Shown here one piece after another: positions 1 to 64,000 of a DNA stretch of 64,000 nt. The DNA lies in the UHGV virus genome UHGV-0134778; one strand, 5' to 3'. Origin of the DNA: a virus. Numbering within the stretch: the first letter of the stretch is position 1; each line of letters starts with the position of its first letter. A model generated the notes under the pieces. It was not told the origin of the DNA and ran no database searches. It worked only from the letters and a program-made list of their open reading frames with translations. A program made the position numbers and the translations under genes.

Positions 1-256
1 CAAGATTTTAAATAACTCTTCAATAGAGTTATCATCAAGTTCTTGAAACAGGTAAGCCAGGGCTGTAGGAAGGACCTCTGCCATATTCTGACCACCTGAG
101 AGAATAGATCCGCCGACAGCTCCTAGCGGGACAGCTACAATCTTACCGATTTTAGGCATGTTTTTCATTGCTTTCATCGGTCCCCAGTGGGTGATCACAA
201 AGTTGTGCCCTGCTAAATCAATCTCTGTTGTAGGTCTAAAGTTTATAGCCATTTTA
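1..256 (-). CDS. hypothetical tail-module protein (partial; C-terminus lies outside the window)
   Basis: ATG at 256 on minus strand, open frame running off the window edge; sits downstream of the putative tail tube gene. Confidence 0.4.
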
Positions 257-414
257 TAGCATCCTTATTAGTCATGTTGTGCACCATATTTGTGTATTTT
301 ACCATGATTATGGTGCATTGTCAATTTAACCTTTCAAGCAATCCAAAAGAGTTTGTCAAAACCATAAAAGCAAAAAGCCCCACCCGAAGGTGAGGCTTAT
401 ACTAAAGTGTGCCC

Positions 415-888
415 TTAGATAATACCTGCAAGACCTGCGAGGCCAGTGAGAGCACCAGTGATGTTGTCACGGTTGAGCCATGCATCCAGAATACCGATAT
501 CCCAGTCCAGCTGACCTACTTCGGTTCCGTAAGTGAGGTCAGGCTGTTTTTGGATCCAACCGATTGTAGCAATACCAGGACCCTGGCTACCTTCCAGTAG
601 AACCGGGAAGAATACCAGACCAGTAATAGATGCCTGTTTCTGCCAGTCAGAAAGGTAGGCGTTCCATACAGAAGTGTTCTGCAAAGACACAGTCATAACA
701 CCAGATTGGTTACGAGACAGGGCTGCAGACATTTCGCCATCCACACCAACGTGAGGGTAGATGTTGTCTTCGTTTCTTGAAACAACGATCTTGGTGTCAG
801 CAGCGAAGCCAGTGACACGCTGCTGCATCAGGTACAGTTTGACCTTTTTAGGGTCATAAGCATAAGGAGTTAAAATTTGAGTTTCCAT
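415..888 (-). CDS. putative tail tube protein
   Basis: 157-aa ORF immediately downstream of the putative sheath gene; size and position typical of contractile-tail tube proteins; no motif verified. Confidence 0.4.
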   Translation of the reverse strand: METQILTPYAYDPKKVKLYLMQQRVTGFAADTKIVVSRNEDNIYPHVGVDGEMSAALSRNQSGVMTVSLQNTSVWNAYLSDWQKQASITGLVFFPVLLEGSQGPGIATIGWIQKQPDLTYGTEVGQLDWDIGILDAWLNRDNITGALTGLAGLAGII

Positions 889-898
889 CTAGTCTTCC

Positions 899-2275
899 TT
901 ATTCAGTCATTGCAACAGCATTGGTGGATTTAGAACCAACTTTGTCCAGAAGGACGTTGATCCGGATACGAACGAAGTGCAGGGCGTTGTTATACACCAG
1001 TTCTACTTTCACACCTTCCAGAACACGAGCAGCCAACTGATTGGTTGGGATCTCTGCACGTTTAGGAACTGTGATGATCGGGTCGTAGAACACATTGTTG
1101 TCTTCGTCAAAACCTGTCAGGATCGCGCCATTCTTAATGCCAGTATTGATCGGGTTGTTCATCAGAACAGATTTGATAACCGGAAGATCATCATCAGACA
1201 TCTTCATGCTTAAACCCATGTTGGAGCGGCGATGCATGTACCCAAACATGGATTCTTCAGATCTGAACTTGATCCAGTGTGCAAAACGAATAGCGTCTGC
1301 ATACTGACCTGAAGCACACTTACCTTCCCAGAAAGCGCCAACACCGTTAATCATTCTGTAGAAGTTAACGTGGTTTTCCCAAATCGCCATACGCTGAGTT
1401 AAAGTCAGAGATGGTGCAATCACACCCGGCATCTGTTTTAAGTGCAAGCTGTCACCGTAGGACGGATCGTTGGATGCCATAGCACCTATGATACCACCCT
1501 CCGGGAAGTCCTTATCTGCACGAGGATCGTACATGCCAACACTGTCATATTGTGCAGCTTTCAGTTTGGTAGCGATGTTACTATCTTTGCCAGTCACATC
1601 TTCTGCAGTAGAGTAGACATGGAGCTTGTAGTTAGCCTGAGCCCACTTAGCACATGCTTCAATGTCGGTGTGGTCTTCATGGCACAGGAAGTACCAATTG
1701 TCACGCTCAGCATTGATCTTATCAACTACTGTAGAAGGTTTTTCAGTATTGGCGATATTTTTGATTGTATAGTTACCAGTATGATAACCAACAGTACAGT
1801 CACCAGTGATGGTGATAACACCTTCAGAAGCCTCCACAGTGATATCTTCCAAGTTATCATCTGCTTCGATTTTAGTCTTCATTGATTCTGCAATCTGAGT
1901 TGCAGCTGTTCCACCAGAGATAGGAACTATCAAAGAGGTATTGTAGCCACCTTTTGCAATAGTCATTACGACATCGGTATCGGCTGCGGCAGCAATACCC
2001 TTAAAGTCTACAGTGGTTTTTTCTTTGGCCTGTCTGCCGATCATAACATATTGTGGAGGGAATACACCACCAAAAGCTTTTGCTGCAAACTCATACGCTG
2101 CAGAGCCTTGTGCGAAACCATCTTCCACCATCTGATCCAGCTCCGCATATACGCGAGCTCGCTCAGTAAAGTTGTTGTGGATAGCGATGAACAGGGGAGT
2201 TTCGAAACCTACAGTGTCAATAGGTTGGGTTCCGAGGTTAACTGTAACATCTACCACTTTATCTAAATATGGCAT
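899..2275 (-). CDS. putative tail sheath protein
   Basis: 458-aa ORF at the distal end of the head-to-tail gene order, followed by a ~150-aa ORF; assignment by synteny and size only; alternative is another major structural protein. Confidence 0.45.
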   Translation of the reverse strand: MPYLDKVVDVTVNLGTQPIDTVGFETPLFIAIHNNFTERARVYAELDQMVEDGFAQGSAAYEFAAKAFGGVFPPQYVMIGRQAKEKTTVDFKGIAAAADTDVVMTIAKGGYNTSLIVPISGGTAATQIAESMKTKIEADDNLEDITVEASEGVITITGDCTVGYHTGNYTIKNIANTEKPSTVVDKINAERDNWYFLCHEDHTDIEACAKWAQANYKLHVYSTAEDVTGKDSNIATKLKAAQYDSVGMYDPRADKDFPEGGIIGAMASNDPSYGDSLHLKQMPGVIAPSLTLTQRMAIWENHVNFYRMINGVGAFWEGKCASGQYADAIRFAHWIKFRSEESMFGYMHRRSNMGLSMKMSDDDLPVIKSVLMNNPINTGIKNGAILTGFDEDNNVFYDPIITVPKRAEIPTNQLAARVLEGVKVELVYNNALHFVRIRINVLLDKVGSKSTNAVAMTE

Positions 2276-2347
2276 TTGTTTCCTCTTAATATCTGTGCAC
2301 GGATATCAAACACGCAGTGTAATCATTACACTACACAATTATAACGA

Positions 2348-2899
2348 TTACTGACCACTGTCTGTAACCGCTTTACCAGAATTGGGTGAAGGGAAATGTG
2401 TGGTTATTTCAGCCTTAATTCCCTGAAGATCCTCAAAAGCCCCAATGTCTGTCTCAACAAACCTTACGTTAAATGTCAGCATTACGGTAGCTCTATTTTC
2501 ATACGTCTGCTTATTCAACGGCACCCTTTGAGGTGAAATTGTTGAATTGTTAGAGTAGGCAAAGCACGATCCCAGAGGGAAATACTTGTCATAAAACATT
2601 GGAAGGTTTATTGCTTGCAATACTCTGCTAAGTGCAGCATATGCCCTGCCGCGATAAGCTGTTAACAGATAAGTAACAGTATAACTGTGGGTGACGTAAG
2701 CATTACCCTCCGCATCTTGAAACTCATTATCTTCCCAAGTGGTGGGATTGATCGCCAGGGTTTGCAAAAGTACAAACTCACCTTCCGGCTTCGGTATGGT
2801 AGAGCTTTCTGCCAGAACTACAGTTCTTCCTGTGGCAACCATGACAAGCTTAGCGATGGTTGTTTCAAGATCAGAAAAAACTTTTTCGAAAGCTTCCAT
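2348..2899 (-). CDS. hypothetical virion protein (neck or tail completion)
   Basis: 183-aa ORF in the co-directional late array between capsid and sheath genes. Confidence 0.45.
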   Translation of the reverse strand: MEAFEKVFSDLETTIAKLVMVATGRTVVLAESSTIPKPEGEFVLLQTLAINPTTWEDNEFQDAEGNAYVTHSYTVTYLLTAYRGRAYAALSRVLQAINLPMFYDKYFPLGSCFAYSNNSTISPQRVPLNKQTYENRATVMLTFNVRFVETDIGAFEDLQGIKAEITTHFPSPNSGKAVTDSGQ

Positions 2900-3324
2900 C
2901 AGTTTTCTCCTTCAGGCTCTTCTACCACAAAAAATCTATATCTTCCACCACCAGATGTGACATATGCATCGCATTTTAAAACGGTAAACCATTTCAAGTC
3001 ACCACGGATGTCAGGTAGTTGAATTTGATCAGCCATTGCATATGTTCCTTCATCTGGACTATACAACTTGGTTGATGAGTAAACTGTAAAAGCCTCGTAC
3101 TGTCTGTCACCCTCAGGATTTATCTGGGAGGAGTAATCTTTAGCTGCTCTTCCTGTCAACGGCTGCACAACACACTCTAAGACATCAAACTCTTCATACT
3201 CAAGTTCTAACCCCTCGTTAGCAAAAGGACTGCCAACTGTTTTGTTATACACTCTGTGGCGACCTTTGAATGTTTTACGAGGTATTAGCCTGTTCTTTCC
3301 TATCAGCTTATAACCTGCTGCCAC
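2899..3324 (-). CDS. hypothetical virion protein (head-tail joining region)
   Basis: 141-aa ORF, start/stop overlap with neighbour, late array. Confidence 0.45.
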   Translation of the reverse strand: MAAGYKLIGKNRLIPRKTFKGRHRVYNKTVGSPFANEGLELEYEEFDVLECVVQPLTGRAAKDYSSQINPEGDRQYEAFTVYSSTKLYSPDEGTYAMADQIQLPDIRGDLKWFTVLKCDAYVTSGGGRYRFFVVEEPEGEN

Positions 3325-3343
3325 TCAACCACCCCCTTATTTT

Positions 3344-3814
3344 TTACTGTCCAATTTTAAAGGTTGCAGATTCAAGCAGCACATCGTAATGCCGCATAGC
3401 CTCGTTGAAGCCCTTCTCTTGTGCCCACTGCTCACTAACAGTAGGGTTACTAAACTGACCAGCCTCAATAACAAACTGGATAGCTTTGGCCCCTGTGTCC
3501 CCCATCTGCCTAAGAACAGCCTCTGCACTTGATCCTCTAGCCATAGCTCTCAACAATTTTTCTGTCAAGGTCTGTAGTTGCGTGCTGTGAAATGCAAAGG
3601 CCGTCTCCATGAAATTGCGAACAGGCAGCCCGTTCCAACCGAAGTTGTGAATAGCTGCCAATGTTGCCATATTTAAGCCTGACGGGTGAGGTTCATCATA
3701 AAAGCCGTAGGTTATTGTTTTGCTTTCAAGTTTCACAAGGTCTTTATAAAAGCGATCTAAACGCTTTAGGTTGAACCTTGTTTGACATTTAACCTTTAGC
3801 ATTATATTCCTCAC
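3344..3814 (-). CDS. hypothetical virion protein (head completion or neck)
   Basis: 156-aa ORF in late array. Confidence 0.45.
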   Translation of the reverse strand: MRNIMLKVKCQTRFNLKRLDRFYKDLVKLESKTITYGFYDEPHPSGLNMATLAAIHNFGWNGLPVRNFMETAFAFHSTQLQTLTEKLLRAMARGSSAEAVLRQMGDTGAKAIQFVIEAGQFSNPTVSEQWAQEKGFNEAMRHYDVLLESATFKIGQ

Positions 3815-3855
3815 TAATGTATTTTACCACAAAGATACATCAAAAGCAACAATTT

Positions 3856-4476
3856 TTAAAAACTGCGTTTGCGTCTTGGGTGGCGAGGAGGTTGATTATT
3901 TAGACCACTAATAGGTGTAATCCCCTGAACATCGAACGGGCCGTTACTGTTTTCATTAAATTTAACCCGAATTCCTTCGTCTACACGAACACCGCCAATG
4001 ATAATCATTCTGCTATAAGCATCTAGCTCAGAGTCTACATAATCTGGGTGTGCCAGCAGCCAATCAAGAAAATCTTTCCACTGAGCGTAGGAAGATCCAC
4101 CACGAATCTCTATGGTCTCATCACCTATTTTTTCCAGACGAGAAGTTATACTTGCATTACCGCTGGAAACTTCCTGCATCATCAGCCACCGCACAAGCTG
4201 CACAAGCACATTGTACTTAAGCAGGGGTAGCTTATCAGGGTCTGCCGGATAATTTAGTTTCAGCTTCTCCATGTCAAGGAATGTTTTAATTACCTCATCA
4301 GGGAGTGTTTCCTCATCAACATTGCCAAGCAATAACCTCATAATATCGATAAGAGGTTGGTCTGGATCAGGTTCCGGAGGCACAGGATCTTCTTTTGGTG
4401 GTTCTTCTGGGGTATCGACTACACCATCATGGTTAGGCGGTGACGGGATAATCTCTTCATCTTCATACCATGCCAT
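3856..4476 (-). CDS. hypothetical virion protein, Pro/Asp/Glu-rich N-terminus
   Basis: ORF-track ORF trimmed to the internal ATG (MAWYEDEE...) that has a GAGGT RBS 8 nt upstream and lies just past a terminator-like hairpin. Confidence 0.45.
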   Translation of the reverse strand: MAWYEDEEIIPSPPNHDGVVDTPEEPPKEDPVPPEPDPDQPLIDIMRLLLGNVDEETLPDEVIKTFLDMEKLKLNYPADPDKLPLLKYNVLVQLVRWLMMQEVSSGNASITSRLEKIGDETIEIRGGSSYAQWKDFLDWLLAHPDYVDSELDAYSRMIIIGGVRVDEGIRVKFNENSNGPFDVQGITPISGLNNQPPRHPRRKRSF

Positions 4477-4490
4477 TTGAAAATACCTCG

Positions 4491-4528
4491 TAAAAATAAA
4501 GCCCCATTCCTGATTTGGAAGGGGCCTT
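4491..4528 (-). terminator. putative rho-independent terminator or attenuator after the 4536-5390 gene
   Basis: On minus strand: GC stem GCCCC...GGGGC followed by TTTATTTTT, directly after the stop codon. Confidence 0.5.
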
Positions 4529-4535
4529 AACAAAA

Positions 4536-5390
4536 TTATGCCAGTGCAGCCTCAAAATCTTTCATCATATTTTGGAAAGTTTTTGCCTTACTTAAGGTAA
4601 CACCGTGCTCTTTAGCGAAGGTTTGGAGTGCATCTTTCGAACCACTCTTGTCATCTTCGTTGTTAAGAGCTGCGGCTTGCTGCAGTATGGCATCAACATC
4701 GCCGTGAGAAGATCTTGATTCTTGTGCCTGTTCAGGATCCTGCTCAGTACCTTCCGTACCCTCCGGTGCGGTCGGACCTGGTGATTCCTCACTGCCACCA
4801 CCAGGTTCAGTAGGGCCTACAGGTGGCTCCGGCTCTGGTTCAGGTTCTGGGGCTACTGTAGAAGTCAGCCCAAGATTTACAACCTGAGAACGTTTCTTAG
4901 GCCACTCAATGGTGAAAGTCTGGGTATCTTCTGCATAAGCAACATCGCATTGCTCATCGTTTATGGTCACTTTTTTAGGCATCCCTTCAGGGTCCCACAG
5001 ATGGCCCTCTGCCACTGAAACTTTGAAAGCGGCATCTACCTCTTTAAACACTGACGGGGTGAGTGTGATATTGACATCACCGCTTTGCAGTGTTAAAGTG
5101 CTTTCATCAAGGTTCTCTGTGAAGAACAGAAGAATAACACCCATACGGATAGTTGAAATACCAGTATCAATTGGCAGACCTGTGTGTTTTGCAATCTTCT
5201 CGAAGAAGTCTACAATCGTTCTGCATGGATAGTGAACACTGCCAATAACGAACTCTGTTGGTGGCAGCAGGGCTGATAAACCAACATTGATTTCTGGATT
5301 GTATTGTGCTAAAAATTGATAAAAACTTAACTGATTGTTGAAAACTCTTAATAGAGGATCATACTCGACTGGATATACGGCTCTCTTCAC
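4536..5390 (-). CDS. hypothetical capsid-associated protein with PEPEPEPEP linker
   Basis: 284-aa ORF directly downstream of the major capsid gene; low-complexity Pro/Glu linker and acidic region. Confidence 0.5.
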   Translation of the reverse strand: MKRAVYPVEYDPLLRVFNNQLSFYQFLAQYNPEINVGLSALLPPTEFVIGSVHYPCRTIVDFFEKIAKHTGLPIDTGISTIRMGVILLFFTENLDESTLTLQSGDVNITLTPSVFKEVDAAFKVSVAEGHLWDPEGMPKKVTINDEQCDVAYAEDTQTFTIEWPKKRSQVVNLGLTSTVAPEPEPEPEPPVGPTEPGGGSEESPGPTAPEGTEGTEQDPEQAQESRSSHGDVDAILQQAAALNNEDDKSGSKDALQTFAKEHGVTLSKAKTFQNMMKDFEAALA

Positions 5391-5471
5391 GGGACACTCC
5401 TGTTAAACCCTAATAAATAAAAAGGGGAGGGGGAGAACCCCCTCCCCATATGGGATGAATCACCTTAGTGA

Positions 5472-6479
5472 TTAGTCACCTTTCAGAGTTGCTTTAACAA
5501 CCAGCTCTGGGCGGGTGTTAACTGCCAGCATTGAAGTTTCAGATTCAATCTTCTCTTCACGCAGGTATGCAGAGTGTTTATACCACATGTACAGTTCCTG
5601 TGCAGGGGTATTTGCTTCGTTAACATCATCTGCCGGAGCAAAGTGCAGCTGGAACATCTGATCAATACCCATCGGCAGGATGCGAGCCTCTTTCTTAGGA
5701 ATATTGCCAGAGATATCTTCGATAAAGGTGATACCTTTATGTTCAAACACACGGTATACGCTGTCTTGACCGCCAGCACCCAGACGGCGACGCAGAGGTT
5801 CCTGAGCAGAGCCGTAATAGGTGTATGCCAGTTCTACCAGTGGGTGATGGGTAATAGCACTGAAGAACTCCGGTGAGCACAGAGCTACAATACGATAGCC
5901 AGCTGCGTTATCACCAGCTTGCAGTGCGATGTGCAGACGAGCTTCTTCCAGAACCTCCATAGGATCCTGATCTGCTTTTGCAGGGTCGATCTCAACAGAC
6001 TTCTGAGACACACCCCACAGAGTGTAGTAGTCATACTGACAGGTTGTGTCACCCGGTGCATAGGATTTACCCAGAATAGCCTGGAACAGCGCTTTCTCAC
6101 GCAGTGCTTCATGAGAAACACGGATACGGCGAACAACGCGGGTTACTACGTCCTGAACAGTTTTCGGAGCGTCAGGGGTGAAGTAACGACGGAAGTTCTG
6201 AACATCTGCGGCAGTGATGCCTTTGTCCAGAGGGAAGAACGGGATGTTCAGGTTTTTAACCTGGGCACGTTCACTACCAACGTAGTTACGCTCACCACCA
6301 CGACGGCGTGCCGGAATGTCGGTTACAACTTCATCAACACGCTCGATCTGAGCAATTGTTGAGGTGCCGAGACGGGTTTCGAACAGATCCATACCAGTGA
6401 TCAGTCGGAATTGGCGCGGAACAAGGTCCAGAGTAGCACCTAAATCAACAATGCCAAATTCATCTTTACGAGTAATCAT
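5472..6479 (-). CDS. major capsid protein (lambda gpE-like family, tentative)
   Basis: 335-aa ORF downstream of portal, protease, scaffold and decoration genes; R-RGG and A-L-GK-Y segments resemble lambda E as recalled from memory. Confidence 0.6.
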   Translation of the reverse strand: MITRKDEFGIVDLGATLDLVPRQFRLITGMDLFETRLGTSTIAQIERVDEVVTDIPARRRGGERNYVGSERAQVKNLNIPFFPLDKGITAADVQNFRRYFTPDAPKTVQDVVTRVVRRIRVSHEALREKALFQAILGKSYAPGDTTCQYDYYTLWGVSQKSVEIDPAKADQDPMEVLEEARLHIALQAGDNAAGYRIVALCSPEFFSAITHHPLVELAYTYYGSAQEPLRRRLGAGGQDSVYRVFEHKGITFIEDISGNIPKKEARILPMGIDQMFQLHFAPADDVNEANTPAQELYMWYKHSAYLREEKIESETSMLAVNTRPELVVKATLKGD

Positions 6480-6529
6480 TTATTTCTCCAAAGTAAAACT
6501 TAAATATTTCCCGAACAATTTAGGGCTTA

Positions 6530-6916
6530 TTATTCACCAATAGTCTGGACGTGAACTTTGTTACCTAAAGCTTCCAACTTATCCAGAATTCTTTGGTCTG
6601 CTTTAGCTCCGTCTGCACCTAACAGCATATCTTTTGCAAAGGTAACACCGTGGACGGCAACAACCAGGTTATAGGACTGTCCCACTTCTAATGGTTTTGC
6701 AAGATGAACCGTACCAGCATCTTTGACAAGAGCACGGTCAACAAGAACGCCGTACACATCAGAACCGTCTGCGTTAGCGATAGTCCCAGTTTTTGTTACA
6801 ACAGTACCAGCGTGGTGATGCTCTGTCAGTGTTACCTTGATCTCTTTAAAATTGTAGCCCGCATCGCTAGAATCAACTTTGCCGAGCACGATATCAGAAT
6901 ATTGAGCGGTAATCAT
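6530..6916 (-). CDS. putative head decoration protein
   Basis: 128-aa ORF between scaffold and major capsid genes, Gly/Val/Thr-rich; assignment by position. Confidence 0.4.
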   Translation of the reverse strand: MITAQYSDIVLGKVDSSDAGYNFKEIKVTLTEHHHAGTVVTKTGTIANADGSDVYGVLVDRALVKDAGTVHLAKPLEVGQSYNLVVAVHGVTFAKDMLLGADGAKADQRILDKLEALGNKVHVQTIGE

Positions 6917-6936
6917 TTATTTCCCCCGTTAATGTC

Positions 6937-7914
6937 TTATTTGTTAGATTCTGCACGTGCACGAGCAAGTGCTTTTGCAACGTTTTCAGCAAGAATTTCT
7001 TCTGCGGATTTTGCAATATCATCCACAACAGGTTCGCCATCATTACCATGTTCAGTGGTGGCAAACTCTTCTTTGGTTTTATGCACCTCTGCTTCCAGCT
7101 CTTCAATTTTGGCTTGAGCTTTCTCCAGCATAGCTACAATAGGTTCGTTAGCTTTTTCCAGCATGAAGTCAACCAGGGTTGCATGATCTTCTTCACCAAC
7201 AAAGCTTAAAGCTTGAGCTTTAGCCAGCATTTTAGCTTTTTCAACTTCAACCTGGGCCTTGATGATTTCTTCAGCTTTACTCTGGGTTGCTTTCAGCTCT
7301 TCTACTTGCTTCAGCAGATCCAGATACTCTTTAGTTTTGGTTACGTCCACCGGATTCTCCTCGGTATTTGCGGATTTTGCAACATCATCCACCTCGGTAG
7401 TTTTATCCACCTCAGTAGGTTCCTGTACCGCCTTGATCAGGTTCCCTTCTTTATCGAAGAGATCAGCGGTTACTTGTTCAAAAATCTGTTGTGTTTTTAA
7501 CAGACTGTACTGATCTACCACACTAAGCTGCTTGCCTTCTTTTGCAGCTTTATGAATGGTCACGTTATCACAACGCTCTTCCAGCCATGCAATGCAAGAC
7601 TCTGCGTCAGCTTGTGCCCATTCCCAATCAGGATGCTCTTTAGCCCAAGCTTCCTCTTCAATCTCAAAACCAAGCATGTGTGCAAGTGCTTTGGCATCAT
7701 CATACCACATATCGAAGAAACGACGCAGGTATTCTTCAAAACTCAGCTCCACAGTAACTTGGCGAAGTGCCTTAACAATATCGTCTGTTAACTGCTCAGG
7801 CTGAAGATCACTCTTCATCAAAAGAGATACAGGTCTGTTGTTAGCGCTATAGCCTTGCGCCTTATGGCACAGGGCAATCCCCTTCTCTTTAATAGTAATC
7901 GTTTTTTCAGACAT
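6937..7914 (-). CDS. putative scaffolding protein
   Basis: 325 aa, strongly Glu/Lys/Ala-rich with heptad-like coiled-coil character; sits between protease and capsid genes. Confidence 0.5.
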   Translation of the reverse strand: MSEKTITIKEKGIALCHKAQGYSANNRPVSLLMKSDLQPEQLTDDIVKALRQVTVELSFEEYLRRFFDMWYDDAKALAHMLGFEIEEEAWAKEHPDWEWAQADAESCIAWLEERCDNVTIHKAAKEGKQLSVVDQYSLLKTQQIFEQVTADLFDKEGNLIKAVQEPTEVDKTTEVDDVAKSANTEENPVDVTKTKEYLDLLKQVEELKATQSKAEEIIKAQVEVEKAKMLAKAQALSFVGEEDHATLVDFMLEKANEPIVAMLEKAQAKIEELEAEVHKTKEEFATTEHGNDGEPVVDDIAKSAEEILAENVAKALARARAESNK

Positions 7915-8345
7915 TATTCATTGCCCTCTTCTACAACACTGATCCCGAAGTTTACGTTGGTAATTTCACCAGTTTCTTCATCAACATTACCTGTTGCCTG
8001 AATGCTTAGGCCACCAACAATGCCAGCCTTCTTAGCTTCCCATAATTCAGGATTATTGTATTTAACTTTAGCAACCCAAGAGCCAGCCTTGATGACCTGC
8101 TCAGTGCCAATTACTACAACATCAAACTCTTCTTGAATCCACGTCTTTTCAATGGTGAAAGCATCTGTGGAGGTCAAGTGGAAAAGGTTTTCAGAAACTA
8201 GGCCTGCGGCGTATGCTGCGTCCCAATTATCTTTAGCCTTTTTGATGGTGTCTTTACTCATCCACTCACCGTGAGCATCTTTAGTGTCAGGTTCGTAGAT
8301 GATTTCGTAGGAAATCATTTCTTCCTGTGGCATCTTATTCCCCAT
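7914..8345 (-). CDS. putative prohead protease (XkdF-like, S78 family)
   Basis: Segment YEIIYEPDTKDAHGEWMSKDTIKKAKDNW resembles the conserved N-terminal region of XkdF-type phage proteases; lies between portal and scaffold; start trimmed to ATG after the portal stop. Confidence 0.5.
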   Translation of the reverse strand: MGNKMPQEEMISYEIIYEPDTKDAHGEWMSKDTIKKAKDNWDAAYAAGLVSENLFHLTSTDAFTIEKTWIQEEFDVVVIGTEQVIKAGSWVAKVKYNNPELWEAKKAGIVGGLSIQATGNVDEETGEITNVNFGISVVEEGNE

Positions 8346-8400
8346 GTGGATTATTTTATCACGCCAAAGGAGGTTTTGCAACCCCCTGTGTTGATAATTT

Positions 8401-9957
8401 TTAATTTTCCATGTTAGATATGGAATTATCTCTGGTCGATGACATCTTAGAAGTGCCGTTGCCAGTGGATCCTGCAGCCATACCATCACCAGCCCTGCTG
8501 ATGTCCTGGCCCAAGAGCTTCATCAGCTCTTCCTGATCCATGTCTTCGTCAAATCTTTCATCAAACCCGCCTACTTCAAGAATCTTATTAATTACTGCAG
8601 GAGTTTTTGGCAAGTAACCTACAGCACCGATCCTCTGGACAAACTTGGAGAAGCTCTCCATGTCCACTTCTTCAATCAGACCAGGTTTCAGTTTAGGCAT
8701 ATCATCATCTTCAAGGATGATACCATTCAATGCCAGAAGCTGTGGAATAAGATCTTTATTGAAGGCCTCAGTGATAATATCTATATCACGCTGAACAAAA
8801 TGACCATGAATGGACTGTTTTGACTCAGACAGAGAGAAGGATCCGACGTTATCGTTACCGAGGTTAATAAATCCAGCACCGAAACGGTCAAGAATCGCCT
8901 TCTTACGGGCATCAATCAAATCTTTAGTAGAATACTGCTTACCCATACCATCAACCCCCTTCAGGGTCATGGAGTAAAGCTCTTTACCAGACTTATCTCT
9001 ATCAGACGGAAGTATAAAGAAACTTTGCTCCCCACTATGGGCGTTTGCTGCGTCCAACATAAGATCTGCAACCATTCTCCCTTCCATCGAATTCGGGTCA
9101 ATGCTGGCCTTGTTCAAAATATTGGAAGGAATTTTCAGCTCAAGCACACCACCAAGGTCTTTGGAGCAGCCAACAACCTCAAGGTTTTCAATCAAAACTT
9201 TCTCACGGAAAGATCTGTAGCAACCTATCATCGGTGACACACCTGCAGGATTAGATTCTGTTCCTGACAGAGTCATGAGCATAAGCTTTTTAGCAGGAAT
9301 GAAAATTTCAGGCTCATTAAAGCCTTTTGAAGGCATTGCAGCGAGAGGTCCAGCCCAGCGTGCATTCTGAGTGTTTAGAAATGCATTAGGTGACTGATAA
9401 ATACCTGTCAGTGTTCTGCTATTCTTGTCAAAGACAAACGGCTCTGATCTGGACAAACTGGCCTGTGGTCGGAATGCAATTTTATCAATAAGAAGCATCC
9501 CGGCATATTTACCTTCTTTCTCTCTGCGGTATACTTTCTCAAACAGTGAAAAACCATACTCGTTAAAGGTAGCTGCGCTTCTTGCAATATCTCGAAGAGT
9601 TTGTTGGTTTGCCAAATTACGCAAAGAATACTCTATAAGCTCGGCGGCTTTCTTAGAGTCTTCACTTTTAACATTATAAAGGATCTTAAAATCATTGAAT
9701 GCTTTCGTGATGAAAACATATTTTGTATCTAAGGCAGTAGCAACTGTGGAATCACATTTCATAGTCTCCACTGTGGCAATCAGCTGAGGCCAACGCAATT
9801 CCTCAACCATCATAGATTGTGATTCTGCCATAATTTGGGAAAGTGCGCCAGAACCGATCTCACTCATACGAACATTATGAGTTGGTGCGCCTGCGTTCCC
9901 AGATTTATTCACAGTTTTGGCTGTGGCGTTGTGTTTCCTGCGGTTCTTTTTGGACAC
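8401..9957 (-). CDS. portal protein
   Basis: 518-aa ORF immediately downstream of the large terminase and upstream of protease/scaffold/capsid; size and synteny. Confidence 0.65.
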   Translation of the reverse strand: MSKKNRRKHNATAKTVNKSGNAGAPTHNVRMSEIGSGALSQIMAESQSMMVEELRWPQLIATVETMKCDSTVATALDTKYVFITKAFNDFKILYNVKSEDSKKAAELIEYSLRNLANQQTLRDIARSAATFNEYGFSLFEKVYRREKEGKYAGMLLIDKIAFRPQASLSRSEPFVFDKNSRTLTGIYQSPNAFLNTQNARWAGPLAAMPSKGFNEPEIFIPAKKLMLMTLSGTESNPAGVSPMIGCYRSFREKVLIENLEVVGCSKDLGGVLELKIPSNILNKASIDPNSMEGRMVADLMLDAANAHSGEQSFFILPSDRDKSGKELYSMTLKGVDGMGKQYSTKDLIDARKKAILDRFGAGFINLGNDNVGSFSLSESKQSIHGHFVQRDIDIITEAFNKDLIPQLLALNGIILEDDDMPKLKPGLIEEVDMESFSKFVQRIGAVGYLPKTPAVINKILEVGGFDERFDEDMDQEELMKLLGQDISRAGDGMAAGSTGNGTSKMSSTRDNSISNMEN

Positions 9958-10059
9958 AAGCTTTACCCCTCAAAACAGTATAACAAAATAGCCCTCGTGT
10001 CAGAGGGCTAGTATCTCCGATTACTCTATTCTACCACATCTAATTAAGATTGGCAACAC

Positions 10060-10866
10060 TTAGATAAAACGCTTGAACATAGAAGGTGATGAGATTGATG
10101 GAATCACACAAGGCAGCGCTACCTCCTCTTTCTCCAGGAAATTAATCGCAGAAGCTACACAGTCGGCCCAGTCGTCTTTTCTGTTAAATGTTGATCTTTC
10201 CCCGTTGAACTTTTCAAGTTCAGTCAGAAATGCTTCCAGAGTGTCAGGATGGAAACTGGATTTTACAATCCTCACCATTCCTTGTTGGGCAAGATTGGCA
10301 AAAGGTGAGAACCTTGTCAGTTTAGATTTGTTGGAAGGCATTGGATCTTCTTCAACCCTGAACCCTTCGGCGAGCAAGGATCTGGACGAGGTTAAGAATT
10401 CACTCTTACCTGCCTGACCGGGGTCCACAGAAAATACGATTATGCAATCATCTCCATCAAACTGCGCCTGTTTCCTGATGATCACATCTCGTTCCCCAGC
10501 CTTTTTACAGAACTTGCCTTCCAGACCTGTGGAATACCTACCGTCATCCACGTTCTCAGGACAATAATCCCCGGACAGGTAATAAAAGCCGTCGCTATCT
10601 TTACTTACCTTAACACTGGCGGTAAAGTCAGGAAATTTATTACCGGAAGTTCTCTCGGTTCCTGCCTTATCCCATGCCCTGCAAGATACTGATCCAAGAG
10701 GTACTCTATCGGCATCCCGAAGGAAAGATCTTTGGAAATAGTTTGCACCTTCAGGTTTGGCAAACCAGTTGCCATGAAGAAGCTGGGCTTTTTCAAGCTC
10801 TGGCAGACCTTCAAGGAAAGCAAGGTATTCTGGGTTGTCTCTCAAGCAGACAGGATTATCGAATCC
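10060..10866 (-). CDS. terL: terminase large subunit, C-terminal nuclease part (exon 2 or separately translated fragment)
   Basis: Open frame continues upstream of the ORF-track TTG start to a stop at about 10867; no convincing RBS of its own; acidic residues spaced as in terminase RNase-H-like nuclease domains. Confidence 0.6.
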   Translation of the reverse strand, partial: GFDNPVCLRDNPEYLAFLEGLPELEKAQLLHGNWFAKPEGANYFQRSFLRDADRVPLGSVSCRAWDKAGTERTSGNKFPDFTASVKVSKDSDGFYYLSGDYCPENVDDGRYSTGLEGKFCKKAGERDVIIRKQAQFDGDDCIIVFSVDPGQAGKSEFLTSSRSLLAEGFRVEEDPMPSNKSKLTRFSPFANLAQQGMVRIVKSSFHPDTLEAFLTELEKFNGERSTFNRKDDWADCVASAINFLEKEEVALPCVIPSISSPSMFKRFI

Positions 10867-11837
10867 TTATATTCAAGGGTGGTCGCAACACCACCCTCCG
10901 CACCATTACGTGCTGCTGCATGTTACCATGCAGAGTAGACTATATCACCACCCATCTCAGGGGTGCTTCGCTTTTCGAGCGCCATAAGCTTGCGCCCTAC
11001 TCCCTCTCGGGATAGTCGTTGAACTACATTACCAATCATAATTGTTTGAAATATAGGTGTAAGTCTTACGGTCTTTTATTCCTTTAACAACACTAAAACT
11101 TACTCCCCACTTCTTAGCTATTTTATTTACACACAAAGCCCTACCACTAAGATCCTCGCAGATACCTATTATCTTGTGCTCACTTATCCTATTAGAGGTT
11201 GGCACTTTTCTAAAGTTAAATTCTTTAGAAATATCTGGGTATACTGAGCCATTCTTTATACCACTTACAAGTGGTTGATTGACACCAAACATTTCACAAA
11301 TGTCTTTTACCCTTGCACCTTGCTCTAACAGCCTACATATTTCAAGAGCAGTGGCATCATCTAGGGACCTGTATTTATTGACATAGTCCTTTTTAAGTCC
11401 CATTTCATGAGCGTGATGTGTGTTTTCCTCAGGCGTTGTCCACTCAAGGTTCCATGCGGCGTTATTCAACTTATTGCCATCCAGGTGGTTTACTTGAGTT
11501 TTCACACTGGGGTTATCATTATCTACAAAAGTCATAGCAATAACTCTGTGGACTAGCACTTGGAACTTTTTCCCGCCCTCGCACAAAGTGACCATAGCAT
11601 AGCCAGTCTTTTTCTGCACATTAGGATGGAGGAATTTATTAGAATACAGGCTGTAAATTCTGCCATCGTATGTAGCACAATAATGATTGTAACCTAAAAA
11701 GCCTAAATTTTTCATTTCAAACATCTCCCTACTACAGGTTCGGAAGGGTAATTATAGCTGCTGATTGTCCGTTTAGCAATCGGATTTTCCAGCAATTAAC
11801 GAAGTTATTCGACGTGCATTTCTGCACGAAGCCACTA
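10867..11837 (-). mobile_element. putative group I intron carrying an HNH homing endonuclease gene, inserted in the large terminase gene
   Basis: About 970 nt separate the ATPase and nuclease halves of terL; GC-rich hairpin-forming sequence flanks a free-standing HNH ORF; exact splice sites not determined. Confidence 0.5.
11029..11724 (-). CDS. HNH homing endonuclease
   Basis: 231 aa with HNH_3-like motif (QVNHLDGNKLNNAAWNLEWTTPEEN) and a C-terminal DNA-binding-like region; embedded between the terL halves. Confidence 0.7.
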   Translation of the reverse strand: MFEMKNLGFLGYNHYCATYDGRIYSLYSNKFLHPNVQKKTGYAMVTLCEGGKKFQVLVHRVIAMTFVDNDNPSVKTQVNHLDGNKLNNAAWNLEWTTPEENTHHAHEMGLKKDYVNKYRSLDDATALEICRLLEQGARVKDICEMFGVNQPLVSGIKNGSVYPDISKEFNFRKVPTSNRISEHKIIGICEDLSGRALCVNKIAKKWGVSFSVVKGIKDRKTYTYISNNYDW

Positions 11838-12587
11838 TCATTTAATGGTTGCGCCTATGAACGAGAATGACAACGGTCTTGGCTTGATCTCTACGCCAAG
11901 TCCGTTAACCGTGGTGTATTTCTCTATCAACTCTTCTTTAGAGTCTCCCCAGATAAATTCGCCGTCGCGTCGGATAAAATACCTTTTCTTACCGCATTTC
12001 TCCGGATCTGGATACCCTTCATCGTCCAACCACCATCTAACCAGTTTGGCAAGCATGTGTTCTGAGTCTGGGTTACAGCTGATAACCATTCTTGATGGAT
12101 ACTTTGACTGAGATCGCAGACGAGACATCAAATAGTCTATCTGCTCCCATTCGAATTGCGTGCCTTCATCGAAGCAAACCATGGTGTACTCAAGGCCTTG
12201 ATGGTTAAGCTTATCTTGGACATACTCCATGTGGCAGTATTTTACAACGGCCCCTTTTTTGCTCCTGTCCCACTTGCCAGTGCTCGGATCAAACCGTGGA
12301 AAAATAAACTTATGATCCTTCTCTCTGAACTTTGGTTTAATGTTTTCAGGCAGATCACTGTAAATAGCTACTGCTTTAGGCCATAGACCACCCTCACCTT
12401 CCAACTGTGGAGTTGTTCTTCGGAACATAACCACAGAGCTGTGCGGGTCATCAATAATTTTAAGCGGCATTAGCTGCAAGAGGAACGACTTGCCAGACCC
12501 AGCTGCACCTCCGATCACCAAAATATCTGCATCGTTCTCTAGGATCATCTTCTGCTTTTCAGAACACGGTCCGTAAATCTTAGACAT
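11838..12587 (-). CDS. terL: terminase large subunit, N-terminal ATPase part (exon 1)
   Basis: Walker A GGAAGSGKS and Walker B-like MVCFDEGTQ; frame ends in a stop inside the inserted element. Confidence 0.75.
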   Translation of the reverse strand: MSKIYGPCSEKQKMILENDADILVIGGAAGSGKSFLLQLMPLKIIDDPHSSVVMFRRTTPQLEGEGGLWPKAVAIYSDLPENIKPKFREKDHKFIFPRFDPSTGKWDRSKKGAVVKYCHMEYVQDKLNHQGLEYTMVCFDEGTQFEWEQIDYLMSRLRSQSKYPSRMVISCNPDSEHMLAKLVRWWLDDEGYPDPEKCGKKRYFIRRDGEFIWGDSKEELIEKYTTVNGLGVEIKPRPLSFSFIGATIK

Positions 12588-12874
12588 TAACCTCTCTCCT
12601 TTGGAAACAGTGTTCTTATATAGTCTTGCAAAATGATCAATTTAGCTCTATCATTACTACAAGACAGGTTATTATCCCTCATAATGCCAGAATTCACCGC
12701 ATCTGGCGCACCTTTCTTCAAAGGGATAGCTTTAGCAGGTGGTTTCATAGCACCCTCGGGAGGTTTAACAATCAACCTTCCTACATCCGGAGGGTCAATC
12801 TTGTATTCTCTCTCAACGCTGGTTGCACACCCACACAATAACAAGCACAAAACAACCAGTGCAGTAACTCTCAT
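12587..12874 (-). CDS. outer-membrane spanin (Rz1-like lipoprotein)
   Basis: N-terminus MRVTALVVLCLLLCGCATS is a lipoprotein signal with lipobox Cys; Pro-rich; 4-nt overlap with the upstream i-spanin gene. Confidence 0.6.
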   Translation of the reverse strand: MRVTALVVLCLLLCGCATSVEREYKIDPPDVGRLIVKPPEGAMKPPAKAIPLKKGAPDAVNSGIMRDNNLSCSNDRAKLIILQDYIRTLFPKERG

Positions 12875-13269
12875 CGAACCTCCTGATTGATACTCTCATT
12901 ATAAATATCTATTAGCTGATCAGGAAGTGTTGACTTCTTACCTTCAGGAGATTGGAGGTAGATAATCTGCTTTTCTTTACCTGCCTTCTCAGCCATATTT
13001 AATTTATCCTGTAGATCAGAAAGAGATTTTTCAAGGTTTTTAACCTCCTCTGCGTGGCCCATTTTAATTTTGTCGGCCTGCTTTTGTTGTTGGTCAAGGA
13101 TCCGTTCCCACTTTAACTCTGTTGCTGACACACCTTCTTGATAAGCATCATTGAGCTTAGAGTTAAACCAATACACGGCCCCAAGATAAGCCATGCCTAT
13201 AGCCGCTGCAAAAACTAAACCTTTTATGATCCCTCTGTGTTTACTCATCAATGTTAAAACTGAAATCAT
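12871..13269 (-). CDS. inner-membrane spanin (Rz-like)
   Basis: N-terminal transmembrane segment followed by a coiled-coil-like charged region; paired with the downstream lipoprotein ORF. Confidence 0.55.
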   Translation of the reverse strand: MISVLTLMSKHRGIIKGLVFAAAIGMAYLGAVYWFNSKLNDAYQEGVSATELKWERILDQQQKQADKIKMGHAEEVKNLEKSLSDLQDKLNMAEKAGKEKQIIYLQSPEGKKSTLPDQLIDIYNESINQEVR

Positions 13270-13375
13270 TTTTAAGGCTCCAGAAACGAAAAAACCCCGC
13301 AGCTATACAGCTAACGGGGCGGGTTAAAATTGAGTAACCTAAATAGATCGAAACTAACTAAAAGGAGACTAATAC

Positions 13376-13645
13376 TTATCGAGGCACTCGGTGGATGATT
13401 CTGACAGTAACCGCATTCTCATTCATCAAGTAAGCATCCACATCTCTGTAAATATAAAACTTCTGCTCGCTATCAACAACACAAGCTACTGCCCCTTCAG
13501 AGTTGTCTTCAAAGAAGACCACAACTGCATCGCAGCTTAGTTCATGATACGACTCTCGAAGATTTACAGCAAGAGGGTTGAAATCGTCACGAAGATCTAA
13601 AGTATGGGTTGGATTTACACGTTCTACAATTTTAAGTGTATACAT
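13376..13645 (-). CDS. hypothetical protein
   Basis: 89-aa ORF between the tRNA cluster and the spanin genes. Confidence 0.45.
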   Translation of the reverse strand: MYTLKIVERVNPTHTLDLRDDFNPLAVNLRESYHELSCDAVVVFFEDNSEGAVACVVDSEQKFYIYRDVDAYLMNENAVTVRIIHRVPR

Positions 13646-13691
13646 TTTAAAGGTTCCTTTTGTGTGTATATATTTAAAGTATAACTAAAGG

Positions 13692-13768
13692 TGGTCTCCA
13701 CGGAGTGATTCGAACACTCGACCTCCTGATCCCAAATCAGGCGCTCTACCAAGCTGAGCTACGCGGAG
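13692..13768 (-). tRNA. tRNA-Pro (anticodon TGG)
   Basis: Hand-folded cloverleaf: 7-bp acceptor stem, D arm GCTC/GAGC, anticodon loop TTTGGGA, T loop TTCGAAT, encoded CCA. Confidence 0.85.
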
Positions 13769-13779
13769 TATTTATTATT

Positions 13780-13854
13780 TGGTGGCCCTGGGTGGAATTG
13801 AACCACCGTCTGGCGATTATGAGTCGCTTGCTTGAACCTTCCAGCTACAGGGCC
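13780..13854 (-). tRNA. tRNA-Met (anticodon CAT; elongator type, could be lysidine-modified Ile2)
   Basis: Acceptor GGCCCTG/CAGGGCC, anticodon loop CTCATAA, T loop TTCAATT, encoded CCA; G1-C72 pair argues against initiator. Confidence 0.8.
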
Positions 13855-13855
13855 A

Positions 13856-13931
13856 TGGTGCTGATGGCAGGACTTGAACCTGCAACCTATTGATTACAAA
13901 TCAATTGCACTGCCAATTGTGCTACATCAGC
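13856..13931 (-). tRNA. tRNA-Thr (anticodon TGT)
   Basis: Perfect 7-bp acceptor stem GCTGATG/CATCAGC, anticodon stem-loop ATTGA-TTTGTAA-TCAAT, T loop TTCAAGT, encoded CCA. Confidence 0.85.
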
Positions 13932-13935
13932 AAAA

Positions 13936-14034
13936 GGTGCTAGGTGATGGAATCGAACCACCTATGTATTCAACGACTACCTCGTCTATTTTCAGGATTA
14001 AAAATCCTCGCCCTTGCCAAAGGGCTTACCTAGC
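13936..14034 (-). tRNA. atypical tRNA-like element (99 nt): possible non-canonical tRNA or tRNA pseudogene
   Basis: Perfect 7-bp acceptor stem (GCTAGGT/ACCTAGC), canonical D arm and T arm (GGTGG-TTCGATT-CCATC), but A8-A9 instead of U8, an AGGATT-TTT-AATCCT hairpin in place of a standard anticodon arm, and a ~31-nt insert containing a second hairpin; no CCA encoded. Confidence 0.35.
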
Positions 14035-14132
14035 GCAATATGTTGACCATGTGGCTAGTCGGCGATGACGACTGTAACATTTGATAATCCGGTTCTGCTT
14101 CCGGCTTTCGCTTAATTACAAGGTCAACAATG

Positions 14133-14223
14133 TGGCGGAGAGTAATGGAATCGAACCATCATCGAGTCATCCTCAACGGGACGGTTTTCAAGACCGCTTG
14201 AGCACCATTGCTCCCTACCCTCC
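14133..14223 (-). tRNA. tRNA-Ser (anticodon TGA), class II with long variable arm
   Basis: Acceptor GGAGGGT/ACTCTCC with one G-U pair, anticodon stem-loop GCGGT-CTTGAAA-ACCGT, ~20-nt variable arm, T loop TTCGATT, encoded CCA. Confidence 0.8.
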
Positions 14224-14337
14224 TTTATAAATTACACTGATAATGACACTGATTTTCGAGCAGTTAGTGACTAGTATAAACGACGATAAATATCAATGTC
14301 ATTATCTGTATGATTTATGCATTTAAAAATATAAATT

Positions 14338-14424
14338 TGGTGGGGAGTGGTGGAGTCGAACCACCCGAGTCGCAATGACAATAGATTTACAGTCTACACC
14401 GCTACCTCTACGGGATAACTCCCC
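14338..14424 (-). tRNA. tRNA-Tyr (anticodon GTA), class II
   Basis: Acceptor GGGGAGT/ACTCCCC, anticodon stem-loop GTAGA-CTGTAAA-TCTAT, variable arm, T arm GGTGG-TTCGACT-CCACC, encoded CCA. Confidence 0.8.
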
Positions 14425-14428
14425 AATT

Positions 14429-14503
14429 TGGCACCCCGTACTGGACTCGAACCAGTGTCAACGGCTTAGAAGGCCGCTGCTTTATCCACTAAGCTAACAG
14501 GGC
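14429..14503 (-). tRNA. tRNA-Arg (anticodon TCT)
   Basis: Acceptor GCCCTGT/ACGGGGT with two G-U pairs, D arm GCTT/AAGC, anticodon stem-loop GCGGC-CTTCTAA-GCCGT, T arm ACTGG-TTCGAGT-CCAGT, encoded CCA. Confidence 0.8.
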
Positions 14504-14599
14504 ACTGGGTGGCTTTCTTTTACACCTGAGCCGCCAGAAAAGGTGGGAGACCATGTTTATAATATTACACTGTTAGGCAAAGTTTGTCAAGAAAATATT

Positions 14600-14938
14600 T
14601 TAACTATTGCCAACAGGCTGTATTTCTGTGGTAAATGGCATAAAAGGTGCTGGTTTTTCAGCCTCTTCTACTACCACCTCTTCCTCTTCACCAAACATCT
14701 CATCATATTCTTCCTGCATTCGGTCTGCCTTATCAAGAACATACTCTGCAATGCTTTGACGAATATTTTGTTTGGTTTTCGGGTCCAACATCAGCTCTCT
14801 TAAAACTTTGTGAGCTTCTGGAACCATCGCTATAAAAGATTCCTTCATATCAAGAATGTTCTTCTCTAGCTGAATGGCGTTGGACTCCTCTTTCAGAGGT
14901 CTGCCTCTACGGCGACGCTTTTTAGTTGTATCCGCCAT
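14600..14938 (-). CDS. hypothetical basic/acidic protein, possible DNA-binding (KKRRRRGRP N-terminus)
   Basis: ORF-track ORF trimmed to the ATG (MADTTKK...) preceded by GGAGG; Arg/Lys-rich N-terminus with RGRP AT-hook-like motif and acidic C-terminus. Confidence 0.5.
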   Translation of the reverse strand: MADTTKKRRRRGRPLKEESNAIQLEKNILDMKESFIAMVPEAHKVLRELMLDPKTKQNIRQSIAEYVLDKADRMQEEYDEMFGEEEEVVVEEAEKPAPFMPFTTEIQPVGNS

Positions 14939-14966
14939 GTTTCCTCCATTATCACGTGATAGGTGG

Positions 14967-14995
14967 ATTTTATCACGGCAAATACTGATTGTCAA
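14967..14995 (-). promoter_or_regulatory. sigma70-like promoter for the 14600-14938 gene, with a 10-bp palindrome downstream
   Basis: On minus strand TTGACA-N17-TAAAAT; perfect palindrome ATCACGTGAT (14951-14960) lies between the -10 element and the RBS. Confidence 0.5.
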
Positions 14996-15283
14996 GTTCG
15001 CCGCAGGGTGGTATTCCCTGCGACTTGCCCAGCGTCCTGGACCAGCAAGACCCAACAAGTGGGTTACCAGATACCCATTACCGCGCTCTGGCTCGACCTT
15101 ATTACAGGTTGGCTGGGGTCACATCGTCATGTGCTGGCTGCCCCTACCATTTTAAGTGTGGTGCACTATCAAGCCCTCTAAGGGGAACTCAGACTTCTCC
15201 GAACCCTGTTTCAAAGCATCCGGAGATAAAGCCATCAAACTCATCTTTAAATTGGATATTCATCATGATACACGAAAACAACC

Positions 15284-15526
15284 TCATTGTAAAGCACAAA
15301 TAAATAAAACATACTTAATTTGTTTGTTATCGGGCTCAGGGTAGAAGTAGAAGATCTTGCTATCACCAATCTGAACACCACCATCCCAACAACATAAACC
15401 ATAACCAGTATTCATACAAGCTAAGTCGTTGGCAAAATCTATTGCATCATCTAGTGCACGAAATTCACCTTCATCTTCTAAATAATCCTCATTCATGGAA
15501 CGGAAAACGAGCTTAACCTTAAACAT
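15284..15526 (-). CDS. hypothetical protein
   Basis: 80-aa acidic ORF. Confidence 0.45.
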   Translation of the reverse strand: MFKVKLVFRSMNEDYLEDEGEFRALDDAIDFANDLACMNTGYGLCCWDGGVQIGDSKIFYFYPEPDNKQIKYVLFICALQ

Positions 15527-15602
15527 AGCATTACCTGTAGACCTCGTAAGTTAAAATTGTATCACATCATATTGCAGATCTTATCAGGTAACATTATTTT
15601 TG

Positions 15603-15791
15603 TCAACAGATTCCGGCCTTATCCTTCCTGTCTGCGTATTCTTTAATCGCAACCTCACCTGCATTGGTAACCAGATCTTCAAAGTAATTCTCAAGCTCCT
15701 CGTCAATGTCCGGTGACCAGCTCTTTTTCCTGTCAGTGTGAATTGCAGACTTGTTGAACTTATTACAATTCTTTGCTACCGGATTGTTCAT
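15603..15791 (-). CDS. hypothetical protein
   Basis: 62-aa ORF in co-directional array. Confidence 0.3.
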   Translation of the reverse strand: MNNPVAKNCNKFNKSAIHTDRKKSWSPDIDEELENYFEDLVTNAGEVAIKEYADRKDKAGIC

Positions 15792-15801
15792 TAAGCTCTC
15801 C

Positions 15802-16380
15802 TCAACGTTCGTAGTAAATCTTATTCAACATTACCTCATCGTTTGCAGAAAGGATATCAAGATATGCATCACCAAATCTGCCTGCAACAACCTCTGCATG
15901 ATACATCACTTCGTTAACATCGTCAAGAGTGATAACAGGATGACCATATCTTTCTGAATATTGTCTCAGTGTGCGATGCAACGAGTCGTCATCATATGCA
16001 GACTTTTTAATATCACAAACACGACGAATGGCCTTGATGTCGAAAAAACCTGTGCGATACCACCCAAGAAAAAAGTTCCGTGTAGTGTCAACATCTACAT
16101 CAATACCATTAAGAACCTTATCTACAAGATAGCTGTCATCCTTTGGACTAGCGTCCTTAGTGCGAATGTAGTTGCCATCTTTTCCAGGTGATAGCTCCTT
16201 CTCATCACCAACCTGCATGCCATCATTTGGCGGTGTTAGCCACTTATCAGGATGCTTACGATCACGAGCGTTAGAATGATTACGCTGGAAACCTGGCTTC
16301 CACTTGAAAGTTTTCTCCATCTGTTCTTCATTCTGATAACGTTTTGCAATCTTTTCACTGGCATCTTTGCGTGAACTCAT
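15802..16380 (-). CDS. hypothetical protein
   Basis: 192-aa ORF; no recognised motif. Confidence 0.5.
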   Translation of the reverse strand: MSSRKDASEKIAKRYQNEEQMEKTFKWKPGFQRNHSNARDRKHPDKWLTPPNDGMQVGDEKELSPGKDGNYIRTKDASPKDDSYLVDKVLNGIDVDVDTTRNFFLGWYRTGFFDIKAIRRVCDIKKSAYDDDSLHRTLRQYSERYGHPVITLDDVNEVMYHAEVVAGRFGDAYLDILSANDEVMLNKIYYER

Positions 16381-16884
16381 AGCAGCCTCCTCTTCAAGTT
16401 ATAGAAAAACTCACTGTATCGCTTTGTAACGAGCTTTTCTATCAAACTGGTGCGATTGCCTTACTTGGTATAGTTTATATAGCTGTGGAGCGATTTAGGG
16501 GACTTCTTGTCAGTTTCCACACATAACTTTATCCGAACTCGCGCGGGAGGCTCTCAACCGACTCCTTCCGGCGCTGGCAAGCTTTCGTCGGTGGTCCACA
16601 TTAGTGCTCGGCCTTTGGCCTGCGCTATCGCTTCGCTCCCACACATGTTAACAGTCCTGCATGTATGCACTTCTGTTATTGTGTGCACTATGGAGGCCCG
16701 GCATCTCGCCCCCCCCGTAGGCGAGTGCCAATGAAGGGCCGACACTACCCATAATAAGTAATAAATTTAAAACATGGTACTTAGGATCTAGTATATTCTA
16801 CATAAGTTAAGTATATGTACTTTAGTACCATAAGTACTAGATCTTTTATTTTTATTATTTAGTTATTTTAGTTATATTCTTTAT

Positions 16885-16970
16885 GTGTCCGTATCACGGA
16901 CAGTTAGTGTCCGTATTACGGGCAGATGTGTCCGCGTGACGGACAGTAGTGTCCGTATCACGGACAGTTA
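16885..16970. repeat. iteron-like array: four tandem 21-22 bp repeats, each with the palindromic core TGTCCGTATCACGGACA
   Basis: Copies at about 16885, 16907, 16928 and 16949 (GTGTCCGTATCACGGACAGTTA and close variants); immediately preceded by an AT-rich tract at ~16790-16880. Confidence 0.8.
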
Positions 16971-17041
16971 CTAACCTCTGTTCCAGAGTGAACATAAAAC
17001 ATACAAATCCTTATAGTACAGATGTTTAAGTTTTTACTGGT

Positions 17042-17392
17042 CTAACCAGTTGTTGACATTCGAATAACTTCTTCTGGTGGCAAAACTTTGGAAAATGTGC
17101 ATCTTTTACCTCTCCCTTGTGTGGATATTTCAACCACTCCTGCACATTCTAAAGTTTTAACGCACGCTGCTGCTTTTGTTTTCTTTATCCCAACATCTGC
17201 TGCAATTTTCCTTGTGCTTGGTGTGAAGCGTGAATTTTCTCCAAGCTTATACCAGTTGTGCAGGTAGCAGTATACGATCTTGTCATATAAGTCAAGAACA
17301 ACAACCTCCCCAGTTGTGTCATTCAAAACTTTTGACATAGACAGTATTTCAAGGGGGACTTTAAGATATAGCAGCTTATCCCCATCTTTCAT
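17042..17392 (-). CDS. putative HTH DNA-binding protein
   Basis: 116 aa; segment TRKIAADVGIKKTKAAACVKTLECAGVVEI has a helix-turn-helix-like pattern; AGGAGA RBS; gene ends ~70 bp from the iteron array. Confidence 0.45.
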   Translation of the reverse strand: MKDGDKLLYLKVPLEILSMSKVLNDTTGEVVVLDLYDKIVYCYLHNWYKLGENSRFTPSTRKIAADVGIKKTKAAACVKTLECAGVVEISTQGRGKRCTFSKVLPPEEVIRMSTTG

Positions 17393-17439
17393 ATCTCCTG
17401 ATTCTCCTTGTGTGGCAATTTTCTTTAAAATAGCAGGGA

Positions 17440-17994
17440 TTACTCCCCGCTGTCAATAGCAAGACTCATTGCAATACGGTATGCCTCTTCTAATGGTAAG
17501 AGTCTCCCCCACACATCCCAACCGACATCAAACTGCCTGCCAAACAACTGCTGTGTGGTTCCGTGAGCATGACCGAACAGTTGGACTGATCCGTGAGGCT
17601 TTCTGTTCCACTTTGCAAACTGGTAATGGCTCATACAGATCAAATTCTTGTTGTGGCGAAGCTCGTAATAATCTACAACCTCATGACCGAACTCTTTCAT
17701 AATTCTGACAGTCGTCCTTGTGTCATGGTTACCACGAACAAGAATAATATGTCCGTTCAACATATTTAGAACATCTGGAAGCAATTTGTTGATATTCTTA
17801 TCATTAGTGCACGCAATATCCCCCAAGTGAAACACAGTGTCTGCAGGTGACACAACAGAGTTCCACTTGGTGATGATTCCCGCATTCATACTGTCAAGAT
17901 TGTGATCATACTGAGATCTGTGTTTTTGACATGAGTCGAACTCCATTACCCGCTGGTGGAGAAAGTGTGTGTCGCTTGTTACAAAGTATTTCAT
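17440..17994 (-). CDS. calcineurin-like metallophosphoesterase (candidate RNA end-healing 2',3' phosphatase or Ser/Thr phosphatase)
   Basis: Motifs DxH (SDTHF), GDIA, GNHD and downstream His residues characteristic of binuclear metallophosphoesterases; start trimmed to MKYF with GAGGAA RBS. Confidence 0.6.
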   Translation of the reverse strand: MKYFVTSDTHFLHQRVMEFDSCQKHRSQYDHNLDSMNAGIITKWNSVVSPADTVFHLGDIACTNDKNINKLLPDVLNMLNGHIILVRGNHDTRTTVRIMKEFGHEVVDYYELRHNKNLICMSHYQFAKWNRKPHGSVQLFGHAHGTTQQLFGRQFDVGWDVWGRLLPLEEAYRIAMSLAIDSGE

Positions 17995-18001
17995 ACATTC
18001 C

Positions 18002-18412
18002 TCATTTAAGTTTAATGCAGTTTTTAAGCTGGCGTTCCATACGATCCACAACCCTGTCTGGAACATCATGAATGCTTTTATTACCATGGCGGTTTTCAAC
18101 CACGATCACGGTATAACTATATCCATGACTGATCGCCATGTCAATATATTCTTGCACATATTTTTCTTTTGTAAACGTATTACTTACCACGATACGGTCG
18201 TAGCCCATACGCATCATATCTTCTACGTTATCTTTGCACCATTTTGCTGCAAGTGTTACTTTACTTGCATCCCAATTGTAATTGCCGTCATCGTCGTACC
18301 AGAACATATCGTTCTCAAAATGTGGATACAGACCTTCTAAAGATAGCGCATTTGCCAGTGTTGATTTGCCAGACCCTGGTAGACCACGCACGATATATAG
18401 CATTTTAGACAT
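18002..18412 (-). CDS. polynucleotide 5'-kinase-like P-loop kinase
   Basis: Walker A GLPGSGKST plus IVVSNT segment resembling the T4 Pnk kinase domain (CPGSGKST ... ISDTN); start trimmed to MSKMLYIVRG. Confidence 0.55.
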   Translation of the reverse strand: MSKMLYIVRGLPGSGKSTLANALSLEGLYPHFENDMFWYDDDGNYNWDASKVTLAAKWCKDNVEDMMRMGYDRIVVSNTFTKEKYVQEYIDMAISHGYSYTVIVVENRHGNKSIHDVPDRVVDRMERQLKNCIKLK

Positions 18413-18533
18413 AGTAACTCTCCGTTTTAATTTTAATGATAGTATACCTAACTGTTTTGTTAATTTCAAGTGTTGACACCAAGTTATTTGTGTGGCAGGA
18501 TAAAGGGACAAAATGACAAATGAGGAATGTATA

Positions 18534-19448
18534 ATGAAGTATTTTAATGCAGACGACCTAGTTGACAAAGGTCTTGTAACCAGCAGATATTACCCGGATC
18601 TTGGGTTAAAGATCTATAAATATGCCAGAAAAGTATTCTACAACAATTTATGGCATTTGTCTCCTCGTTTGCTGGAGTGCCGAGGCATTGTTGTCGGTAA
18701 TGAAGGAAATGTTGTGGCATGGCCCTTCACAAAAGTGTTTAACTTGGGAGAAAATTCCACCAACCTGCCTGACAATAAACTTGTGACGGCGGTAGAGAAA
18801 AAGAACGGATTCCTTGGTGTGGTATCATCTCATAAAGGTGAACTATTGTTCTCAACAACCGGGTCTCTTGATTCTCCATATTGTAACCTTGCAAAGGAAA
18901 CAATCCAGGAGCAATGTGGTAATTTAGATCTTATCAAGAGGGTTATGGGCCATGAAAACATGACATTCATGTTTGAAATTTGTCACCCTTCAGATCCGCA
19001 TATTGTTCAGGAAGATCATGGCGCATATTTGATAGGTTGCAGATATAATGATTCTGGAATAATGCTACCAGAAGCAGCTTTAGATGGGATTGCCAAATAC
19101 CTTGGTGCAAAACGTCCTCACACTGTGCGTGAAATTCCGTTCAGCTATGCAAAAGAATTAGCTGCAGAAACAAGAGGTGAAGGGTATATGATTCGTAAGC
19201 CTTACTACCCTTATGATCTGCAGCTGAAGATCAAGTCTCCATACTATTTGGCACGGAAGGCCGTAATGAGGGGTAAAGCTTGGAAGATTTGGGATGATGA
19301 TATCTTTAAACGTGTTGACGAAGAGTTTTATGGCATGGTAAACTTCATTCGTAGCAATTACACAGAAGATGTGTGGAACTGCCTCCTGGAGCAAGAACGT
19401 CGTGAGATACTTGACTGCTATTTCCACAACGAGGACTATATGCAATGA
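18534..19448 (+). CDS. putative RNA ligase (covalent nucleotidyltransferase superfamily)
   Basis: Ligase motif I KxNG (EKKNGFLG), motif IV-like EGYMIRK, motif V-like LKIK; ~300 aa, too small for a DNA ligase and a separate DNA ligase gene exists; start at second ATG with GAGGAA RBS (ORF-track start 18513). Confidence 0.5.
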   Translation: MKYFNADDLVDKGLVTSRYYPDLGLKIYKYARKVFYNNLWHLSPRLLECRGIVVGNEGNVVAWPFTKVFNLGENSTNLPDNKLVTAVEKKNGFLGVVSSHKGELLFSTTGSLDSPYCNLAKETIQEQCGNLDLIKRVMGHENMTFMFEICHPSDPHIVQEDHGAYLIGCRYNDSGIMLPEAALDGIAKYLGAKRPHTVREIPFSYAKELAAETRGEGYMIRKPYYPYDLQLKIKSPYYLARKAVMRGKAWKIWDDDIFKRVDEEFYGMVNFIRSNYTEDVWNCLLEQERREILDCYFHNEDYMQ

Positions 19449-19795
19449 AGAAGTTGATTGTGTGGCTGGATGACTTGAGAGATCCGTCAAATTATGGGCT
19501 CCCAGATGCTCTTTGGCTAAAGAATTCCTCTGAGTTTATGGATTTTATTAACGATAAGGGAAAGCTCTACAGGCGCGTTTCTGAGTGGCACATGGACAAC
19601 GATCTTGGAGAGGTATTTGAAGGGTACGATTGCCTATCTATGTTGGAGGAAAAATTTGTATTTGGTAAGCCTCCTGTAGTTGACAACGTGAAGATTTTCG
19701 TGCATACTTCTAACCCATCAGCGGCTCGTAAATTCATGATTGCTGCTGACTCGTTTAAAAAGTTTGGAATAGAGATTAAACAAAACATCTACTGA
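19445..19795 (+). CDS. hypothetical protein
   Basis: 116-aa ORF overlapping the ligase stop; no motif recognised. Confidence 0.45.
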   Translation: MKKLIVWLDDLRDPSNYGLPDALWLKNSSEFMDFINDKGKLYRRVSEWHMDNDLGEVFEGYDCLSMLEEKFVFGKPPVVDNVKIFVHTSNPSAARKFMIAADSFKKFGIEIKQNIY

Positions 19796-19803
19796 GGACA
19801 CTT

Positions 19804-20565
19804 ATGCGACGACTGATCATTATCTCCGGTGCTGGTTTGAGCGCTGAATCTGGTATCCCCACTTTCCGATCTGGTGGCACTGCAATGTGGGAGAATTTCA
19901 GCATCGATGAGGTGTGTAACATCCACACCTTTGCCAAGAACTACTATAAGGTGCATGACTTTTACAATGCACGGCGTGTAGCTCTGGGCAGTGTTGATCC
20001 TAACCTTGCACATCTCCGGATCGCTGAGTGGTATTCACGCTGGTCTGGTCGTGTGATCAACCTGACAACCAATGTAGATGATTTGCTGGAGCGTGCTGGT
20101 GTAAAACATGAAGATATTTTACATGTCCACGGATATTTGCCAGAAATAGTCTACGAGGATGATGAAGGGAGTAACGTCATTAAAGACATTGGATACTCTG
20201 AGGTAGACGCAAGCAAGTATACTTGGGTTAAGCCTAATGTAGTGTTTTTCGGAGAAGTAGCTCCAAAGTATACAGACATGTATGACCTGTTGACTTCTCT
20301 GACGAGCAATGATATGGTTATCCTTGTAGGGTGCTCCAACACAGTTATCAATTTTAACTGGGAGCTATTCCCTGCCTGTAATAAGGGAACCAAACTGCTG
20401 ATCGTTAACAAATACGACTCACAGCATTTAGGGGAGAATGGCATTTCACGTAGTGACATTTACCAGTATGAGGATCGCGGCATCCCAGTTTGGTTTAACG
20501 GGGCGGTTGACGCTTTCTCTGATAAAACATTTATTGACATCGTAGAAAACTTTATGGAACTGTAA
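19804..20565 (+). CDS. Sir2-family (sirtuin-like) NAD-binding protein
   Basis: Canonical sirtuin motifs GAGLSAESGIPTFR, TTNVDDL, catalytic His in HVHG, VVFFGE; no Cys-rich zinc ribbon visible between the HG and FGE motifs. Confidence 0.8.
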   Translation: MRRLIIISGAGLSAESGIPTFRSGGTAMWENFSIDEVCNIHTFAKNYYKVHDFYNARRVALGSVDPNLAHLRIAEWYSRWSGRVINLTTNVDDLLERAGVKHEDILHVHGYLPEIVYEDDEGSNVIKDIGYSEVDASKYTWVKPNVVFFGEVAPKYTDMYDLLTSLTSNDMVILVGCSNTVINFNWELFPACNKGTKLLIVNKYDSQHLGENGISRSDIYQYEDRGIPVWFNGAVDAFSDKTFIDIVENFMEL

Positions 20566-20579
20566 GCGGAGGCCTTTTA

Positions 20580-21293
20580 ATGCTGAATACTAAACTGATC
20601 GACAACCTGGAAAAACTGTCTCAGCCTGAAAACTACCTTTGGTCTGCCAACTGGGTGGAAAATTGGAACCGTGTAGCAGCTAAAGTGAAAAAATCATACA
20701 CACCATTCGAACTTCAGCTGAGTTTCATTGAGGAAGAGTTCAATGAAGTTTTGGAAGAGTTGGAGAAAGGTGATGGTGGGGATCATCTCCTAAAAGAGGC
20801 CTGCGATCTTCACGTTGTCACAAGTTATGCCGCTTATCTTGTTAACGATAACCATGAAAAGTGGTCAAACCTGTTTGATAATCCGCGAGGTCTTAAGTTT
20901 AAGATCGGTGAATTTTATGATACACTGATCGCTGCGAAAAATACCTCTAAGCAAAGAGCGTCTGCTTACCGCTTAGCAGAGCTGTCAACGGCTTTACTGT
21001 TCCAGCTTCGCGGTGATGTGTGCGGGATGATGCGGAAGGTTCTAAAATCTAATGACAGCAAGTTTGCACGTGTCAACCATCTGCGGCATTCACACGGTGC
21101 CAGTGCAGATATGCCTGCTGAACAACTCATCGAGTTGGAGATTAAAGATCTTGAGCGACGCTTTGATGGTCGCTATGAAGGTTTTGTTGCTAAAGAAGAA
21201 TTCTACAACGGAAATAAAGTTATCATATTCCTCGACAGTAAAGGTAAGATTATGAAGCCTTCAAGCTTCAAGGATGTAACAGAATATATTTAA
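20580..21293 (+). CDS. hypothetical protein, possible MazG-like nucleotide pyrophosphohydrolase fold
   Basis: Acidic EExxE-like helix (FIEEEFNEVLEELEKGD) reminiscent of MazG/HisE all-alpha NTP pyrophosphatases; weak. Confidence 0.3.
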   Translation: MLNTKLIDNLEKLSQPENYLWSANWVENWNRVAAKVKKSYTPFELQLSFIEEEFNEVLEELEKGDGGDHLLKEACDLHVVTSYAAYLVNDNHEKWSNLFDNPRGLKFKIGEFYDTLIAAKNTSKQRASAYRLAELSTALLFQLRGDVCGMMRKVLKSNDSKFARVNHLRHSHGASADMPAEQLIELEIKDLERRFDGRYEGFVAKEEFYNGNKVIIFLDSKGKIMKPSSFKDVTEYI

Positions 21294-21299
21294 TAACAT

Positions 21300-21320
21300 A
21301 GCCGGGGCGATCCCGGCTTT
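21300..21320 (+). terminator. putative terminator hairpin
   Basis: GCCGGG-gcgat-CCCGGC followed by TTT, directly after the stop codon. Confidence 0.45.
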
Positions 21321-21357
21321 ACTTGTTTCGGAAAGTATGCAAGTGAGGTAGAAAGTT

Positions 21358-21666
21358 ATGTACAAGCACTCCAGAGATCTTGAAAACGATGATGTGTTTG
21401 GGGATCAGATGAAAGAATTGGTTAAACTTATAGGTAGGATAGAGGATAAGTTTGACACTAAGATCTACATCGACAGCAAAGTATTCAACCACAAAATATG
21501 GACAAATCTGTGTGTTGGACTGCATGGAGATAAAGATGTGGTAAATTTAGTTGTAATTAAGTTCATAGTGTGGCAGAATAAAACTATAAATTATTACGAT
21601 CCACACCTACTTGTTTACCCGATAAAAGACCTATTAGAGAAGGAGGACTGCAATGCCGTTATTTAA
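21358..21666 (+). CDS. hypothetical protein
   Basis: 102-aa ORF. Confidence 0.45.
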   Translation: MYKHSRDLENDDVFGDQMKELVKLIGRIEDKFDTKIYIDSKVFNHKIWTNLCVGLHGDKDVVNLVVIKFIVWQNKTINYYDPHLLVYPIKDLLEKEDCNAVI

Positions 21667-21922
21667 TCTTGCTAGACCTGTAGAAGCACACCAGTTTGAC
21701 GGAAGCTCTTCATCAGTATCTGATCTGCAACGGTGGATTGATACAGGTGTGTTTACACCGTCACCTGTTCGGACCAGAGATATTCTTCGCATGTGTGAGC
21801 TTGTCGAGCCGTTTGGTAACCTGGTCTTGTACCAAGGGGATTGGTTAGTTGACTTTATGGGAGACTGGTTGGTAATGAGCAAAGAAGAGATGTTTAAAAT
21901 TTTTAAGGAAGAGGCTGAGTAA
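21653..21922 (+). CDS. hypothetical protein
   Basis: 89-aa ORF with short overlaps to both neighbours. Confidence 0.4.
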   Translation: MPLFNLARPVEAHQFDGSSSSVSDLQRWIDTGVFTPSPVRTRDILRMCELVEPFGNLVLYQGDWLVDFMGDWLVMSKEEMFKIFKEEAE

Positions 21923-23205
21923 TGCATCAGATCAAAACAACACTGTACGCACTGAACAAAGATGGCAGCTACCAACAGTGGAAAGTATTCACGGATGGTG
22001 ATAAGGTTATCGTAGAGTTTGGCAAGCTTGATGGTAAACTGCAATACAAAGAGACGATCTGCACACCTAAGAACGTGGGTCGTGCCAATGAAACTACAGC
22101 TGAGCAACAGGCTGAGCTGGAAGCGATCAGTAAGTGGGAAAAACAAGTCCGTCTGGGGTATGTTGAAAATATGGAAGATTGCGAGCAGGGTGTTGACCTT
22201 TTACCCATGTTGGTGCATGACTACCTGAAGCGTGGAAAGGCACTTAAATTACCTTGCTGGATTTTGCGTAAGTTAGATGGCCTTCGTCTACTGGTTGTTT
22301 TCCAAAACGGTGAGCCTAAATTTATTTCCCGTGGTAATAAGTCCTACCCTATTCAAGGAAAGCTTCTGGAGCAACTTCGTTCTTTCCACTTCACCACCGG
22401 GATTAAACAGCTCGACGGAGAGATCTATATTCATGGTCTGCCTCTGCAGAAAATAGTGTCTCTTGCTAAACGTTGGCGCACACAGGAAGAGATTCAGGCC
22501 GAGATCGATAAAGACTACGAGGCAGATAAAAAACGCCGTCATGCCGCAATTAAGGCAGGCTTATCAACATACAAAAACTTCAATAAGGTAGATATTCCTG
22601 TTGATGTTGAGCCTGTTCGTGATGATTTGCGTTACGGAGGGTACTGTAGCTATGACTTAGAGTATCATATTTTCGACATCCCTAGTGACAAGGTATGGTG
22701 GGATCCAGAAACAGAATCTGGACGATGCAAGGATCTTATGGATGCAGAAGATACCATTACCACCCTGATGCTTGACCATATCAAGGTTGTTGACGCAGAG
22801 CTTGCGTACACAGTTGATCATTGCGAAGAATCTGTTGGTGTATTCATGTCCGAAGGATATGAAGGTACTATCATGCGTAACTTCTGCGGTAAATATGAAT
22901 ATGGTCAGCGAACATCTGAAGCATTGAAATGGAAAAAGTTCAACGATGCTGAGGTGAAAGTTATTGACGTTGAGAAAGATAAGAATGATGAAGGTGTTCT
23001 TATCTGCGTTGACAAGGAAGGTATCGTTGTTAAAATGAAGATGAAAGGCACGCACGAGGAGCGTAGCTATGACAGGATGCAGGAAATGATCGGCAAGTTT
23101 GTCACCTTCAAATATCAAGCAAGGACAGAAGACAACAACTACCAATTCCCTGTCGGCATCTGCGTCCGAAATGTTAACCCTGACACTTGGGAGGTTCTGG
23201 AATGA
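21922..23205 (+). CDS. ATP-dependent DNA ligase
   Basis: Motif I KLDG (ILRKLDGLR), motif III-like FDIPS, motif IV EGTIMR, motif V LKWKKF, followed by an OB-fold-sized C-terminal region. Confidence 0.7.
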   Translation: MHQIKTTLYALNKDGSYQQWKVFTDGDKVIVEFGKLDGKLQYKETICTPKNVGRANETTAEQQAELEAISKWEKQVRLGYVENMEDCEQGVDLLPMLVHDYLKRGKALKLPCWILRKLDGLRLLVVFQNGEPKFISRGNKSYPIQGKLLEQLRSFHFTTGIKQLDGEIYIHGLPLQKIVSLAKRWRTQEEIQAEIDKDYEADKKRRHAAIKAGLSTYKNFNKVDIPVDVEPVRDDLRYGGYCSYDLEYHIFDIPSDKVWWDPETESGRCKDLMDAEDTITTLMLDHIKVVDAELAYTVDHCEESVGVFMSEGYEGTIMRNFCGKYEYGQRTSEALKWKKFNDAEVKVIDVEKDKNDEGVLICVDKEGIVVKMKMKGTHEERSYDRMQEMIGKFVTFKYQARTEDNNYQFPVGICVRNVNPDTWEVLE

Positions 23206-23329
23206 TGTAGGAAGGTTTAGTAGGTAACGGTAGCCAATTGAATGATGGTTTTTCAATTGGCACCTACATAACCACATTATGCAGTGTTGTTGATCGGGTT
23301 AGTTATGAGTAAATTGGAGAGTATGAAAA

Positions 23330-23800
23330 ATGAAACTTGATAAAAATGTTCAACGAAAAGCTTTCTTGGATATGATCGCATATTCAGAAGGTACAGATAA
23401 TGGTAGACAACCTACCAAGGATCGGGGCTATGATGTCATAGTCGGTGGCAAGCTGTTTAGCGATTACAGTAAGCATCCAGGTGTGTACGTTAAGCTAAAT
23501 GCTAAACTTACCTCCTCTGCTGCGGGGCGCTACCAAGTTTTGGAGAAGTTTGCTAAACACTATATGAAACAGTTAGGATTACCAGATTTTGGCCCTGCCA
23601 GTCAGGATAAGATCGCACTACAATTGATCCGTGAGTGCAAGGCGCTCGATGATATTGATGAAGGTCGTATTCATCAGGCCATCCATCTTTGCAGATCCCG
23701 ATGGGCAAGCCTTCCTGGTGCAGGGTATGGTCAGCACGAACAGAAGATCGAAAAGTTGATCGAGGTGTTTAAAAAGTCAGGCGGTGTTGTCCTAGATTAA
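23330..23800 (+). CDS. endolysin, lambda R-type lytic transglycosylase
   Basis: Near-collinear similarity to lambda R as recalled (QRKAFLDM...SEGTDNGRQ...GYDVIVGG...WASLPGAGYGQ). Confidence 0.9.
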   Translation: MKLDKNVQRKAFLDMIAYSEGTDNGRQPTKDRGYDVIVGGKLFSDYSKHPGVYVKLNAKLTSSAAGRYQVLEKFAKHYMKQLGLPDFGPASQDKIALQLIRECKALDDIDEGRIHQAIHLCRSRWASLPGAGYGQHEQKIEKLIEVFKKSGGVVLD

Positions 23801-23803
23801 TCA

Positions 23804-23832
23804 TTGACATGACCACACGGATGTGGTATTGT
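23804..23832 (+). promoter_or_regulatory. sigma70-like promoter with palindromic spacer
   Basis: TTGACA-N17-TATTGT; spacer contains the palindrome CCACA-CGGA-TGTGG. Confidence 0.6.
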
Positions 23833-23863
23833 TACCCAGTAAAATGTTAAGGAGAGTTTAACC

Positions 23864-24070
23864 ATGAAAGATTTTCTGTTGGCAATTTTATTCATGGCAG
23901 CATGCTTTGCCTGTGGTGTCGTGTTTGCAGGTGAAACAGCGTATCTTGTAGATGTATATCGGGACAATGGTAAACGTATTTGCCTTTATGAAACAAGCCA
24001 AGGTGAGCTCTACGAGCTTGTGAAACAAGGCGAGGCTGGATCTTGTCCTCGGACTCACTTCTTCGAATAA
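23864..24070 (+). CDS. small membrane or secreted protein (possible lysis-associated)
   Basis: 68 aa with hydrophobic N-terminal segment LLAILFMAACFACGVVFA; directly downstream of endolysin; GGAG RBS. Confidence 0.45.
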   Translation: MKDFLLAILFMAACFACGVVFAGETAYLVDVYRDNGKRICLYETSQGELYELVKQGEAGSCPRTHFFE

Positions 24071-24080
24071 TGGTGGTAAT

Positions 24081-24299
24081 ATGGCTTTAGAAGGCACTGA
24101 TTATATTCACGATTATCGTGGGAGTGCAGTGTATGTGGGAGATACTGTTGCAGTATACTACGGTTATGGTTCCCTAGAAACAGCGAAGGTCATACAGATC
24201 AAGAATGACCGTGCTAAGCTTGAAGTTTATTACTCTAATGGCGAAAGATCGATTTCTAAGTGGAAAGATGGTCATTGTATGGTCAAATTGGAGGGCTGA
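24081..24299 (+). CDS. hypothetical protein
   Basis: 72-aa ORF. Confidence 0.4.
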   Translation: MALEGTDYIHDYRGSAVYVGDTVAVYYGYGSLETAKVIQIKNDRAKLEVYYSNGERSISKWKDGHCMVKLEG

Positions 24300-24763
24300 T
24301 GGAAGACGGACGTTTAATGAAGTCTGAACGCAGGCTTATTGTGCAACTGATCCCGGAAACAGCTTGGTATAATAACCTCAGAAACGCTGTGAAGAAGAGT
24401 GAGTGGGATAAGATCCGTAAGAAGTGCTACAGAGAAGCCAACTACACTTGTGAGGTGTGCGGTGGTAAAGGCAGCAAACATCCGGTGGAGTGTCATGAAC
24501 TTTACACTTTCGAAGAGGGAGTGATCCGGCTTGTCGGACTGATAGCGTTGTGCCCAGATTGTCACACATCGGTGCATCCTGGTTTAGCAAATATCCGTGG
24601 AAAGTATGCTCAGGCAGTTAATCAGTTGGCTAAGGTGAATAAGATCACCAAGGGTATGGCAGAGGCGTATTACCGAGACTGCTTTGCAGAGTGGCGTGAG
24701 CTTAGTAAAGTTCCAGAATGGAAGACTGACTTTTCGTGGATAGAGGGTTACCTTGATGGCTAA
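24299..24763 (+). CDS. putative HNH-family endonuclease (zinc-binding)
   Basis: CEVCG ... HPVECHELY ... LIALCPDCHTSVH matches the Cys/His spacing of HNH nucleases; start set at the ATG overlapping the upstream stop (ORF-track start 24260). Confidence 0.45.
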   Translation: MEDGRLMKSERRLIVQLIPETAWYNNLRNAVKKSEWDKIRKKCYREANYTCEVCGGKGSKHPVECHELYTFEEGVIRLVGLIALCPDCHTSVHPGLANIRGKYAQAVNQLAKVNKITKGMAEAYYRDCFAEWRELSKVPEWKTDFSWIEGYLDG

Positions 24764-25046
24764 GAAACCTGTAAAAGAGAAATTCGATAAGACAGCTTTT
24801 GTATTTGATACGCCTCTGGACGACATTATCAGAGGTATGCAAGCACTGTATCGAAAGGCTGAATCTGAGCAGTTGTCTGAATCAGAACTTTACTGGCTTG
24901 GTTGGTGGGAGTTAAACCTGCCTAAAGCTGAAAGTTCTTGTCTGAGAACTGTTAAAACGTGCGCCCAAGAAAACGCCGCACTTGGAATCTACCACAAAAG
25001 GAAAAGACCAACAAAAAGCTCTCCAAGAAAGACTAAAAAGTCTTGA
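24753..25046 (+). CDS. hypothetical protein with basic C-terminus
   Basis: 97-aa ORF. Confidence 0.45.
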   Translation: MMAKKPVKEKFDKTAFVFDTPLDDIIRGMQALYRKAESEQLSESELYWLGWWELNLPKAESSCLRTVKTCAQENAALGIYHKRKRPTKSSPRKTKKS

Positions 25047-25071
25047 CAAAAGTGCTATTAATCTGATATTA
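25043..25071 (+). promoter_or_regulatory. sigma70-like promoter
   Basis: TTGACA-N17-ATATTA upstream of the 25106 gene. Confidence 0.55.
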
Positions 25072-25105
25072 TCAGTCAGATATTTATAAACTAGGAGAAC
25101 TAGAC

Positions 25106-25414
25106 ATGCTTAAAATTTTTATTGTTGAAGATAAAGATATTGTCCAGTTGTATGCAAACGAGAATCATAAAGGTATGATCCTGAAGAAGGCAAGCAACCT
25201 TCATGAAAACACCATTCAACCTGGCGATGTAATTAAGATCTGTGGCTATCTGATACCAGACTCCTTGATGAAAATAACCCACCACTGGGGGTCTAATCCG
25301 TTCCTTTTTGAAAAATATTGGGATGTTGAGTCACTTATTGCAGAGAGTGATGATGCATTCCATTACAGCATCCAACCATCTTGCAGAATAACTAACAGGA
25401 GGGTCTTTGAGTAG
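25106..25414 (+). CDS. hypothetical protein
   Basis: 102-aa ORF with AGGAGA RBS. Confidence 0.5.
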   Translation: MLKIFIVEDKDIVQLYANENHKGMILKKASNLHENTIQPGDVIKICGYLIPDSLMKITHHWGSNPFLFEKYWDVESLIAESDDAFHYSIQPSCRITNRRVFE

Positions 25415-26546
25415 AGAATATCCGCTTATTGAGTCCATAGATTGTCTAGCTGATCTTCTTGAACCTGACGCTATAGTTTATTATGACTTCGATCAGGTTG
25501 CATATCAAGCTGCAGCAAGTTGTGAAAAAAGGACAATTGAGGTAACACATAAAGCCTCAGGACGTAAGAAGGTGTTTAAAACACGAACAGAGTTTTGGGG
25601 GAGACAGAAGAACGCAGTTGGTGGTTGGTTAAAGGCTGAGAACACCAACCGTGAAGCTGCATGTAAAAAAGCTGGTAAGGAGTTTATTCCGTGGACACGA
25701 GAAGATTTCGATGTCTTGGATATCCAAACCCCTGATCCTGTAGAGAACTGCTTGCACACAATTAAGTGTAAAGCTAATGCAGTCCTTAACTATCTCGGTA
25801 TTCCTGAAGATCGGTGCGTAGGAGTGCTTGGGGGTACTGGTAATTTCAGACTAGATCTTCCCATGCCGGAACGATATAAAGCCAACCGTAACAATACTCT
25901 TCGACCACTGTTGCTTGAAGATGCAAGACAGTATCTCCAAAAGCAATATAACGCTCAAGTGATCAACGGTATTGAAGCTGACGACTGGTTAGCTATCCAG
26001 CAATTTGAAGGTTGGAACCACTACCAGAAAACAGGCAAGTTCAACAAGTTTATTATCTCTATAGATAAGGACCAGCGAACACTTCCTGGGCTTGTATTCG
26101 ATCCGATGAGGAACGATAAAGGTGATTTTGTAAGAGAGACACCTATGCTCATTGATAACGGTATGGGTAACATATTCATGAAACCAAACGGCGATGTTGG
26201 TGGGTATGGAATGTTGTTCTTCGGTTATCAAATGCTATGTGGTGACTCAGCTGACAATATTAAGCCTTACCAAGGTCTTATTGGTAAAGGGAAGTTTGGA
26301 GATGCATCTGCATTCTCCTTGCTGTCCCAGTGCAGCACACCGAAAGAGATGTGGTTAACAATCATTGATCAGTATAAAAAATGGTTTCCGAAAGGTGCTG
26401 TTAAGTATACCGATTTCAATGGTATCGACCGTAGGATTTCCGTAGGTCAGTGGATGAGTATAATTTTTGACTGTTTGTATATGAAGCGAACATTCAATGA
26501 TCAAACAAAACTTGTTAACGTTCTTAGAAATGTTGGAGCAATTTGA
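25407..26546 (+). CDS. 5'-3' exonuclease / flap endonuclease (FEN-like)
   Basis: GIEADDW motif and H3TH-like motif GDSADNIKPYQGLIGKGKFG, with acidic clusters typical of 5' nucleases. Confidence 0.65.
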   Translation: MSREYPLIESIDCLADLLEPDAIVYYDFDQVAYQAAASCEKRTIEVTHKASGRKKVFKTRTEFWGRQKNAVGGWLKAENTNREAACKKAGKEFIPWTREDFDVLDIQTPDPVENCLHTIKCKANAVLNYLGIPEDRCVGVLGGTGNFRLDLPMPERYKANRNNTLRPLLLEDARQYLQKQYNAQVINGIEADDWLAIQQFEGWNHYQKTGKFNKFIISIDKDQRTLPGLVFDPMRNDKGDFVRETPMLIDNGMGNIFMKPNGDVGGYGMLFFGYQMLCGDSADNIKPYQGLIGKGKFGDASAFSLLSQCSTPKEMWLTIIDQYKKWFPKGAVKYTDFNGIDRRISVGQWMSIIFDCLYMKRTFNDQTKLVNVLRNVGAI

Positions 26547-26869
26547 TGACTAAAAATTCTGTAGATAATGCAATTATGGAAGCTGTTTTTGAGGATGATC
26601 ATACAACAGGGACCCTTAAAACAAAAAATACATTTATTGTTGCTACAGGTATGTGGCGGTTGTATGAAGATGACACTATTGCATACATCTTGTATACTGA
26701 TGATTACGCAGATGATCGTGTATGGTCTGCTGTTTTAAAAGAAGATTGTGAGCTGATTGAGGGCGAGCGGTTATGCATGTTTACCAGCGTGGAAACAGAC
26801 GTTAAGCTTTGCTCTCTTGTGCTATTCAAAGACAAAGCTTATTCCCCAGATGAAGAGGAAACAGCATGA
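26543..26869 (+). CDS. hypothetical protein
   Basis: 108-aa ORF. Confidence 0.45.
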   Translation: MMTKNSVDNAIMEAVFEDDHTTGTLKTKNTFIVATGMWRLYEDDTIAYILYTDDYADDRVWSAVLKEDCELIEGERLCMFTSVETDVKLCSLVLFKDKAYSPDEEETA

Positions 26870-27495
26870 GAGAAAGACTGCTGTCTATAGACCAGTCTCT
26901 TACCCACACAGCCTGTGTTGTATGGGACGATGGTAGGCCTGTTCATAAGGTTGTGTTACGCACCCAAAGCTCATCTGCAAAAGAGAAGAAACCAGGGACG
27001 GTTTCTTTTGCAACAGCGGCTGAGCGTATTGACTGGATCTGCAAACAGGTTAGATATTATATCCACACGCACGGCGTTGACACCGTGGTTATGGAAGGGC
27101 TCTCCTTCGGATCGCGAGGAGATGCCACACGTGAACTGGCTGGGTTGTTTTACGGTCTTGAAGTTATGCTTTGGGATGCTTTAGCAGATTGTGAAAATGA
27201 CGGCCTGTTTAAGGTTCACACAGTGACACCAACAACTGCCAAAAAGTTTGCTCGTAGTCATCTTCCTGAAGAACTTGCTTTTGAGGAGAAGAAAAAGCTT
27301 GACAAAAGGACAGGTAAAGAGCATACTGTGAAGAAACCTGTTACGATGGATAAAAAGTTGATGGTTAAGGCCTGCGAAGTATCTGAACCCGGGTTCCTGG
27401 ATGGGATCAACTTGGTACAAGGTAAGGCCGATCTCGCAGATGCTTATTGGATAGGTAGGGCGCATCTGGAGGGATTATCGCAAAGCGTAAAATAA
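26866..27495 (+). CDS. putative RuvC-like Holliday junction resolvase
   Basis: N-terminal LSIDQSLTHT, VVMEG and DLADAYWIG segments fit the RuvC acidic-residue pattern; tentative. Confidence 0.45.
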   Translation: MRERLLSIDQSLTHTACVVWDDGRPVHKVVLRTQSSSAKEKKPGTVSFATAAERIDWICKQVRYYIHTHGVDTVVMEGLSFGSRGDATRELAGLFYGLEVMLWDALADCENDGLFKVHTVTPTTAKKFARSHLPEELAFEEKKKLDKRTGKEHTVKKPVTMDKKLMVKACEVSEPGFLDGINLVQGKADLADAYWIGRAHLEGLSQSVK

Positions 27496-27572
27496 GAAAG
27501 AAAGCTGTCAAAGCCCCCGTCCATAGCGGGTGGCTAAAAGATTCTAAGGACATAGCCGACTTTCGGAAAGAA

Positions 27573-28052
27573 TTGTCAGAAGAGCAGGATGGTCTTGATC
27601 CAATCTTGTGCGAACCACTTCGTAAGCCTTGTTTAGATCATGATCATCTGACTGGTCGTTGCAGGGGTGTTTTGTCCCAATGCACTAATACCTTTGAGGG
27701 GTATGTGCTTAAATACTGGATGAAATACTGTAACGAGTATACAGATTGCAGTTTATCAGAGGCGTTACGCCGGATGGCTGACTATCTGGAGAAAGACTAC
27801 AGCGACTTCCCGCTCCACAAAAACTACAGAGATGATATGACAAAGTTCTTGAGGAGATGCTCTAAAGCTACGATTATTGCACGTGCAGAATCAGATCTCG
27901 GTCTTGTCATTAATTCAGAGTATACCAAGCATGAGGCTATTGAGTCCTACATGCAGGAGTTTATAAAGAAAACTGAGGAGAGAGATTTCTATGGGGACGA
28001 AAAAGGTATTCAATCCTTGCGATTCAGTTCTGATCAGGATGAAATACCGTAA
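27573..28052 (+). CDS. endonuclease VII-like protein
   Basis: CLDHDHLTGRCRGVLSQCTN matches the Endo VII signature (C-x-DHDH-x-TG-x-x-RG-x-L-x-x-CN); apparent TTG start. Confidence 0.6.
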   Translation: MSEEQDGLDPILCEPLRKPCLDHDHLTGRCRGVLSQCTNTFEGYVLKYWMKYCNEYTDCSLSEALRRMADYLEKDYSDFPLHKNYRDDMTKFLRRCSKATIIARAESDLGLVINSEYTKHEAIESYMQEFIKKTEERDFYGDEKGIQSLRFSSDQDEIP

Positions 28053-28212
28053 CTGGAAAGGTGTTGTTGCAGATCGCTGCGTTACTGAGCCTAATTTATG
28101 GTTTGGCTCTACAGAGTATCATAAAGAAGAGCAGTGGTTGATGCATGCATTTGACGTAGATAAGGGCGAATACCGTGACTTCGCTTTAAAAGACATTCTT
28201 CAGTTTTACTAA
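28039..28212 (+). CDS. hypothetical small protein
   Basis: ORF-track ORF trimmed to the internal ATG (MKYRNWKG); overlaps the Endo VII-like gene end. Confidence 0.3.
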   Translation: MKYRNWKGVVADRCVTEPNLWFGSTEYHKEEQWLMHAFDVDKGEYRDFALKDILQFY

Positions 28213-28224
28213 GGAATCTTAACG

Positions 28225-29208
28225 ATGATGACAAAGTTAACTCTTGAGCAAATTTTAACACTAAAGCAACAGGGATACACTAATAGACAAATTGCTCGTG
28301 AATTTTTAGGGCGTGAGTCGCGTGAAAGCTGGATCCGACTACAGCTTAAACGTGCACAAGAGAATATGTCAGAGATTGTAGGAGAGGCAACGGAGCGCTT
28401 CCTTGAAGAACATAAAGGTGCTAAAGTTTGGGTGTATGACACAGAGACATCTCCAACAAACGGCTGGTTCTTTGGGCATTATAAGACCAACATTCAAACC
28501 TGCGGTATTGAAATTATGCCCTATATGCTGACTTTCGCAGGTAAGTGGTTAGATAGCCCTAGCGTGGTTGACTGTGGTCTTCCTGATTACAAAATGTGGG
28601 ACGAGGATATCCACAACGATCTTGAACTGATTCAAGATTTGTGGTATTATCTGGATAAATGTGATGTAGCAGTAGCGCACAACTCCGGTTTTGACTGTGG
28701 GTGGGCCAACCAACGATTTGCATTTCACGGTTTGCCGCCAACAAGTCCATACAAAGAGGTTGACACCCTCAAGATGATTAAAAAGGCATTCCGTTTGAAT
28801 GCAAACACGTTAGAGTATGCATGTAAATACTTCCAACTGGCCCGACAGAAGCTGATTGACCACACATTTGAAATGTGGATCAAGTGTGTTCATGGTGATC
28901 TTGAGGCGTTTAAACAGATGCGGGAGTATAATGTTGGGGACATCTTGTCTCTGGAAGGCCTGTATTTGCTGGCGCGTCCGTTTGCTAAGCAGCACCCCAA
29001 CATGTCATTGTACTACCAAGATGAGGAGTCAAAAGTTCGTTGCCCACGTTGTGGTGGAGAACACCTTCACGAGGAAGAAGCTTTGGCGTATACTCAGCTG
29101 AGTGCATTTAAAACATACCGCTGCGAAGGTTGTGGATCTGTTGTTCGTGATCGTAACAACATCCGTACTAGGGAAGAGATGAAAAACACCCTTATTCAGA
29201 TAATCTAA
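28225..29208 (+). CDS. DnaQ-like 3'-5' exonuclease with N-terminal HTH and C-terminal zinc ribbon
   Basis: HTH-like LTLEQILTLKQQGYTNRQIAREF; Exo I VWVYDTETS, Exo II AHNSGFDCGW, Exo III YNVGDILSLEGLY; C-terminal CPRCGG ... CEGCG. Confidence 0.55.
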   Translation: MMTKLTLEQILTLKQQGYTNRQIAREFLGRESRESWIRLQLKRAQENMSEIVGEATERFLEEHKGAKVWVYDTETSPTNGWFFGHYKTNIQTCGIEIMPYMLTFAGKWLDSPSVVDCGLPDYKMWDEDIHNDLELIQDLWYYLDKCDVAVAHNSGFDCGWANQRFAFHGLPPTSPYKEVDTLKMIKKAFRLNANTLEYACKYFQLARQKLIDHTFEMWIKCVHGDLEAFKQMREYNVGDILSLEGLYLLARPFAKQHPNMSLYYQDEESKVRCPRCGGEHLHEEEALAYTQLSAFKTYRCEGCGSVVRDRNNIRTREEMKNTLIQII

Positions 29209-29216
29209 CAAATAGA

Positions 29217-29244
29217 GGGAGGCTTGCGCCTCCCTTTTCCTTTT
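29217..29244 (+). terminator. rho-independent terminator
   Basis: GGGAGG-cttgcg-CCTCCC followed by TTTTCCTTTT. Confidence 0.65.
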
Positions 29245-29253
29245 GGAGGCACT

Positions 29254-30060
29254 TTGAGCAAGAAAGAGTCCAACGACAAATATTACACAGACCCCGAGTA
29301 TGCAGAATATCTTGTTGGTAAAGTAAAAGGTAAGTATGGGAATTGTGCATACGTTGAGCCTTCTGCTGGAAAGGGTTCTTTTTCAAAACTATTTTCAGAG
29401 ATACTGTCGTATGATTTGGTACCAGATCCTGAATTTGAAGGCCCAACCCCGTGTATTAAGGCAAACTTCTTAGAGGTGTATCCCAAGGCCGATGTATTCA
29501 TAGGTAATCCTCCATTCGGCAAAAATTCGTCTTTAGCTTGCAAGTTCTTTAACCACTGTGCATCATTGCTAGAGCCTGGTGGAGCTATAGCCTTCATCTT
29601 GCCACGGACTTTTGAAAAAATATTTTTTGCAAACAAACTGGACATGTCGATGCACCTTATTTACAGTGAAAGGTGCCCCAAGAACTCGTTTTTACTTAAC
29701 GGCAAACCTTATGACGTGCCATGTGTTTTCCAAATTTGGGAGAAAAAGGTGTGCAGTAGGGATCCTGTAGAGATCGGGGAGAATAAGTTATTTTCTTTTG
29801 GCACACCGAATGATTATGACTTCTGTATAAGACGTGTTGGGTATAATGCTGGGAAAGTATTGGGAGATGATGACCCAAAATCTGAAGAATCAACATATTT
29901 CATAAAATCTTTAGTTGATGGTATTGACAGAGTGTTTGTTGAGTGCTATTCTTCTTTTCAAGAAGAAGCAGGTAAGACTGCTGGAATGAAGAGTATAGGC
30001 AAGAAAGAACTACAATACATTTTGGAGACCAGGTATGATCAAAAGCATAGACTTGACTAA
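29254..30060 (+). CDS. DNA methyltransferase (N6-adenine or N4-cytosine class, NPPF motif)
   Basis: SAM-binding-like VEPSAGKGSF and catalytic motif IV IGNPPFG; start set at the in-frame TTG after the terminator hairpin (ORF-track start 29224 lies inside the hairpin). Confidence 0.6.
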   Translation: MSKKESNDKYYTDPEYAEYLVGKVKGKYGNCAYVEPSAGKGSFSKLFSEILSYDLVPDPEFEGPTPCIKANFLEVYPKADVFIGNPPFGKNSSLACKFFNHCASLLEPGGAIAFILPRTFEKIFFANKLDMSMHLIYSERCPKNSFLLNGKPYDVPCVFQIWEKKVCSRDPVEIGENKLFSFGTPNDYDFCIRRVGYNAGKVLGDDDPKSEESTYFIKSLVDGIDRVFVECYSSFQEEAGKTAGMKSIGKKELQYILETRYDQKHRLD

Positions 30061-30493
30061 AGAGCTTTCCGATGCAAAAGCTTTTGGTGAGACAGCCGTG
30101 CAAAGGGGGCAGGCTATGGGGCTGGCACTACCTTTTGTCTTAAAAGAGCATTTTACAGATTTTCAGCTTATCCGGGGTGAAAAGGGTATGCTTATTCTGG
30201 AACATAAGCTGAGTAAGAAACGTTATAAAGTTGTTTTTAATTCTAAAGCTCCAACAAAACTTGGATTCAGAACTTACAATCTCAACCCTTCTTATACTAA
30301 GGGTGTTGGAAGAGTGGAGCAGCAGCATTTCAGTGCTAGAGCTTCTTTAGCACCTTTGATGGTAAATTTCTCAGGTGTGGCTTTAGGATACCTAGATAAG
30401 AAAAGAGTTCTTCATGTTCGTTTTACAGACTTTATAACGCTTTTAGCTAACAACGAAGTAGATGAAAAGGGACGTGTAAAAACAAACTTCTAA
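30035..30493 (+). CDS. hypothetical protein
   Basis: 152-aa ORF with GGAG RBS; overlaps the end of the methyltransferase gene. Confidence 0.45.
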   Translation: MIKSIDLTKELSDAKAFGETAVQRGQAMGLALPFVLKEHFTDFQLIRGEKGMLILEHKLSKKRYKVVFNSKAPTKLGFRTYNLNPSYTKGVGRVEQQHFSARASLAPLMVNFSGVALGYLDKKRVLHVRFTDFITLLANNEVDEKGRVKTNF

Positions 30494-30508
30494 TAACGTG
30501 CAGTATGA

Positions 30509-30712
30509 TTGGAGACCGCAATGACACCAGAGTTAACAATTCCAGACAGCTTTTCAGAAAGCTTTATCCCAGAAATGATGAAGAAGATGCGATCACTGCT
30601 TGATCAGATTGAGGAGGCTGTTTGGGAAGACGATGCTGTAGTAGCTAACGAGCTGGTAGATAAGTGTAAAAGTATTATTGATGCAGTTGAAGAATACCAC
30701 GGAGGTTTTTAA
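30509..30712 (+). CDS. hypothetical acidic protein
   Basis: 67-aa ORF. Confidence 0.4.
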   Translation: METAMTPELTIPDSFSESFIPEMMKKMRSLLDQIEEAVWEDDAVVANELVDKCKSIIDAVEEYHGGF

Positions 30713-31314
30713 TGGATATTATTGTTCTTAATGCTCCACCAAGTTCTGGAAAAGACCATATCGCAGATCTTTTGTTGGAAGCCATTCCAAACTCGCATCA
30801 CCGAGAGGTAAAGGAAATGCTATTCAGTGTGGCAATTAAGGCAGCTGGTATTTCACCGCAGTTGTGGAATGCACTCTATGATCGCCGCTACAAAGAAGAA
30901 CCGTGCCCGTTCTTAATGATAGACGGCAAGCATGTTTCTCCGCGAGAATGGATGATCCATTGTAGTGAAAATCTGATTAAACCTATCTTTGGTGAAGACG
31001 CTTTCGGTAAGGCCGCAGTCGCATCCTTGAAGAAAGATTTCCCTGAAGGTAAAGGGGTTGTTGTTTACTCCGATGGTGGCTTCAAAGAGGAGCTGGCATG
31101 CCTTGGCGAGTACGCATACAGCACAGGTGGCGATCTTCTACTGTTCCGTATCCACCGTGCAGGATATGATTGGGGAAATGATTCCAGAACTTACCTTAGC
31201 CTAGAGAAGAACGGGATAAAAGGTATCGAGTTTGATGTTGTTAACCCTGAGGGGTCTCCTTGGGAGTGCGCATCTGAGATTGTGTGCAAGTATATTGATG
31301 CTAAAGAGGTCTGA
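30712..31314 (+). CDS. deoxynucleoside monophosphate kinase-like P-loop kinase
   Basis: N-terminal IIVLNAPPSSGKDHIADLL resembles T4 gp1 dNMP kinase (LSGVKRSGKDTTADF). Confidence 0.55.
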   Translation: MDIIVLNAPPSSGKDHIADLLLEAIPNSHHREVKEMLFSVAIKAAGISPQLWNALYDRRYKEEPCPFLMIDGKHVSPREWMIHCSENLIKPIFGEDAFGKAAVASLKKDFPEGKGVVVYSDGGFKEELACLGEYAYSTGGDLLLFRIHRAGYDWGNDSRTYLSLEKNGIKGIEFDVVNPEGSPWECASEIVCKYIDAKEV

Positions 31315-31319
31315 GAACA

Positions 31320-31913
31320 ATGCTGATCGGAATTGATGTAGATTTAACACTGGTAGACTCAGGAACAGCATGGTGGGAGTGGCTAGAGCGTTTATATGGT
31401 CCAGCCAGCAAGACAGTCGCTAAACCTTCTAACGGACTGATGTATTACGATCTGTCAAAGTATTGGCCTGATCGCCCCAAAGAAAACATCATAGGGCCTT
31501 TTGATTTCTGGAGTGACCCGTTCCTCTACGACTTTCTTAAGCCTGAAGAGGGGGCTATTGAGGTTATGAAAGATTTGGTGGCTCGTGGTCACAAGCTTGC
31601 ATTTATCTCTGTATGCAAGAAAGGTCACCTTGCATCTAAATCAAGGTTCTTAAAGCGTTGGACCAGCGATTTTATGGATCTTGACGATCACACCCAGGGC
31701 CACGGCTTCTATGCCACACATTTCAAAGGTAATGTGGCTGTAGATGTTATAATTGACGACAGGCATGAATACCTGAACCAATTCGCTTCACGCCCTGAAG
31801 TTATTAAAATCTTAAAAGACACTCCTTATGAGCAATTCGAGGAGTTGAAGGTCAGTGTTGACTATACCACCAATAGTTGGTATAAAATAGGAAAGTTTTT
31901 AGAAGGTATTTGA
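31320..31913 (+). CDS. HAD-superfamily hydrolase, probable 5'(3')-deoxyribonucleotidase
   Basis: HAD motif I IGIDVDLTL (DxDxT) and C-terminal VIIDD. Confidence 0.55.
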   Translation: MLIGIDVDLTLVDSGTAWWEWLERLYGPASKTVAKPSNGLMYYDLSKYWPDRPKENIIGPFDFWSDPFLYDFLKPEEGAIEVMKDLVARGHKLAFISVCKKGHLASKSRFLKRWTSDFMDLDDHTQGHGFYATHFKGNVAVDVIIDDRHEYLNQFASRPEVIKILKDTPYEQFEELKVSVDYTTNSWYKIGKFLEGI

Positions 31914-31914
31914 A

Positions 31915-32115
31915 ATGGGCAGATGTTCTAAAGGTGGCGATCCTGTAGTCAGATACGGTGACTGGCTAGAGGTATATGATCTTGGAGGTAAGCTAGTGTA
32001 TGCCTCTAGGATCACCCAAGACATGTGCTCTGATATGTTTAACAGATACCTTGCATTTAAGGCCAACATAAACCCAGACGAAATTTCCAAAATTAAAACA
32101 AGGAGAGCTAAATAA
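31915..32115 (+). CDS. hypothetical protein
   Basis: 66-aa ORF. Confidence 0.4.
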   Translation: MGRCSKGGDPVVRYGDWLEVYDLGGKLVYASRITQDMCSDMFNRYLAFKANINPDEISKIKTRRAK

Positions 32116-33098
32116 TGCTAAAACTGTGCACTGCAAAGATTATTGCCGACAGTATTTCCGAGAAAGGTAAGCGTATCACCACTTTTGAGCTAGAGTATCC
32201 TCGAATTATTCACTCAGAGCTTATGACACATCGAGTGTTCAGCCGAAACGCCATGTCTTCTCGCGCAGTTCCTGTCGGTAAGATGCTGCAGCAGATCGTG
32301 GAGAATCCGGCAATGCCAGTTCGCTTCGGTGTAAATAAGCGAGGGATGGAAGATGGTGGGGAACACGATCAAAAGATCCGTGTAGAGTACACTGACATGG
32401 AGCTAACCCCTGAAGAGTTTTGGAAAGAAGCTGCAAAAAACGCCGCTTGGCATGCAGAGAAGTTCGCCCTTGCTGGTTACCATAAACAAGTATGTAACCG
32501 CTTAGTGGAGCCGTTTCAGCGCATGAAAACAGTTGTAACAAGCACAGAGTGGAATAATTTTTTCCATCTCCGTTGCTGGCACGATGCGGATCCTACGATT
32601 CAGATGTTGGCTAATTGTATGTGGGAAGCTCTTGTGAATAGCACTCCTGAAATCCTTAAACCAGGTCAATGGCACACTCCATATGTAGAGCACGTTTATT
32701 TGGACGGAGAGTTTAACTACGCTGTACGTGACACAGAAGGGAAGCTATGCATTCTCGATACTAAAGAAGCCCTATCTATTAGTGCTAGTTGCTGTGCACA
32801 AGTATCTTATCGAAATATTGACAGCACGTTTGAAAAGGCAGACAGTGTGGCTAAAAAATTGATTGGCGGGGATCGTATTCATGCAAGCCCTTACGAGCAC
32901 CAGGCAACACCTATGGATCACGATAACGCAATGGAACGTTTAAACTACTACCTGTCTTCATGTGAAATCACACAGGACAGCTGTGTTTGGCAGGAAGGTG
33001 TAACCCATCAAGACCGTGATGGTAAATTCTGGTCTGCCAACTTTTGTGGGTGGGTTCAGCACAGACAGCTGCTTAATAACCACTTCATGAAAGGTTAA
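32115..33098 (+). CDS. thyX: flavin-dependent thymidylate synthase ThyX
   Basis: ThyX signature (SELMTHRVFSRNAMSSRAV, i.e. the RHR-x7-S-type motif). Confidence 0.85.
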   Translation: MLKLCTAKIIADSISEKGKRITTFELEYPRIIHSELMTHRVFSRNAMSSRAVPVGKMLQQIVENPAMPVRFGVNKRGMEDGGEHDQKIRVEYTDMELTPEEFWKEAAKNAAWHAEKFALAGYHKQVCNRLVEPFQRMKTVVTSTEWNNFFHLRCWHDADPTIQMLANCMWEALVNSTPEILKPGQWHTPYVEHVYLDGEFNYAVRDTEGKLCILDTKEALSISASCCAQVSYRNIDSTFEKADSVAKKLIGGDRIHASPYEHQATPMDHDNAMERLNYYLSSCEITQDSCVWQEGVTHQDRDGKFWSANFCGWVQHRQLLNNHFMKG

Positions 33099-33127
33099 TC
33101 CTATCACAGCGATAGGTAACTTTTGTG

Positions 33128-33156
33128 TTGACTAATAGTATTAGATAATCTATAAT
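33128..33156 (+). promoter_or_regulatory. strong sigma70-like promoter
   Basis: TTGACT-N17-TATAAT; followed at 33160-33180 by a perfect hairpin GGCTCAC-tttgttg-GTGAGCC at the predicted transcript 5' end. Confidence 0.7.
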
Positions 33157-33196
33157 AATGGCTCACTTTGTTGGTGAGCCAGAAATGGAGACAGGT

Positions 33197-33658
33197 ATGA
33201 GTAATGTTATGATTCCTAAAAAGACATTTATTTCAGTTACTTTAGATTTCCTATCTACTGTTCCCGGATTTAACGTTCGCACACGAAACGGTCTCCGAGC
33301 TGCACTCTTTGCTGTAGGGTTTGATTTAAAAAATATTGATGTTCTTCGTGGAAAAAACGTTCGATGCAAAAATAAGCCAACACATTATAGAAAGGCAGAT
33401 GTATTTGCTGGTGTCATGCGTGCAGACTTTAGATACCCGCAAATGTATAACGGTGTAGATATTTTAGATGTAGATAAAGCACCCGATGAGGCAATGCTTG
33501 TTCAAGATCTTCCCTATGATATCCCTGTAGAAGATCGTGTTAATGTAAGAAAGTATACAAAACAATCTGAAAAGGCTGAAGATATTCATATTGTTGATGA
33601 ACCTTTCAATTTTGAAGATCTGCATCGCCTGGAAAAATTATTCGGTATTGAAAGCTAA
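33197..33658 (+). CDS. hypothetical protein
   Basis: ORF-track start 33158 lies 2 nt after the -10 element, so the start is moved to the ATG (MSNVMIPKK) preceded by GGAG. Confidence 0.45.
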   Translation: MSNVMIPKKTFISVTLDFLSTVPGFNVRTRNGLRAALFAVGFDLKNIDVLRGKNVRCKNKPTHYRKADVFAGVMRADFRYPQMYNGVDILDVDKAPDEAMLVQDLPYDIPVEDRVNVRKYTKQSEKAEDIHIVDEPFNFEDLHRLEKLFGIES

Positions 33659-33668
33659 GGTGGTGAAG

Positions 33669-33899
33669 ATGAGTCATAACTCCAAGTGGAAGGATCTTGG
33701 TTTTGCAAGTCGGGCAGAATATGTTGGTTGGCTTTGGTTCAACGGTCTGACAAACGATATTAAAATGTATGATGATGTTTACTATGACGAGTATACAGGT
33801 AAAATTATAAATATCTCTGTAGAAGAGGATACCTTTGTCCAGCAAGATACTGATACCTGCCTTGATAAATACGTTGATGAAGTGGAGGAAGCAAATTGA
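33669..33899 (+). CDS. hypothetical protein
   Basis: Trimmed to ATG (MSHNSKWK) preceded by AGGTGGTGA; ends at the nrdA start. Confidence 0.45.
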   Translation: MSHNSKWKDLGFASRAEYVGWLWFNGLTNDIKMYDDVYYDEYTGKIINISVEEDTFVQQDTDTCLDKYVDEVEEAN

Positions 33900-36211
33900 T
33901 CACCAAGGTAATTAAAAGCAACGGATGTGAAGTGGCATTCGATCCAGAACGTTTAAATAAGGCGGCTATTTTCGGTGACGACGGTAACGGCAATTGGTCA
34001 CATATTGCACTGGATGCATACAAGCGGCTGTATGATGGATGTACAACCAAAGAAGTTAACCAAGCTATTATAGACTCTTGTGTTAGCCGTAAAGACGAAG
34101 CACATTCCCGTATGGCTGGTCGTGTTCTTATTGGTCAGATTTATAAAGAGGCTTTTGGAGGGTTTACAAAGATCCCTTCCTTACCATCATTTTACAATAC
34201 CATGGTTGAGAAAGGGTATTGGGAGGATATGGGTTATAGCTTTACCGAGCTAAACACTTTAGACGCTGTTATTGACCACAGTAAAGATCTCGGTTATGGC
34301 TATGCAGTCCTTAAACAGTTTCGAGACAAATACGGGATCAAGGATACTCTTAAAGACACCCTGTTCGAATCTCCACAGATGATGTTTATGGGGATAGCGA
34401 TGGCTGTCATGAAAAATATGCCGAAAGAACGCCGTATTGACGATGTTGTAAAATTATACACTTATCTGTCAGACTTAAAGATCAATGCCCCGACACCGTA
34501 CTTAAACGGGCTGCGCACAGGCAAGACAGGGTATGCATCTTGTTGTGTAATAAAAGCTGACGATACAGCAAAATCTATTGGTGTGGCACGTGAAGTTGCA
34601 TACACAATGACGGTTAACCAAGCAGGTATTGGCTACTATTTATCATCAAGATCTGCAGGTGATGGTGTTCGTGGTAACACTATTAAACATATGGGCAAGA
34701 TTCCATATTATCGAGGTATTGATGCTGGGGTTAAGGAGAACAGACAACAATCACGTGGCGGTTCTGCAACAGTATCATTCCTTGCACTGGACCCGCAGAT
34801 TGATGAGCTAATCCGTTTGAGAAACCCTATGACTGTTGCTTCAAAAAGAATCAACACCATGGACTACTCTATAGGTATTAATAGGTCGTTTATCAACCGT
34901 GTGGCTAAAAATTTAGATTGGATGCTTGTTTCTTATAAGCACGCGCCTCAACTGCATGAAGGTATCTTCACCATGTCTATGGAGGAGTTTGATGCCGAGG
35001 TTGATCGTATCGCTAAAGATGACAGTATTCCTAAAACATGGATCCGAGCTAGAGATCTTGCTGTTGAGCTGATCACGCAGCGCACCGAGGTTGGAAGGTT
35101 GTACGTATACTGGACAGATGAGATGAATAGACATACACCTTTTAAAGATGTGATCTATTCAAGTAACCTGTGTGCAGAAATAGCCCTCCCGACAAAAGGC
35201 TATTCAGATATGCGTAATATCTTCAAGTACGATGTTGATGATGGCGAAGTTGCATTGTGCTTCCTGTCATCTCTTGTAGCTGGAAGGGTTACCCCAGAGG
35301 AGTATGAGGATGTTGCATACTACACGGTGCTTATGATTGACAATGTTATGGAAATCATGACATATCCGTATGAAAATATGGAGAGCACTGTTAAAAAACG
35401 CAGATCCATCGGGGTTGGCCTTACCAATGTTGCACATTTTATTGCCAGCCACAAGGTTGCTTACGGGTCTCCTGAAAGTAAACAGCTTGTTCACGATCTT
35501 GCAGAGCTCCACAGCTACAGCTTGCATAAGGCAAGTTTACGATTGGCAAAAGAGCGGGGTGTCTGTGAGTGGATGCATAAAACAAAATACCCGGAGGGTT
35601 GGTTACCAATCGACACTTATAACAAAGAGGTCGATAGTGTGGTGAAAGATCCTTCTCTTAAGCAGGATTGGGAAGGGTTACGTAAAGAAATCATTGAAAA
35701 TGGTGGGCTACGTAATAGCGTTCTTGAAGCATATATGCCTAATGAAAGCTCTTCGCTGGCAACAAACACCACTAACGGGGTTTATCCTGTCCGTGAGCAC
35801 ATTATCTTTAAAAAGTCGCCACAAGGGCAGGTGCTGTTTATCGTTCCTGAATATGATGAACTGAAAGAGTATTATACCTCGGCTTGGGACGTTGATACTA
35901 ACGACATGATTGATATGTATGCTGTGATTCAAAAATTCACAGGACAGGCAATTAGTGCTGACCTATATATTGATTACACCAAGTTGAAAGATGGTAAAAT
36001 TTCAATGAAGGAGCAGCTGGGGTATCTTATCCGTGCTACTAAATTCGGGATGAAGACATGGTATTACTTAAACTCTCGGGTTGGTGCTGGTGACTCTTTG
36101 ACAGAGGAGCTCCACGCGAAGAAACAGGCTGAAGATGAAACCAGAAAGAACTATCCTTTGATTGCAGATAGTTCAGTTGAAGATCCATATTGCGAAAGTT
36201 GTGCACTGTAA
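33896..36211 (+). CDS. nrdA: ribonucleoside-diphosphate reductase alpha subunit (class Ia NrdA)
   Basis: 771 aa; ATP-cone N-terminus, catalytic NLCAEI motif, C-terminal CESC redox pair; TTG start with GGAGG RBS. Confidence 0.9.
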   Translation: MITKVIKSNGCEVAFDPERLNKAAIFGDDGNGNWSHIALDAYKRLYDGCTTKEVNQAIIDSCVSRKDEAHSRMAGRVLIGQIYKEAFGGFTKIPSLPSFYNTMVEKGYWEDMGYSFTELNTLDAVIDHSKDLGYGYAVLKQFRDKYGIKDTLKDTLFESPQMMFMGIAMAVMKNMPKERRIDDVVKLYTYLSDLKINAPTPYLNGLRTGKTGYASCCVIKADDTAKSIGVAREVAYTMTVNQAGIGYYLSSRSAGDGVRGNTIKHMGKIPYYRGIDAGVKENRQQSRGGSATVSFLALDPQIDELIRLRNPMTVASKRINTMDYSIGINRSFINRVAKNLDWMLVSYKHAPQLHEGIFTMSMEEFDAEVDRIAKDDSIPKTWIRARDLAVELITQRTEVGRLYVYWTDEMNRHTPFKDVIYSSNLCAEIALPTKGYSDMRNIFKYDVDDGEVALCFLSSLVAGRVTPEEYEDVAYYTVLMIDNVMEIMTYPYENMESTVKKRRSIGVGLTNVAHFIASHKVAYGSPESKQLVHDLAELHSYSLHKASLRLAKERGVCEWMHKTKYPEGWLPIDTYNKEVDSVVKDPSLKQDWEGLRKEIIENGGLRNSVLEAYMPNESSSLATNTTNGVYPVREHIIFKKSPQGQVLFIVPEYDELKEYYTSAWDVDTNDMIDMYAVIQKFTGQAISADLYIDYTKLKDGKISMKEQLGYLIRATKFGMKTWYYLNSRVGAGDSLTEELHAKKQAEDETRKNYPLIADSSVEDPYCESCAL

Positions 36212-36215
36212 TTTA

Positions 36216-36238
36216 AAAAGGGGCTTCGGCCCCATTTT
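36216..36238 (+). terminator. putative terminator or attenuator after nrdA
   Basis: GGGGC-ttcg-GCCCC followed by ATTTTAG. Confidence 0.5.
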
Positions 36239-36250
36239 AGAGGTAGAATA

Positions 36251-37339
36251 ATGGCTGTATTTAATACTGAGAACACTGCTCATAAAACTGGTGATTATCC
36301 GCTGTTTTTAGGACAGCAGATGGGGATGTACGACTCTATTAACAAAAAGTACCCACAGCTGTTTGAACTATACAAAAAACAAAAAGAACAAGATTGGGCA
36401 GAGGACGAAGTAGATTTGTCACAGTCTATTTCGGATTTCGTAACATGCTCAAAGTCAACTTACGATGTGATGGTGCAGACACTTATGTGGCAATGGGAGG
36501 CAGACAGTGTTGCAGCAAGATCTATCATTTGTCTGTTTTCACCATTTATCACCAATAGTGAACTTTTCACCTTGTTGATGAAGCAGTCTGAGATTGAGGT
36601 TCTTCATGCATTAACTTACTCAGAGATTGTTAGACAATGCCTTCCTAATGCTCGTGAGATTATAGAAGAGATTCAGGAAAACCAGAACGTGCTGAGCAGA
36701 TCTGGAGTTATTGTCAAATATATGCAAGAGCTTGAGGTTATTGGTGCAAAATACCGACTGGATCCTTCCAGTGTTGAAGAGGATGTTGTACGGAAATGTA
36801 TCCTTAGAGCACTTTTTGCACTTTTAGCTCTAGAAAGTATTGAGTTTATTGCAAGTTTTGCATGTACGTTCGCAGTAGCTGAGCAAGGTATTTTTGTTCA
36901 AGTTGCACAACTCGTTCAAAAAATTATGCTTGATGAAATGCTGCATTCGAAAGGCGATTTTGCTATCATCGATATCCTGGTTGATGATCCTGCATGGGAG
37001 CAAAGCTTTCTTGAGATTAAGGGTGAGTTAAAAGAAATTCTTGACGAAGTGCGAATCAAGGAGTACGGTTGGAGTGACTATATTTTCAGCGAAGGAAGAG
37101 CAATTATAGGTCTTAACTCACCATTACTTAAAGAATGGGTTGACTATAACTGCTCACCGATTTATGATTACTACAACATCGACAAAGACTTTGTGCCGCC
37201 AACAAAGGACCCGTTACCGTTTATGCAGGTGTGGATGAAACCTTCACTGCAACAGACGGCTAACCAGGAAATGTCTAACACCGACTACCGCGTCAACACA
37301 ACTGTTAATGACGCTGAAGAAGAAATTTGGGAGTTTTAA
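36251..37339 (+). CDS. nrdB: ribonucleoside-diphosphate reductase beta subunit (NrdB)
   Basis: 362 aa; FLGQ, EDEVDLS and iron-ligand helix EIEVLHALTYSEI parallel E. coli NrdB. Confidence 0.85.
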   Translation: MAVFNTENTAHKTGDYPLFLGQQMGMYDSINKKYPQLFELYKKQKEQDWAEDEVDLSQSISDFVTCSKSTYDVMVQTLMWQWEADSVAARSIICLFSPFITNSELFTLLMKQSEIEVLHALTYSEIVRQCLPNAREIIEEIQENQNVLSRSGVIVKYMQELEVIGAKYRLDPSSVEEDVVRKCILRALFALLALESIEFIASFACTFAVAEQGIFVQVAQLVQKIMLDEMLHSKGDFAIIDILVDDPAWEQSFLEIKGELKEILDEVRIKEYGWSDYIFSEGRAIIGLNSPLLKEWVDYNCSPIYDYYNIDKDFVPPTKDPLPFMQVWMKPSLQQTANQEMSNTDYRVNTTVNDAEEEIWEF

Positions 37340-37342
37340 TAT

Positions 37343-37621
37343 ATGAGTTGTGAAAAATCTTTTTTCATTATCATCTACGGTAAGGATAACTGCCCACATT
37401 GTGTAAGAGCAAAAGAATTTGCAGTAAGCAAAGGTATACCTTTCGTATACAAGACGCTCGGTGAAGGATACACAAAAGAAGAGCTTATTGAGAAGTGTAG
37501 TCCATTTGTTCCCAGAACGTTGCCTCAGATCTTCTTGGAAAGCAACCTTGATAGTGTCCACATAGGTGGTGCTGACGATTTCATCTCTTTTGTTAAGAAT
37601 GGTCTTGGAGAGAAAAAGTGA
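37343..37621 (+). CDS. glutaredoxin-like protein (T4 NrdC-like)
   Basis: CPHC active site and C-terminal LPQIF ... HIGG pattern. Confidence 0.8.
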   Translation: MSCEKSFFIIIYGKDNCPHCVRAKEFAVSKGIPFVYKTLGEGYTKEELIEKCSPFVPRTLPQIFLESNLDSVHIGGADDFISFVKNGLGEKK

Positions 37622-38469
37622 AAGTTGTAAAACGGGACGGCAGAGAAGAGGTCTATAACGGAGTTAAGGTAATCAAGGCGGCAGAGTCCGCCTTACTTGA
37701 GTCTGGGCATACTGAAGAAGAAGCTTACCGGATCGCTTGTGCGGTTAATGAAGTTGTTGCCAACAATCTACCAACCGACCAGTGCACGATCTCTGTAAAA
37801 AATATCCATATCCTTGTTGAAGATGCTCTTATGGATATGGGTTTAAAATGTGCAGCCAGAGAATATATCCAGTATAGACAGACAAGAGATAATAACAGAG
37901 AGGCAGGTGGAAAACTGCTTGCAGATATTAGTGGCTTCTTGGATCGAACTTGTGATGAATTTACAAAAGAAAACGCAAATAAGCCCACTAATCATGTACA
38001 TACTCATCGTGACCTGCTTGCAGGTATCCTTAGCAAACACCTTGCATCAACACAGATACTGCCAGATCGTGTCTCCGAAGAGCACAACAAGGGATTCATC
38101 CATGTGCATGATCTTGACTATCTGATCAGTCCGTTAACAAACTGCTGTTTGGTGAATTATCCGGATATGCTGGAAAACGGATTCAACATTGGCAACGCCC
38201 ATGTCAGTAAGCCGAAGTCAATAGGGGTTGCAACAACAATCCTCAGCCAAATCTCTAGTGCAGTAGCTAGTGCTCAATATGGTGGTCAGACCATGAGCCA
38301 TATTGATCATTATCTGGCGCAGTATGCTGAAGCAACCTATGAGAAGAATCTTAAATTTTGTCAGGAACATTGGTTGCCAGATGCTGAGACTGTTGCAATG
38401 CAAATGACAGATAAAGACGTGTTTGATAGTATGCAAACTTTGCTCTACCAAATCAATACGTTAACTTCT
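37618..38469 (+). CDS. nrdD: anaerobic ribonucleoside-triphosphate reductase NrdD, exon 1
   Basis: ATP-cone N-terminus (VVKRDGREEVYNGVKVIKA) and NrdD N-terminal domain; frame hits a stop 9 nt later; 3' boundary inferred, approximate. Confidence 0.75.
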
Positions 38470-39270
38470 GTCAACGGTTAACAAACTGGCCGTTGTAAAA
38501 CTCTCCTAACCTCATAAGAGGGGTCGGTAAATCCGGCTAACGGGGAACGCTAAGGCGAAAGCTATGCCAATCCCGTGACTAGTTCTTACAGGAGTTGGAA
38601 CGGTTGTAACGACTAACGAAAGGCAGAGATGCTTGACAAACATTTCTGAACCGAGTAGTGTAGGGGTTAGTTGAAATACTAACTTCGAAATGGAGAGACT
38701 CTATGAAAAAGATCATTCTTAATGGTGAAGAATCGAACTACGTGATTGATGAGGTTGGAAACGTATACGGAAAACGTGGAATGCTGCACCCCATATTGTG
38801 GGGAGGTTATGGAAAAGGTAACAAGCATGTCAAACGCCGCTATATGTATTCTTTCAACCACAAAGGTAAGAAGATTCGAATCCAAACTTCAAGGGTTGTT
38901 GCCTTGTATTGTTTGCCAGATGTCCCAGAAGACCCTGAAAACTGGGAAGTGAATCATAAAGATGGCAATACATTGAATGATCATCCGTCTAACCTGGAGT
39001 GGGTTTTGCCGGAAGATAATAAGAGACATGCTTTCCGAACAGGGCTTTGTCCAGGCAAGTGCTACAGGAAAGTGCAGGCATACCGAGGGAAAACCTTGGT
39101 GGGTGAATATCCTTCACTCTATGCCTGTGCAAAAGCCTTAAATTTGAACGTAGGGAACGTCCATAGGGCTATCGAAGGAAATGCCGAAGGTAAGCATCTC
39201 ACAATAAAGGGTTATTATCTTATTGAAGTAGAGTAAGAGATAGTCTGGCCCTGTGGAAACACAGGGGTGG
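38470..39270 (+). mobile_element. putative group I intron in nrdD carrying an HNH homing endonuclease ORF
   Basis: ~800 nt separate two collinear NrdD halves; 5' portion is GC-rich with hairpins, then an HNH ORF, then a short structured 3' segment ending in G before the exon-2 frame; boundaries approximate. Confidence 0.6.
38703..39236 (+). CDS. HNH homing endonuclease
   Basis: HNH_3-like motif WEVNHKDGNTLNDHPSNLEWVLPEDN; own GGAG RBS. Confidence 0.7.
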   Translation: MKKIILNGEESNYVIDEVGNVYGKRGMLHPILWGGYGKGNKHVKRRYMYSFNHKGKKIRIQTSRVVALYCLPDVPEDPENWEVNHKDGNTLNDHPSNLEWVLPEDNKRHAFRTGLCPGKCYRKVQAYRGKTLVGEYPSLYACAKALNLNVGNVHRAIEGNAEGKHLTIKGYYLIEVE

Positions 39271-40539
39271 AGACAGCAGACTCCATTCATCACATTAAGT
39301 TTAGGACTGGATACCTCAATCTTTGGTAGAATGATTACCAAAAACTACCTGAAAGTCCACAAAATGGGTCTTGGTGAAGAACGTATCACACCTGTGTTCC
39401 CTAAGGTGTTGTTCTTCCTGGAGGAGGGTATCAACATGAACCCCGAGGATCCTAACTATGATTTGAAACGATTAGCTCTGGAATGCTCTGCAGAGCGGAT
39501 TTATCCTGACTTCGTATCTGTACCACTAAATAGAAAAGTGACAGGTTCAACAGAAGGTAATGTCACAAGCATGGGTTGCCGGAGTTTTCTTAGCAAATAC
39601 AATGACTTGGAAACAGGAGAGGAGAAATACCTTGGCAGATTTAACTTAGGTGTTGTTAGCCTTAACCTACCAATGATTGCAGCCAAAGCTAAAACGGAAG
39701 GTGTTGATTTCTTTGCAGTTCTTGACGAGTACTTGGATCTGGCCTACGAGGCTCACCTTGTAAGGGTTAACCGTCTAAAAGGAACAAAGGCAGGGCAGAA
39801 CCCCATCATGTGGTGTGAAGGAGCCCTTGCTCGCCTGGATCCTGAAGAGAGTATTGATAAACTTTTCTATGACGGGTATGCTTCCATAAGTATTGGATAT
39901 ATTGGTGTGTATGAAACCTGCCAGATTTTAGGCAGAGAGGGAGACAAGTCCTTAGCTCTTGGGATCCTTCAGCACATGAAAGACGCTTGTGATCGGTACA
40001 AAAAAGAAAGTGGTCTGGCATTCAGCTTGTACGGCACTCCTTCAGAGAGCTTGTGCTATAAGGCTGCAACATGTCTAGATCGTGAATATCCTGAAGTGTT
40101 GAAGCACGAGCACGAATACCTTACCAACAGTTTCCACCAGCCCGTGTGGATCAATAGTTCACCTTTTGACAAGTGGAAGTATGAGGAAGGTTTTGCTATG
40201 ATCTCTTCTGGCGGCAACATTGGATACATAGAAACACCTAACCTGAAAAACAACCCGGATGCTTTGGAAGCCCTTGTCGATTTCGGGTATAAACACATTA
40301 TGTATTTTGGTATTAACCAACCTGTGGATAAATGCCTTAAGTGTGGATTCTCTGGTGAGTTCAGTGCAACAGCTAAAGGCTTTGTATGCCCAGAGTGTGG
40401 AAACCATGAAGAAGGAACGATCAGCGTGATTAGACGTGTATCTGGGTATTTGTCTAGTCCAAACTCCCGTCCTTACAACAAAGGTAAGCAAGCGGAAGTT
40501 ATAGAACGGGTTAAGCACTACGGAAGTTGTGGTTGCTGA
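39271..40539 (+). CDS. nrdD: anaerobic ribonucleoside-triphosphate reductase NrdD, exon 2
   Basis: Glycyl-radical motif RVSGYLS near the C-terminus and zinc-site cysteines CLKCG ... CPECG; continues NrdD sequence from exon 1. Confidence 0.75.
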   Translation, partial: RQQTPFITLSLGLDTSIFGRMITKNYLKVHKMGLGEERITPVFPKVLFFLEEGINMNPEDPNYDLKRLALECSAERIYPDFVSVPLNRKVTGSTEGNVTSMGCRSFLSKYNDLETGEEKYLGRFNLGVVSLNLPMIAAKAKTEGVDFFAVLDEYLDLAYEAHLVRVNRLKGTKAGQNPIMWCEGALARLDPEESIDKLFYDGYASISIGYIGVYETCQILGREGDKSLALGILQHMKDACDRYKKESGLAFSLYGTPSESLCYKAATCLDREYPEVLKHEHEYLTNSFHQPVWINSSPFDKWKYEEGFAMISSGGNIGYIETPNLKNNPDALEALVDFGYKHIMYFGINQPVDKCLKCGFSGEFSATAKGFVCPECGNHEEGTISVIRRVSGYLSSPNSRPYNKGKQAEVIERVKHYGSCGC

Positions 40540-40602
40540 TACTTGACAAAAGCCACAAGGATGTGGCATATTGTTATCACACAGTAAACTAGGAGGTGCA
40601 GT

Positions 40603-40719
40603 ATGTCTACAGGTATTTATAAAATTTGCAAGTGCGGTTGTCATTGCAATCTTCGTTGGTGTAAGGCACTGGACGATTTTATTTGGCATTGTCCTAAATG
40701 CGATGCGGAGTACTTATGA
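40603..40719 (+). CDS. small Cys-rich protein (38 aa; putative zinc ribbon), not in the ORF track
   Basis: Strong RBS AGGAGGTG 7 nt upstream; MSTGIYKICKCGCHCNLRWCKALDDFIWHCPKCDAEYL; its stop overlaps the nrdG start (ATGA). Confidence 0.5.
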   Translation: MSTGIYKICKCGCHCNLRWCKALDDFIWHCPKCDAEYL

Positions 40720-41189
40720 ATATTGTCGGATACACAGAAATATCCTACACCGAAGGGCCGGGTCTCAGGACGGCCTTGTGGGTATCTGGGTGCCCACACG
40801 CTTGTCCTGGTTGCTTTAATCAAGCATTTTGGTCAAAAGATAAGGGAAGAGAATTCACCGAAGAAGATTTGCAGAGAATTTTGTCAGATTTAGACAATGA
40901 ATCTATATGCGGTATTTCTTTGCTTGGTGGAGAACCTTTGGCTACGTATAATGAGCCCGGTATTATTAAACTTATGAGGAGAATTAAGGAAAAGTTTGGT
41001 GACAAGAAAACTATTCTTGTGTATACTGGGTTCACATTTGAGCATATCTCTAGTGATGTTCTTGAGCTGGCTGATATCATCATTGATGGCAAGTATGTAA
41101 AAGATTTACCAACAAAGAAACCATTCCGAGGCAGCGATAACCAAAGAATGTTTAAAAAGGTAGCAGGCGGTTGGGTTCAGGTTGACTAG
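40716..41189 (+). CDS. nrdG: anaerobic ribonucleotide reductase activating protein NrdG (radical SAM)
   Basis: Radical-SAM Cys motif CPHACPGC; start set at the ATG (MNIVGYTE) coupled to the upstream micro-ORF. Confidence 0.8.
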   Translation: MNIVGYTEISYTEGPGLRTALWVSGCPHACPGCFNQAFWSKDKGREFTEEDLQRILSDLDNESICGISLLGGEPLATYNEPGIIKLMRRIKEKFGDKKTILVYTGFTFEHISSDVLELADIIIDGKYVKDLPTKKPFRGSDNQRMFKKVAGGWVQVD

Positions 41190-41192
41190 TCG

Positions 41193-41222
41193 TTGACAAA
41201 GCTTTGGTAAGTTGGTTATAAT
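41193..41222 (+). promoter_or_regulatory. sigma70-like promoter
   Basis: TTGACA-N17/18-TATAAT upstream of a strong GGAGGTG RBS. Confidence 0.6.
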
Positions 41223-41251
41223 TATCGTAATGAAAGCAGAGGAGGTGCCAA

Positions 41252-41365
41252 ATGGCTAAAAAAGCCTTGAAGAAGGCGTACAAGAAAGAGATTGCGCTTG
41301 AGCTTAAGAAAAAACACAAGCGTGAAAAGAAATGTCATGAAGATGAAGAGGGGGTGCAACAGTGA
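41252..41365 (+). CDS. small Lys-rich basic protein (37 aa), not in the ORF track
   Basis: MAKKALKKAYKKEIALELKKKHKREKKCHEDEEGVQQ; GGAGGTG RBS; stop overlaps the GTG start of the next gene. Confidence 0.4.
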   Translation: MAKKALKKAYKKEIALELKKKHKREKKCHEDEEGVQQ

Positions 41366-41712
41366 CACAAGAGCGTATTGATTTAGCCAGTAAGTTTGTA
41401 GATCTCATTTTGCCACGGTTGGTTACTCAACATGCAGACGCTATTTCTACCAATCTTGATGGCTTACGCCTAATGCTGAACCGAACAGATGATCCACGTA
41501 TTCGGGCCGATTTAGAGGCCTCTGCCAACAAACTGGAAAAGTTCTTGCAAGTAGATACGCAAGAAGCCTTGCACAAGATTATGGTGGAAGGTTTCTCTAA
41601 AGAATTCACCGTTAAAGAGCTTAAGGAGCTGATCCGCCAAGAAGAGATGAATATCCGAGTTCAGGCTGTTGCAAGCAGCATGGAAGCGGCTATTGAAAAA
41701 CTGTTGCAGTAG
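41362..41712 (+). CDS. hypothetical protein
   Basis: 116-aa ORF, apparent GTG start. Confidence 0.45.
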   Translation: MTQERIDLASKFVDLILPRLVTQHADAISTNLDGLRLMLNRTDDPRIRADLEASANKLEKFLQVDTQEALHKIMVEGFSKEFTVKELKELIRQEEMNIRVQAVASSMEAAIEKLLQ

Positions 41713-41750
41713 AAGTTCTTGACACATCTCAATCTGAAAGGAGTCCCAAC

Positions 41751-42539
41751 ATGGGTCGAGCTAAAGAAACAAAACGCATGCGTGATGAAGCCAAAGAGGC
41801 TCGCAAATCTGATCGTCTGCGTAAGGCTGCTGAGAAATTTGCTGACGAACGAGAGCACACAGCTCCAGCTCTCAGACCAATGAACAAAAAGCAGCAAAAG
41901 TATCTTGATTATCTAGGATCGCGTAAGATTATTATTGTAAACGGTGTGTTTGGATCCGGTAAGACATTCATGGCATCCGCATATGCAGGTGATCTTTTGC
42001 GTAAGAACGAGATTGATAAGATCATTGTTGCACGCCCTTACGTTCAGACAGGAAAGACTTCAGGGTTTAAACCTGGAAACGCAATGCAGAAACTGTGGCC
42101 CTATCTCCGAAGCATGATGGACACGATTTGTCGTCGTGTTGGCAAAGGTGCTTTTGCCGCAATGCTGGGAGATGGTCAGAACAGTCGTATCGAGATCTGT
42201 GAAGTTGAAAGCATTCGTGGTCGTAGTTTCGATGAGCGGTGCTTTGTCCTAATTGACGAGGCACAGCAAACTAACCCTGAAGAAATGTTATCAATTATCA
42301 CAAGGATCTCTGATCAGGCCACACTTGTAATCATGGGTGATAATAGCCAACGTGACATCCCTGGTAAGTCTGGGCTTGCATGGGTAACGGATTTCTTTAC
42401 TCGTCATCCAGATCCTGAGGTTGGGATGATTAGCTTTGATAGTCCAGACGATGTCGTTCGTTCTGGGTTGGGTCGTCAGATCGCACTCAATCTTATTGAG
42501 GATCGTGCAAATCATATTTGGACCCCTGTTTCCGAGTAA
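41751..42539 (+). CDS. phoH: PhoH-like ATPase
   Basis: Walker A GVFGSGKTF within a PhoH-like arrangement (IIIVNGVFGSGKTFMA ... IVARP). Confidence 0.85.
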   Translation: MGRAKETKRMRDEAKEARKSDRLRKAAEKFADEREHTAPALRPMNKKQQKYLDYLGSRKIIIVNGVFGSGKTFMASAYAGDLLRKNEIDKIIVARPYVQTGKTSGFKPGNAMQKLWPYLRSMMDTICRRVGKGAFAAMLGDGQNSRIEICEVESIRGRSFDERCFVLIDEAQQTNPEEMLSIITRISDQATLVIMGDNSQRDIPGKSGLAWVTDFFTRHPDPEVGMISFDSPDDVVRSGLGRQIALNLIEDRANHIWTPVSE

Positions 42540-42583
42540 TACAGAAGGGTGGTTATTCCACCCTTAAATATCTAAAACAGTTG

Positions 42584-42612
42584 TTGACAAATAGGTAAGC
42601 TTTAGATATTAT
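42584..42612 (+). promoter_or_regulatory. sigma70-like promoter
   Basis: TTGACA-N17-TATTAT; preceded by hairpin GGGTGG-ttatt-CCACCC at ~42547-42565. Confidence 0.55.
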
Positions 42613-42640
42613 TATCGGACAAAACAGAGAGAAGGACAGT

Positions 42641-42952
42641 ATGGCTACAATACAAGAGAAACTGAATAAAATATACTGCCTGTTTGTCTATAACGGCGAG
42701 ACAATTTTGGCAAATAAGGGATCCAAGAATGTGTGGACCAAGGACAGCGGTGGTAATATAATTAACTTAGCGTTGCTACGTGAGCGCCGACACAGATTCT
42801 TTATCGAGTCTCGAATTATTGAAAGCAGCACTTGCTACAGAACAGGCGATAAAGTAATTGTTGACAATGATACGTGGTATGTGGTAGACTGGCAATCATT
42901 GAGCTGTGATGCTTCTGACAATCGTAAGTATTCCATAGTGATTGCTAAATAA
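42641..42952 (+). CDS. hypothetical protein
   Basis: 103-aa ORF. Confidence 0.45.
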   Translation: MATIQEKLNKIYCLFVYNGETILANKGSKNVWTKDSGGNIINLALLRERRHRFFIESRIIESSTCYRTGDKVIVDNDTWYVVDWQSLSCDASDNRKYSIVIAK

Positions 42953-43012
42953 AGGTAAATGTGAATCAGGTTTAAATAAATAGCTTTCAACTTCCAATAT
43001 TAAGGATTTCTC

Positions 43013-44062
43013 ATGAATTTAACACCTCGCAGAACCATGGTACACGGCATGAAAGAAAAACAGAACGGTTTCGAACCTATGAGTAATAAAATGTTTGGTA
43101 TGCCGGGCGGTATCATGGAAACATACAGCTACCCAACACCTGTTGTTGACCACGTTCTTTATATCGACGATTTGGAAGACTTACAAGACCATATGTCTCG
43201 TCTGCAGACGATCCGTATGGCTCAGCCGGAAGAAAGCATTCGGGTGATCATCAATAGCCCTGGGGGTTGCGTGCACATTGCAATGGCTTATCTGCAGGCA
43301 TTCCGAGAGTCTCAGGCAAGCGTTGTCGTACACGCTGAAGGGATGTGCTGCTCAGCAGGAACAATCTTATGGCTGGGTTGCAAAGAACGCACTGTGGCTC
43401 CGGACACAGAATTTATGTTCCACTACTATCAAGGTGGCACTTATGGTAACGGTGTGAACATGAATACTCAGGTCAGCTACTGGAAAAAACGTTTTGAACG
43501 CCTGATTGAAAAATACTACGGTGGGGTGCTGACAGAAGATGAGATCGCATCCATCACAGCTGGCGGTGAAGTGTGGTTGGATGGAGAAGAGCTGGCATCT
43601 AGAACTGGTGCTATCATCTTGGACGATGAAAACATTCAGCGCATTCAGAATGGACAGAAACCGAAAAAGCTTTTGGCAAAAAGAGATGAAGAAGGTGTGT
43701 TAGGTGAGGCAGGCCTTCCAGAGATTCACCAATGCACATCTTTGGACGAGCTGGTTCATGCTGTTGAGTCTGCAAAAGAAAATGGTATGAAAGGTGATGT
43801 TCACACTGTGTTCCTGAATCTACAGATGGAGAGTGGTGAGACCGTTAAGATTGCACTAGGTGAGATTACCTCGGAAGATCTGCAGCGATTCTCTGTGGTA
43901 GAGCTTCAGGACATTTTGTCCCAATTGAAAACTACCCTGAACGGAGGTGAAGAAGTTCAGGTGAAAGATAAGACTCGCAAGCGTCTGGTGGACAATATTA
44001 TTAAAACAGCAAAAGAGCTTAATGAAAAAATCCTGGGCGCAGGAATTGTCGAAGAAGCTTAA
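43013..44062 (+). CDS. ClpP-like serine protease with ~140-aa C-terminal extension
   Basis: ClpP/S14-like core: IINSPGG, active-site-like GMCCSAG, conserved His and Asp positions (FMFHYYQGG; EVWLDGEE). Confidence 0.6.
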   Translation: MNLTPRRTMVHGMKEKQNGFEPMSNKMFGMPGGIMETYSYPTPVVDHVLYIDDLEDLQDHMSRLQTIRMAQPEESIRVIINSPGGCVHIAMAYLQAFRESQASVVVHAEGMCCSAGTILWLGCKERTVAPDTEFMFHYYQGGTYGNGVNMNTQVSYWKKRFERLIEKYYGGVLTEDEIASITAGGEVWLDGEELASRTGAIILDDENIQRIQNGQKPKKLLAKRDEEGVLGEAGLPEIHQCTSLDELVHAVESAKENGMKGDVHTVFLNLQMESGETVKIALGEITSEDLQRFSVVELQDILSQLKTTLNGGEEVQVKDKTRKRLVDNIIKTAKELNEKILGAGIVEEA

Positions 44063-44074
44063 ACATTAATTCTA

Positions 44075-44098
44075 AAGCCCTCTTCGGAGGGCTTTTAT
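44075..44098 (+). terminator. rho-independent terminator
   Basis: AAGCCCTC-ttcg-GAGGGCTT followed by TTAT. Confidence 0.6.
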
Positions 44099-44113
44099 GA
44101 TCTGGAGATTTGC

Positions 44114-44647
44114 ATGACTTGTGCTAGAAAACCTGACGAACAACGTAACGCCTATGATGAATATGTGACACCAGAGTGGTGTGCAGAAGGGTTGTATGAC
44201 CTCATTCCGTTCCCAGAAGATTGGACCTATTTGGAGCCTTGCAGGAATAGCGCCTCAGGTGTGTTCTACTCCCGTATGCCGTTAGGATCTGCATGGGGAG
44301 AAATCCAAGAAGGTGTTGACTATCTGAATACAGAATACAACCATGTTGACTGTATTATCACCAACCCGCCGTACAGCCTGGCTCGTGAGTTTGTGGACAA
44401 GGCGTTGAAAGATGCCGACGTAGTTATTATGCTTTTGCGTCTTAATTTTCTGGAAAGCAAGGCCAGATTTGAATGGTGGCTTGATAATGCCCCTACCACT
44501 GTGATCACAATATCTAAGCGTCCATCATTCCAATCGAATGGCAGAACTGACGGGCAAGCATATGCATATTTTGTGTGGGACAAGAAGAACCGTTTAGACC
44601 TACCGCCATTTATGTGGTTGGCACCTCCGGAGGCAGACTTGAAATGA
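44114..44647 (+). CDS. DNA methyltransferase (NPPY motif; N6-adenine or N4-cytosine class)
   Basis: Catalytic motif IV DCIITNPPY; small phage Dam-like size. Confidence 0.55.
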   Translation: MTCARKPDEQRNAYDEYVTPEWCAEGLYDLIPFPEDWTYLEPCRNSASGVFYSRMPLGSAWGEIQEGVDYLNTEYNHVDCIITNPPYSLAREFVDKALKDADVVIMLLRLNFLESKARFEWWLDNAPTTVITISKRPSFQSNGRTDGQAYAYFVWDKKNRLDLPPFMWLAPPEADLK

Positions 44648-44928
44648 AAATGAGTGCTAAGGACAAGTTGCACCAGTTAGCGCTAAAACGTCCTGTAACT
44701 CTCCCTGACGAGCTTAACTCCATTTATGATGCGATTGTAGGGGAGATACAAAATAAGGCGTTAGCAGGCTTTCTGGGATGCGGATTTTCGATAAATCTTC
44801 CATCACACCTCTCAGACTACTTACCACACATCGTTGGGGATTTGAGGGCAGGAGGTCTGCAGGTGGATGTTGTTGGCATCTCCCCGGAGAAAAATAACAC
44901 AGTTGCCTACTTGACAGTGACCTGGTAG
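44644..44928 (+). CDS. hypothetical protein
   Basis: ORF-track ORF trimmed to ATG (MKMSAKDK) with GGAGG RBS. Confidence 0.45.
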   Translation: MKMSAKDKLHQLALKRPVTLPDELNSIYDAIVGEIQNKALAGFLGCGFSINLPSHLSDYLPHIVGDLRAGGLQVDVVGISPEKNNTVAYLTVTW

Positions 44929-44963
44929 TAGTGTATTTTGTTTTCAACAAGAGGGGGTCATCT

Positions 44964-45203
44964 ATGTATAAGTCATTTTCAATCTACTCAAGACAGACAA
45001 AACACTACACAGAGATTCTGATCACTCAGAAAAAATCTGTGGAAGGTGAGTGGGAATATCATCATAAAATGTTGCGTCCAGACTGGGTTTTTGACAGGCT
45101 TATTGCTATGATCCCTCTTGGAGAAGTATACCCTCTGACAGGTCATAGGGATGCTTGGGATTTAATTGACTATATAGATTCATTTAAGGAGCCTAGATTA
45201 TGA
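44964..45203 (+). CDS. hypothetical protein
   Basis: Trimmed to ATG (MYKSF) with AGAGGGGG RBS. Confidence 0.4.
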   Translation: MYKSFSIYSRQTKHYTEILITQKKSVEGEWEYHHKMLRPDWVFDRLIAMIPLGEVYPLTGHRDAWDLIDYIDSFKEPRL

Positions 45204-45598
45204 AGATTGAGATTACTGAAGAAGGTAAGAAAGTCTCTGGTAACTATGCAACAGTTATCCGTGATGTAATGTTCGAAGTCACTAAGATTGGCACATCCAA
45301 GGTTGGTCAAACGGTGAGTGTGCAAGGTAATATCACCTCAGGAGAGAAGATATTCATCGTAATAAAAGGCCAGGACCCTGTAGAAGGGACAGTTGGACGT
45401 GGCGGATACCTGTGTATCTCTGAAGAGCCTCGCATGCTAGTTGCTGATAACTCTACAGGTAAAAAGCGGGTATGTAACACGGACGAGGTGATGATTATCT
45501 ATCCAGTCAACCCGGATGATCCGGCAACATGGATTGTGGGAAATGAAATCTTCTCTTTAGAAGAGTTATCCTTCCCAGCTCCGCGATCTGTTCAGTAA
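45200..45598 (+). CDS. hypothetical protein (MKIEIT-type N-terminus; paralog group)
   Basis: 132 aa; N-terminus resembles the 50469, 52620 and 56064 ORFs. Confidence 0.5.
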   Translation: MKIEITEEGKKVSGNYATVIRDVMFEVTKIGTSKVGQTVSVQGNITSGEKIFIVIKGQDPVEGTVGRGGYLCISEEPRMLVADNSTGKKRVCNTDEVMIIYPVNPDDPATWIVGNEIFSLEELSFPAPRSVQ

Positions 45599-45637
45599 TA
45601 ATTTATCTTACCAGGGACGGTAAAAGTAGGAGGTAGC

Positions 45638-45871
45638 ATGAAAGTTAAATTTCTTACAGATTTAGGGTACCCTTCCTTGGTTGACTGTGTTGGTAAAATT
45701 GTGGAAGCAAAACGGCTATCTGCAAACGATAATGTTGTCATGGTTAAGGGAAAAGATTTACTAGCTGCAGGTGCAGAGTCTGGCAGGATCTCTCCTGACT
45801 ATACGTATTACCTGTCTTTAAGTAATCTACCAGAACGAGGCGGCAAAGGCCTTGAAGTTGTGGAGGAGTGA
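45638..45871 (+). CDS. small protein of the MKVK...EVVEE paralog family
   Basis: 77 aa; shared N-terminus MKVKFL and acidic C-terminus EVVEE with the 49196, 50925 and 52362 ORFs. Confidence 0.55.
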   Translation: MKVKFLTDLGYPSLVDCVGKIVEAKRLSANDNVVMVKGKDLLAAGAESGRISPDYTYYLSLSNLPERGGKGLEVVEE

Positions 45872-46413
45872 CAGGTATGCTTCTGATTAACTGGGAAGAC
45901 CTCTATGGGGACAAAGACCCTGTTGCGTTTGTTGATCGTAGGTGGAGGTACACTGAAGAACAACTGGCTGCAAAAAATTTAACTGCAAAACGCAGAAAGA
46001 TCATCCAGTGCAAGTACAAATACGCACAGTTTGCTGCAAAAGTGTCTCCACAAATCGAGAGTTTTGTACTTAAATTGTATGACGAGTACCTCAAATTCAA
46101 ATTGGATTTTGTACAGGTATACCGTGCACAGGTACGTCCAGATACCAACATCTGTAGATGGAAGGTTGTTTGTGATGGTAAAGATTTGCCGCTCAGTTTG
46201 ACAATTGAGTGGCGTTGGGGGTATCATGAGTGCGGTTTGTATGATATTTGGGATGTCATTGTAGATCCTGCTAAGTACCTGAACACAGAGGAGCTGGAAT
46301 ATATCAATAAGGTTATTCTAGATATGTTTTTCAGCTACACCCATGAAAACTCTGAGAAAGAACGGGATAATTTTCTTGACACCCTCGGCAACCACCTGCA
46401 GTGTACAATTTAA
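45868..46413 (+). CDS. hypothetical protein
   Basis: 181-aa ORF. Confidence 0.5.
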   Translation: MTGMLLINWEDLYGDKDPVAFVDRRWRYTEEQLAAKNLTAKRRKIIQCKYKYAQFAAKVSPQIESFVLKLYDEYLKFKLDFVQVYRAQVRPDTNICRWKVVCDGKDLPLSLTIEWRWGYHECGLYDIWDVIVDPAKYLNTEELEYINKVILDMFFSYTHENSEKERDNFLDTLGNHLQCTI

Positions 46414-46431
46414 CCTACAAAGGAGGAGCCA

Positions 46432-46635
46432 ATGAGTATAGATGCTGTGCTGATAGGTTACCTGGTAGTAGCTGTTATAACAGCAGTAATCTTGGCAGGT
46501 ATATGCATCGTGTCTACCCGAAGGGTGAAGTTTGATGATTTTATCACCATCATCACTGCTGCGCCCTTTTGGCCTGTTGTTATCTTCATCGTAATAATGT
46601 GCCTAGTTGATTACCACAAGAATATCCGTAAGTAG
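46432..46635 (+). CDS. small membrane protein with two TM segments (holin-like topology)
   Basis: 67 aa; two hydrophobic stretches and a charged C-terminus (HKNIRK); AGGAGG RBS. Confidence 0.45.
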   Translation: MSIDAVLIGYLVVAVITAVILAGICIVSTRRVKFDDFITIITAAPFWPVVIFIVIMCLVDYHKNIRK

Positions 46636-46650
46636 AAAAAGGAGAGTAGG

Positions 46651-46804
46651 GATGGATACCGCACCTAAAACTGTTTATACTGTTCTTAAAGAGATTGCAT
46701 TCTACGCAGATCTTAGCCGGGCACCTTTATGGGAAAAGAATATGTATTTAAAATGGTGCGTGAAATTAGGGGGGCCTTCTAATGTTTCAAGCCATGTTTA
46801 TTGA
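46651..46804 (+). CDS. hypothetical small protein
   Basis: Trimmed to ATG (MDTAPK) with AGGAGAG RBS. Confidence 0.35.
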
Positions 46805-46887
46805 AATGCTCTCTGGGGTATTACTGCTGGTAGCCATTTTAGGTGGCGCGGCGCTGATGTATAATTATCTTGAAAAAGGGGACAGTA

Positions 46888-47073
46888 ATGACAAAAAATA
46901 AATCCTTAGAACAGGCTGAAAACCTTCTCCACGAGCTGGTAAAGGAGTGGAAAGTTGAATACTCAGATTTTAATGCAAGAGAGGGGGAAGATTATTGGCC
47001 TACGGAGCGCTCAGAGGGAGAGTGGTATCAAGATTTCATAGAATGGCTATATCAGACGTGCGATGAGGGGTGA
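46888..47073 (+). CDS. hypothetical small acidic protein
   Basis: Trimmed to ATG (MTKNKSLEQ). Confidence 0.4.
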   Translation: MTKNKSLEQAENLLHELVKEWKVEYSDFNAREGEDYWPTERSEGEWYQDFIEWLYQTCDEG

Positions 47074-47075
47074 CG

Positions 47076-47531
47076 ATGTTTGTTAAATATGTAAAAACGT
47101 GCCTCAACAACCTTGGTAGAGAGCATTGGTACACACTGCTTGAAAAAGGAGAAATTTTAACAAAATCTGGAAAGATAACTTTGATACCTTTGGACGATAA
47201 AGACCCGTCACTACTTGTCATAGATGATTACGTTACAGGTGTGTCGTACGAGGTATCTGTGGAGAGGTTAATACGCAGATCTGGAGGTCCTTATGACCGA
47301 AGAGAGTATGTTTTCGATTCCGTTACAGAGAAGGAAGATCCGTCTCTAATGTTTAGGATGGTAATCAGGGATATGAAATCATCTATAAATAGGATCGTAA
47401 AGGACATTAAGGAGCCTTTTAGGGTAAAAGTTAAGAAGTTTTTTGATTCTAAGATCAACATACTTGCAGTTGTGCTAGGCGTAATTCAACTTCTGTTAAT
47501 TTTGCACTATTTTGAACTGTTGTTTAAGTAA
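47076..47531 (+). CDS. hypothetical protein with C-terminal TM segment
   Basis: ATG with GAGGGG RBS; C-terminal hydrophobic tail LAVVLGVIQLLLIL. Confidence 0.45.
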   Translation: MFVKYVKTCLNNLGREHWYTLLEKGEILTKSGKITLIPLDDKDPSLLVIDDYVTGVSYEVSVERLIRRSGGPYDRREYVFDSVTEKEDPSLMFRMVIRDMKSSINRIVKDIKEPFRVKVKKFFDSKINILAVVLGVIQLLLILHYFELLFK

Positions 47532-47591
47532 TGTGCATTATGGCACAAAGGATGTGCCATAACTAAATAAACTAAGAAAGAGGTAGAGAGA

Positions 47592-47939
47592 ATGTCAAAG
47601 ATTAAATCGATATTAATGTGGGTGGCTGTTGTAGCTTTTGTAGGATACTGGACTTGGGAAACTGAATTAAAAGATATTGGGTATACCAGTCTTGAGAGTA
47701 AGGCGTGCATTGGCATAACCGATGCATTCAGGCAGAATGCTATGGATCACGAATGTGTCGATGCAGATATAGATGAGAAACTGTCTAAGGACAAAGATTT
47801 TTACCATGGTCATGCCTTGCTTGATAGTGGTGATACTGTAGAATTCTGGTCGTGGTTCCGTGAAGATGGGACAATAAAGACAGCAGTAAAGATTTCCAAC
47901 AAAGAGTTGATGCTGTTGCAGCAGAAGGAGGTGCAATGA
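47592..47939 (+). CDS. hypothetical protein with N-terminal signal/TM segment
   Basis: AAGAGG RBS; N-terminal hydrophobic segment ILMWVAVVAFVGYW. Confidence 0.5.
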   Translation: MSKIKSILMWVAVVAFVGYWTWETELKDIGYTSLESKACIGITDAFRQNAMDHECVDADIDEKLSKDKDFYHGHALLDSGDTVEFWSWFREDGTIKTAVKISNKELMLLQQKEVQ

Positions 47940-48205
47940 TCTGGATATCCTACGCTGATGGCACCATGCTGTATACTGCAGGTACTAGATATGAAGTTAA
48001 GGAGGACGATAAAAAATTTATCGTAAAAACATTTGACAAGGACGACAACCTTTTGCTAGAATTGACTTACAAGGTTGGGGATGTATCTAGCATCCAATTG
48101 GATTGCGGTCATAAAGATAACCCGCTCAAGAAACCTGGGGTAGGTAAAGCTTCAGAAGAACGCCTGTCTCGTATTGCAGAAAGCGTTTCTGCACAAAAAA
48201 TCTAA
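47936..48205 (+). CDS. hypothetical protein
   Basis: 89-aa ORF, start/stop overlap. Confidence 0.45.
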   Translation: MIWISYADGTMLYTAGTRYEVKEDDKKFIVKTFDKDDNLLLELTYKVGDVSSIQLDCGHKDNPLKKPGVGKASEERLSRIAESVSAQKI

Positions 48206-48220
48206 AAAGGGGACTAGAAA

Positions 48221-48415
48221 ATGAAAAACTTACATTTTAACACTTATTACTACAACACTTTGAATGATTTGTATTATATTGTTCGAAGTAAAAATCCTGA
48301 AACAGTCCTATTCTGCCGCGAACCTTTCAAAGGAGAGGAAGTGGAGTCTGAGATGAATGTTAGCCAGATTACCTCTTTGTTGCTCTCAGGTGCAATGGAA
48401 GAAGCAATATTCTAA
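48221..48415 (+). CDS. hypothetical protein
   Basis: 64-aa ORF. Confidence 0.4.
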   Translation: MKNLHFNTYYYNTLNDLYYIVRSKNPETVLFCREPFKGEEVESEMNVSQITSLLLSGAMEEAIF

Positions 48416-48433
48416 ACCAGGCGGGAGGGTTTT

Positions 48434-48622
48434 ATGAAGCACTATTGTCTGTCTGGTAGGATGGGGGTGGATTGTGATTGGGTTTTCTTAAAACTTGTCA
48501 GCGTTCGAGAGTCCATCCCAGAGGAAGAGCAAGAAAGCGAGCTGATGTCATGGATCAACCATTACGGTAACACTTTTCGGCATGTTAAGGTAGAAGAGTT
48601 GCCAAGCGAGGCTGAATTATGA
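48434..48622 (+). CDS. hypothetical protein
   Basis: 62-aa ORF. Confidence 0.4.
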   Translation: MKHYCLSGRMGVDCDWVFLKLVSVRESIPEEEQESELMSWINHYGNTFRHVKVEELPSEAEL

Positions 48623-48915
48623 AACTTTTTGAGTGGTTTAAAAAGTTTAAATATAAAGCTGTAGCCATCGTGCCGTGGTCCATTCAGTGGGTTGATGAAG
48701 GTGGTCTACCGATACCTGGTGACAAAGATACTGGGTACTGGATTATGATGGAGAACGGGTTTGGAAAGCGAAAGTATACGTGCACAAACTCTACTCGATC
48801 TGCACTTAATAGAGTGCCTGGTTACAAACTTATGGTTGTGTGGAAAATGTCAGGCGTGCCTCCAGCCAATGCTCAATTTCTTACTGACAATCCGACCACG
48901 GTAGAGGGAGATTGA
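48619..48915 (+). CDS. hypothetical protein
   Basis: 98-aa ORF. Confidence 0.45.
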   Translation: MKLFEWFKKFKYKAVAIVPWSIQWVDEGGLPIPGDKDTGYWIMMENGFGKRKYTCTNSTRSALNRVPGYKLMVVWKMSGVPPANAQFLTDNPTTVEGD

Positions 48916-49199
48916 TAATGAAAAAGATTAACAGTAGTGAAGTAGAGTTTAAACTTGTCGGAAAAGGCACTTACTGGGAAGTTCGTCAAAAGGTATATTT
49001 GTTCGGTCTTATTCCCTACTGGTCTAAATTCTACTGGGGAGCTAACGAGTTGGGAAGATACGCCACCAAATCAATGGCACTTATTGGTATAGCAGAGTAC
49101 ATTGCAGCCCGAGACAGGGTTGGAACCACTTATTACTACACTGCTGACGATATTCGTAACAGTGTTTACGTCCCACAACCACCTGATGGAGACCGTTGA
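48912..49199 (+). CDS. hypothetical protein
   Basis: 95-aa ORF. Confidence 0.45.
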   Translation: MIMKKINSSEVEFKLVGKGTYWEVRQKVYLFGLIPYWSKFYWGANELGRYATKSMALIGIAEYIAARDRVGTTYYYTADDIRNSVYVPQPPDGDR

Positions 49200-49423
49200 T
49201 GAAAGTTAAAGTTTTAGATTCAAGCTTCTATATTGGTCAGGAGCCTTTAGTAGGAAAAGTGTTTACTGCTGTCCCTAACGAAGATTACCCTGACCTTTTA
49301 AAAATAAAAGGAGCAGATCTTATTGCCGCTGGTGCATCTCAGGAATGCTTTGACAGTCAGTGGACCTATAACTTTGCCCTAGGTGAGGATGTAGAGGTAG
49401 TGGAGGACGATCATGAAGGTTAA
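49196..49423 (+). CDS. small protein of the MKVK...EVVEE paralog family
   Basis: 75 aa; MMKVKVLDSSFYIGQ ... VEVVED. Confidence 0.5.
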   Translation: MMKVKVLDSSFYIGQEPLVGKVFTAVPNEDYPDLLKIKGADLIAAGASQECFDSQWTYNFALGEDVEVVEDDHEG

Positions 49424-49667
49424 AATTCTTGATTCTAACGTCTACTTGGGACAATCCTTCCTGAATGGAAAGGTCGTTCCTGCGGTATACTTTGAAGGGT
49501 TGCCGTGGGATGATCCTGTGCGGCAACATCACAGTTATGTAGGCCACAACGTGGTGTTTATCTTGGGATCAGACCTGATCACCGCTGGTGCACCTGAATA
49601 TTATTTCGGGGAAGAGTCCTACTATGCCTTTGGGGTAGGGTCAGATGCAGATATTGTAGAGCTGTGA
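49413..49667 (+). CDS. small protein of the MKVK paralog family
   Basis: 84 aa; MKVKILDSNVYLGQ, closest to the preceding ORF. Confidence 0.5.
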   Translation: MKVKILDSNVYLGQSFLNGKVVPAVYFEGLPWDDPVRQHHSYVGHNVVFILGSDLITAGAPEYYFGEESYYAFGVGSDADIVEL

Positions 49668-49679
49668 TGGGTAACCGTT

Positions 49680-50078
49680 GTGAAAAATAAACTGTTTAAA
49701 GTTACAATGAAAATTCGCGGAGCTTGGAGCGTAAAGCAAGGGCGCATCCCAGAGTTTGAGAAAGACTTCTACGTAGTCTCCACCTCTGAAGAGGCTGCAT
49801 GCTGGCAGGCTGGATATGCCTATGCAAGAACCTGGTACGAAGGATACCAGACTGGAGGCTATGACGGAGAAATTGTCAGCAAGGGTGTGGAAGAAATTAA
49901 TGTGTTGACAAGTGAAAAAGTTTTTGTTATAGTGCATCCTGATTCTAGAGTGAAGCATTACTGGAATGCCAGAACAAAAACCTGGACACCGTTTGCAGAT
50001 TCTGCTACACCGCTTTTAAACCAGAAAGCTCTTGACTCTGCCCCAAGCTATGGGGTTGTTGAAGAAAAGATAAGCTGA
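49680..50078 (+). CDS. hypothetical protein (paralog of 51887-52282)
   Basis: 132 aa; shares VIVHPDSRVKHYWNARTKTWTP-type segment with the 51887 ORF. Confidence 0.5.
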   Translation: MKNKLFKVTMKIRGAWSVKQGRIPEFEKDFYVVSTSEEAACWQAGYAYARTWYEGYQTGGYDGEIVSKGVEEINVLTSEKVFVIVHPDSRVKHYWNARTKTWTPFADSATPLLNQKALDSAPSYGVVEEKIS

Positions 50079-50095
50079 AATAGTGGGGTACTTAC

Positions 50096-50386
50096 ATGAT
50101 GGATTTAGTTTTGGACACTGATAACACCGAATCGTTTAAAAAAGATGGTGTAATAAGCATGGACCAACCCTGCCATGCCAAGATTGACTCAAAATGGACC
50201 TACAAGTTTGACGGTGAGATCTTCGCAAATGATGAGAAGGTCGTGGATGCTGTAGCCATTTTAAACGCTTTAGGGTATGACCCTGTGAACTCATTGATCA
50301 AGGATCCTGTTGAGTTTGCAGAGTATGTTCGTAAAATGGCAGATCTTGCAGTAGATATTTTAAAAACTATCGACGACAAGCTGTAA
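50096..50386 (+). CDS. hypothetical protein
   Basis: 96-aa ORF. Confidence 0.45.
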   Translation: MMDLVLDTDNTESFKKDGVISMDQPCHAKIDSKWTYKFDGEIFANDEKVVDAVAILNALGYDPVNSLIKDPVEFAEYVRKMADLAVDILKTIDDKL

Positions 50387-50392
50387 AAACTG

Positions 50393-50421
50393 TTGACACA
50401 ACACTTGATCTTTAGTATCAT
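50393..50421 (+). promoter_or_regulatory. sigma70-like promoter followed by a leader hairpin
   Basis: TTGACA-N17-TATCAT; hairpin AGAGGG-tttggtt-CCCTCT plus T-rich tail at ~50431-50455 between promoter and RBS. Confidence 0.55.
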
Positions 50422-50468
50422 TATTTTCAAAGAGGGTTTGGTTCCCTCTTCTTTAAAAGGAGCACGTT

Positions 50469-50786
50469 ATGCAGATTGAAATCACTGGCAACGTAGAGAT
50501 CACTGAAGGTATGGTGTCTTTCATTTCCCACAAAATGTCCAAACTGGAGCGTTTGCACCCATCTGCCAACTATGCACGTGTGAGTGTAAAAGTTGAAAAT
50601 GATCACCAGGAAGTTATGGCTTTTATTTTTGACAATTCTGGGAAAGAAGTTATCGCCAAAGCTAAAGGTAGCGATGCTTACGAGGCAACTGACCGTATGG
50701 TGGATGTTGCAGCACGCCAGTTGGCTAAATGCGGTGGAAAGAAAGGTAAGGGAAAAGGTAAAGTAAAGATTGACTTTTTAGATTAA
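50469..50786 (+). CDS. hypothetical protein with Gly/Lys-rich C-terminus
   Basis: 105 aa; MQIEIT N-terminus; GKKGKGKGKVK tail. Confidence 0.5.
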   Translation: MQIEITGNVEITEGMVSFISHKMSKLERLHPSANYARVSVKVENDHQEVMAFIFDNSGKEVIAKAKGSDAYEATDRMVDVAARQLAKCGGKKGKGKGKVKIDFLD

Positions 50787-50924
50787 GGTGCTACAATGGG
50801 CATGATTAAGAAATTAGTCCCAAATGTAGAGATTGCATGCTTTGAAATTATGTTTGCAATCGCAGTTGTAGTTAATGTGTTAGGTTACGGCTATTAATTA
50901 TCAAATAATTGAGGAGACCTCTAA

Positions 50925-51194
50925 ATGAAAATTAAATTATTCAAAACTGAGCTGGCAGACAAAAACTGCGGACTGGTTGAAGGCATGATCGTTGAAGCAC
51001 AACCAGTTGACTACATGAAGGTGGTTCGTGATGCCCTGGGTGAAGGTTTTGATCTGATGGAGCCAGCTCTGCGAGAAGATGTCATCGAGATGGCTAAAAA
51101 GCACACACCGGAAGGTTTGGTAGTGTTTGTTGCACCAGGTAACGGGGAAGAGTTGATTGTAACTCCGGATGTGTATGAGGTTGTAGAAGAGTAA
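50925..51194 (+). CDS. small protein of the MKVK...EVVEE paralog family
   Basis: 89 aa; MKIKLFK ... YEVVEE. Confidence 0.5.
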   Translation: MKIKLFKTELADKNCGLVEGMIVEAQPVDYMKVVRDALGEGFDLMEPALREDVIEMAKKHTPEGLVVFVAPGNGEELIVTPDVYEVVEE

Positions 51195-51286
51195 TCCTGC
51201 TTGGGTTGGAATACTTTCCTCGACAAGAAAGGTTTATAATTATTTGTGGGAAAGGAATCCCCATCTCTTACCAGAGGTGATACTAT

Positions 51287-51550
51287 ATGATTGTTTATTT
51301 TAAAACTTCAGGTGGATACCCTGATTCTCAAAGCTTGATTGGAAAAACGTGCACAGCATACTCACCTCTTGATGAGGAGGTAAGTGGTATCCTACGAGAT
51401 ATGTATCGGATTGATCCACAAGAAGCTTTTGATCAAAACCTTGTATTTGTCAAGGGATCAGACATAAAGTCTTTGGGGGCATTCCCTGAAGCAGATGATG
51501 ATGCTGTTTATTCGTTTATGACACCTTTTGAAGCTATGGTTGTGGGGTAA
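51287..51550 (+). CDS. hypothetical small protein (distant member of the paralog family)
   Basis: 87-aa ORF. Confidence 0.45.
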   Translation: MIVYFKTSGGYPDSQSLIGKTCTAYSPLDEEVSGILRDMYRIDPQEAFDQNLVFVKGSDIKSLGAFPEADDDAVYSFMTPFEAMVVG

Positions 51551-51554
51551 GAAT

Positions 51555-51887
51555 ATGAAAGTACGCTTTATTGGTGAAACAATTCCTGTGCATCTCCGGT
51601 CTCCTGAAGACTCTGCAGATCTTGCATCTCAAAAGGCGAGAGGGTATGATAAGAAAGTGATCTCAAGCAATGTAGAGCTTGAGGCCACCAGTCTGCCTGA
51701 CCCAGCTGCATTCTTCAATCATTATGGCTACTATTTTAGCAATCTGATGAATATTGGTGAGCTTGTGTTTATTAGTGGTGGAGAGATAGTTAGCAAGCTT
51801 GGTGGAGATCCGGATATCTTTCATGAAACCTGTCCTTTTGCATTTGTGGTGGGTTCAGATGTGGAAGTTATTGAGGAGGTTCGGTAA
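51555..51887 (+). CDS. small protein of the paralog family
   Basis: Trimmed to ATG (MKVRFIGE); C-terminus VEVIEEVR. Confidence 0.5.
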   Translation: MKVRFIGETIPVHLRSPEDSADLASQKARGYDKKVISSNVELEATSLPDPAAFFNHYGYYFSNLMNIGELVFISGGEIVSKLGGDPDIFHETCPFAFVVGSDVEVIEEVR

Positions 51888-52282
51888 TGGTAAGTCTATA
51901 CCGTGTTGAGTATAGCTCGGATACTGTATACAACGTAAGAAGCAAAGATCGCAGTGATAGAGTGCAAGAAATGTATGTTCTTGCAGATAGTCCGTTATCT
52001 GCAGCGTTCAAGGCAGGAGCTCTTGCATCTCGTTGGAAATTTGAGGGTGGATCTTTCTATGAAGAAACCCTCGAAGATTCTGTTGTTATTTCTTCTGTAG
52101 AGGTTTCAACCGACTACGAAGGGAAAAAGTTCGTAATGCGGCACCCACACAGCAACATTGCGTACTACTGGGATGTTCTGAACAATGAGTGGACACCTGA
52201 TCTTCAGAAGGCCACTGTTCTAACCCCATTCCTGGCAGATAAGTTCCCACCAGAAGGTAATTTATCTGCACTGTTTCAGTAA
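51887..52282 (+). CDS. hypothetical protein (paralog of 49680-50078)
   Basis: 131 aa; FVMRHPHSNIAYYWDVLNNEWTP segment. Confidence 0.5.
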   Translation: MVSLYRVEYSSDTVYNVRSKDRSDRVQEMYVLADSPLSAAFKAGALASRWKFEGGSFYEETLEDSVVISSVEVSTDYEGKKFVMRHPHSNIAYYWDVLNNEWTPDLQKATVLTPFLADKFPPEGNLSALFQ

Positions 52283-52361
52283 TTTTATGCCACACAGGTG
52301 TTGACAACACCAACCCTGTGTGCAATAATACCTTCATCTTAACAAGATAGGAGACCGATTG

Positions 52362-52619
52362 ATGAAGATTAAATTGAAAAACCTTGAAACGGCAGAGATT
52401 CAGGAAGGTGTTGATTTCCGTTCTAAAGATGGAGACATCCTAGAGGCGAATGTCCCGACATATAAGTTGATTAAAGGTTTTGGCAACGTTCCGGAGGAGG
52501 ATATTACAGACATTCTTATGATGTTGATCCTTGACGGGACTGTGTTTGTAGGTGAAGGTGAGAACGCTATTGCAATCCCGAGCCATTTTTATGAAGTAGT
52601 TGACGAAGAGGTGCTGTAA
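52362..52619 (+). CDS. small protein of the MKVK...EVVEE paralog family
   Basis: MKIKLKN ... YEVVDEE; GGAG RBS. Confidence 0.5.
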   Translation: MKIKLKNLETAEIQEGVDFRSKDGDILEANVPTYKLIKGFGNVPEEDITDILMMLILDGTVFVGEGENAIAIPSHFYEVVDEEVL

Positions 52620-52970
52620 ATGAAAGTAGAGATCACAGGTTTTGATATGAATGCGGTTCCGGAAGATATTTTAGCTAAACTCCCGGAAGGTTTTGGTAAC
52701 GGTGTTGTGGTTGATGCTGTTCCTCCTACCAAAGACATCCTGCTGCAGTATGGTGTGGCAGAGGAAGATGTTGATAAAGTTCTTACAATGATGGCAATCG
52801 ACCGTGTTGTCGTTGTTAAAGGTCTTGAAGGTTTTGATAACGATCCTCTGATTATTCGTGGTGATGACTATCGTATCATCGACAACGAAGGTCAGGGGTT
52901 CTACGAACCTTCTGCTGAAGATGTTCTTAACTTACTACTGGAAGCAGGTACCGTAGAGGAGGCAGAATAA
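52620..52970 (+). CDS. hypothetical protein (paralog-family-like)
   Basis: 116 aa; MKVEITGF ... TVEEAE. Confidence 0.5.
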   Translation: MKVEITGFDMNAVPEDILAKLPEGFGNGVVVDAVPPTKDILLQYGVAEEDVDKVLTMMAIDRVVVVKGLEGFDNDPLIIRGDDYRIIDNEGQGFYEPSAEDVLNLLLEAGTVEEAE

Positions 52971-53299
52971 TGAAAATTGATCCGTTACTGAAGGCTCGTG
53001 CAGAAAAAGCATACACTATTAAGCTGACCTCTCTGGTTCCTACTTGTCATCCAGATGTAGGTTGGCCTGAAGGTCTGGTAGAGGGGACTGTAACAGCCGC
53101 ATATCTCCCTAACATCAAATACCTCATGGAGATCTTGGAGATGGATGAGGAAACGGCAGAACAGTTCCAGTTAGACATGAAGCAAAGTGGGACTCTGGTT
53201 ATTCACGGGTGGTATAATACTAAAGATGCAGAAGATCCCCTGGTAACTTCTAATCTGGCATATGAGATCTTAGGGCCTTTGAACTTGGGGGAAGACTAA
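52970..53299 (+). CDS. hypothetical protein
   Basis: 109-aa ORF with start/stop overlap. Confidence 0.45.
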   Translation: MKIDPLLKARAEKAYTIKLTSLVPTCHPDVGWPEGLVEGTVTAAYLPNIKYLMEILEMDEETAEQFQLDMKQSGTLVIHGWYNTKDAEDPLVTSNLAYEILGPLNLGED

Positions 53300-53586
53300 T
53301 GAAAGATTTGGTTAAGATCAAGATTAAAGACACCAATGGAGAACTCAGCCATTTTGGAATTAACGATGGTGACGAGCTGATCGCCCACCTGCCTACCAAG
53401 GAAGTTGTAAGCAAAGCGGTTGCCGGAGAAGAAGATGCAATGCAGGCTGCAGGTGTGGATGAAAACTATGTAGCAATGTGTATGTGCCGAGATCAGGTTG
53501 TTCTGTATAAAGCGTATCGACCAAATGGAGCACCTGAGTGGCTTGTTTTCCGACCCGAAGGATATGAAATTTTAGAGACGCTATGA
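53299..53586 (+). CDS. hypothetical protein
   Basis: 95-aa ORF. Confidence 0.45.
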   Translation: MKDLVKIKIKDTNGELSHFGINDGDELIAHLPTKEVVSKAVAGEEDAMQAAGVDENYVAMCMCRDQVVLYKAYRPNGAPEWLVFRPEGYEILETL

Positions 53587-53675
53587 TAAATCTTGCCAAG
53601 GTTGCAACGGCACTGTTAATTATTTGCTGGATAGTGACCTTGGCACTATGTCTTGTATTTCATTAAGGGGGCTGT

Positions 53676-53939
53676 ATGAACATCTTGGTGTGGGTTGTAG
53701 CAGTAGCGTTTGTTGCGTGCCTCTCTTGTTGGGTTGCTGTGAGGATTTCTATAGCCACTCTTCGGAAATTAGGGTTCTCAGAGTGGGATATTAATATCCT
53801 TTCTTTTCGCAATGAGACAATCTCAGCCGCCCTGCTGTGTAAGAAGTTTAAGTGGGAACCTTGTGAGGTCATGAACTATCTAAGAACAGGAGATATTCCT
53901 GAGAGATTTAAAAAAGTTCTTGACGGCAAAGACAAATGA
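53676..53939 (+). CDS. small membrane protein
   Basis: 87 aa; N-terminal TM segment VWVVAVAFVACLSCWVAV; GGGGG RBS. Confidence 0.45.
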   Translation: MNILVWVVAVAFVACLSCWVAVRISIATLRKLGFSEWDINILSFRNETISAALLCKKFKWEPCEVMNYLRTGDIPERFKKVLDGKDK

Positions 53940-53967
53940 TAGTATAGTGACTAACAAGAGGTGAGGA

Positions 53968-54108
53968 ATGACTGATTTTACTGAAGCTTTAATGATGGCC
54001 TTATCTGTTTTAGCGCTATCGGTGTGTTTTGGGGCGTTATTCACATCTCTGGTTAAAGTTTTACATACCATATTCTCACCCAAGGAGCACAGTAATGACG
54101 AAGATTGA
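53968..54108 (+). CDS. small membrane protein (46 aa), not in the ORF track
   Basis: Strong RBS GAGGTGAGGA; hydrophobic core ALMMALSVLALSVCFGALFTSLV; stop overlaps the next start. Confidence 0.4.
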   Translation: MTDFTEALMMALSVLALSVCFGALFTSLVKVLHTIFSPKEHSNDED

Positions 54109-54346
54109 CTTAAATGCTGGCGACCATGTTGTTGTCAAATGCATCGGGGATTATCTTGGATTCACAATCGGCAATACTTACGAGGCAGTGGTGGCGAAGG
54201 TTTATCATGATAAAGTCCTTAGCCTTGTATTTGACTGTGATGATGACGGAGATGACCGCTACGTCTGTGAGGTGCTGGCACGTGACGATAGTGAAGACCA
54301 GAAATTCCTGGTTATCGAACTGAACGGTATTTTTGTAGAACGTTAA
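54095..54346 (+). CDS. hypothetical protein
   Basis: ORF-track ORF trimmed to ATG (MTKIDLNAGD) with AAGGAG RBS. Confidence 0.45.
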   Translation: MTKIDLNAGDHVVVKCIGDYLGFTIGNTYEAVVAKVYHDKVLSLVFDCDDDGDDRYVCEVLARDDSEDQKFLVIELNGIFVER

Positions 54347-54374
54347 TTTAAAACAATATAAGGAGACTCTTACT

Positions 54375-54680
54375 ATGGCTAAATCTAAAGTTGAACTGTT
54401 CACCTCTCTGCCTTCTGACACTGCAGAGCGTGATCGCCTCCGTAAAACAATTGAAGAGCTGGTGGAACTTCAGCTTCAGATTAAAGATCTGAAAGACGCT
54501 ATCAAGGATATTATTCTTGTAGAGAAACAGGATCACCTGTATTCTCCTAAGTTTATCAAGTCATTGGTGGCTACCGAATTCGATATCCGCTATGAAGCTG
54601 AAAAACGTCGAGCTAAAATCGAAGAAGAGGTTGAGCACATGTCTGAAGCAGACATTCTGTTCAAACGCTCTGCAGAATAA
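54375..54680 (+). CDS. hypothetical protein, coiled-coil-like
   Basis: 101 aa with AAGGAGA RBS; followed by a strong terminator. Confidence 0.5.
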   Translation: MAKSKVELFTSLPSDTAERDRLRKTIEELVELQLQIKDLKDAIKDIILVEKQDHLYSPKFIKSLVATEFDIRYEAEKRRAKIEEEVEHMSEADILFKRSAE

Positions 54681-54685
54681 CAACG

Positions 54686-54711
54686 AAGAGGGGTCTTGGC
54701 CCCTCTTTTTT
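54686..54711 (+). terminator. rho-independent terminator
   Basis: AGAGGGG-tcttggc-CCCTCT followed by TTTTT. Confidence 0.75.
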
Positions 54712-54734
54712 ACTATCTATGAAGGAGATTAGAG

Positions 54735-55061
54735 ATGCTAATGCCGATTACTGTAAAAGAACTAAATGAACGTGATGCAGGAGGCCTGTGGCCTGCACGG
54801 AAAATACGCTGCGTTTATATGAAAGAGAATCTTGAACACCTTGATCAACAGATTGCGGTTGGCGATATTTTCGAAGTTCTCTATTCTAATCGTCGCAACT
54901 GGGAAACCATTCAACCTTCCGGTTTTGTTCTTGCCAGACTTGATACCGGAGAAGTGATTATCCCTGGGCTGGATATTGTCTTCGAAATTATCCAGGAGTG
55001 GGATCCTGATAAGATTAAATATGAAGAGTTATTCGGTGAAGGTATTATCAGGCCTGTATGA
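54735..55061 (+). CDS. hypothetical protein
   Basis: 108-aa ORF with GAAGGAG RBS. Confidence 0.5.
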   Translation: MLMPITVKELNERDAGGLWPARKIRCVYMKENLEHLDQQIAVGDIFEVLYSNRRNWETIQPSGFVLARLDTGEVIIPGLDIVFEIIQEWDPDKIKYEELFGEGIIRPV

Positions 55062-55369
55062 GGTGGATTATGTCTACAACGACAGCTAAATACTCCTATA
55101 TGCCAGCAACCTCGGCAGAAATAGACTTCAGTTTTGATGTGTTTCCATTGTTTGAGGTGGTTCTGGCATACCCAACAATACTATCTACTCCTGAATCCCT
55201 TGTACCTGTTAAGTTGCAGAACGCTATGCATTCCATGCATTACAACAATAAATGTAGGCACAGATGGTGTCAAGACGAGGAAAAAGATCTGGAGAGTTTG
55301 AAAGATTTTGACAGTCACCTTTTGACACCTTTTAGTTACTCAAACCTAGACAAGCCTTCATGGGTATAG
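55058..55369 (+). CDS. hypothetical protein
   Basis: 103-aa ORF. Confidence 0.45.
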   Translation: MRWIMSTTTAKYSYMPATSAEIDFSFDVFPLFEVVLAYPTILSTPESLVPVKLQNAMHSMHYNNKCRHRWCQDEEKDLESLKDFDSHLLTPFSYSNLDKPSWV

Positions 55370-55394
55370 CAAAATATCAAATTTAAGGCACATA

Positions 55395-55420
55395 GGACGC
55401 TATGTGGCGTCCTTTTCTTT
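55395..55420 (+). terminator. rho-independent terminator
   Basis: GGACGC-tatgtg-GCGTCC followed by TTTTCTTT. Confidence 0.7.
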
Positions 55421-55582
55421 ATCTGGTGCACGATTCCATACCTTAAGCAGTTAATCTCATTACAGAGCGTTTAAAGGCGGCTTACAAGCAACTCTCTATT
55501 TCGAGCGTAGCGAGAACGCACGTCCGTTTTGACCCAAATCACCATACGCTCGGATTTTAACCAAACCCTCGCGGCGTTTCTG

Positions 55583-55611
55583 TTGACACATTACCGCTCC
55601 AGTGATAATAT
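55583..55611 (+). promoter_or_regulatory. sigma70-like promoter
   Basis: TTGACA-N17-TAATAT; lies inside the N-terminal part of ORF-track ORF 55529-55942, arguing that part is not coding. Confidence 0.5.
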
Positions 55612-55643
55612 CCACACATCATTTGGAGAATATGGGATACACA

Positions 55644-55733
55644 ATGAAAACATTGTCAGAGGTTTTGGTGGTGATCCTGATGATCATTACGTCCATAGTG
55701 GCTGTTGCCGGAATACTCACGGGTGGAACATGA
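55644..55733 (+). CDS. small hydrophobic peptide (29 aa), not in the ORF track
   Basis: MKTLSEVLVVILMIITSIVAVAGILTGGT; GGAG RBS downstream of the promoter; stop overlaps the next ATG. Confidence 0.35.
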   Translation: MKTLSEVLVVILMIITSIVAVAGILTGGT

Positions 55734-55942
55734 TAAACACACATGCATCTGAAGAGACATCCAAAGGAGTGACTATATGTCCCTTGGCTGAGCCAGTGAA
55801 AGAGGAAAACTTAGATTCTGAAGATTCTCCATCTTCGCTCCAGGTAGATCCTGAGGCTGATGACCTAACGTGGGAAGACATCGTAGACATCTGGTTCTCC
55901 ATTATGCCTGAGCACGAAGAGTTCAGAGGTGGCAGACTATGA
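55730..55942 (+). CDS. hypothetical acidic protein
   Basis: C-terminal 70 aa of ORF-track ORF 55529-55942, starting at an internal ATG coupled to the upstream peptide; alternative is the full 137-aa ORF. Confidence 0.35.
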   Translation: MINTHASEETSKGVTICPLAEPVKEENLDSEDSPSSLQVDPEADDLTWEDIVDIWFSIMPEHEEFRGGRL

Positions 55943-56063
55943 AGCACCGAGCCCACACAGGTTCCTCATGCTAAAGCATGGCCTGAAGAGGCAAACGTGC
56001 ATAATTCCTGTGCATTGGAACGTATAAAACCCTGTTCACACTCTCATTTCTAGAGGAGATTTC

Positions 56064-56279
56064 ATGAAGATAGAAATATTTGGTGGAGCTGACAACACTT
56101 GTGGCCTGATTTACCTCGAATTCGATGAATCGTACCTGCCAGAAGTGTTAAACATGGATTCTGTTGCTGAGGCTTTGGGAGTAAGTCCTAAAGATCTCTA
56201 CTCTGGTGCTGAGATTGATGGTTGGGAGGAGACCATGAACATCGATTTCAGTGAAGTAGGTGATGAACCGCTGGACTGA
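56064..56279 (+). CDS. hypothetical acidic protein (MKIEIF N-terminus)
   Basis: 71-aa ORF with GGAG RBS; last plus-strand gene before the non-coding region. Confidence 0.45.
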   Translation: MKIEIFGGADNTCGLIYLEFDESYLPEVLNMDSVAEALGVSPKDLYSGAEIDGWEETMNIDFSEVGDEPLD

Positions 56280-57804
56280 CACACAATTAGTTGCCCGGCT
56301 AAAGTGCTGGAAGCACCCATAACATCTTCCAACTAAATTTCCTACCAACACAGTTACTTACCCACCACACATGACTGTTTGCTTGTTTAGTGAGCAGTCA
56401 TCCCTTGACATTCTTGCCTATCTTGATAAAATTAAGTTCTTCTCTTTTCTTTTACCGAGTAATTCGGGTTTTCTGTTCTCTTCGGTTTGAAGGGGTATGG
56501 AGATACACCTGAGTGAACAGGGTGAACAACCGAACCTTTAGCTATGGCATTAGCATGGCGAAGCGGACGGGTGACGAAAGAGGGGCCGGAGGACACCAGT
56601 CACTGCCATATAGTATATGGGTGATAACCTGAAGAGTCTGAATAAGTGTTTAAGTACCAGTCAGAGGAAAAGGTGAATGGTAGCCGAAGGGGGAGGGGGG
56701 TTTCTTATATCTTTAATTTGTATACTTTATATACACTTGTAAACCAATTCAATTAGGATCTGTTTACCACACAAAGTGGATGGAGACAAATATCACCTAT
56801 TAAACTTGAATTATTTATAGAAAATACCACAACACTACTTAAGTCTTTGATTTTACACACAAATCCTACAGATACTCACCCTCCATATTTAACATACTTG
56901 TAACATATCCCATACTCTACCTGTCTGATCAATTTACCCAACTACATCCCCATATTTTTCCTGTCTGTACTACCCCTGCCCCGCCGGGAGTCCCGTCATA
57001 TCTGGCTTCCCAGCAAATATCACACCCACAAATATCATTGCCTGAAGAGGGTTTCATCCCATAATACACACCTTGCCTGAAGAGCGATTCATACACCAAC
57101 TAAATTTTTTAATTGACCCCTCCCCGCCGCCGGAGAGGTTGGCTTTTCCCACACAGGCCTGAAGAGTCAGCCAGAAATATCTGAACAGGCCCAGTTATAC
57201 CACGATTTTGACATGACCGACAGGAGTGCTACCCTGTCAGGAGCCGGTAGCGACTGGAGTGCTGCCAGGCGGACGAAATGGGAATACTTCTCATTCTTAT
57301 AACAATTCTCAAATATCGAGGCAGTGAGGCAAATTAATAGGTGAGGCCGTTCACACAGTGGCACAACATTTGCAACCTATCTTGTGGGGTGAATGAGAAT
57401 ACCTATCATTGTGAGAATAGTTATCATTACGGGCAATTTAACATAATACCCATTATGCGCACCACTGGCGATACATACAGGGATTGATAACATGGGTTAC
57501 TGTTTACGCACATAACAATTATATTTCTTACTATTTGTGCGGGATATAGTTAGCAACCAATAGATTAGATATTGACCTGCGGACTTCTGACCGTCCAGAC
57601 GTCTAAACGCCCACACAACAAGGGTTATACATACATTCCTGAATGTAAACAGGGCCGCAAAAATGCTACCATACCAGTTTGTAAATTTTTCATGCAGCAC
57701 TTGACAAAGAGGAGAAAAACTTGTCTGACACTTTTGCCACTTTTGACACTTTTACCTTTGACACAATATGACACAATAACGGCTGTTACTATTCCATATC
57801 TCAC

Positions 57805-57858
57805 TGTTTACGCATAGACTGTTTACGCCTGAATAGTTTACGCCCAAACTGTTTACAC
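57805..57858. repeat. four direct repeats of TGTTTACGC-like 9-mers with 15-bp period
   Basis: Copies at 57805, 57820, 57835 and 57850 (TGTTTACGC, TGTTTACGC, AGTTTACGC, TGTTTACAC). Confidence 0.8.
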
Positions 57859-57869
57859 AGAGATGATGA

Positions 57870-58163
57870 GCCATGCCATTCGTTTGCATGAAAACAATTA
57901 ACAAGATAACAATTAACAAGTTAATAATCTTTCGCTGGCTATGCCAGGTGACTAGGTCACCCCTTCGGGCGTTTATATGACATAATATAAAAGCAGGGCA
58001 ACTATTAGAAGATCTATAGTTGCCTTGCTTGTTATGTCATGATTAACTAAATACAAGGCAACTATGATCTGAGTAATAGATTGCAGAAAAACTATCACGG
58101 GGGTGATGGTTACTGCTTTTATATTATGTCGCGACTCCGTCGCGCCATGCCATTCGTTTGCAT
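57870..58163. repeat. composite repeat locus: 20-bp direct repeats flanking inverted repeats and a 28-bp palindrome
   Basis: GCCATGCCATTCGTTTGCAT at 57870-57889 and 58144-58163; inverted 18-mer TGACATAATATAAAAGCAG at ~57978-57996 vs ~58113-58130; palindrome GGCAACTAT-N10-ATAGTTGCC at ~57997-58024. Confidence 0.75.
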
Positions 58164-58823
58164 AGTTGCCTTATTGTTACAGGTAAAATAATTACATTAT
58201 TAATTATTTCTTATCTTTCTCTTAGTCATCTAATGATTCCAGTCAGTATAGTAATGTACAGTAAACATTAGACGACTAAAGATTTCTCTGTTTATGATAA
58301 CTCATCGTGATAATTTCGGGCTGTTTACGAAAAATGTTGACACCTGAGCTGATTTATGTTATGCAGTCTACACGAATAATTATTTTATGCAGGTATTGAC
58401 TATTCCGTTATTCTGTGGTTGGAATAAATACTTTGCAGGCTATAGAATGGCGTGCGTACGTGAATTCTGAGATCTGGCGGCTATAGTTATACTCGATTTT
58501 TCGCGTAGAACACGCTTTAGATGCTGTGTAAGTGTATGACTTATAAAGATTTTTAGTTGTTGACAAGATATTGGAGATGTGCATCAGGTTAAAATTTGTG
58601 CAATAGCGGCATTACGTGCACTTTTGGGAGAGAAAACGGGTAAAAATGGACTTGCTACCACACAATGAAAAATTATGCAATAGTTATTTTCCATGTATAT
58701 TTGTACAGTATGTGGGATTGATGGCTAGTCAATTATTCCACTTGCCAGGTAGGGCCGTTTATGGTAGGAGAAGAGCAGACAAAAAGAAAGGGGCCTAAGC
58801 CCCTTGATAATTCAGTTAAAAAA

Positions 58824-59243
58824 TTATAATGATTCGTATATTTCAAAAATCCGATTTGCCAGGTCGTTACGGTAGCTGAATTTTTCCTCACGTTTGATCA
58901 TAAGATCTTTATAGCCGTACTCTTTAAGCACTTCATTAACTTTATGGCGGCATACTTTCATATTATCCTGCGCGTCACCAATAAATCTGTTGCTATGGTG
59001 CATGGCTTTAATTTCTTCTTCCAGGACCAGGGCAACTATGCGGACCGGATCAAGCTGATAGGCGGTAACATCCATGCGGCATTGTAAACGGCTTTTTACG
59101 TCTGCCACCGGATATACTGCAACCTCTTCCCCGTCAACATTGACAATAATTAGTTTACCATCGATTTCGAATCCTTTCGCCGCCGGACCGTGACAAAAAG
59201 CGTTATCAAAGCTATATGCCGGATTATTAGATTTAATGTTCAT
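58824..59243 (-). CDS. hypothetical protein
   Basis: 139-aa ORF with AGAGGT RBS and promoter-like element upstream. Confidence 0.5.
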   Translation of the reverse strand: MNIKSNNPAYSFDNAFCHGPAAKGFEIDGKLIIVNVDGEEVAVYPVADVKSRLQCRMDVTAYQLDPVRIVALVLEEEIKAMHHSNRFIGDAQDNMKVCRHKVNEVLKEYGYKDLMIKREEKFSYRNDLANRIFEIYESL

Positions 59244-59292
59244 GGTGTTTTTACCTCTTAGTTAATTTTCTTACAACTTCCCTTCAAAAAAG

Positions 59293-59322
59293 AATATAGC
59301 AAAACTGCCGATCCCTGTCAAC
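59293..59322 (-). promoter_or_regulatory. sigma70-like promoter with palindrome over the -35 element
   Basis: On minus strand TTGACA-N18-TATATT; -35 embedded in inverted repeat ATCCCTG-gttgac-AGGGAT. Confidence 0.5.
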
Positions 59323-59387
59323 CAGGGATAGCGTAATTTTTATGTGATCAAGGGGCTTTATTGCCCCTGACCATGTAACTTGTTGTA

Positions 59388-59651
59388 TTATTTGTTGCTC
59401 ATCCAGTTTTCCCAAGCTGCCTGATAATCTGCCTCACTACGGCGGATCTCTTCTTGCTCTTCAAGGCGGATCTCTTCTTCCAGGTACCCCAAGATGTCAG
59501 CCTTTTTAGTCTGGCGTAGCATCCAGTCATCTTTTTTGCGAGTGAAGATCTTATAAGCTTTCTCGCAAACCTCTTTTTTGCTACCTTTCTGGACTTCAAG
59601 AACACGATAAGCCATATATTGAACTAATTTGAGCTGATCAAGACGTTTCAT
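59388..59651 (-). CDS. hypothetical protein
   Basis: 87-aa ORF with GAGGTAA RBS. Confidence 0.5.
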   Translation of the reverse strand: MKRLDQLKLVQYMAYRVLEVQKGSKKEVCEKAYKIFTRKKDDWMLRQTKKADILGYLEEEIRLEEQEEIRRSEADYQAAWENWMSNK

Positions 59652-59711
59652 GATGTTTACCTCTTTGTGCGGTTCTGATTAGTGGGCCTTTTGGCCCGTG
59701 TCATTATCTTA

Positions 59712-59984
59712 TTACTTATGGCGGCAGAATTCAAGCGTTTTTAATTGATAATCTTCCTCAGCTTGGAGTACGACCGCCTCGATCATTTCGTTGGCATTGT
59801 TAAAGCCATAACCTTTAGCGAACTCATCCGCGCCACCTTCGTGATCATGTTCTGCGTTCATCGCTTCCACAAAATGGAATTCCAAATTGTTGAGGTAGGG
59901 GCTTGATGTTCCGTCCTCTTTTTCGATGAGATCCCAAATAGCATTAAAACGTGATTCGACTTCTTGATTAATCCAGCTTGACAT
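59712..59984 (-). CDS. hypothetical acidic protein
   Basis: 90-aa ORF. Confidence 0.5.
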   Translation of the reverse strand: MSSWINQEVESRFNAIWDLIEKEDGTSSPYLNNLEFHFVEAMNAEHDHEGGADEFAKGYGFNNANEMIEAVVLQAEEDYQLKTLEFCRHK

Positions 59985-60201
59985 AGTGTTTTCCTCTCTC
60001 CTGGTTGTTGTGTGGGCACTTTTGCCCCTTCAAGATAAATGTTACCTCACCCCATGGCAGATGTCAACGGTTTTTATAGTTCTTATATGACAGGCAGGCC
60101 CGGTGATTGTCTCCCCCTGTTCCCAAGTGCCGCCCGTTTAATAAGAATAGCAAAAGGGGCCGAACAAGTCAACCCCAAAATCAGTACCAAAACACTTTTA
60201 T

Positions 60202-60513
60202 TTATACGGTCCGATCATTGGCCTTTGTCCAGGACCTGGCGATCCGTTTCCCGGTCACCTGGAACGGAGGCTGCATTGTGTGTAATGAGTCCAGAGTAAG
60301 GGAGGACCGTTTACGGCGTATCTTCAGGATCGCTAACGTATTGTCCATCTCACGGCCAGGTCCTGGGCGGTATGGTGTGCCTCCAGCGTTAAGGTTGATG
60401 ATCTCATGTATTGAGATCCGGCGTTGTTTTGCTTCCGCATCTTTGAAGATAGCCAGCGGAGGCGCTATGCGTTGCCGATACCAATCTAAAACGGTTGGCG
60501 TAATAGCGATCAT
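60202..60513 (-). CDS. hypothetical protein
   Basis: 103-aa ORF whose ATG overlaps the stop of the upstream gene; GC-richer than neighbours. Confidence 0.35.
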   Translation of the reverse strand: MIAITPTVLDWYRQRIAPPLAIFKDAEAKQRRISIHEIINLNAGGTPYRPGPGREMDNTLAILKIRRKRSSLTLDSLHTMQPPFQVTGKRIARSWTKANDRTV

Positions 60514-60701
60514 ATTTTACCCCCTATGTAGTCCGGTCGGTTTTTCTCTGTCATACGCTTAAGCAATTCTTGCATGTTGCTTATGGCTTGTAGTGTATCC
60601 TCTTCAAGGGATGAATCAAGATAATCAGGATCATTCTTCACCTTGCAATGATTATGATAACGCAGCACCGCCAGTACTTTTTTAACTTCTTCTGCTGTCA
60701 T
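60510..60701 (-). CDS. hypothetical protein
   Basis: 63-aa ORF. Confidence 0.45.
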   Translation of the reverse strand: MTAEEVKKVLAVLRYHNHCKVKNDPDYLDSSLEEDTLQAISNMQELLKRMTEKNRPDYIGGKI

Positions 60702-60709
60702 TATTCCAC

Positions 60710-60844
60710 CTAAAACAATGAGTTAATATATAACATTAGATCGCTGACCACCAGGACAACACTGATCAGCACATGCCTAACCATAAAGGGAAAGATCGCC
60801 AACATTGCCACCACGATCCCCATGGTAATAATTATCTTTCTCAT
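60710..60844 (-). CDS. small hydrophobic protein (44 aa), not in the ORF track
   Basis: MRKIIITMGIVVAMLAIFPFMVRHVLISVVLVVSDLMLYINSLF; tightly packed between flanking genes. Confidence 0.35.
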   Translation of the reverse strand: MRKIIITMGIVVAMLAIFPFMVRHVLISVVLVVSDLMLYINSLF

Positions 60845-60846
60845 GG

Positions 60847-61131
60847 TTAACGGTTCACGTAAGTTTTCCCGTTTACGGTTATCGGCAGATCCTCCAGGTC
60901 TGGATCTTCTTTAAGGTCGCGAGCAAGTTCACCGCACCGGACGCCCTCGAATCCGTAGTACTCTGTCGTTCCGTCCTTAAAAGTTTTTGCGGCAAGGCAT
61001 AAGCGATAAGTAACACCGATTTGATTGACGGCATGGATATCAGTTAGATCTACCTCTTTTGCCAGCTCTTTGGCCATTACAGGCGCATTAAGTCCAATAA
61101 CCAAGGCAACCACTGCGATCATCTTTTTCAT
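60847..61131 (-). CDS. secreted or periplasmic protein with N-terminal signal peptide
   Basis: MKKMIAVVALVIGLNAPVMA signal-like N-terminus, 94 aa. Confidence 0.5.
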   Translation of the reverse strand: MKKMIAVVALVIGLNAPVMAKELAKEVDLTDIHAVNQIGVTYRLCLAAKTFKDGTTEYYGFEGVRCGELARDLKEDPDLEDLPITVNGKTYVNR

Positions 61132-61220
61132 GTTTTCTATTCTCTTTCTGTTGCGTTTAAGGCGGCGACAACCGCCTGTTTATGCTTTGTCGGTTAATAG
61201 GGCGTACGGTATAGATTAAA

Positions 61221-61445
61221 CTATGCTGTACGCTCAACTATGACAACGGCTTGAGGGATCTCACCTTCCACCACTATCAAGGCTTTTTTCTGCGTAATAG
61301 ATATCTTTACCCGCTTCAGCGTGGCGGTAAAGTCTTTCATTTCGTCACGTGGTGTTTTAGTGCAATGCCAGATCTCAGGCTTACCTATTTGCAAGCCGCG
61401 TAAAAATTCCGTTTTTCCTGTTTTGTTCGTGATCATTTGTTTCAC
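61221..61445 (-). CDS. hypothetical protein
   Basis: 74-aa ORF. Confidence 0.45.
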   Translation of the reverse strand: MKQMITNKTGKTEFLRGLQIGKPEIWHCTKTPRDEMKDFTATLKRVKISITQKKALIVVEGEIPQAVVIVERTA

Positions 61446-61446
61446 C

Positions 61447-61551
61447 TTACCCGATACCGTTGGAAGACAAGATCATATTAGCCATGGTTGCAATCAGGCC
61501 AATACCCAGGGCAATAACCAGGATCACCGCATCAATTAATTTCTGTTTCAT
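61447..61551 (-). CDS. small hydrophobic peptide (34 aa), not in the ORF track
   Basis: MKQKLIDAVILVIALGIGLIATMANMILSSNGIG; stop abuts the start of the downstream gene. Confidence 0.35.
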   Translation of the reverse strand: MKQKLIDAVILVIALGIGLIATMANMILSSNGIG

Positions 61552-61640
61552 CTTGTTTTCCTCTTCTTGTTCCAGGTGGCGGACCATTCCGCCGCCTTAT
61601 GTATTATGCTTTGTTAGATGGTTGTTTGTTGTCAAACTGT

Positions 61641-61820
61641 TTTAACGATAATCATCGTACGCTTTATTAACCTGGCGAATATAACATTCAAAAGCCAGAT
61701 CAATAGATTTATATTCACGGATATATTCACCATAGGAAACTACATACATTTCTATAGCCTCCTCATATGCGAGGAGAATAGAATCCAAGCCTACGATCTC
61801 AGTCTTTGCAATAATAGCCA
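61641..61820 (-). CDS. hypothetical protein (59 aa), not in the ORF track
   Basis: ATG preceded by AAGAGGA RBS; MAIIAKTEIVGLDS ... QVNKAYDDYR. Confidence 0.4.
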
Positions 61821-61897
61821 TGATTTTTTATCCTCTTTGTGGTTGGTGGGGCTTGTTGCCCCCTTTGATTTATATACTACAGTCTTATAGGGTCATG

Positions 61898-62131
61898 TCA
61901 ACTATTTTCAAAAAATTTTTCTGCTGTGATATTTTTCCCGGTAGGGTTCGCTACTTTTAAAATTCTATCATGCACCGGACGCCCGAAAGAATAAGATCCG
62001 TATACAGTAAACCAATAATCACCGTCAGGCTGTACTATTACCGCCGCATATGGTACGCCTTTTTCATTATTGCTCACAAAATAGATCACATTGCCATTAA
62101 TAGCCTCAGCGCGTTTAATTTGTTCCATCAT
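61898..62131 (-). CDS. hypothetical protein
   Basis: 77-aa ORF. Confidence 0.45.
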   Translation of the reverse strand: MMEQIKRAEAINGNVIYFVSNNEKGVPYAAVIVQPDGDYWFTVYGSYSFGRPVHDRILKVANPTGKNITAEKFFENS

Positions 62132-62187
62132 GATGATTTGCCTCTCTTTATTTTCATAATTGGGGGGCCTTTTCGGCCCCGCCAGGT

Positions 62188-62472
62188 TTATTTATTGATA
62201 GCGTGCAGCGGGAAAGGTACGCCAGGTTGATAGATAACTTTTACAACCTCATCAGGACAAAAGAAGTTGCAGAACTCACCGCAATAGGCCTCATCCTCTT
62301 TCAACTCTTCATCAACATACTCAAAAAAGTAGTCGATGCTTGGATAATCCTGGCCGGGATTATAGTCGACCATCGTTAATAGTAACTCTTGATCATTCCG
62401 TAGGATATGCATACCCGCTTTTAAGTATTTTGCTTCCATTTCTACTACATCGCCAACGGTAACAATAGCCAT
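62188..62472 (-). CDS. hypothetical acidic protein
   Basis: 94-aa ORF with GGAG RBS. Confidence 0.5.
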   Translation of the reverse strand: MAIVTVGDVVEMEAKYLKAGMHILRNDQELLLTMVDYNPGQDYPSIDYFFEYVDEELKEDEAYCGEFCNFFCPDEVVKVIYQPGVPFPLHAINK

Positions 62473-62696
62473 GGTTTTAACTCCTATCTATCCGGTTAAT
62501 GATTGGGGGCCGCCCCCCTGATACGTCCTATTATCCATATTGTAGGGCTTGATGCAAGTACTTCTTTAAATTTTTTTAAGCGCCTTGGGGGCCGCTGTAA
62601 CGCTAAAATAATAAAGGCCATGCAACCGCATAGCCTTTATGTGATTATATCGCTTCAGGCCCTGCTAGGGGCCTTATTTTGCATCATTTGCCGGAA

Positions 62697-63017
62697 TTAT
62701 TCAGAGAAAACATCGTTCACAATAGCGATCACAATGCCGCCCACCTTGTCACGGTCAACAATGCACAAATCACCATAGATCATGTGGTAGTCTGGATGAT
62801 CTTTCACGGAATAGTCAATGAGCGTTTTCTTGTCGTCCAGCTTTGTAACTTCCATTCTCATAACGATACGAGAATCATCAAAGGCATTATTCCGAAAAGT
62901 CATAGCCTGACCACCAGGGCACCCAGTGATCTCCACTTCCACGCCGTCTACGATCTGACCATCAAAGAAATAAAGATTATTGGCGGGTATAAACATGATC
63001 ATTGCTCCTTTTTGCAC
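62697..63017 (-). CDS. hypothetical protein
   Basis: 106-aa ORF. Confidence 0.45.
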   Translation of the reverse strand: MQKGAMIMFIPANNLYFFDGQIVDGVEVEITGCPGGQAMTFRNNAFDDSRIVMRMEVTKLDDKKTLIDYSVKDHPDYHMIYGDLCIVDRDKVGGIVIAIVNDVFSE

Positions 63018-63087
63018 TGATTATTTTAACAGGGTTTAAATTTACTTTATTGATGGCCCTGGAGTCAAGGCCATCTAAAAATAAATT

Positions 63088-63288
63088 TTACAGATCTACA
63101 ATCTCTTTAATTCGTTTTACTGCTGCCTCAGCGCCTTGAGGGTAGAAATTATGATAACCAATCACGCGGGTAATACTGATCGCCGCTTGGTGGTCCTCGT
63201 AGTCGCCTTTGAATATTTCTTGACCATCAACCAGCACAGCAATTTTTTCTTCTTTTTTGAAGTTAATAACGCGGATATTGTTGCTCAT
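63088..63288 (-). CDS. hypothetical protein
   Basis: 66-aa ORF with GGGGAAA RBS. Confidence 0.45.
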   Translation of the reverse strand: MSNNIRVINFKKEEKIAVLVDGQEIFKGDYEDHQAAISITRVIGYHNFYPQGAEAAVKRIKEIVDL

Positions 63289-63536
63289 TTTGTTTCCCCT
63301 TTTGGAACTTTGTCTGTGTGGTGGGGAGTGTCTCCCCGTTGATTGTTATTATCCATATTCTGGACCGGATTGCAACACTCAGGAAGAAAAATTTTTTGAA
63401 AAAAGTTAGGCCCCCAGGGATCGGGGGCCGTTATCAGTTGCTTACAGCGATAAAATACATCCCTACGCCTAACAATATTTCAAGGGCGATGATCTCCAGC
63501 CATACCATAACACGGCGCGCCTTATCGGTGCGGGGC

Positions 63537-63662
63537 TTATCCTTGGGTGTCATCGTCTCCCTCTTTCCTCCTGTTAGTAGTGACGTGGTTTACAATGGTC
63601 CCCAGGAGTACTATCGCCACGCACATTACGAGAAAAATTATTTCTTCCGTTGTTCGGTCCAT
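63537..63662 (-). CDS. small membrane protein (41 aa)
   Basis: ATG with GAGAGGT RBS; MDRTTEEIIFLVMCVAIVLLGTIVNHVTTNRRKEGDDDTQG; shorter than the ORF-track version 63537-63722. Confidence 0.3.
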   Translation of the reverse strand: MDRTTEEIIFLVMCVAIVLLGTIVNHVTTNRRKEGDDDTQG

Positions 63663-64000
63663 TGTTATAAAACCTCTCAAGATCAGGCCTAAAAGTAAAT
63701 CTTTCGTTATTGAATCCGTCACGCCAGGCGGCTGGCTTCAAATCTTCACTAAATGGATTAATTAACGTGGCATTATTTAAACGGTTGGCCCACATATTTT
63801 CTATTCCTCTCAAATAGGCGATCCGCCTCAGTTAAACATATCTCATGGGCGTGATCTCTGGTTTTAGCTTCATCAAAAACCTGTTGTGCAAGGCTGCAAC
63901 GTAGGGAGACTGGAAGATCACTATAATAGGCGTTGACAAACGTTTGAGCGTCGTACAGGTCTGAAAATACTTTACCCTTTCTATTATTCCCCTTGTCAAC

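Follow-up and report, generated by a model that had tools for sequence, protein, structure and literature searches.

Genomic context and architecture of the repeat module

The window analyzed here is the whole 64-kb stretch of UHGV-0134778 and belongs to a Vequintavirus (rV5-like) coliphage. A 2.5-kb gene-free gap between two convergent gene blocks holds a module of direct and inverted repeats (Table 1), which is among the two best-conserved stretches in ~4 kb and is labeled merely "non-coding" in the original genome paper. The 22 gap ORFs with 30 aa or more showed no third-position bias, and most of them were broken in relatives. A scan of positions 55000–61000 on both strands against Rfam 15 (E ≤ 1) yielded no covariance-model match. 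Since no ORF in the gap showed codon-position bias or was intact across relatives, and since the Rfam scan was empty, the module is non-coding. A strong terminator is located 3' of the last gene at 58788–58805, and positions 58001–59000 (GC 0.364) form the most AT-rich bin of the region.

The gap was also searched for sites of known DNA-binding factors. Neither IHF sites nor Dam sites were enriched above chance in the gap, in which GATC was depleted. DnaA boxes in the gap were likewise not above chance: TTWTNCACA occurred once in the gap and not in the module, and TTATNCACA did not occur. The six flanking small proteins had no Pfam match, and no initiator-like neighbor or DNA-binding protein was found among them; an 87-aa neighbor labeled "DNA translocase FtsK" was dropped as a DNA-binding lead because it had no Pfam match. 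A stretch of ultraconserved sequence at 56375–56700 was rejected as a structured RNA, with a z-score of just −1.2. A literature search found no transcriptome paper on Vequintavirus.

Table 1. Features of the module and of the adjoining chromosome end, in window positions.
Feature	Position	Strand	Remark
Direct terminal repeat (DTR) of the virion chromosome	57268..57725		placed by homology
TGACAY iteron array, 4 copies	57726..57780	+	starts at first base past the DTR right boundary
(A)CTGTTTACRC iterons, 4 copies, 15-nt period	57803..57859	+	motif count
Direct repeat copy 1, GCCATGCCATTCGTTTGCAT	57870–57889	+	exact match
Variable interior	57887..57975		pi 0.27; dispensable
Long local hairpin/palindrome	57977..58041		9 + 5 + 9 bp stems around TAGAAGATCT
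Inverted-repeat left arm (A-rich), GACATAATATAAAAGCAG	57979–57996	+	exact in 18/18 Vequintavirus genomes
Four GGCAACTAT sites	57997 (+), 58016 (−), 58057 (+), 58162 (−)		within 57997..58170
GGGG-loop hairpin (core 58090–58111)	58083..58116	+	dG −16.6, z −4.1
Inverted-repeat right arm (T-rich), CTGCTTTTATATTATGTC	58113–58130	+	exact partner of left arm
GC block GTCGC-GACTCC-GTCGC	58128..58143	+	small hairpin GCGAC/GTCGC
Direct repeat copy 2	58144–58163	+	invariant, 0/20 columns variable; position kept in FV3

The initial annotation had described the segment as bounded by 20-bp direct repeats and as containing an 18-bp inverted repeat pair ~115 bp apart, and both descriptions proved correct. The two 20-mers are exact and lie 274 bp apart from start to start; copy 1 carried zero or one mismatch in 17 of 19 genomes, with one of its 20 columns variable. 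The exact inverted repeat comprises 18 nt, not 19, with 116 nt between the arms. Across the 64-kb window, repeats of 17 nt or longer and no more than 1 kb apart amounted to six direct families and three inverted pairs; the module has one of each, and its repeats are far above chance.

The 28-bp palindrome that had been reported as centered on AGATCT is a real inverted repeat, but an interrupted one: its 9-nt arms, GGCAACTAT and ATAGTTGCC, are separated by a 10-nt spacer, and AGATCT lies ~2 nt off center. This repeat extends to 15-nt arms at 93% (57991–58005 and 58016–58030). Four of the five copies of GGCAACTAT in the window fall within 57997..58170, compared with 0.2 expected, and a third inverted copy of ATGACATAA is present at 58032–58041. 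The further palindromes of the initial annotation could also be located, as GGTGACTAGGTCACC (57947–57961) has 6-nt arms around a 3-nt spacer. It is part of a 44-nt cassette of three mini-hairpins (57928–57971) that was missing in ECP32, inoa, Gotham, and Alma and was relocated and inverted in one IMG/VR contig. The variable interior that holds this cassette also includes a 15-nt AT-rich tandem repeat (57887–57916), and sequence conservation sets in sharply at the left arm.

Structural prediction showed that the 221-nt core folds far more stably than expected, with z-scores of −8.2 for the plus-strand RNA, −8.5 for the minus-strand RNA, and −9.2 for DNA (0/200 shuffles equal). On the minus strand, the long hairpin (dG −27.5, z −7.7) is followed by UUUUAUAUUAU in a terminator-like arrangement; the same site is annotated as "terminator" in the Murica and Alma records, and a 33-nt insertion interrupts the hairpin in LL12, TP5, and A135. 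On the plus strand, the GGGG-loop hairpin lies directly 5' of the T-rich arm and is also terminator-like. The best sigma-70 promoters that could feed the module matched 8–9 of 12 positions, no better than shuffles. A weak promoter candidate (TTGCAT-17/18-AATAAT) follows copy 1, and we do not claim it.

Chromosome termini and iterons next to the terminase cut

Chromosome termini have been mapped in relatives, and their position in this isolate was assigned by homology. The DTR of LL12 (bases 104,966–105,424; PMC6658697) and the annotated repeat_region of Gotham, which are 458–459 bp long, both map to 57268–57725 with 95.9% identity, and the bov11CS3 record begins at 57268. Moreover, UPEC06, a phage of a second genus, has an exact 462-bp terminal redundancy whose ends are orthologous to the two DTR boundaries. 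The boundaries read ...GGAGTGCTGCCA/GGCGGACG and ...GAAAAACTTGTC/TGACAC, where the slash marks the boundary. The papers on Certrevirus and Septuagintavirus contain no terminus data. Because the published DTRs map to this interval, the module starts 145 bp inside the left DTR; it spans +145 to +438 from the DTR right boundary (57725/57726), and the left boundary is 602 bp away.

The module thus adjoins a mapped physical chromosome end, with the termini taken from relatives, and repeated motifs flank the cut, as is expected of a packaging signal. These motifs are the TGACAY iterons, which run from +1 with a period of 9–10 nt, and the inverted-repeat arms, which have the word TGACATAAT in common with these cut-abutting iterons; TGACAYAAT... 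opens both arms. The first bases past the DTR were TGACAYAAT(R)TGAC in 16 of 17 genomes, and the TGACAY cluster is the densest in the window (6 per 500 nt versus 0.69 expected), while the copy number and the spacers of the array were hypervariable among relatives. The (A)CTGTTTACRC iterons numbered from zero to eight copies in relatives, V18 having none, and seven of the eight window copies of CTGTTTAC lie inside the gap. These two arrays, together with the four GGCAACTAT copies, the third ATGACATAA copy, and the terminal repeat 145 bp away, had been overlooked in the initial annotation.

Across Vequintaviruses, the inverted repeat lay between 98 and 330 bp from the DTR cut. Direct repeat copy 1 lies outside the DTR here and inside it in Septuagintavirus. 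From the occurrence of TTGACAAAGA... before both the Septuagintavirus DTR boundary and the left arm, we had predicted that the DTR right boundary would abut the left arm in that genus; this was refuted, as the boundary of UPEC06 lies ~237 nt upstream. We also rejected a degenerate third 20-mer in the window DTR, where Septuagintavirus has its copy: the match consists of just CCATACCA, three gap positions, and GTTTG, and is not significant.

Conservation of the module across lineages

We compared nucleotide diversity along the region. In the core (57976–58143), pi was 0.020, as compared with 0.058 in the DTR, 0.07–0.15 in the flanking genes, and 0.27–0.30 in the adjacent variable blocks. The core is therefore under strong purifying selection and is three to four times less diverse than the neighboring genes.

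The same architecture was found in different sequence in Vequintavirus, in six Septuagintavirus-like phages, and in the uncultivated contigs L030 and L032. All four lineages share the order of direct repeat, A-rich arm, internal hairpins, G-run, T-rich arm, GC block, and direct repeat, so that the architecture is maintained through divergence that replaced nearly every base. An exact-pattern scan of viral contigs returned two loci only. The G-run 5' of the right arm was present in 4/4 lineages, and the orthologous GC blocks read GTCGC-TCCCTACG-GTCGC in Septuagintavirus and GTCGC-TCCCTCCG-GTCGC in L030. The internal hairpins kept their stems across lineages while their loops varied; for example, the GGGG-loop stem is kept with other sequence in L030 (AATAACAC-GGGG-GTGTTATT).

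The inverted-repeat arms were perfectly complementary in every lineage, and the pairing was exact in all six Septuagintavirus-like genomes as in the Vequintavirus genomes. Between these two genera, 5 of the 16 shared arm pairs had changed on both sides and none on one side only, with slid controls all giving 0; this compensatory evidence comes from few phylogenetic splits. Paired inverted copies of one protein site would yield the identical compensatory pattern. A covariation test within Vequintavirus was impossible because the core is invariant. The ~66 arm base pairs over the four lineages were Watson-Crick throughout, with zero G-U pairs. Fold z-scores ranged from −8 to −13 in every lineage. 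The plus-strand RNA was the more stable one in 10 of 12 sequences, and this strand preference disappeared in composition-controlled z-scores.

The direct-repeat copies changed in concert between lineages. Such concerted change is not explicable by pairing, which argues for recognition by a trans-acting factor. Helical phasing of the two 20-mers was rejected, since their spacing spans 213 to 323 bp among relatives. The terminator geometry of a hairpin and a U-tract was good on both strands of Vequintavirus and weak in Septuagintavirus and L030, in which the U-rich arm is 8–15 nt away from the nearest strong hairpin or an AU-rich stem lies between them.

Loss of the interior in FV3

Among ~119 relatives, FV3 alone lacked the interior, by a base-precise deletion between the 20-mers that left one copy, with the left flank of copy 1 joined to the right flank of copy 2. 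The single 20-mer of FV3 has C8>A, a variant of the left copy in ECP32-type phages, as expected of a recombinant. FV3 keeps this one 20-mer and the boundary iterons. As FV3 is an isolated, viable phage, neither packaging nor replication requires the interior. The proposal of the initial annotation that the segment is a recombination or packaging site was thus borne out insofar as the 20-mers recombined in FV3 and the arms share TGACATAAT with the cut iterons, but the homology-mapped termini lie 145 and 602 bp leftward, outside the segment, and the interior is dispensable.

The initial annotation had also raised a small mobile element and an empty-site comparison as its test, and the comparison did reveal one base-precise empty site, but with the polarity of a deletion rather than an insertion. 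Under the mobile reading, the segment would be a small non-autonomous element with a 20-bp target-site duplication and FV3 its empty site; the single 20-mer with joined flanks in FV3 and a gene-free segment with internal inverted repeats would suit this. Like a MITE or an insertion sequence, the segment is short, non-coding, and placed between identical direct repeats, with one precisely "empty" genome. However, FV3 is the single empty genome of ~119 and is nested within filled-site phages, and three outgroup lineages have the same layout in diverged sequence. Because these outgroups share the arrangement of direct repeat, inverted repeat, and direct repeat, the filled state is ancestral, and the layout goes back to the ancestor of at least four lineages. 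In 120 phage records, the interior was found at a single place in each, always at the same locus, and it was unmatched in 5,426 E. coli genomes; the sole "plasmid" match was a 137.5-kb Vequintavirus genome. Furthermore, the inverted repeat is not terminal, its arms being set back 89 nt from the left 20-mer and 13 nt from the right one, and the two ends of the segment (GAAAACAATT... and ...CTCCGTCGC) do not form an inverted pair. The module therefore differs from a MITE in its lack of terminal inverted repeats and of other copies, its 20-bp repeat, and its deletion polarity, and the mobile-element reading is effectively refuted.

Alternative functions of the module

The module might be a plain bidirectional terminator or insulator between the convergent blocks, in which RNA made in either direction would meet the A-rich arm, the hairpins, and the U-rich arm and then terminate, the direct repeats being incidental. 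It sits where the rV5 authors expected bidirectional terminators and found none (PMC3606486). Hairpins with UUUUAUAUUAU are present on both strands, the terminator predictions in Murica and Alma were made independently, 4/4 lineages have an A-rich left arm and a T-rich right arm, and the Watson-Crick-only arm stems with strand-symmetric fold z-scores are as expected with selection on both strands. Its dispensability in FV3 would be as expected of a back-up, given the strong terminator 3' of the last gene. The proven terminator between rV5 genes 26/27 similarly combines an A-rich 5' flank, a hairpin, and a U-rich 3' flank on both strands between convergent genes, but it comprises ~40 nt (A-tract, GGGGCC hairpin, and T-tract), whereas the module exceeds 150 nt, is approximately four times longer, nested, and sequence-invariant, offers alternative pairings, and is bracketed by 20-nt direct repeats. 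Near-invariant loops and spacers (pi 0.02) and concerted direct repeats are unnecessary for termination, the U-rich arm is displaced from the nearest strong hairpin in Septuagintavirus and L030, and the plus strand has no convincing promoter. We consider it unlikely that termination is the whole function of the module.

A replication origin or priming site, with iterons that bind an initiator, hairpins that extrude or prime, and AT-rich DNA to the right that melts, appears quite improbable. Two iteron arrays (TGACAY with 9–10 nt and GTTTAC with 15-nt periods) adjoin the structure, the next 1 kb is the most AT-rich of the region, the element is non-coding and conserved, and phage origins are often redundant, which would explain FV3. 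The hairpin or cruciform potential that the initial annotation had seen in the segment finds strong support in the compensatory changes across lineages, but the origin role that it attached to this potential gained no specific support: neither DnaA boxes nor IHF sites are above chance, V18 does without the GTTTAC iterons, phages with near-identical replication genes have hypervariable iteron blocks, no neighbor is initiator-like, and the GC-skew switch merely tracks gene orientation (PMC3606486). Alternatively, the module could encode a structured non-coding RNA or a sense/antisense pair in which long-range pairing of the two arms forms the closing stem. The very strong predicted fold, the compensatory changes in the closing stem and the internal hairpins, the high sequence conservation, and the terminator-like 3' ends on both strands would agree with such an RNA, and accessory RNAs can be dispensable, as the interior is in FV3. 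The empty Rfam result, the absence of a conserved promoter, and the loss of strand preference once base composition is controlled nevertheless speak against it; the complete lack of G-U among the arm pairs would be unusual under RNA-only selection, and the concerted change of the direct repeats would be unexplained. We regard an RNA function as very improbable.

A proposed genome-end module and its relation to known systems

Our preferred but tentative interpretation is that the segment is the core of a cis-acting module, ancient and vertically inherited, in the left subterminal region of Vequintavirinae chromosomes, and that this module is an accessory of the genome end that aids end processing or packaging. 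Protein binding, hairpin formation in vivo, and an effect on packaging or termination are inferred. The DTR right boundary marks one of the two terminase cuts. A phage DNA-binding factor, for which the small terminase or a partner is the natural candidate, may recognize the TGACAY iterons, the arms, and the direct repeats, and the nested inverted repeat might provide a hairpin, a cruciform, or a sharp bend. When transcribed, the inverted repeat could give face-to-face intrinsic terminators, so that transcription would be halted where the terminal repeat ends, during the cutting and packaging of concatemers; the terminator-like geometry on both strands and the independent annotations in Murica and Alma are consistent with this. 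Several observations stand against the genome-end interpretation. FV3 is viable without the interior and one repeat copy, the cut-to-repeat distance and the direct-repeat spacing are variable, and copy 1 is outside the DTR here and inside it in Septuagintavirus. In addition, no DNA-binding protein was identified among the six flanking small proteins, and the canonical hairpin-plus-U-tract is weak in Septuagintavirus and L030.

A close parallel is the concatemer junction of T7, which also has a short DTR (160 bp in T7 and 458 bp here) with short repeat arrays immediately inside. T7 carries a class II pause/terminator, "CJ," at this junction (bioRxiv 10.1101/2021.01.11.426313, 10.64898/2026.02.12.705533), which is a precedent for termination where the module lies. 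In T7, the RNA polymerase is the phage's own and the signal is 7 nt long, sequence-specific, and free of secondary structure, whereas the module would rely on host polymerase and its candidate signals are of the hairpin type; the two have no sequence similarity. The module also differs in lying on the left-end side of the repeat and in being dispensable in FV3. Pausing at CJ and an inverted-repeat hairpin near the junction have reportedly been linked to concatemer processing, in work by Lyakhov in 1997, by Zhang and Studier in 2004, and by Chung, Nardone and Hinkle in 1990.

Repeated small-subunit sites beside the terminase cut are present in R1–R3 of lambda cosB, in SPP1 pacL/pacR, and in the hexamers of P1 pac. 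As in these regions, short direct and inverted motifs extend over 100–400 bp on one side of the cut, and the motif family of the module begins at the first base past the cut. The cosB and pac sites are essential and their binding has been demonstrated, whereas binding to the module is putative, its distal part is deletable (FV3), its spacing is variable, and the phage makes direct terminal repeats rather than cohesive or headful ends. Also among the closest known systems is the injection stop signal (iss) region of T5, which lies inside a ~10-kb terminal repeat and has eight ordered DnaA boxes, whereas the module lies outside the 458-bp DTR and has none, and we know of no two-step injection in rV5-like phages.

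In a more specific form of the genome-end interpretation, which we hold to be rather unlikely, the module would be a hairpin or cruciform platform whose direct repeats are bound by a phage factor and which links host RNA polymerase arrest with cutting by terminase or with DTR duplication. If so, large myoviruses with short terminal repeats would possess a genome-end signal of a previously unrecognized class, equivalent to the T7 concatemer-junction signal but built on hairpins and on host polymerase, and a phage that lost it, as FV3 did, would package less faithfully or be less fit and yet survive.

The module has apparently not been described before. Its position shows where cargo can and cannot go near the phage ends in engineering and aids the correct orientation and closing of Vequintavirinae genomes in assembly. 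The rV5-like coliphages are among those most frequently isolated and proposed for therapy; a conserved module beside the terminase cut, together with a natural deletion variant, provides a small and concrete target for work on packaging signals, end protection, and transcription insulation in these phages.

Architecture and genomic setting of the module

The module lies in a non-coding gap of ~2.5 kb (56280-58823), where plus-strand genes end at 56279 and minus-strand genes end at 58824; none of the small ORFs of this gap showed gene-like behaviour. The window is from a Vequintavirus (rV5-like) coliphage, and about 120 GenBank records matched the region at 85-99%. The rV5 genome paper marked the gap only as 'non-coding', and the bidirectional terminators that its authors expected there were not found (PMC3606486). 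The searchable literature yielded no description of the module.

The direct repeat that the initial annotation placed at both segment ends was exact in both copies, and the inverted-repeat pair was real, with exact arms of 18 nt and 116 nt between them. The proposed 28-bp palindrome was present as an inverted repeat, albeit an interrupted one, with GGCAACTAT and ATAGTTGCC around a 10-nt spacer and arms lengthening to 15 nt at 93%; the further palindrome GGTGACTAGGTCACC formed a 6 + 3 + 6 hairpin. Among repeats of at least 17 nt located at most 1 kb apart, the whole 64-kb window contained only six families of direct repeats and three pairs of inverted repeats, one of each at the module. The 221-nt core folded 8-9 standard deviations better than shuffled sequences, whether folded as DNA or as RNA from the plus or minus strand, and its predicted structures were mutually exclusive alternatives composed of interleaved copies of ATGACATAA, AAGCA, and GGCAACTAT.

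Coordinates of the module, the direct terminal repeat (DTR), and other features of the window
Feature	Position	Sequence or content
Direct repeat 1 (left 20-mer)	57870-57889	GCCATGCCATTCGTTTGCAT
Direct repeat 2 (right 20-mer)	58144-58163	GCCATGCCATTCGTTTGCAT
Left arm (A-rich)	57979-57996	GACATAATATAAAAGCAG, partner of CTGCTTTTATATTATGTC
Right arm (T-rich)	58113-58130	CTGCTTTTATATTATGTC, partner of GACATAATATAAAAGCAG
Core for conservation figures	57976-58143	
44-nt cassette	57928-57971	three mini-hairpins, including GGTGACTAGGTCACC
33-nt insertion (LL12, TP5, A135)	58031/58032	TTAACAYCCTYGAGACGAAGGCTWTGCCTGAGT
DTR	57268-57725	
28-nt island inside DTR	57436-57463	ATTTAACATAATAC...
Conserved stretch, ~330 nt	56375-56700	
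Near-consensus sigma-70 promoter	56405-56432	TTGACA-16-TAAAAT, TG before
tRNA cluster, minus strand	13692-14503	seven genes
ARAGORN 99-nt 'tRNA-???' in tRNA cluster	13936-14034	four-base anticodon call (atcc)
Four tandem 21-22-nt units	16885-16970	each internally palindromic (GTGTCCGTATCACGGACAGTTA)

Three papers describe the terminal repeats of these virions as direct, non-permuted, and 458-459 bp long. The LL12 repeat and the annotated repeat_region of Gotham both mapped to the DTR interval, and the bov11CS3 record started at 57268; this placement puts the module at virion coordinates of about 603-896. Genome ends mapped by homology to relatives thus lie outside the segment, which starts 145 bp inward of the left terminal repeat.

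Conservation among Vequintavirus genomes

Alignment of the gap from 19 genomes showed a well-conserved DTR (pi 0.058) between hypervariable flanks with many indels (57200-57267, pi 0.20; 57726-57869, pi 0.30), and rapid turnover of the DNA beside both terminase cuts seems likely. Conservation returned sharply exactly where the left arm begins, with pi of 0.020 in the core and 0.07-0.15 in neighbouring genes; the right 20-mer had no variable column and the left 20-mer had one. The few core substitutions were located in loops and spacers, and covariation was therefore unreadable inside the genus. Both 20-mers occurred in 17 of the 19 genomes, and the arm pair and GGCAACTAT sites were retained in 18, including V18, which lacks the left 20-mer. 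Natural deletions in ECP32 (61 bp) and V18 (iterons and left 20-mer) affected only the variable left part, and the 33-nt insertion split a local palindrome while leaving the long-range arm pair intact.

The insertion shared GGCTATGCC with the 44-nt cassette, which was found in 53 records and was absent from ECP32, inoa, Gotham, and Alma. In contig IMGVR_UViG_3300010279_000001, the cassette was missing from the module, and an inverted, 100% identical copy (L031 reverse complement 556-599) was located ~2 kb away between other genes; the cassette could be a small regulatory unit that shuffles. Elsewhere in the gap, the stretch opening at the sigma-70 promoter was almost 100% identical in the 19 genomes (pi 0.014), surpassing every nearby gene; it matched nothing in Rfam, showed no sign of coding, and folded as RNA with a z of only -1.2. 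Eighteen GenBank 'Campylobacter phage' records (A135, the one examined, is marked UNVERIFIED) and the 137.5-kb PLSDB 'plasmid' CP057073.1 matched 57400-58700 as Vequintavirus genomes do.

The module in outgroup lineages

Two flanking genes, of 87 aa and 139 aa, served as anchors and recovered six Septuagintavirus-like phages and two uncultivated contigs (L030, L032), whose gaps had almost no sequence in common with the window. Pfam gave no support for the 'DNA translocase FtsK' label carried by the 87-aa neighbour. Read in the same orientation, every lineage had the same element order. Direct repeat 1 is followed by a variable stretch, and the A-rich arm by internal hairpins and then a G-run (GGGGGTRT); the T-rich arm next precedes a GC block (GTCGC-N6-8-GTCGC), with direct repeat 2 last.

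Arm and direct-repeat sequences by lineage
Lineage	Arm	Direct repeat
Vequintavirus	GACATAATATAAAAGCAG	GCCATGCCATTCGTTTGCAT
L030	GACATAATAACGCTGAG	GCGCCATGTTATCGTTGCATA
Septuagintavirus	GACACTATAAAACGAG	CC[G/T]CCATACTCTGGCAAT
L032	GCTAATAATAAGCCA	GTGCTAATGAT

Complementarity between arm and partner was perfect in each lineage; between two genera, 5 of the 16 shared base pairs were altered in both partners and none in just one, with slid controls giving 0. Internal hairpins kept their stems and differed in their loops. The direct-repeat copies also changed in concert between lineages, which base pairing cannot explain and which points to a co-evolving recognition factor or gene conversion.

Relationship to the terminase cut

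In the deposited UPEC06 record (MW250786.1), the same 462 bp stand exactly at both ends (1-462 and 142679-143140), the first evidence found for the terminal repeat in Septuagintavirus-like phages. The boundaries of this redundancy, ...TGCTGCCA/GGC... and ...TTTTGTC/TAGC, were orthologous to ...TGCTGCCA/GGCGG and ...CTTGTC/TGAC of the window. In this genus, 51-68 nt separate the cut from direct repeat 1, which falls within the terminal repeat; the arms, together with direct repeat 2, are located past the cut at 237-366 nt. Of 17 Vequintavirus genomes, 16 had TGACAYAAT(R)TGAC as the first bases past the cut; the same word opens both arms, and the TGACAY cluster at the cut was the densest in the 64-kb window.

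Within the DTR, the 28-nt island was the sole block that blastn detected in Septuagintavirus (A5-4, UPEC06). I29 (ON286975.1) carried ~590 extra bp at the left DTR boundary (equivalent of 57230-57267), comprising the first ~220 nt of the DTR repeated plus upstream DNA; this segment is a true partial duplication or else arose from the terminal redundancy during assembly. The gap held seven of the eight window copies of CTGTTTAC (0.3 expected), two of them inside the DTR; this may be a binding motif for some factor.

Interpretation of the module

The small mobile element footprint suggested initially would account for the base-precise 'empty site' that FV3 does contain (...GTTTACGCAGATATGATAA / GCCATGACATTCGTTTGCAT / AGTTGCCTTATTGTTAC), but its polarity was that of a deletion rather than an uninserted state. 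A query spanning this junction was contiguous in FV3 only and fell into two parts in every other record, those of its closest flank relatives among them; FV3 was nested among filled genomes in a tree from conserved flanks, its single 20-mer carried the C8>A variant of the left copy of ECP32-type phages, and the outgroups had the filled layout. The interior had no match in 5,426 E. coli genomes, and the sole plasmid record carrying it is itself a Vequintavirus genome. A mobile element is thus extremely improbable. FV3 also shows the interior to be non-essential, and any role is therefore quantitative or conditional.

Transcription termination can be part of the function. The palindrome on the minus strand and a GGGG-loop hairpin on the plus strand are each followed by UUUUAUAUUAU, the two tails being the two arms; the first hairpin is annotated as a terminator in Murica and Alma, and the A-rich left, T-rich right polarity was kept in all four lineages. 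However, the proven bidirectional terminator of the phage (rV5 genes 26/27) is simple, with an A-tract, a GC hairpin, and a T-tract in 40 nt, and the canonical hairpin-plus-U-tract geometry was weaker outside the Vequintavirus lineage, so that termination would be only a part-function. It does not explain the complexity, invariance, and direct repeats of the module, and a pure terminator is unlikely. A replication origin or priming site appears quite doubtful. The fold was 8-13 standard deviations better than shuffles in every lineage and equally strong on both strands, giving no sign of a strand-specific RNA. A non-coding RNA is very unlikely.

The module is genuine and old, a cis-acting element of the left subterminal region that has been inherited vertically, and not a transposon scar. 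The T5 injection-stop region looks like it, although the DnaA boxes defining the T5 region are absent. The closest precedent is the T7 pause/terminator at the concatemer junction, which is linked to packaging. We tentatively consider an accessory role in genome-end biology the most likely reading: a phage factor would bind the boundary iterons, arms, and direct repeats, and the nested inverted repeat would give a hairpin, cruciform, or bend and may serve as a two-way transcription stop at the terminal-repeat edge.
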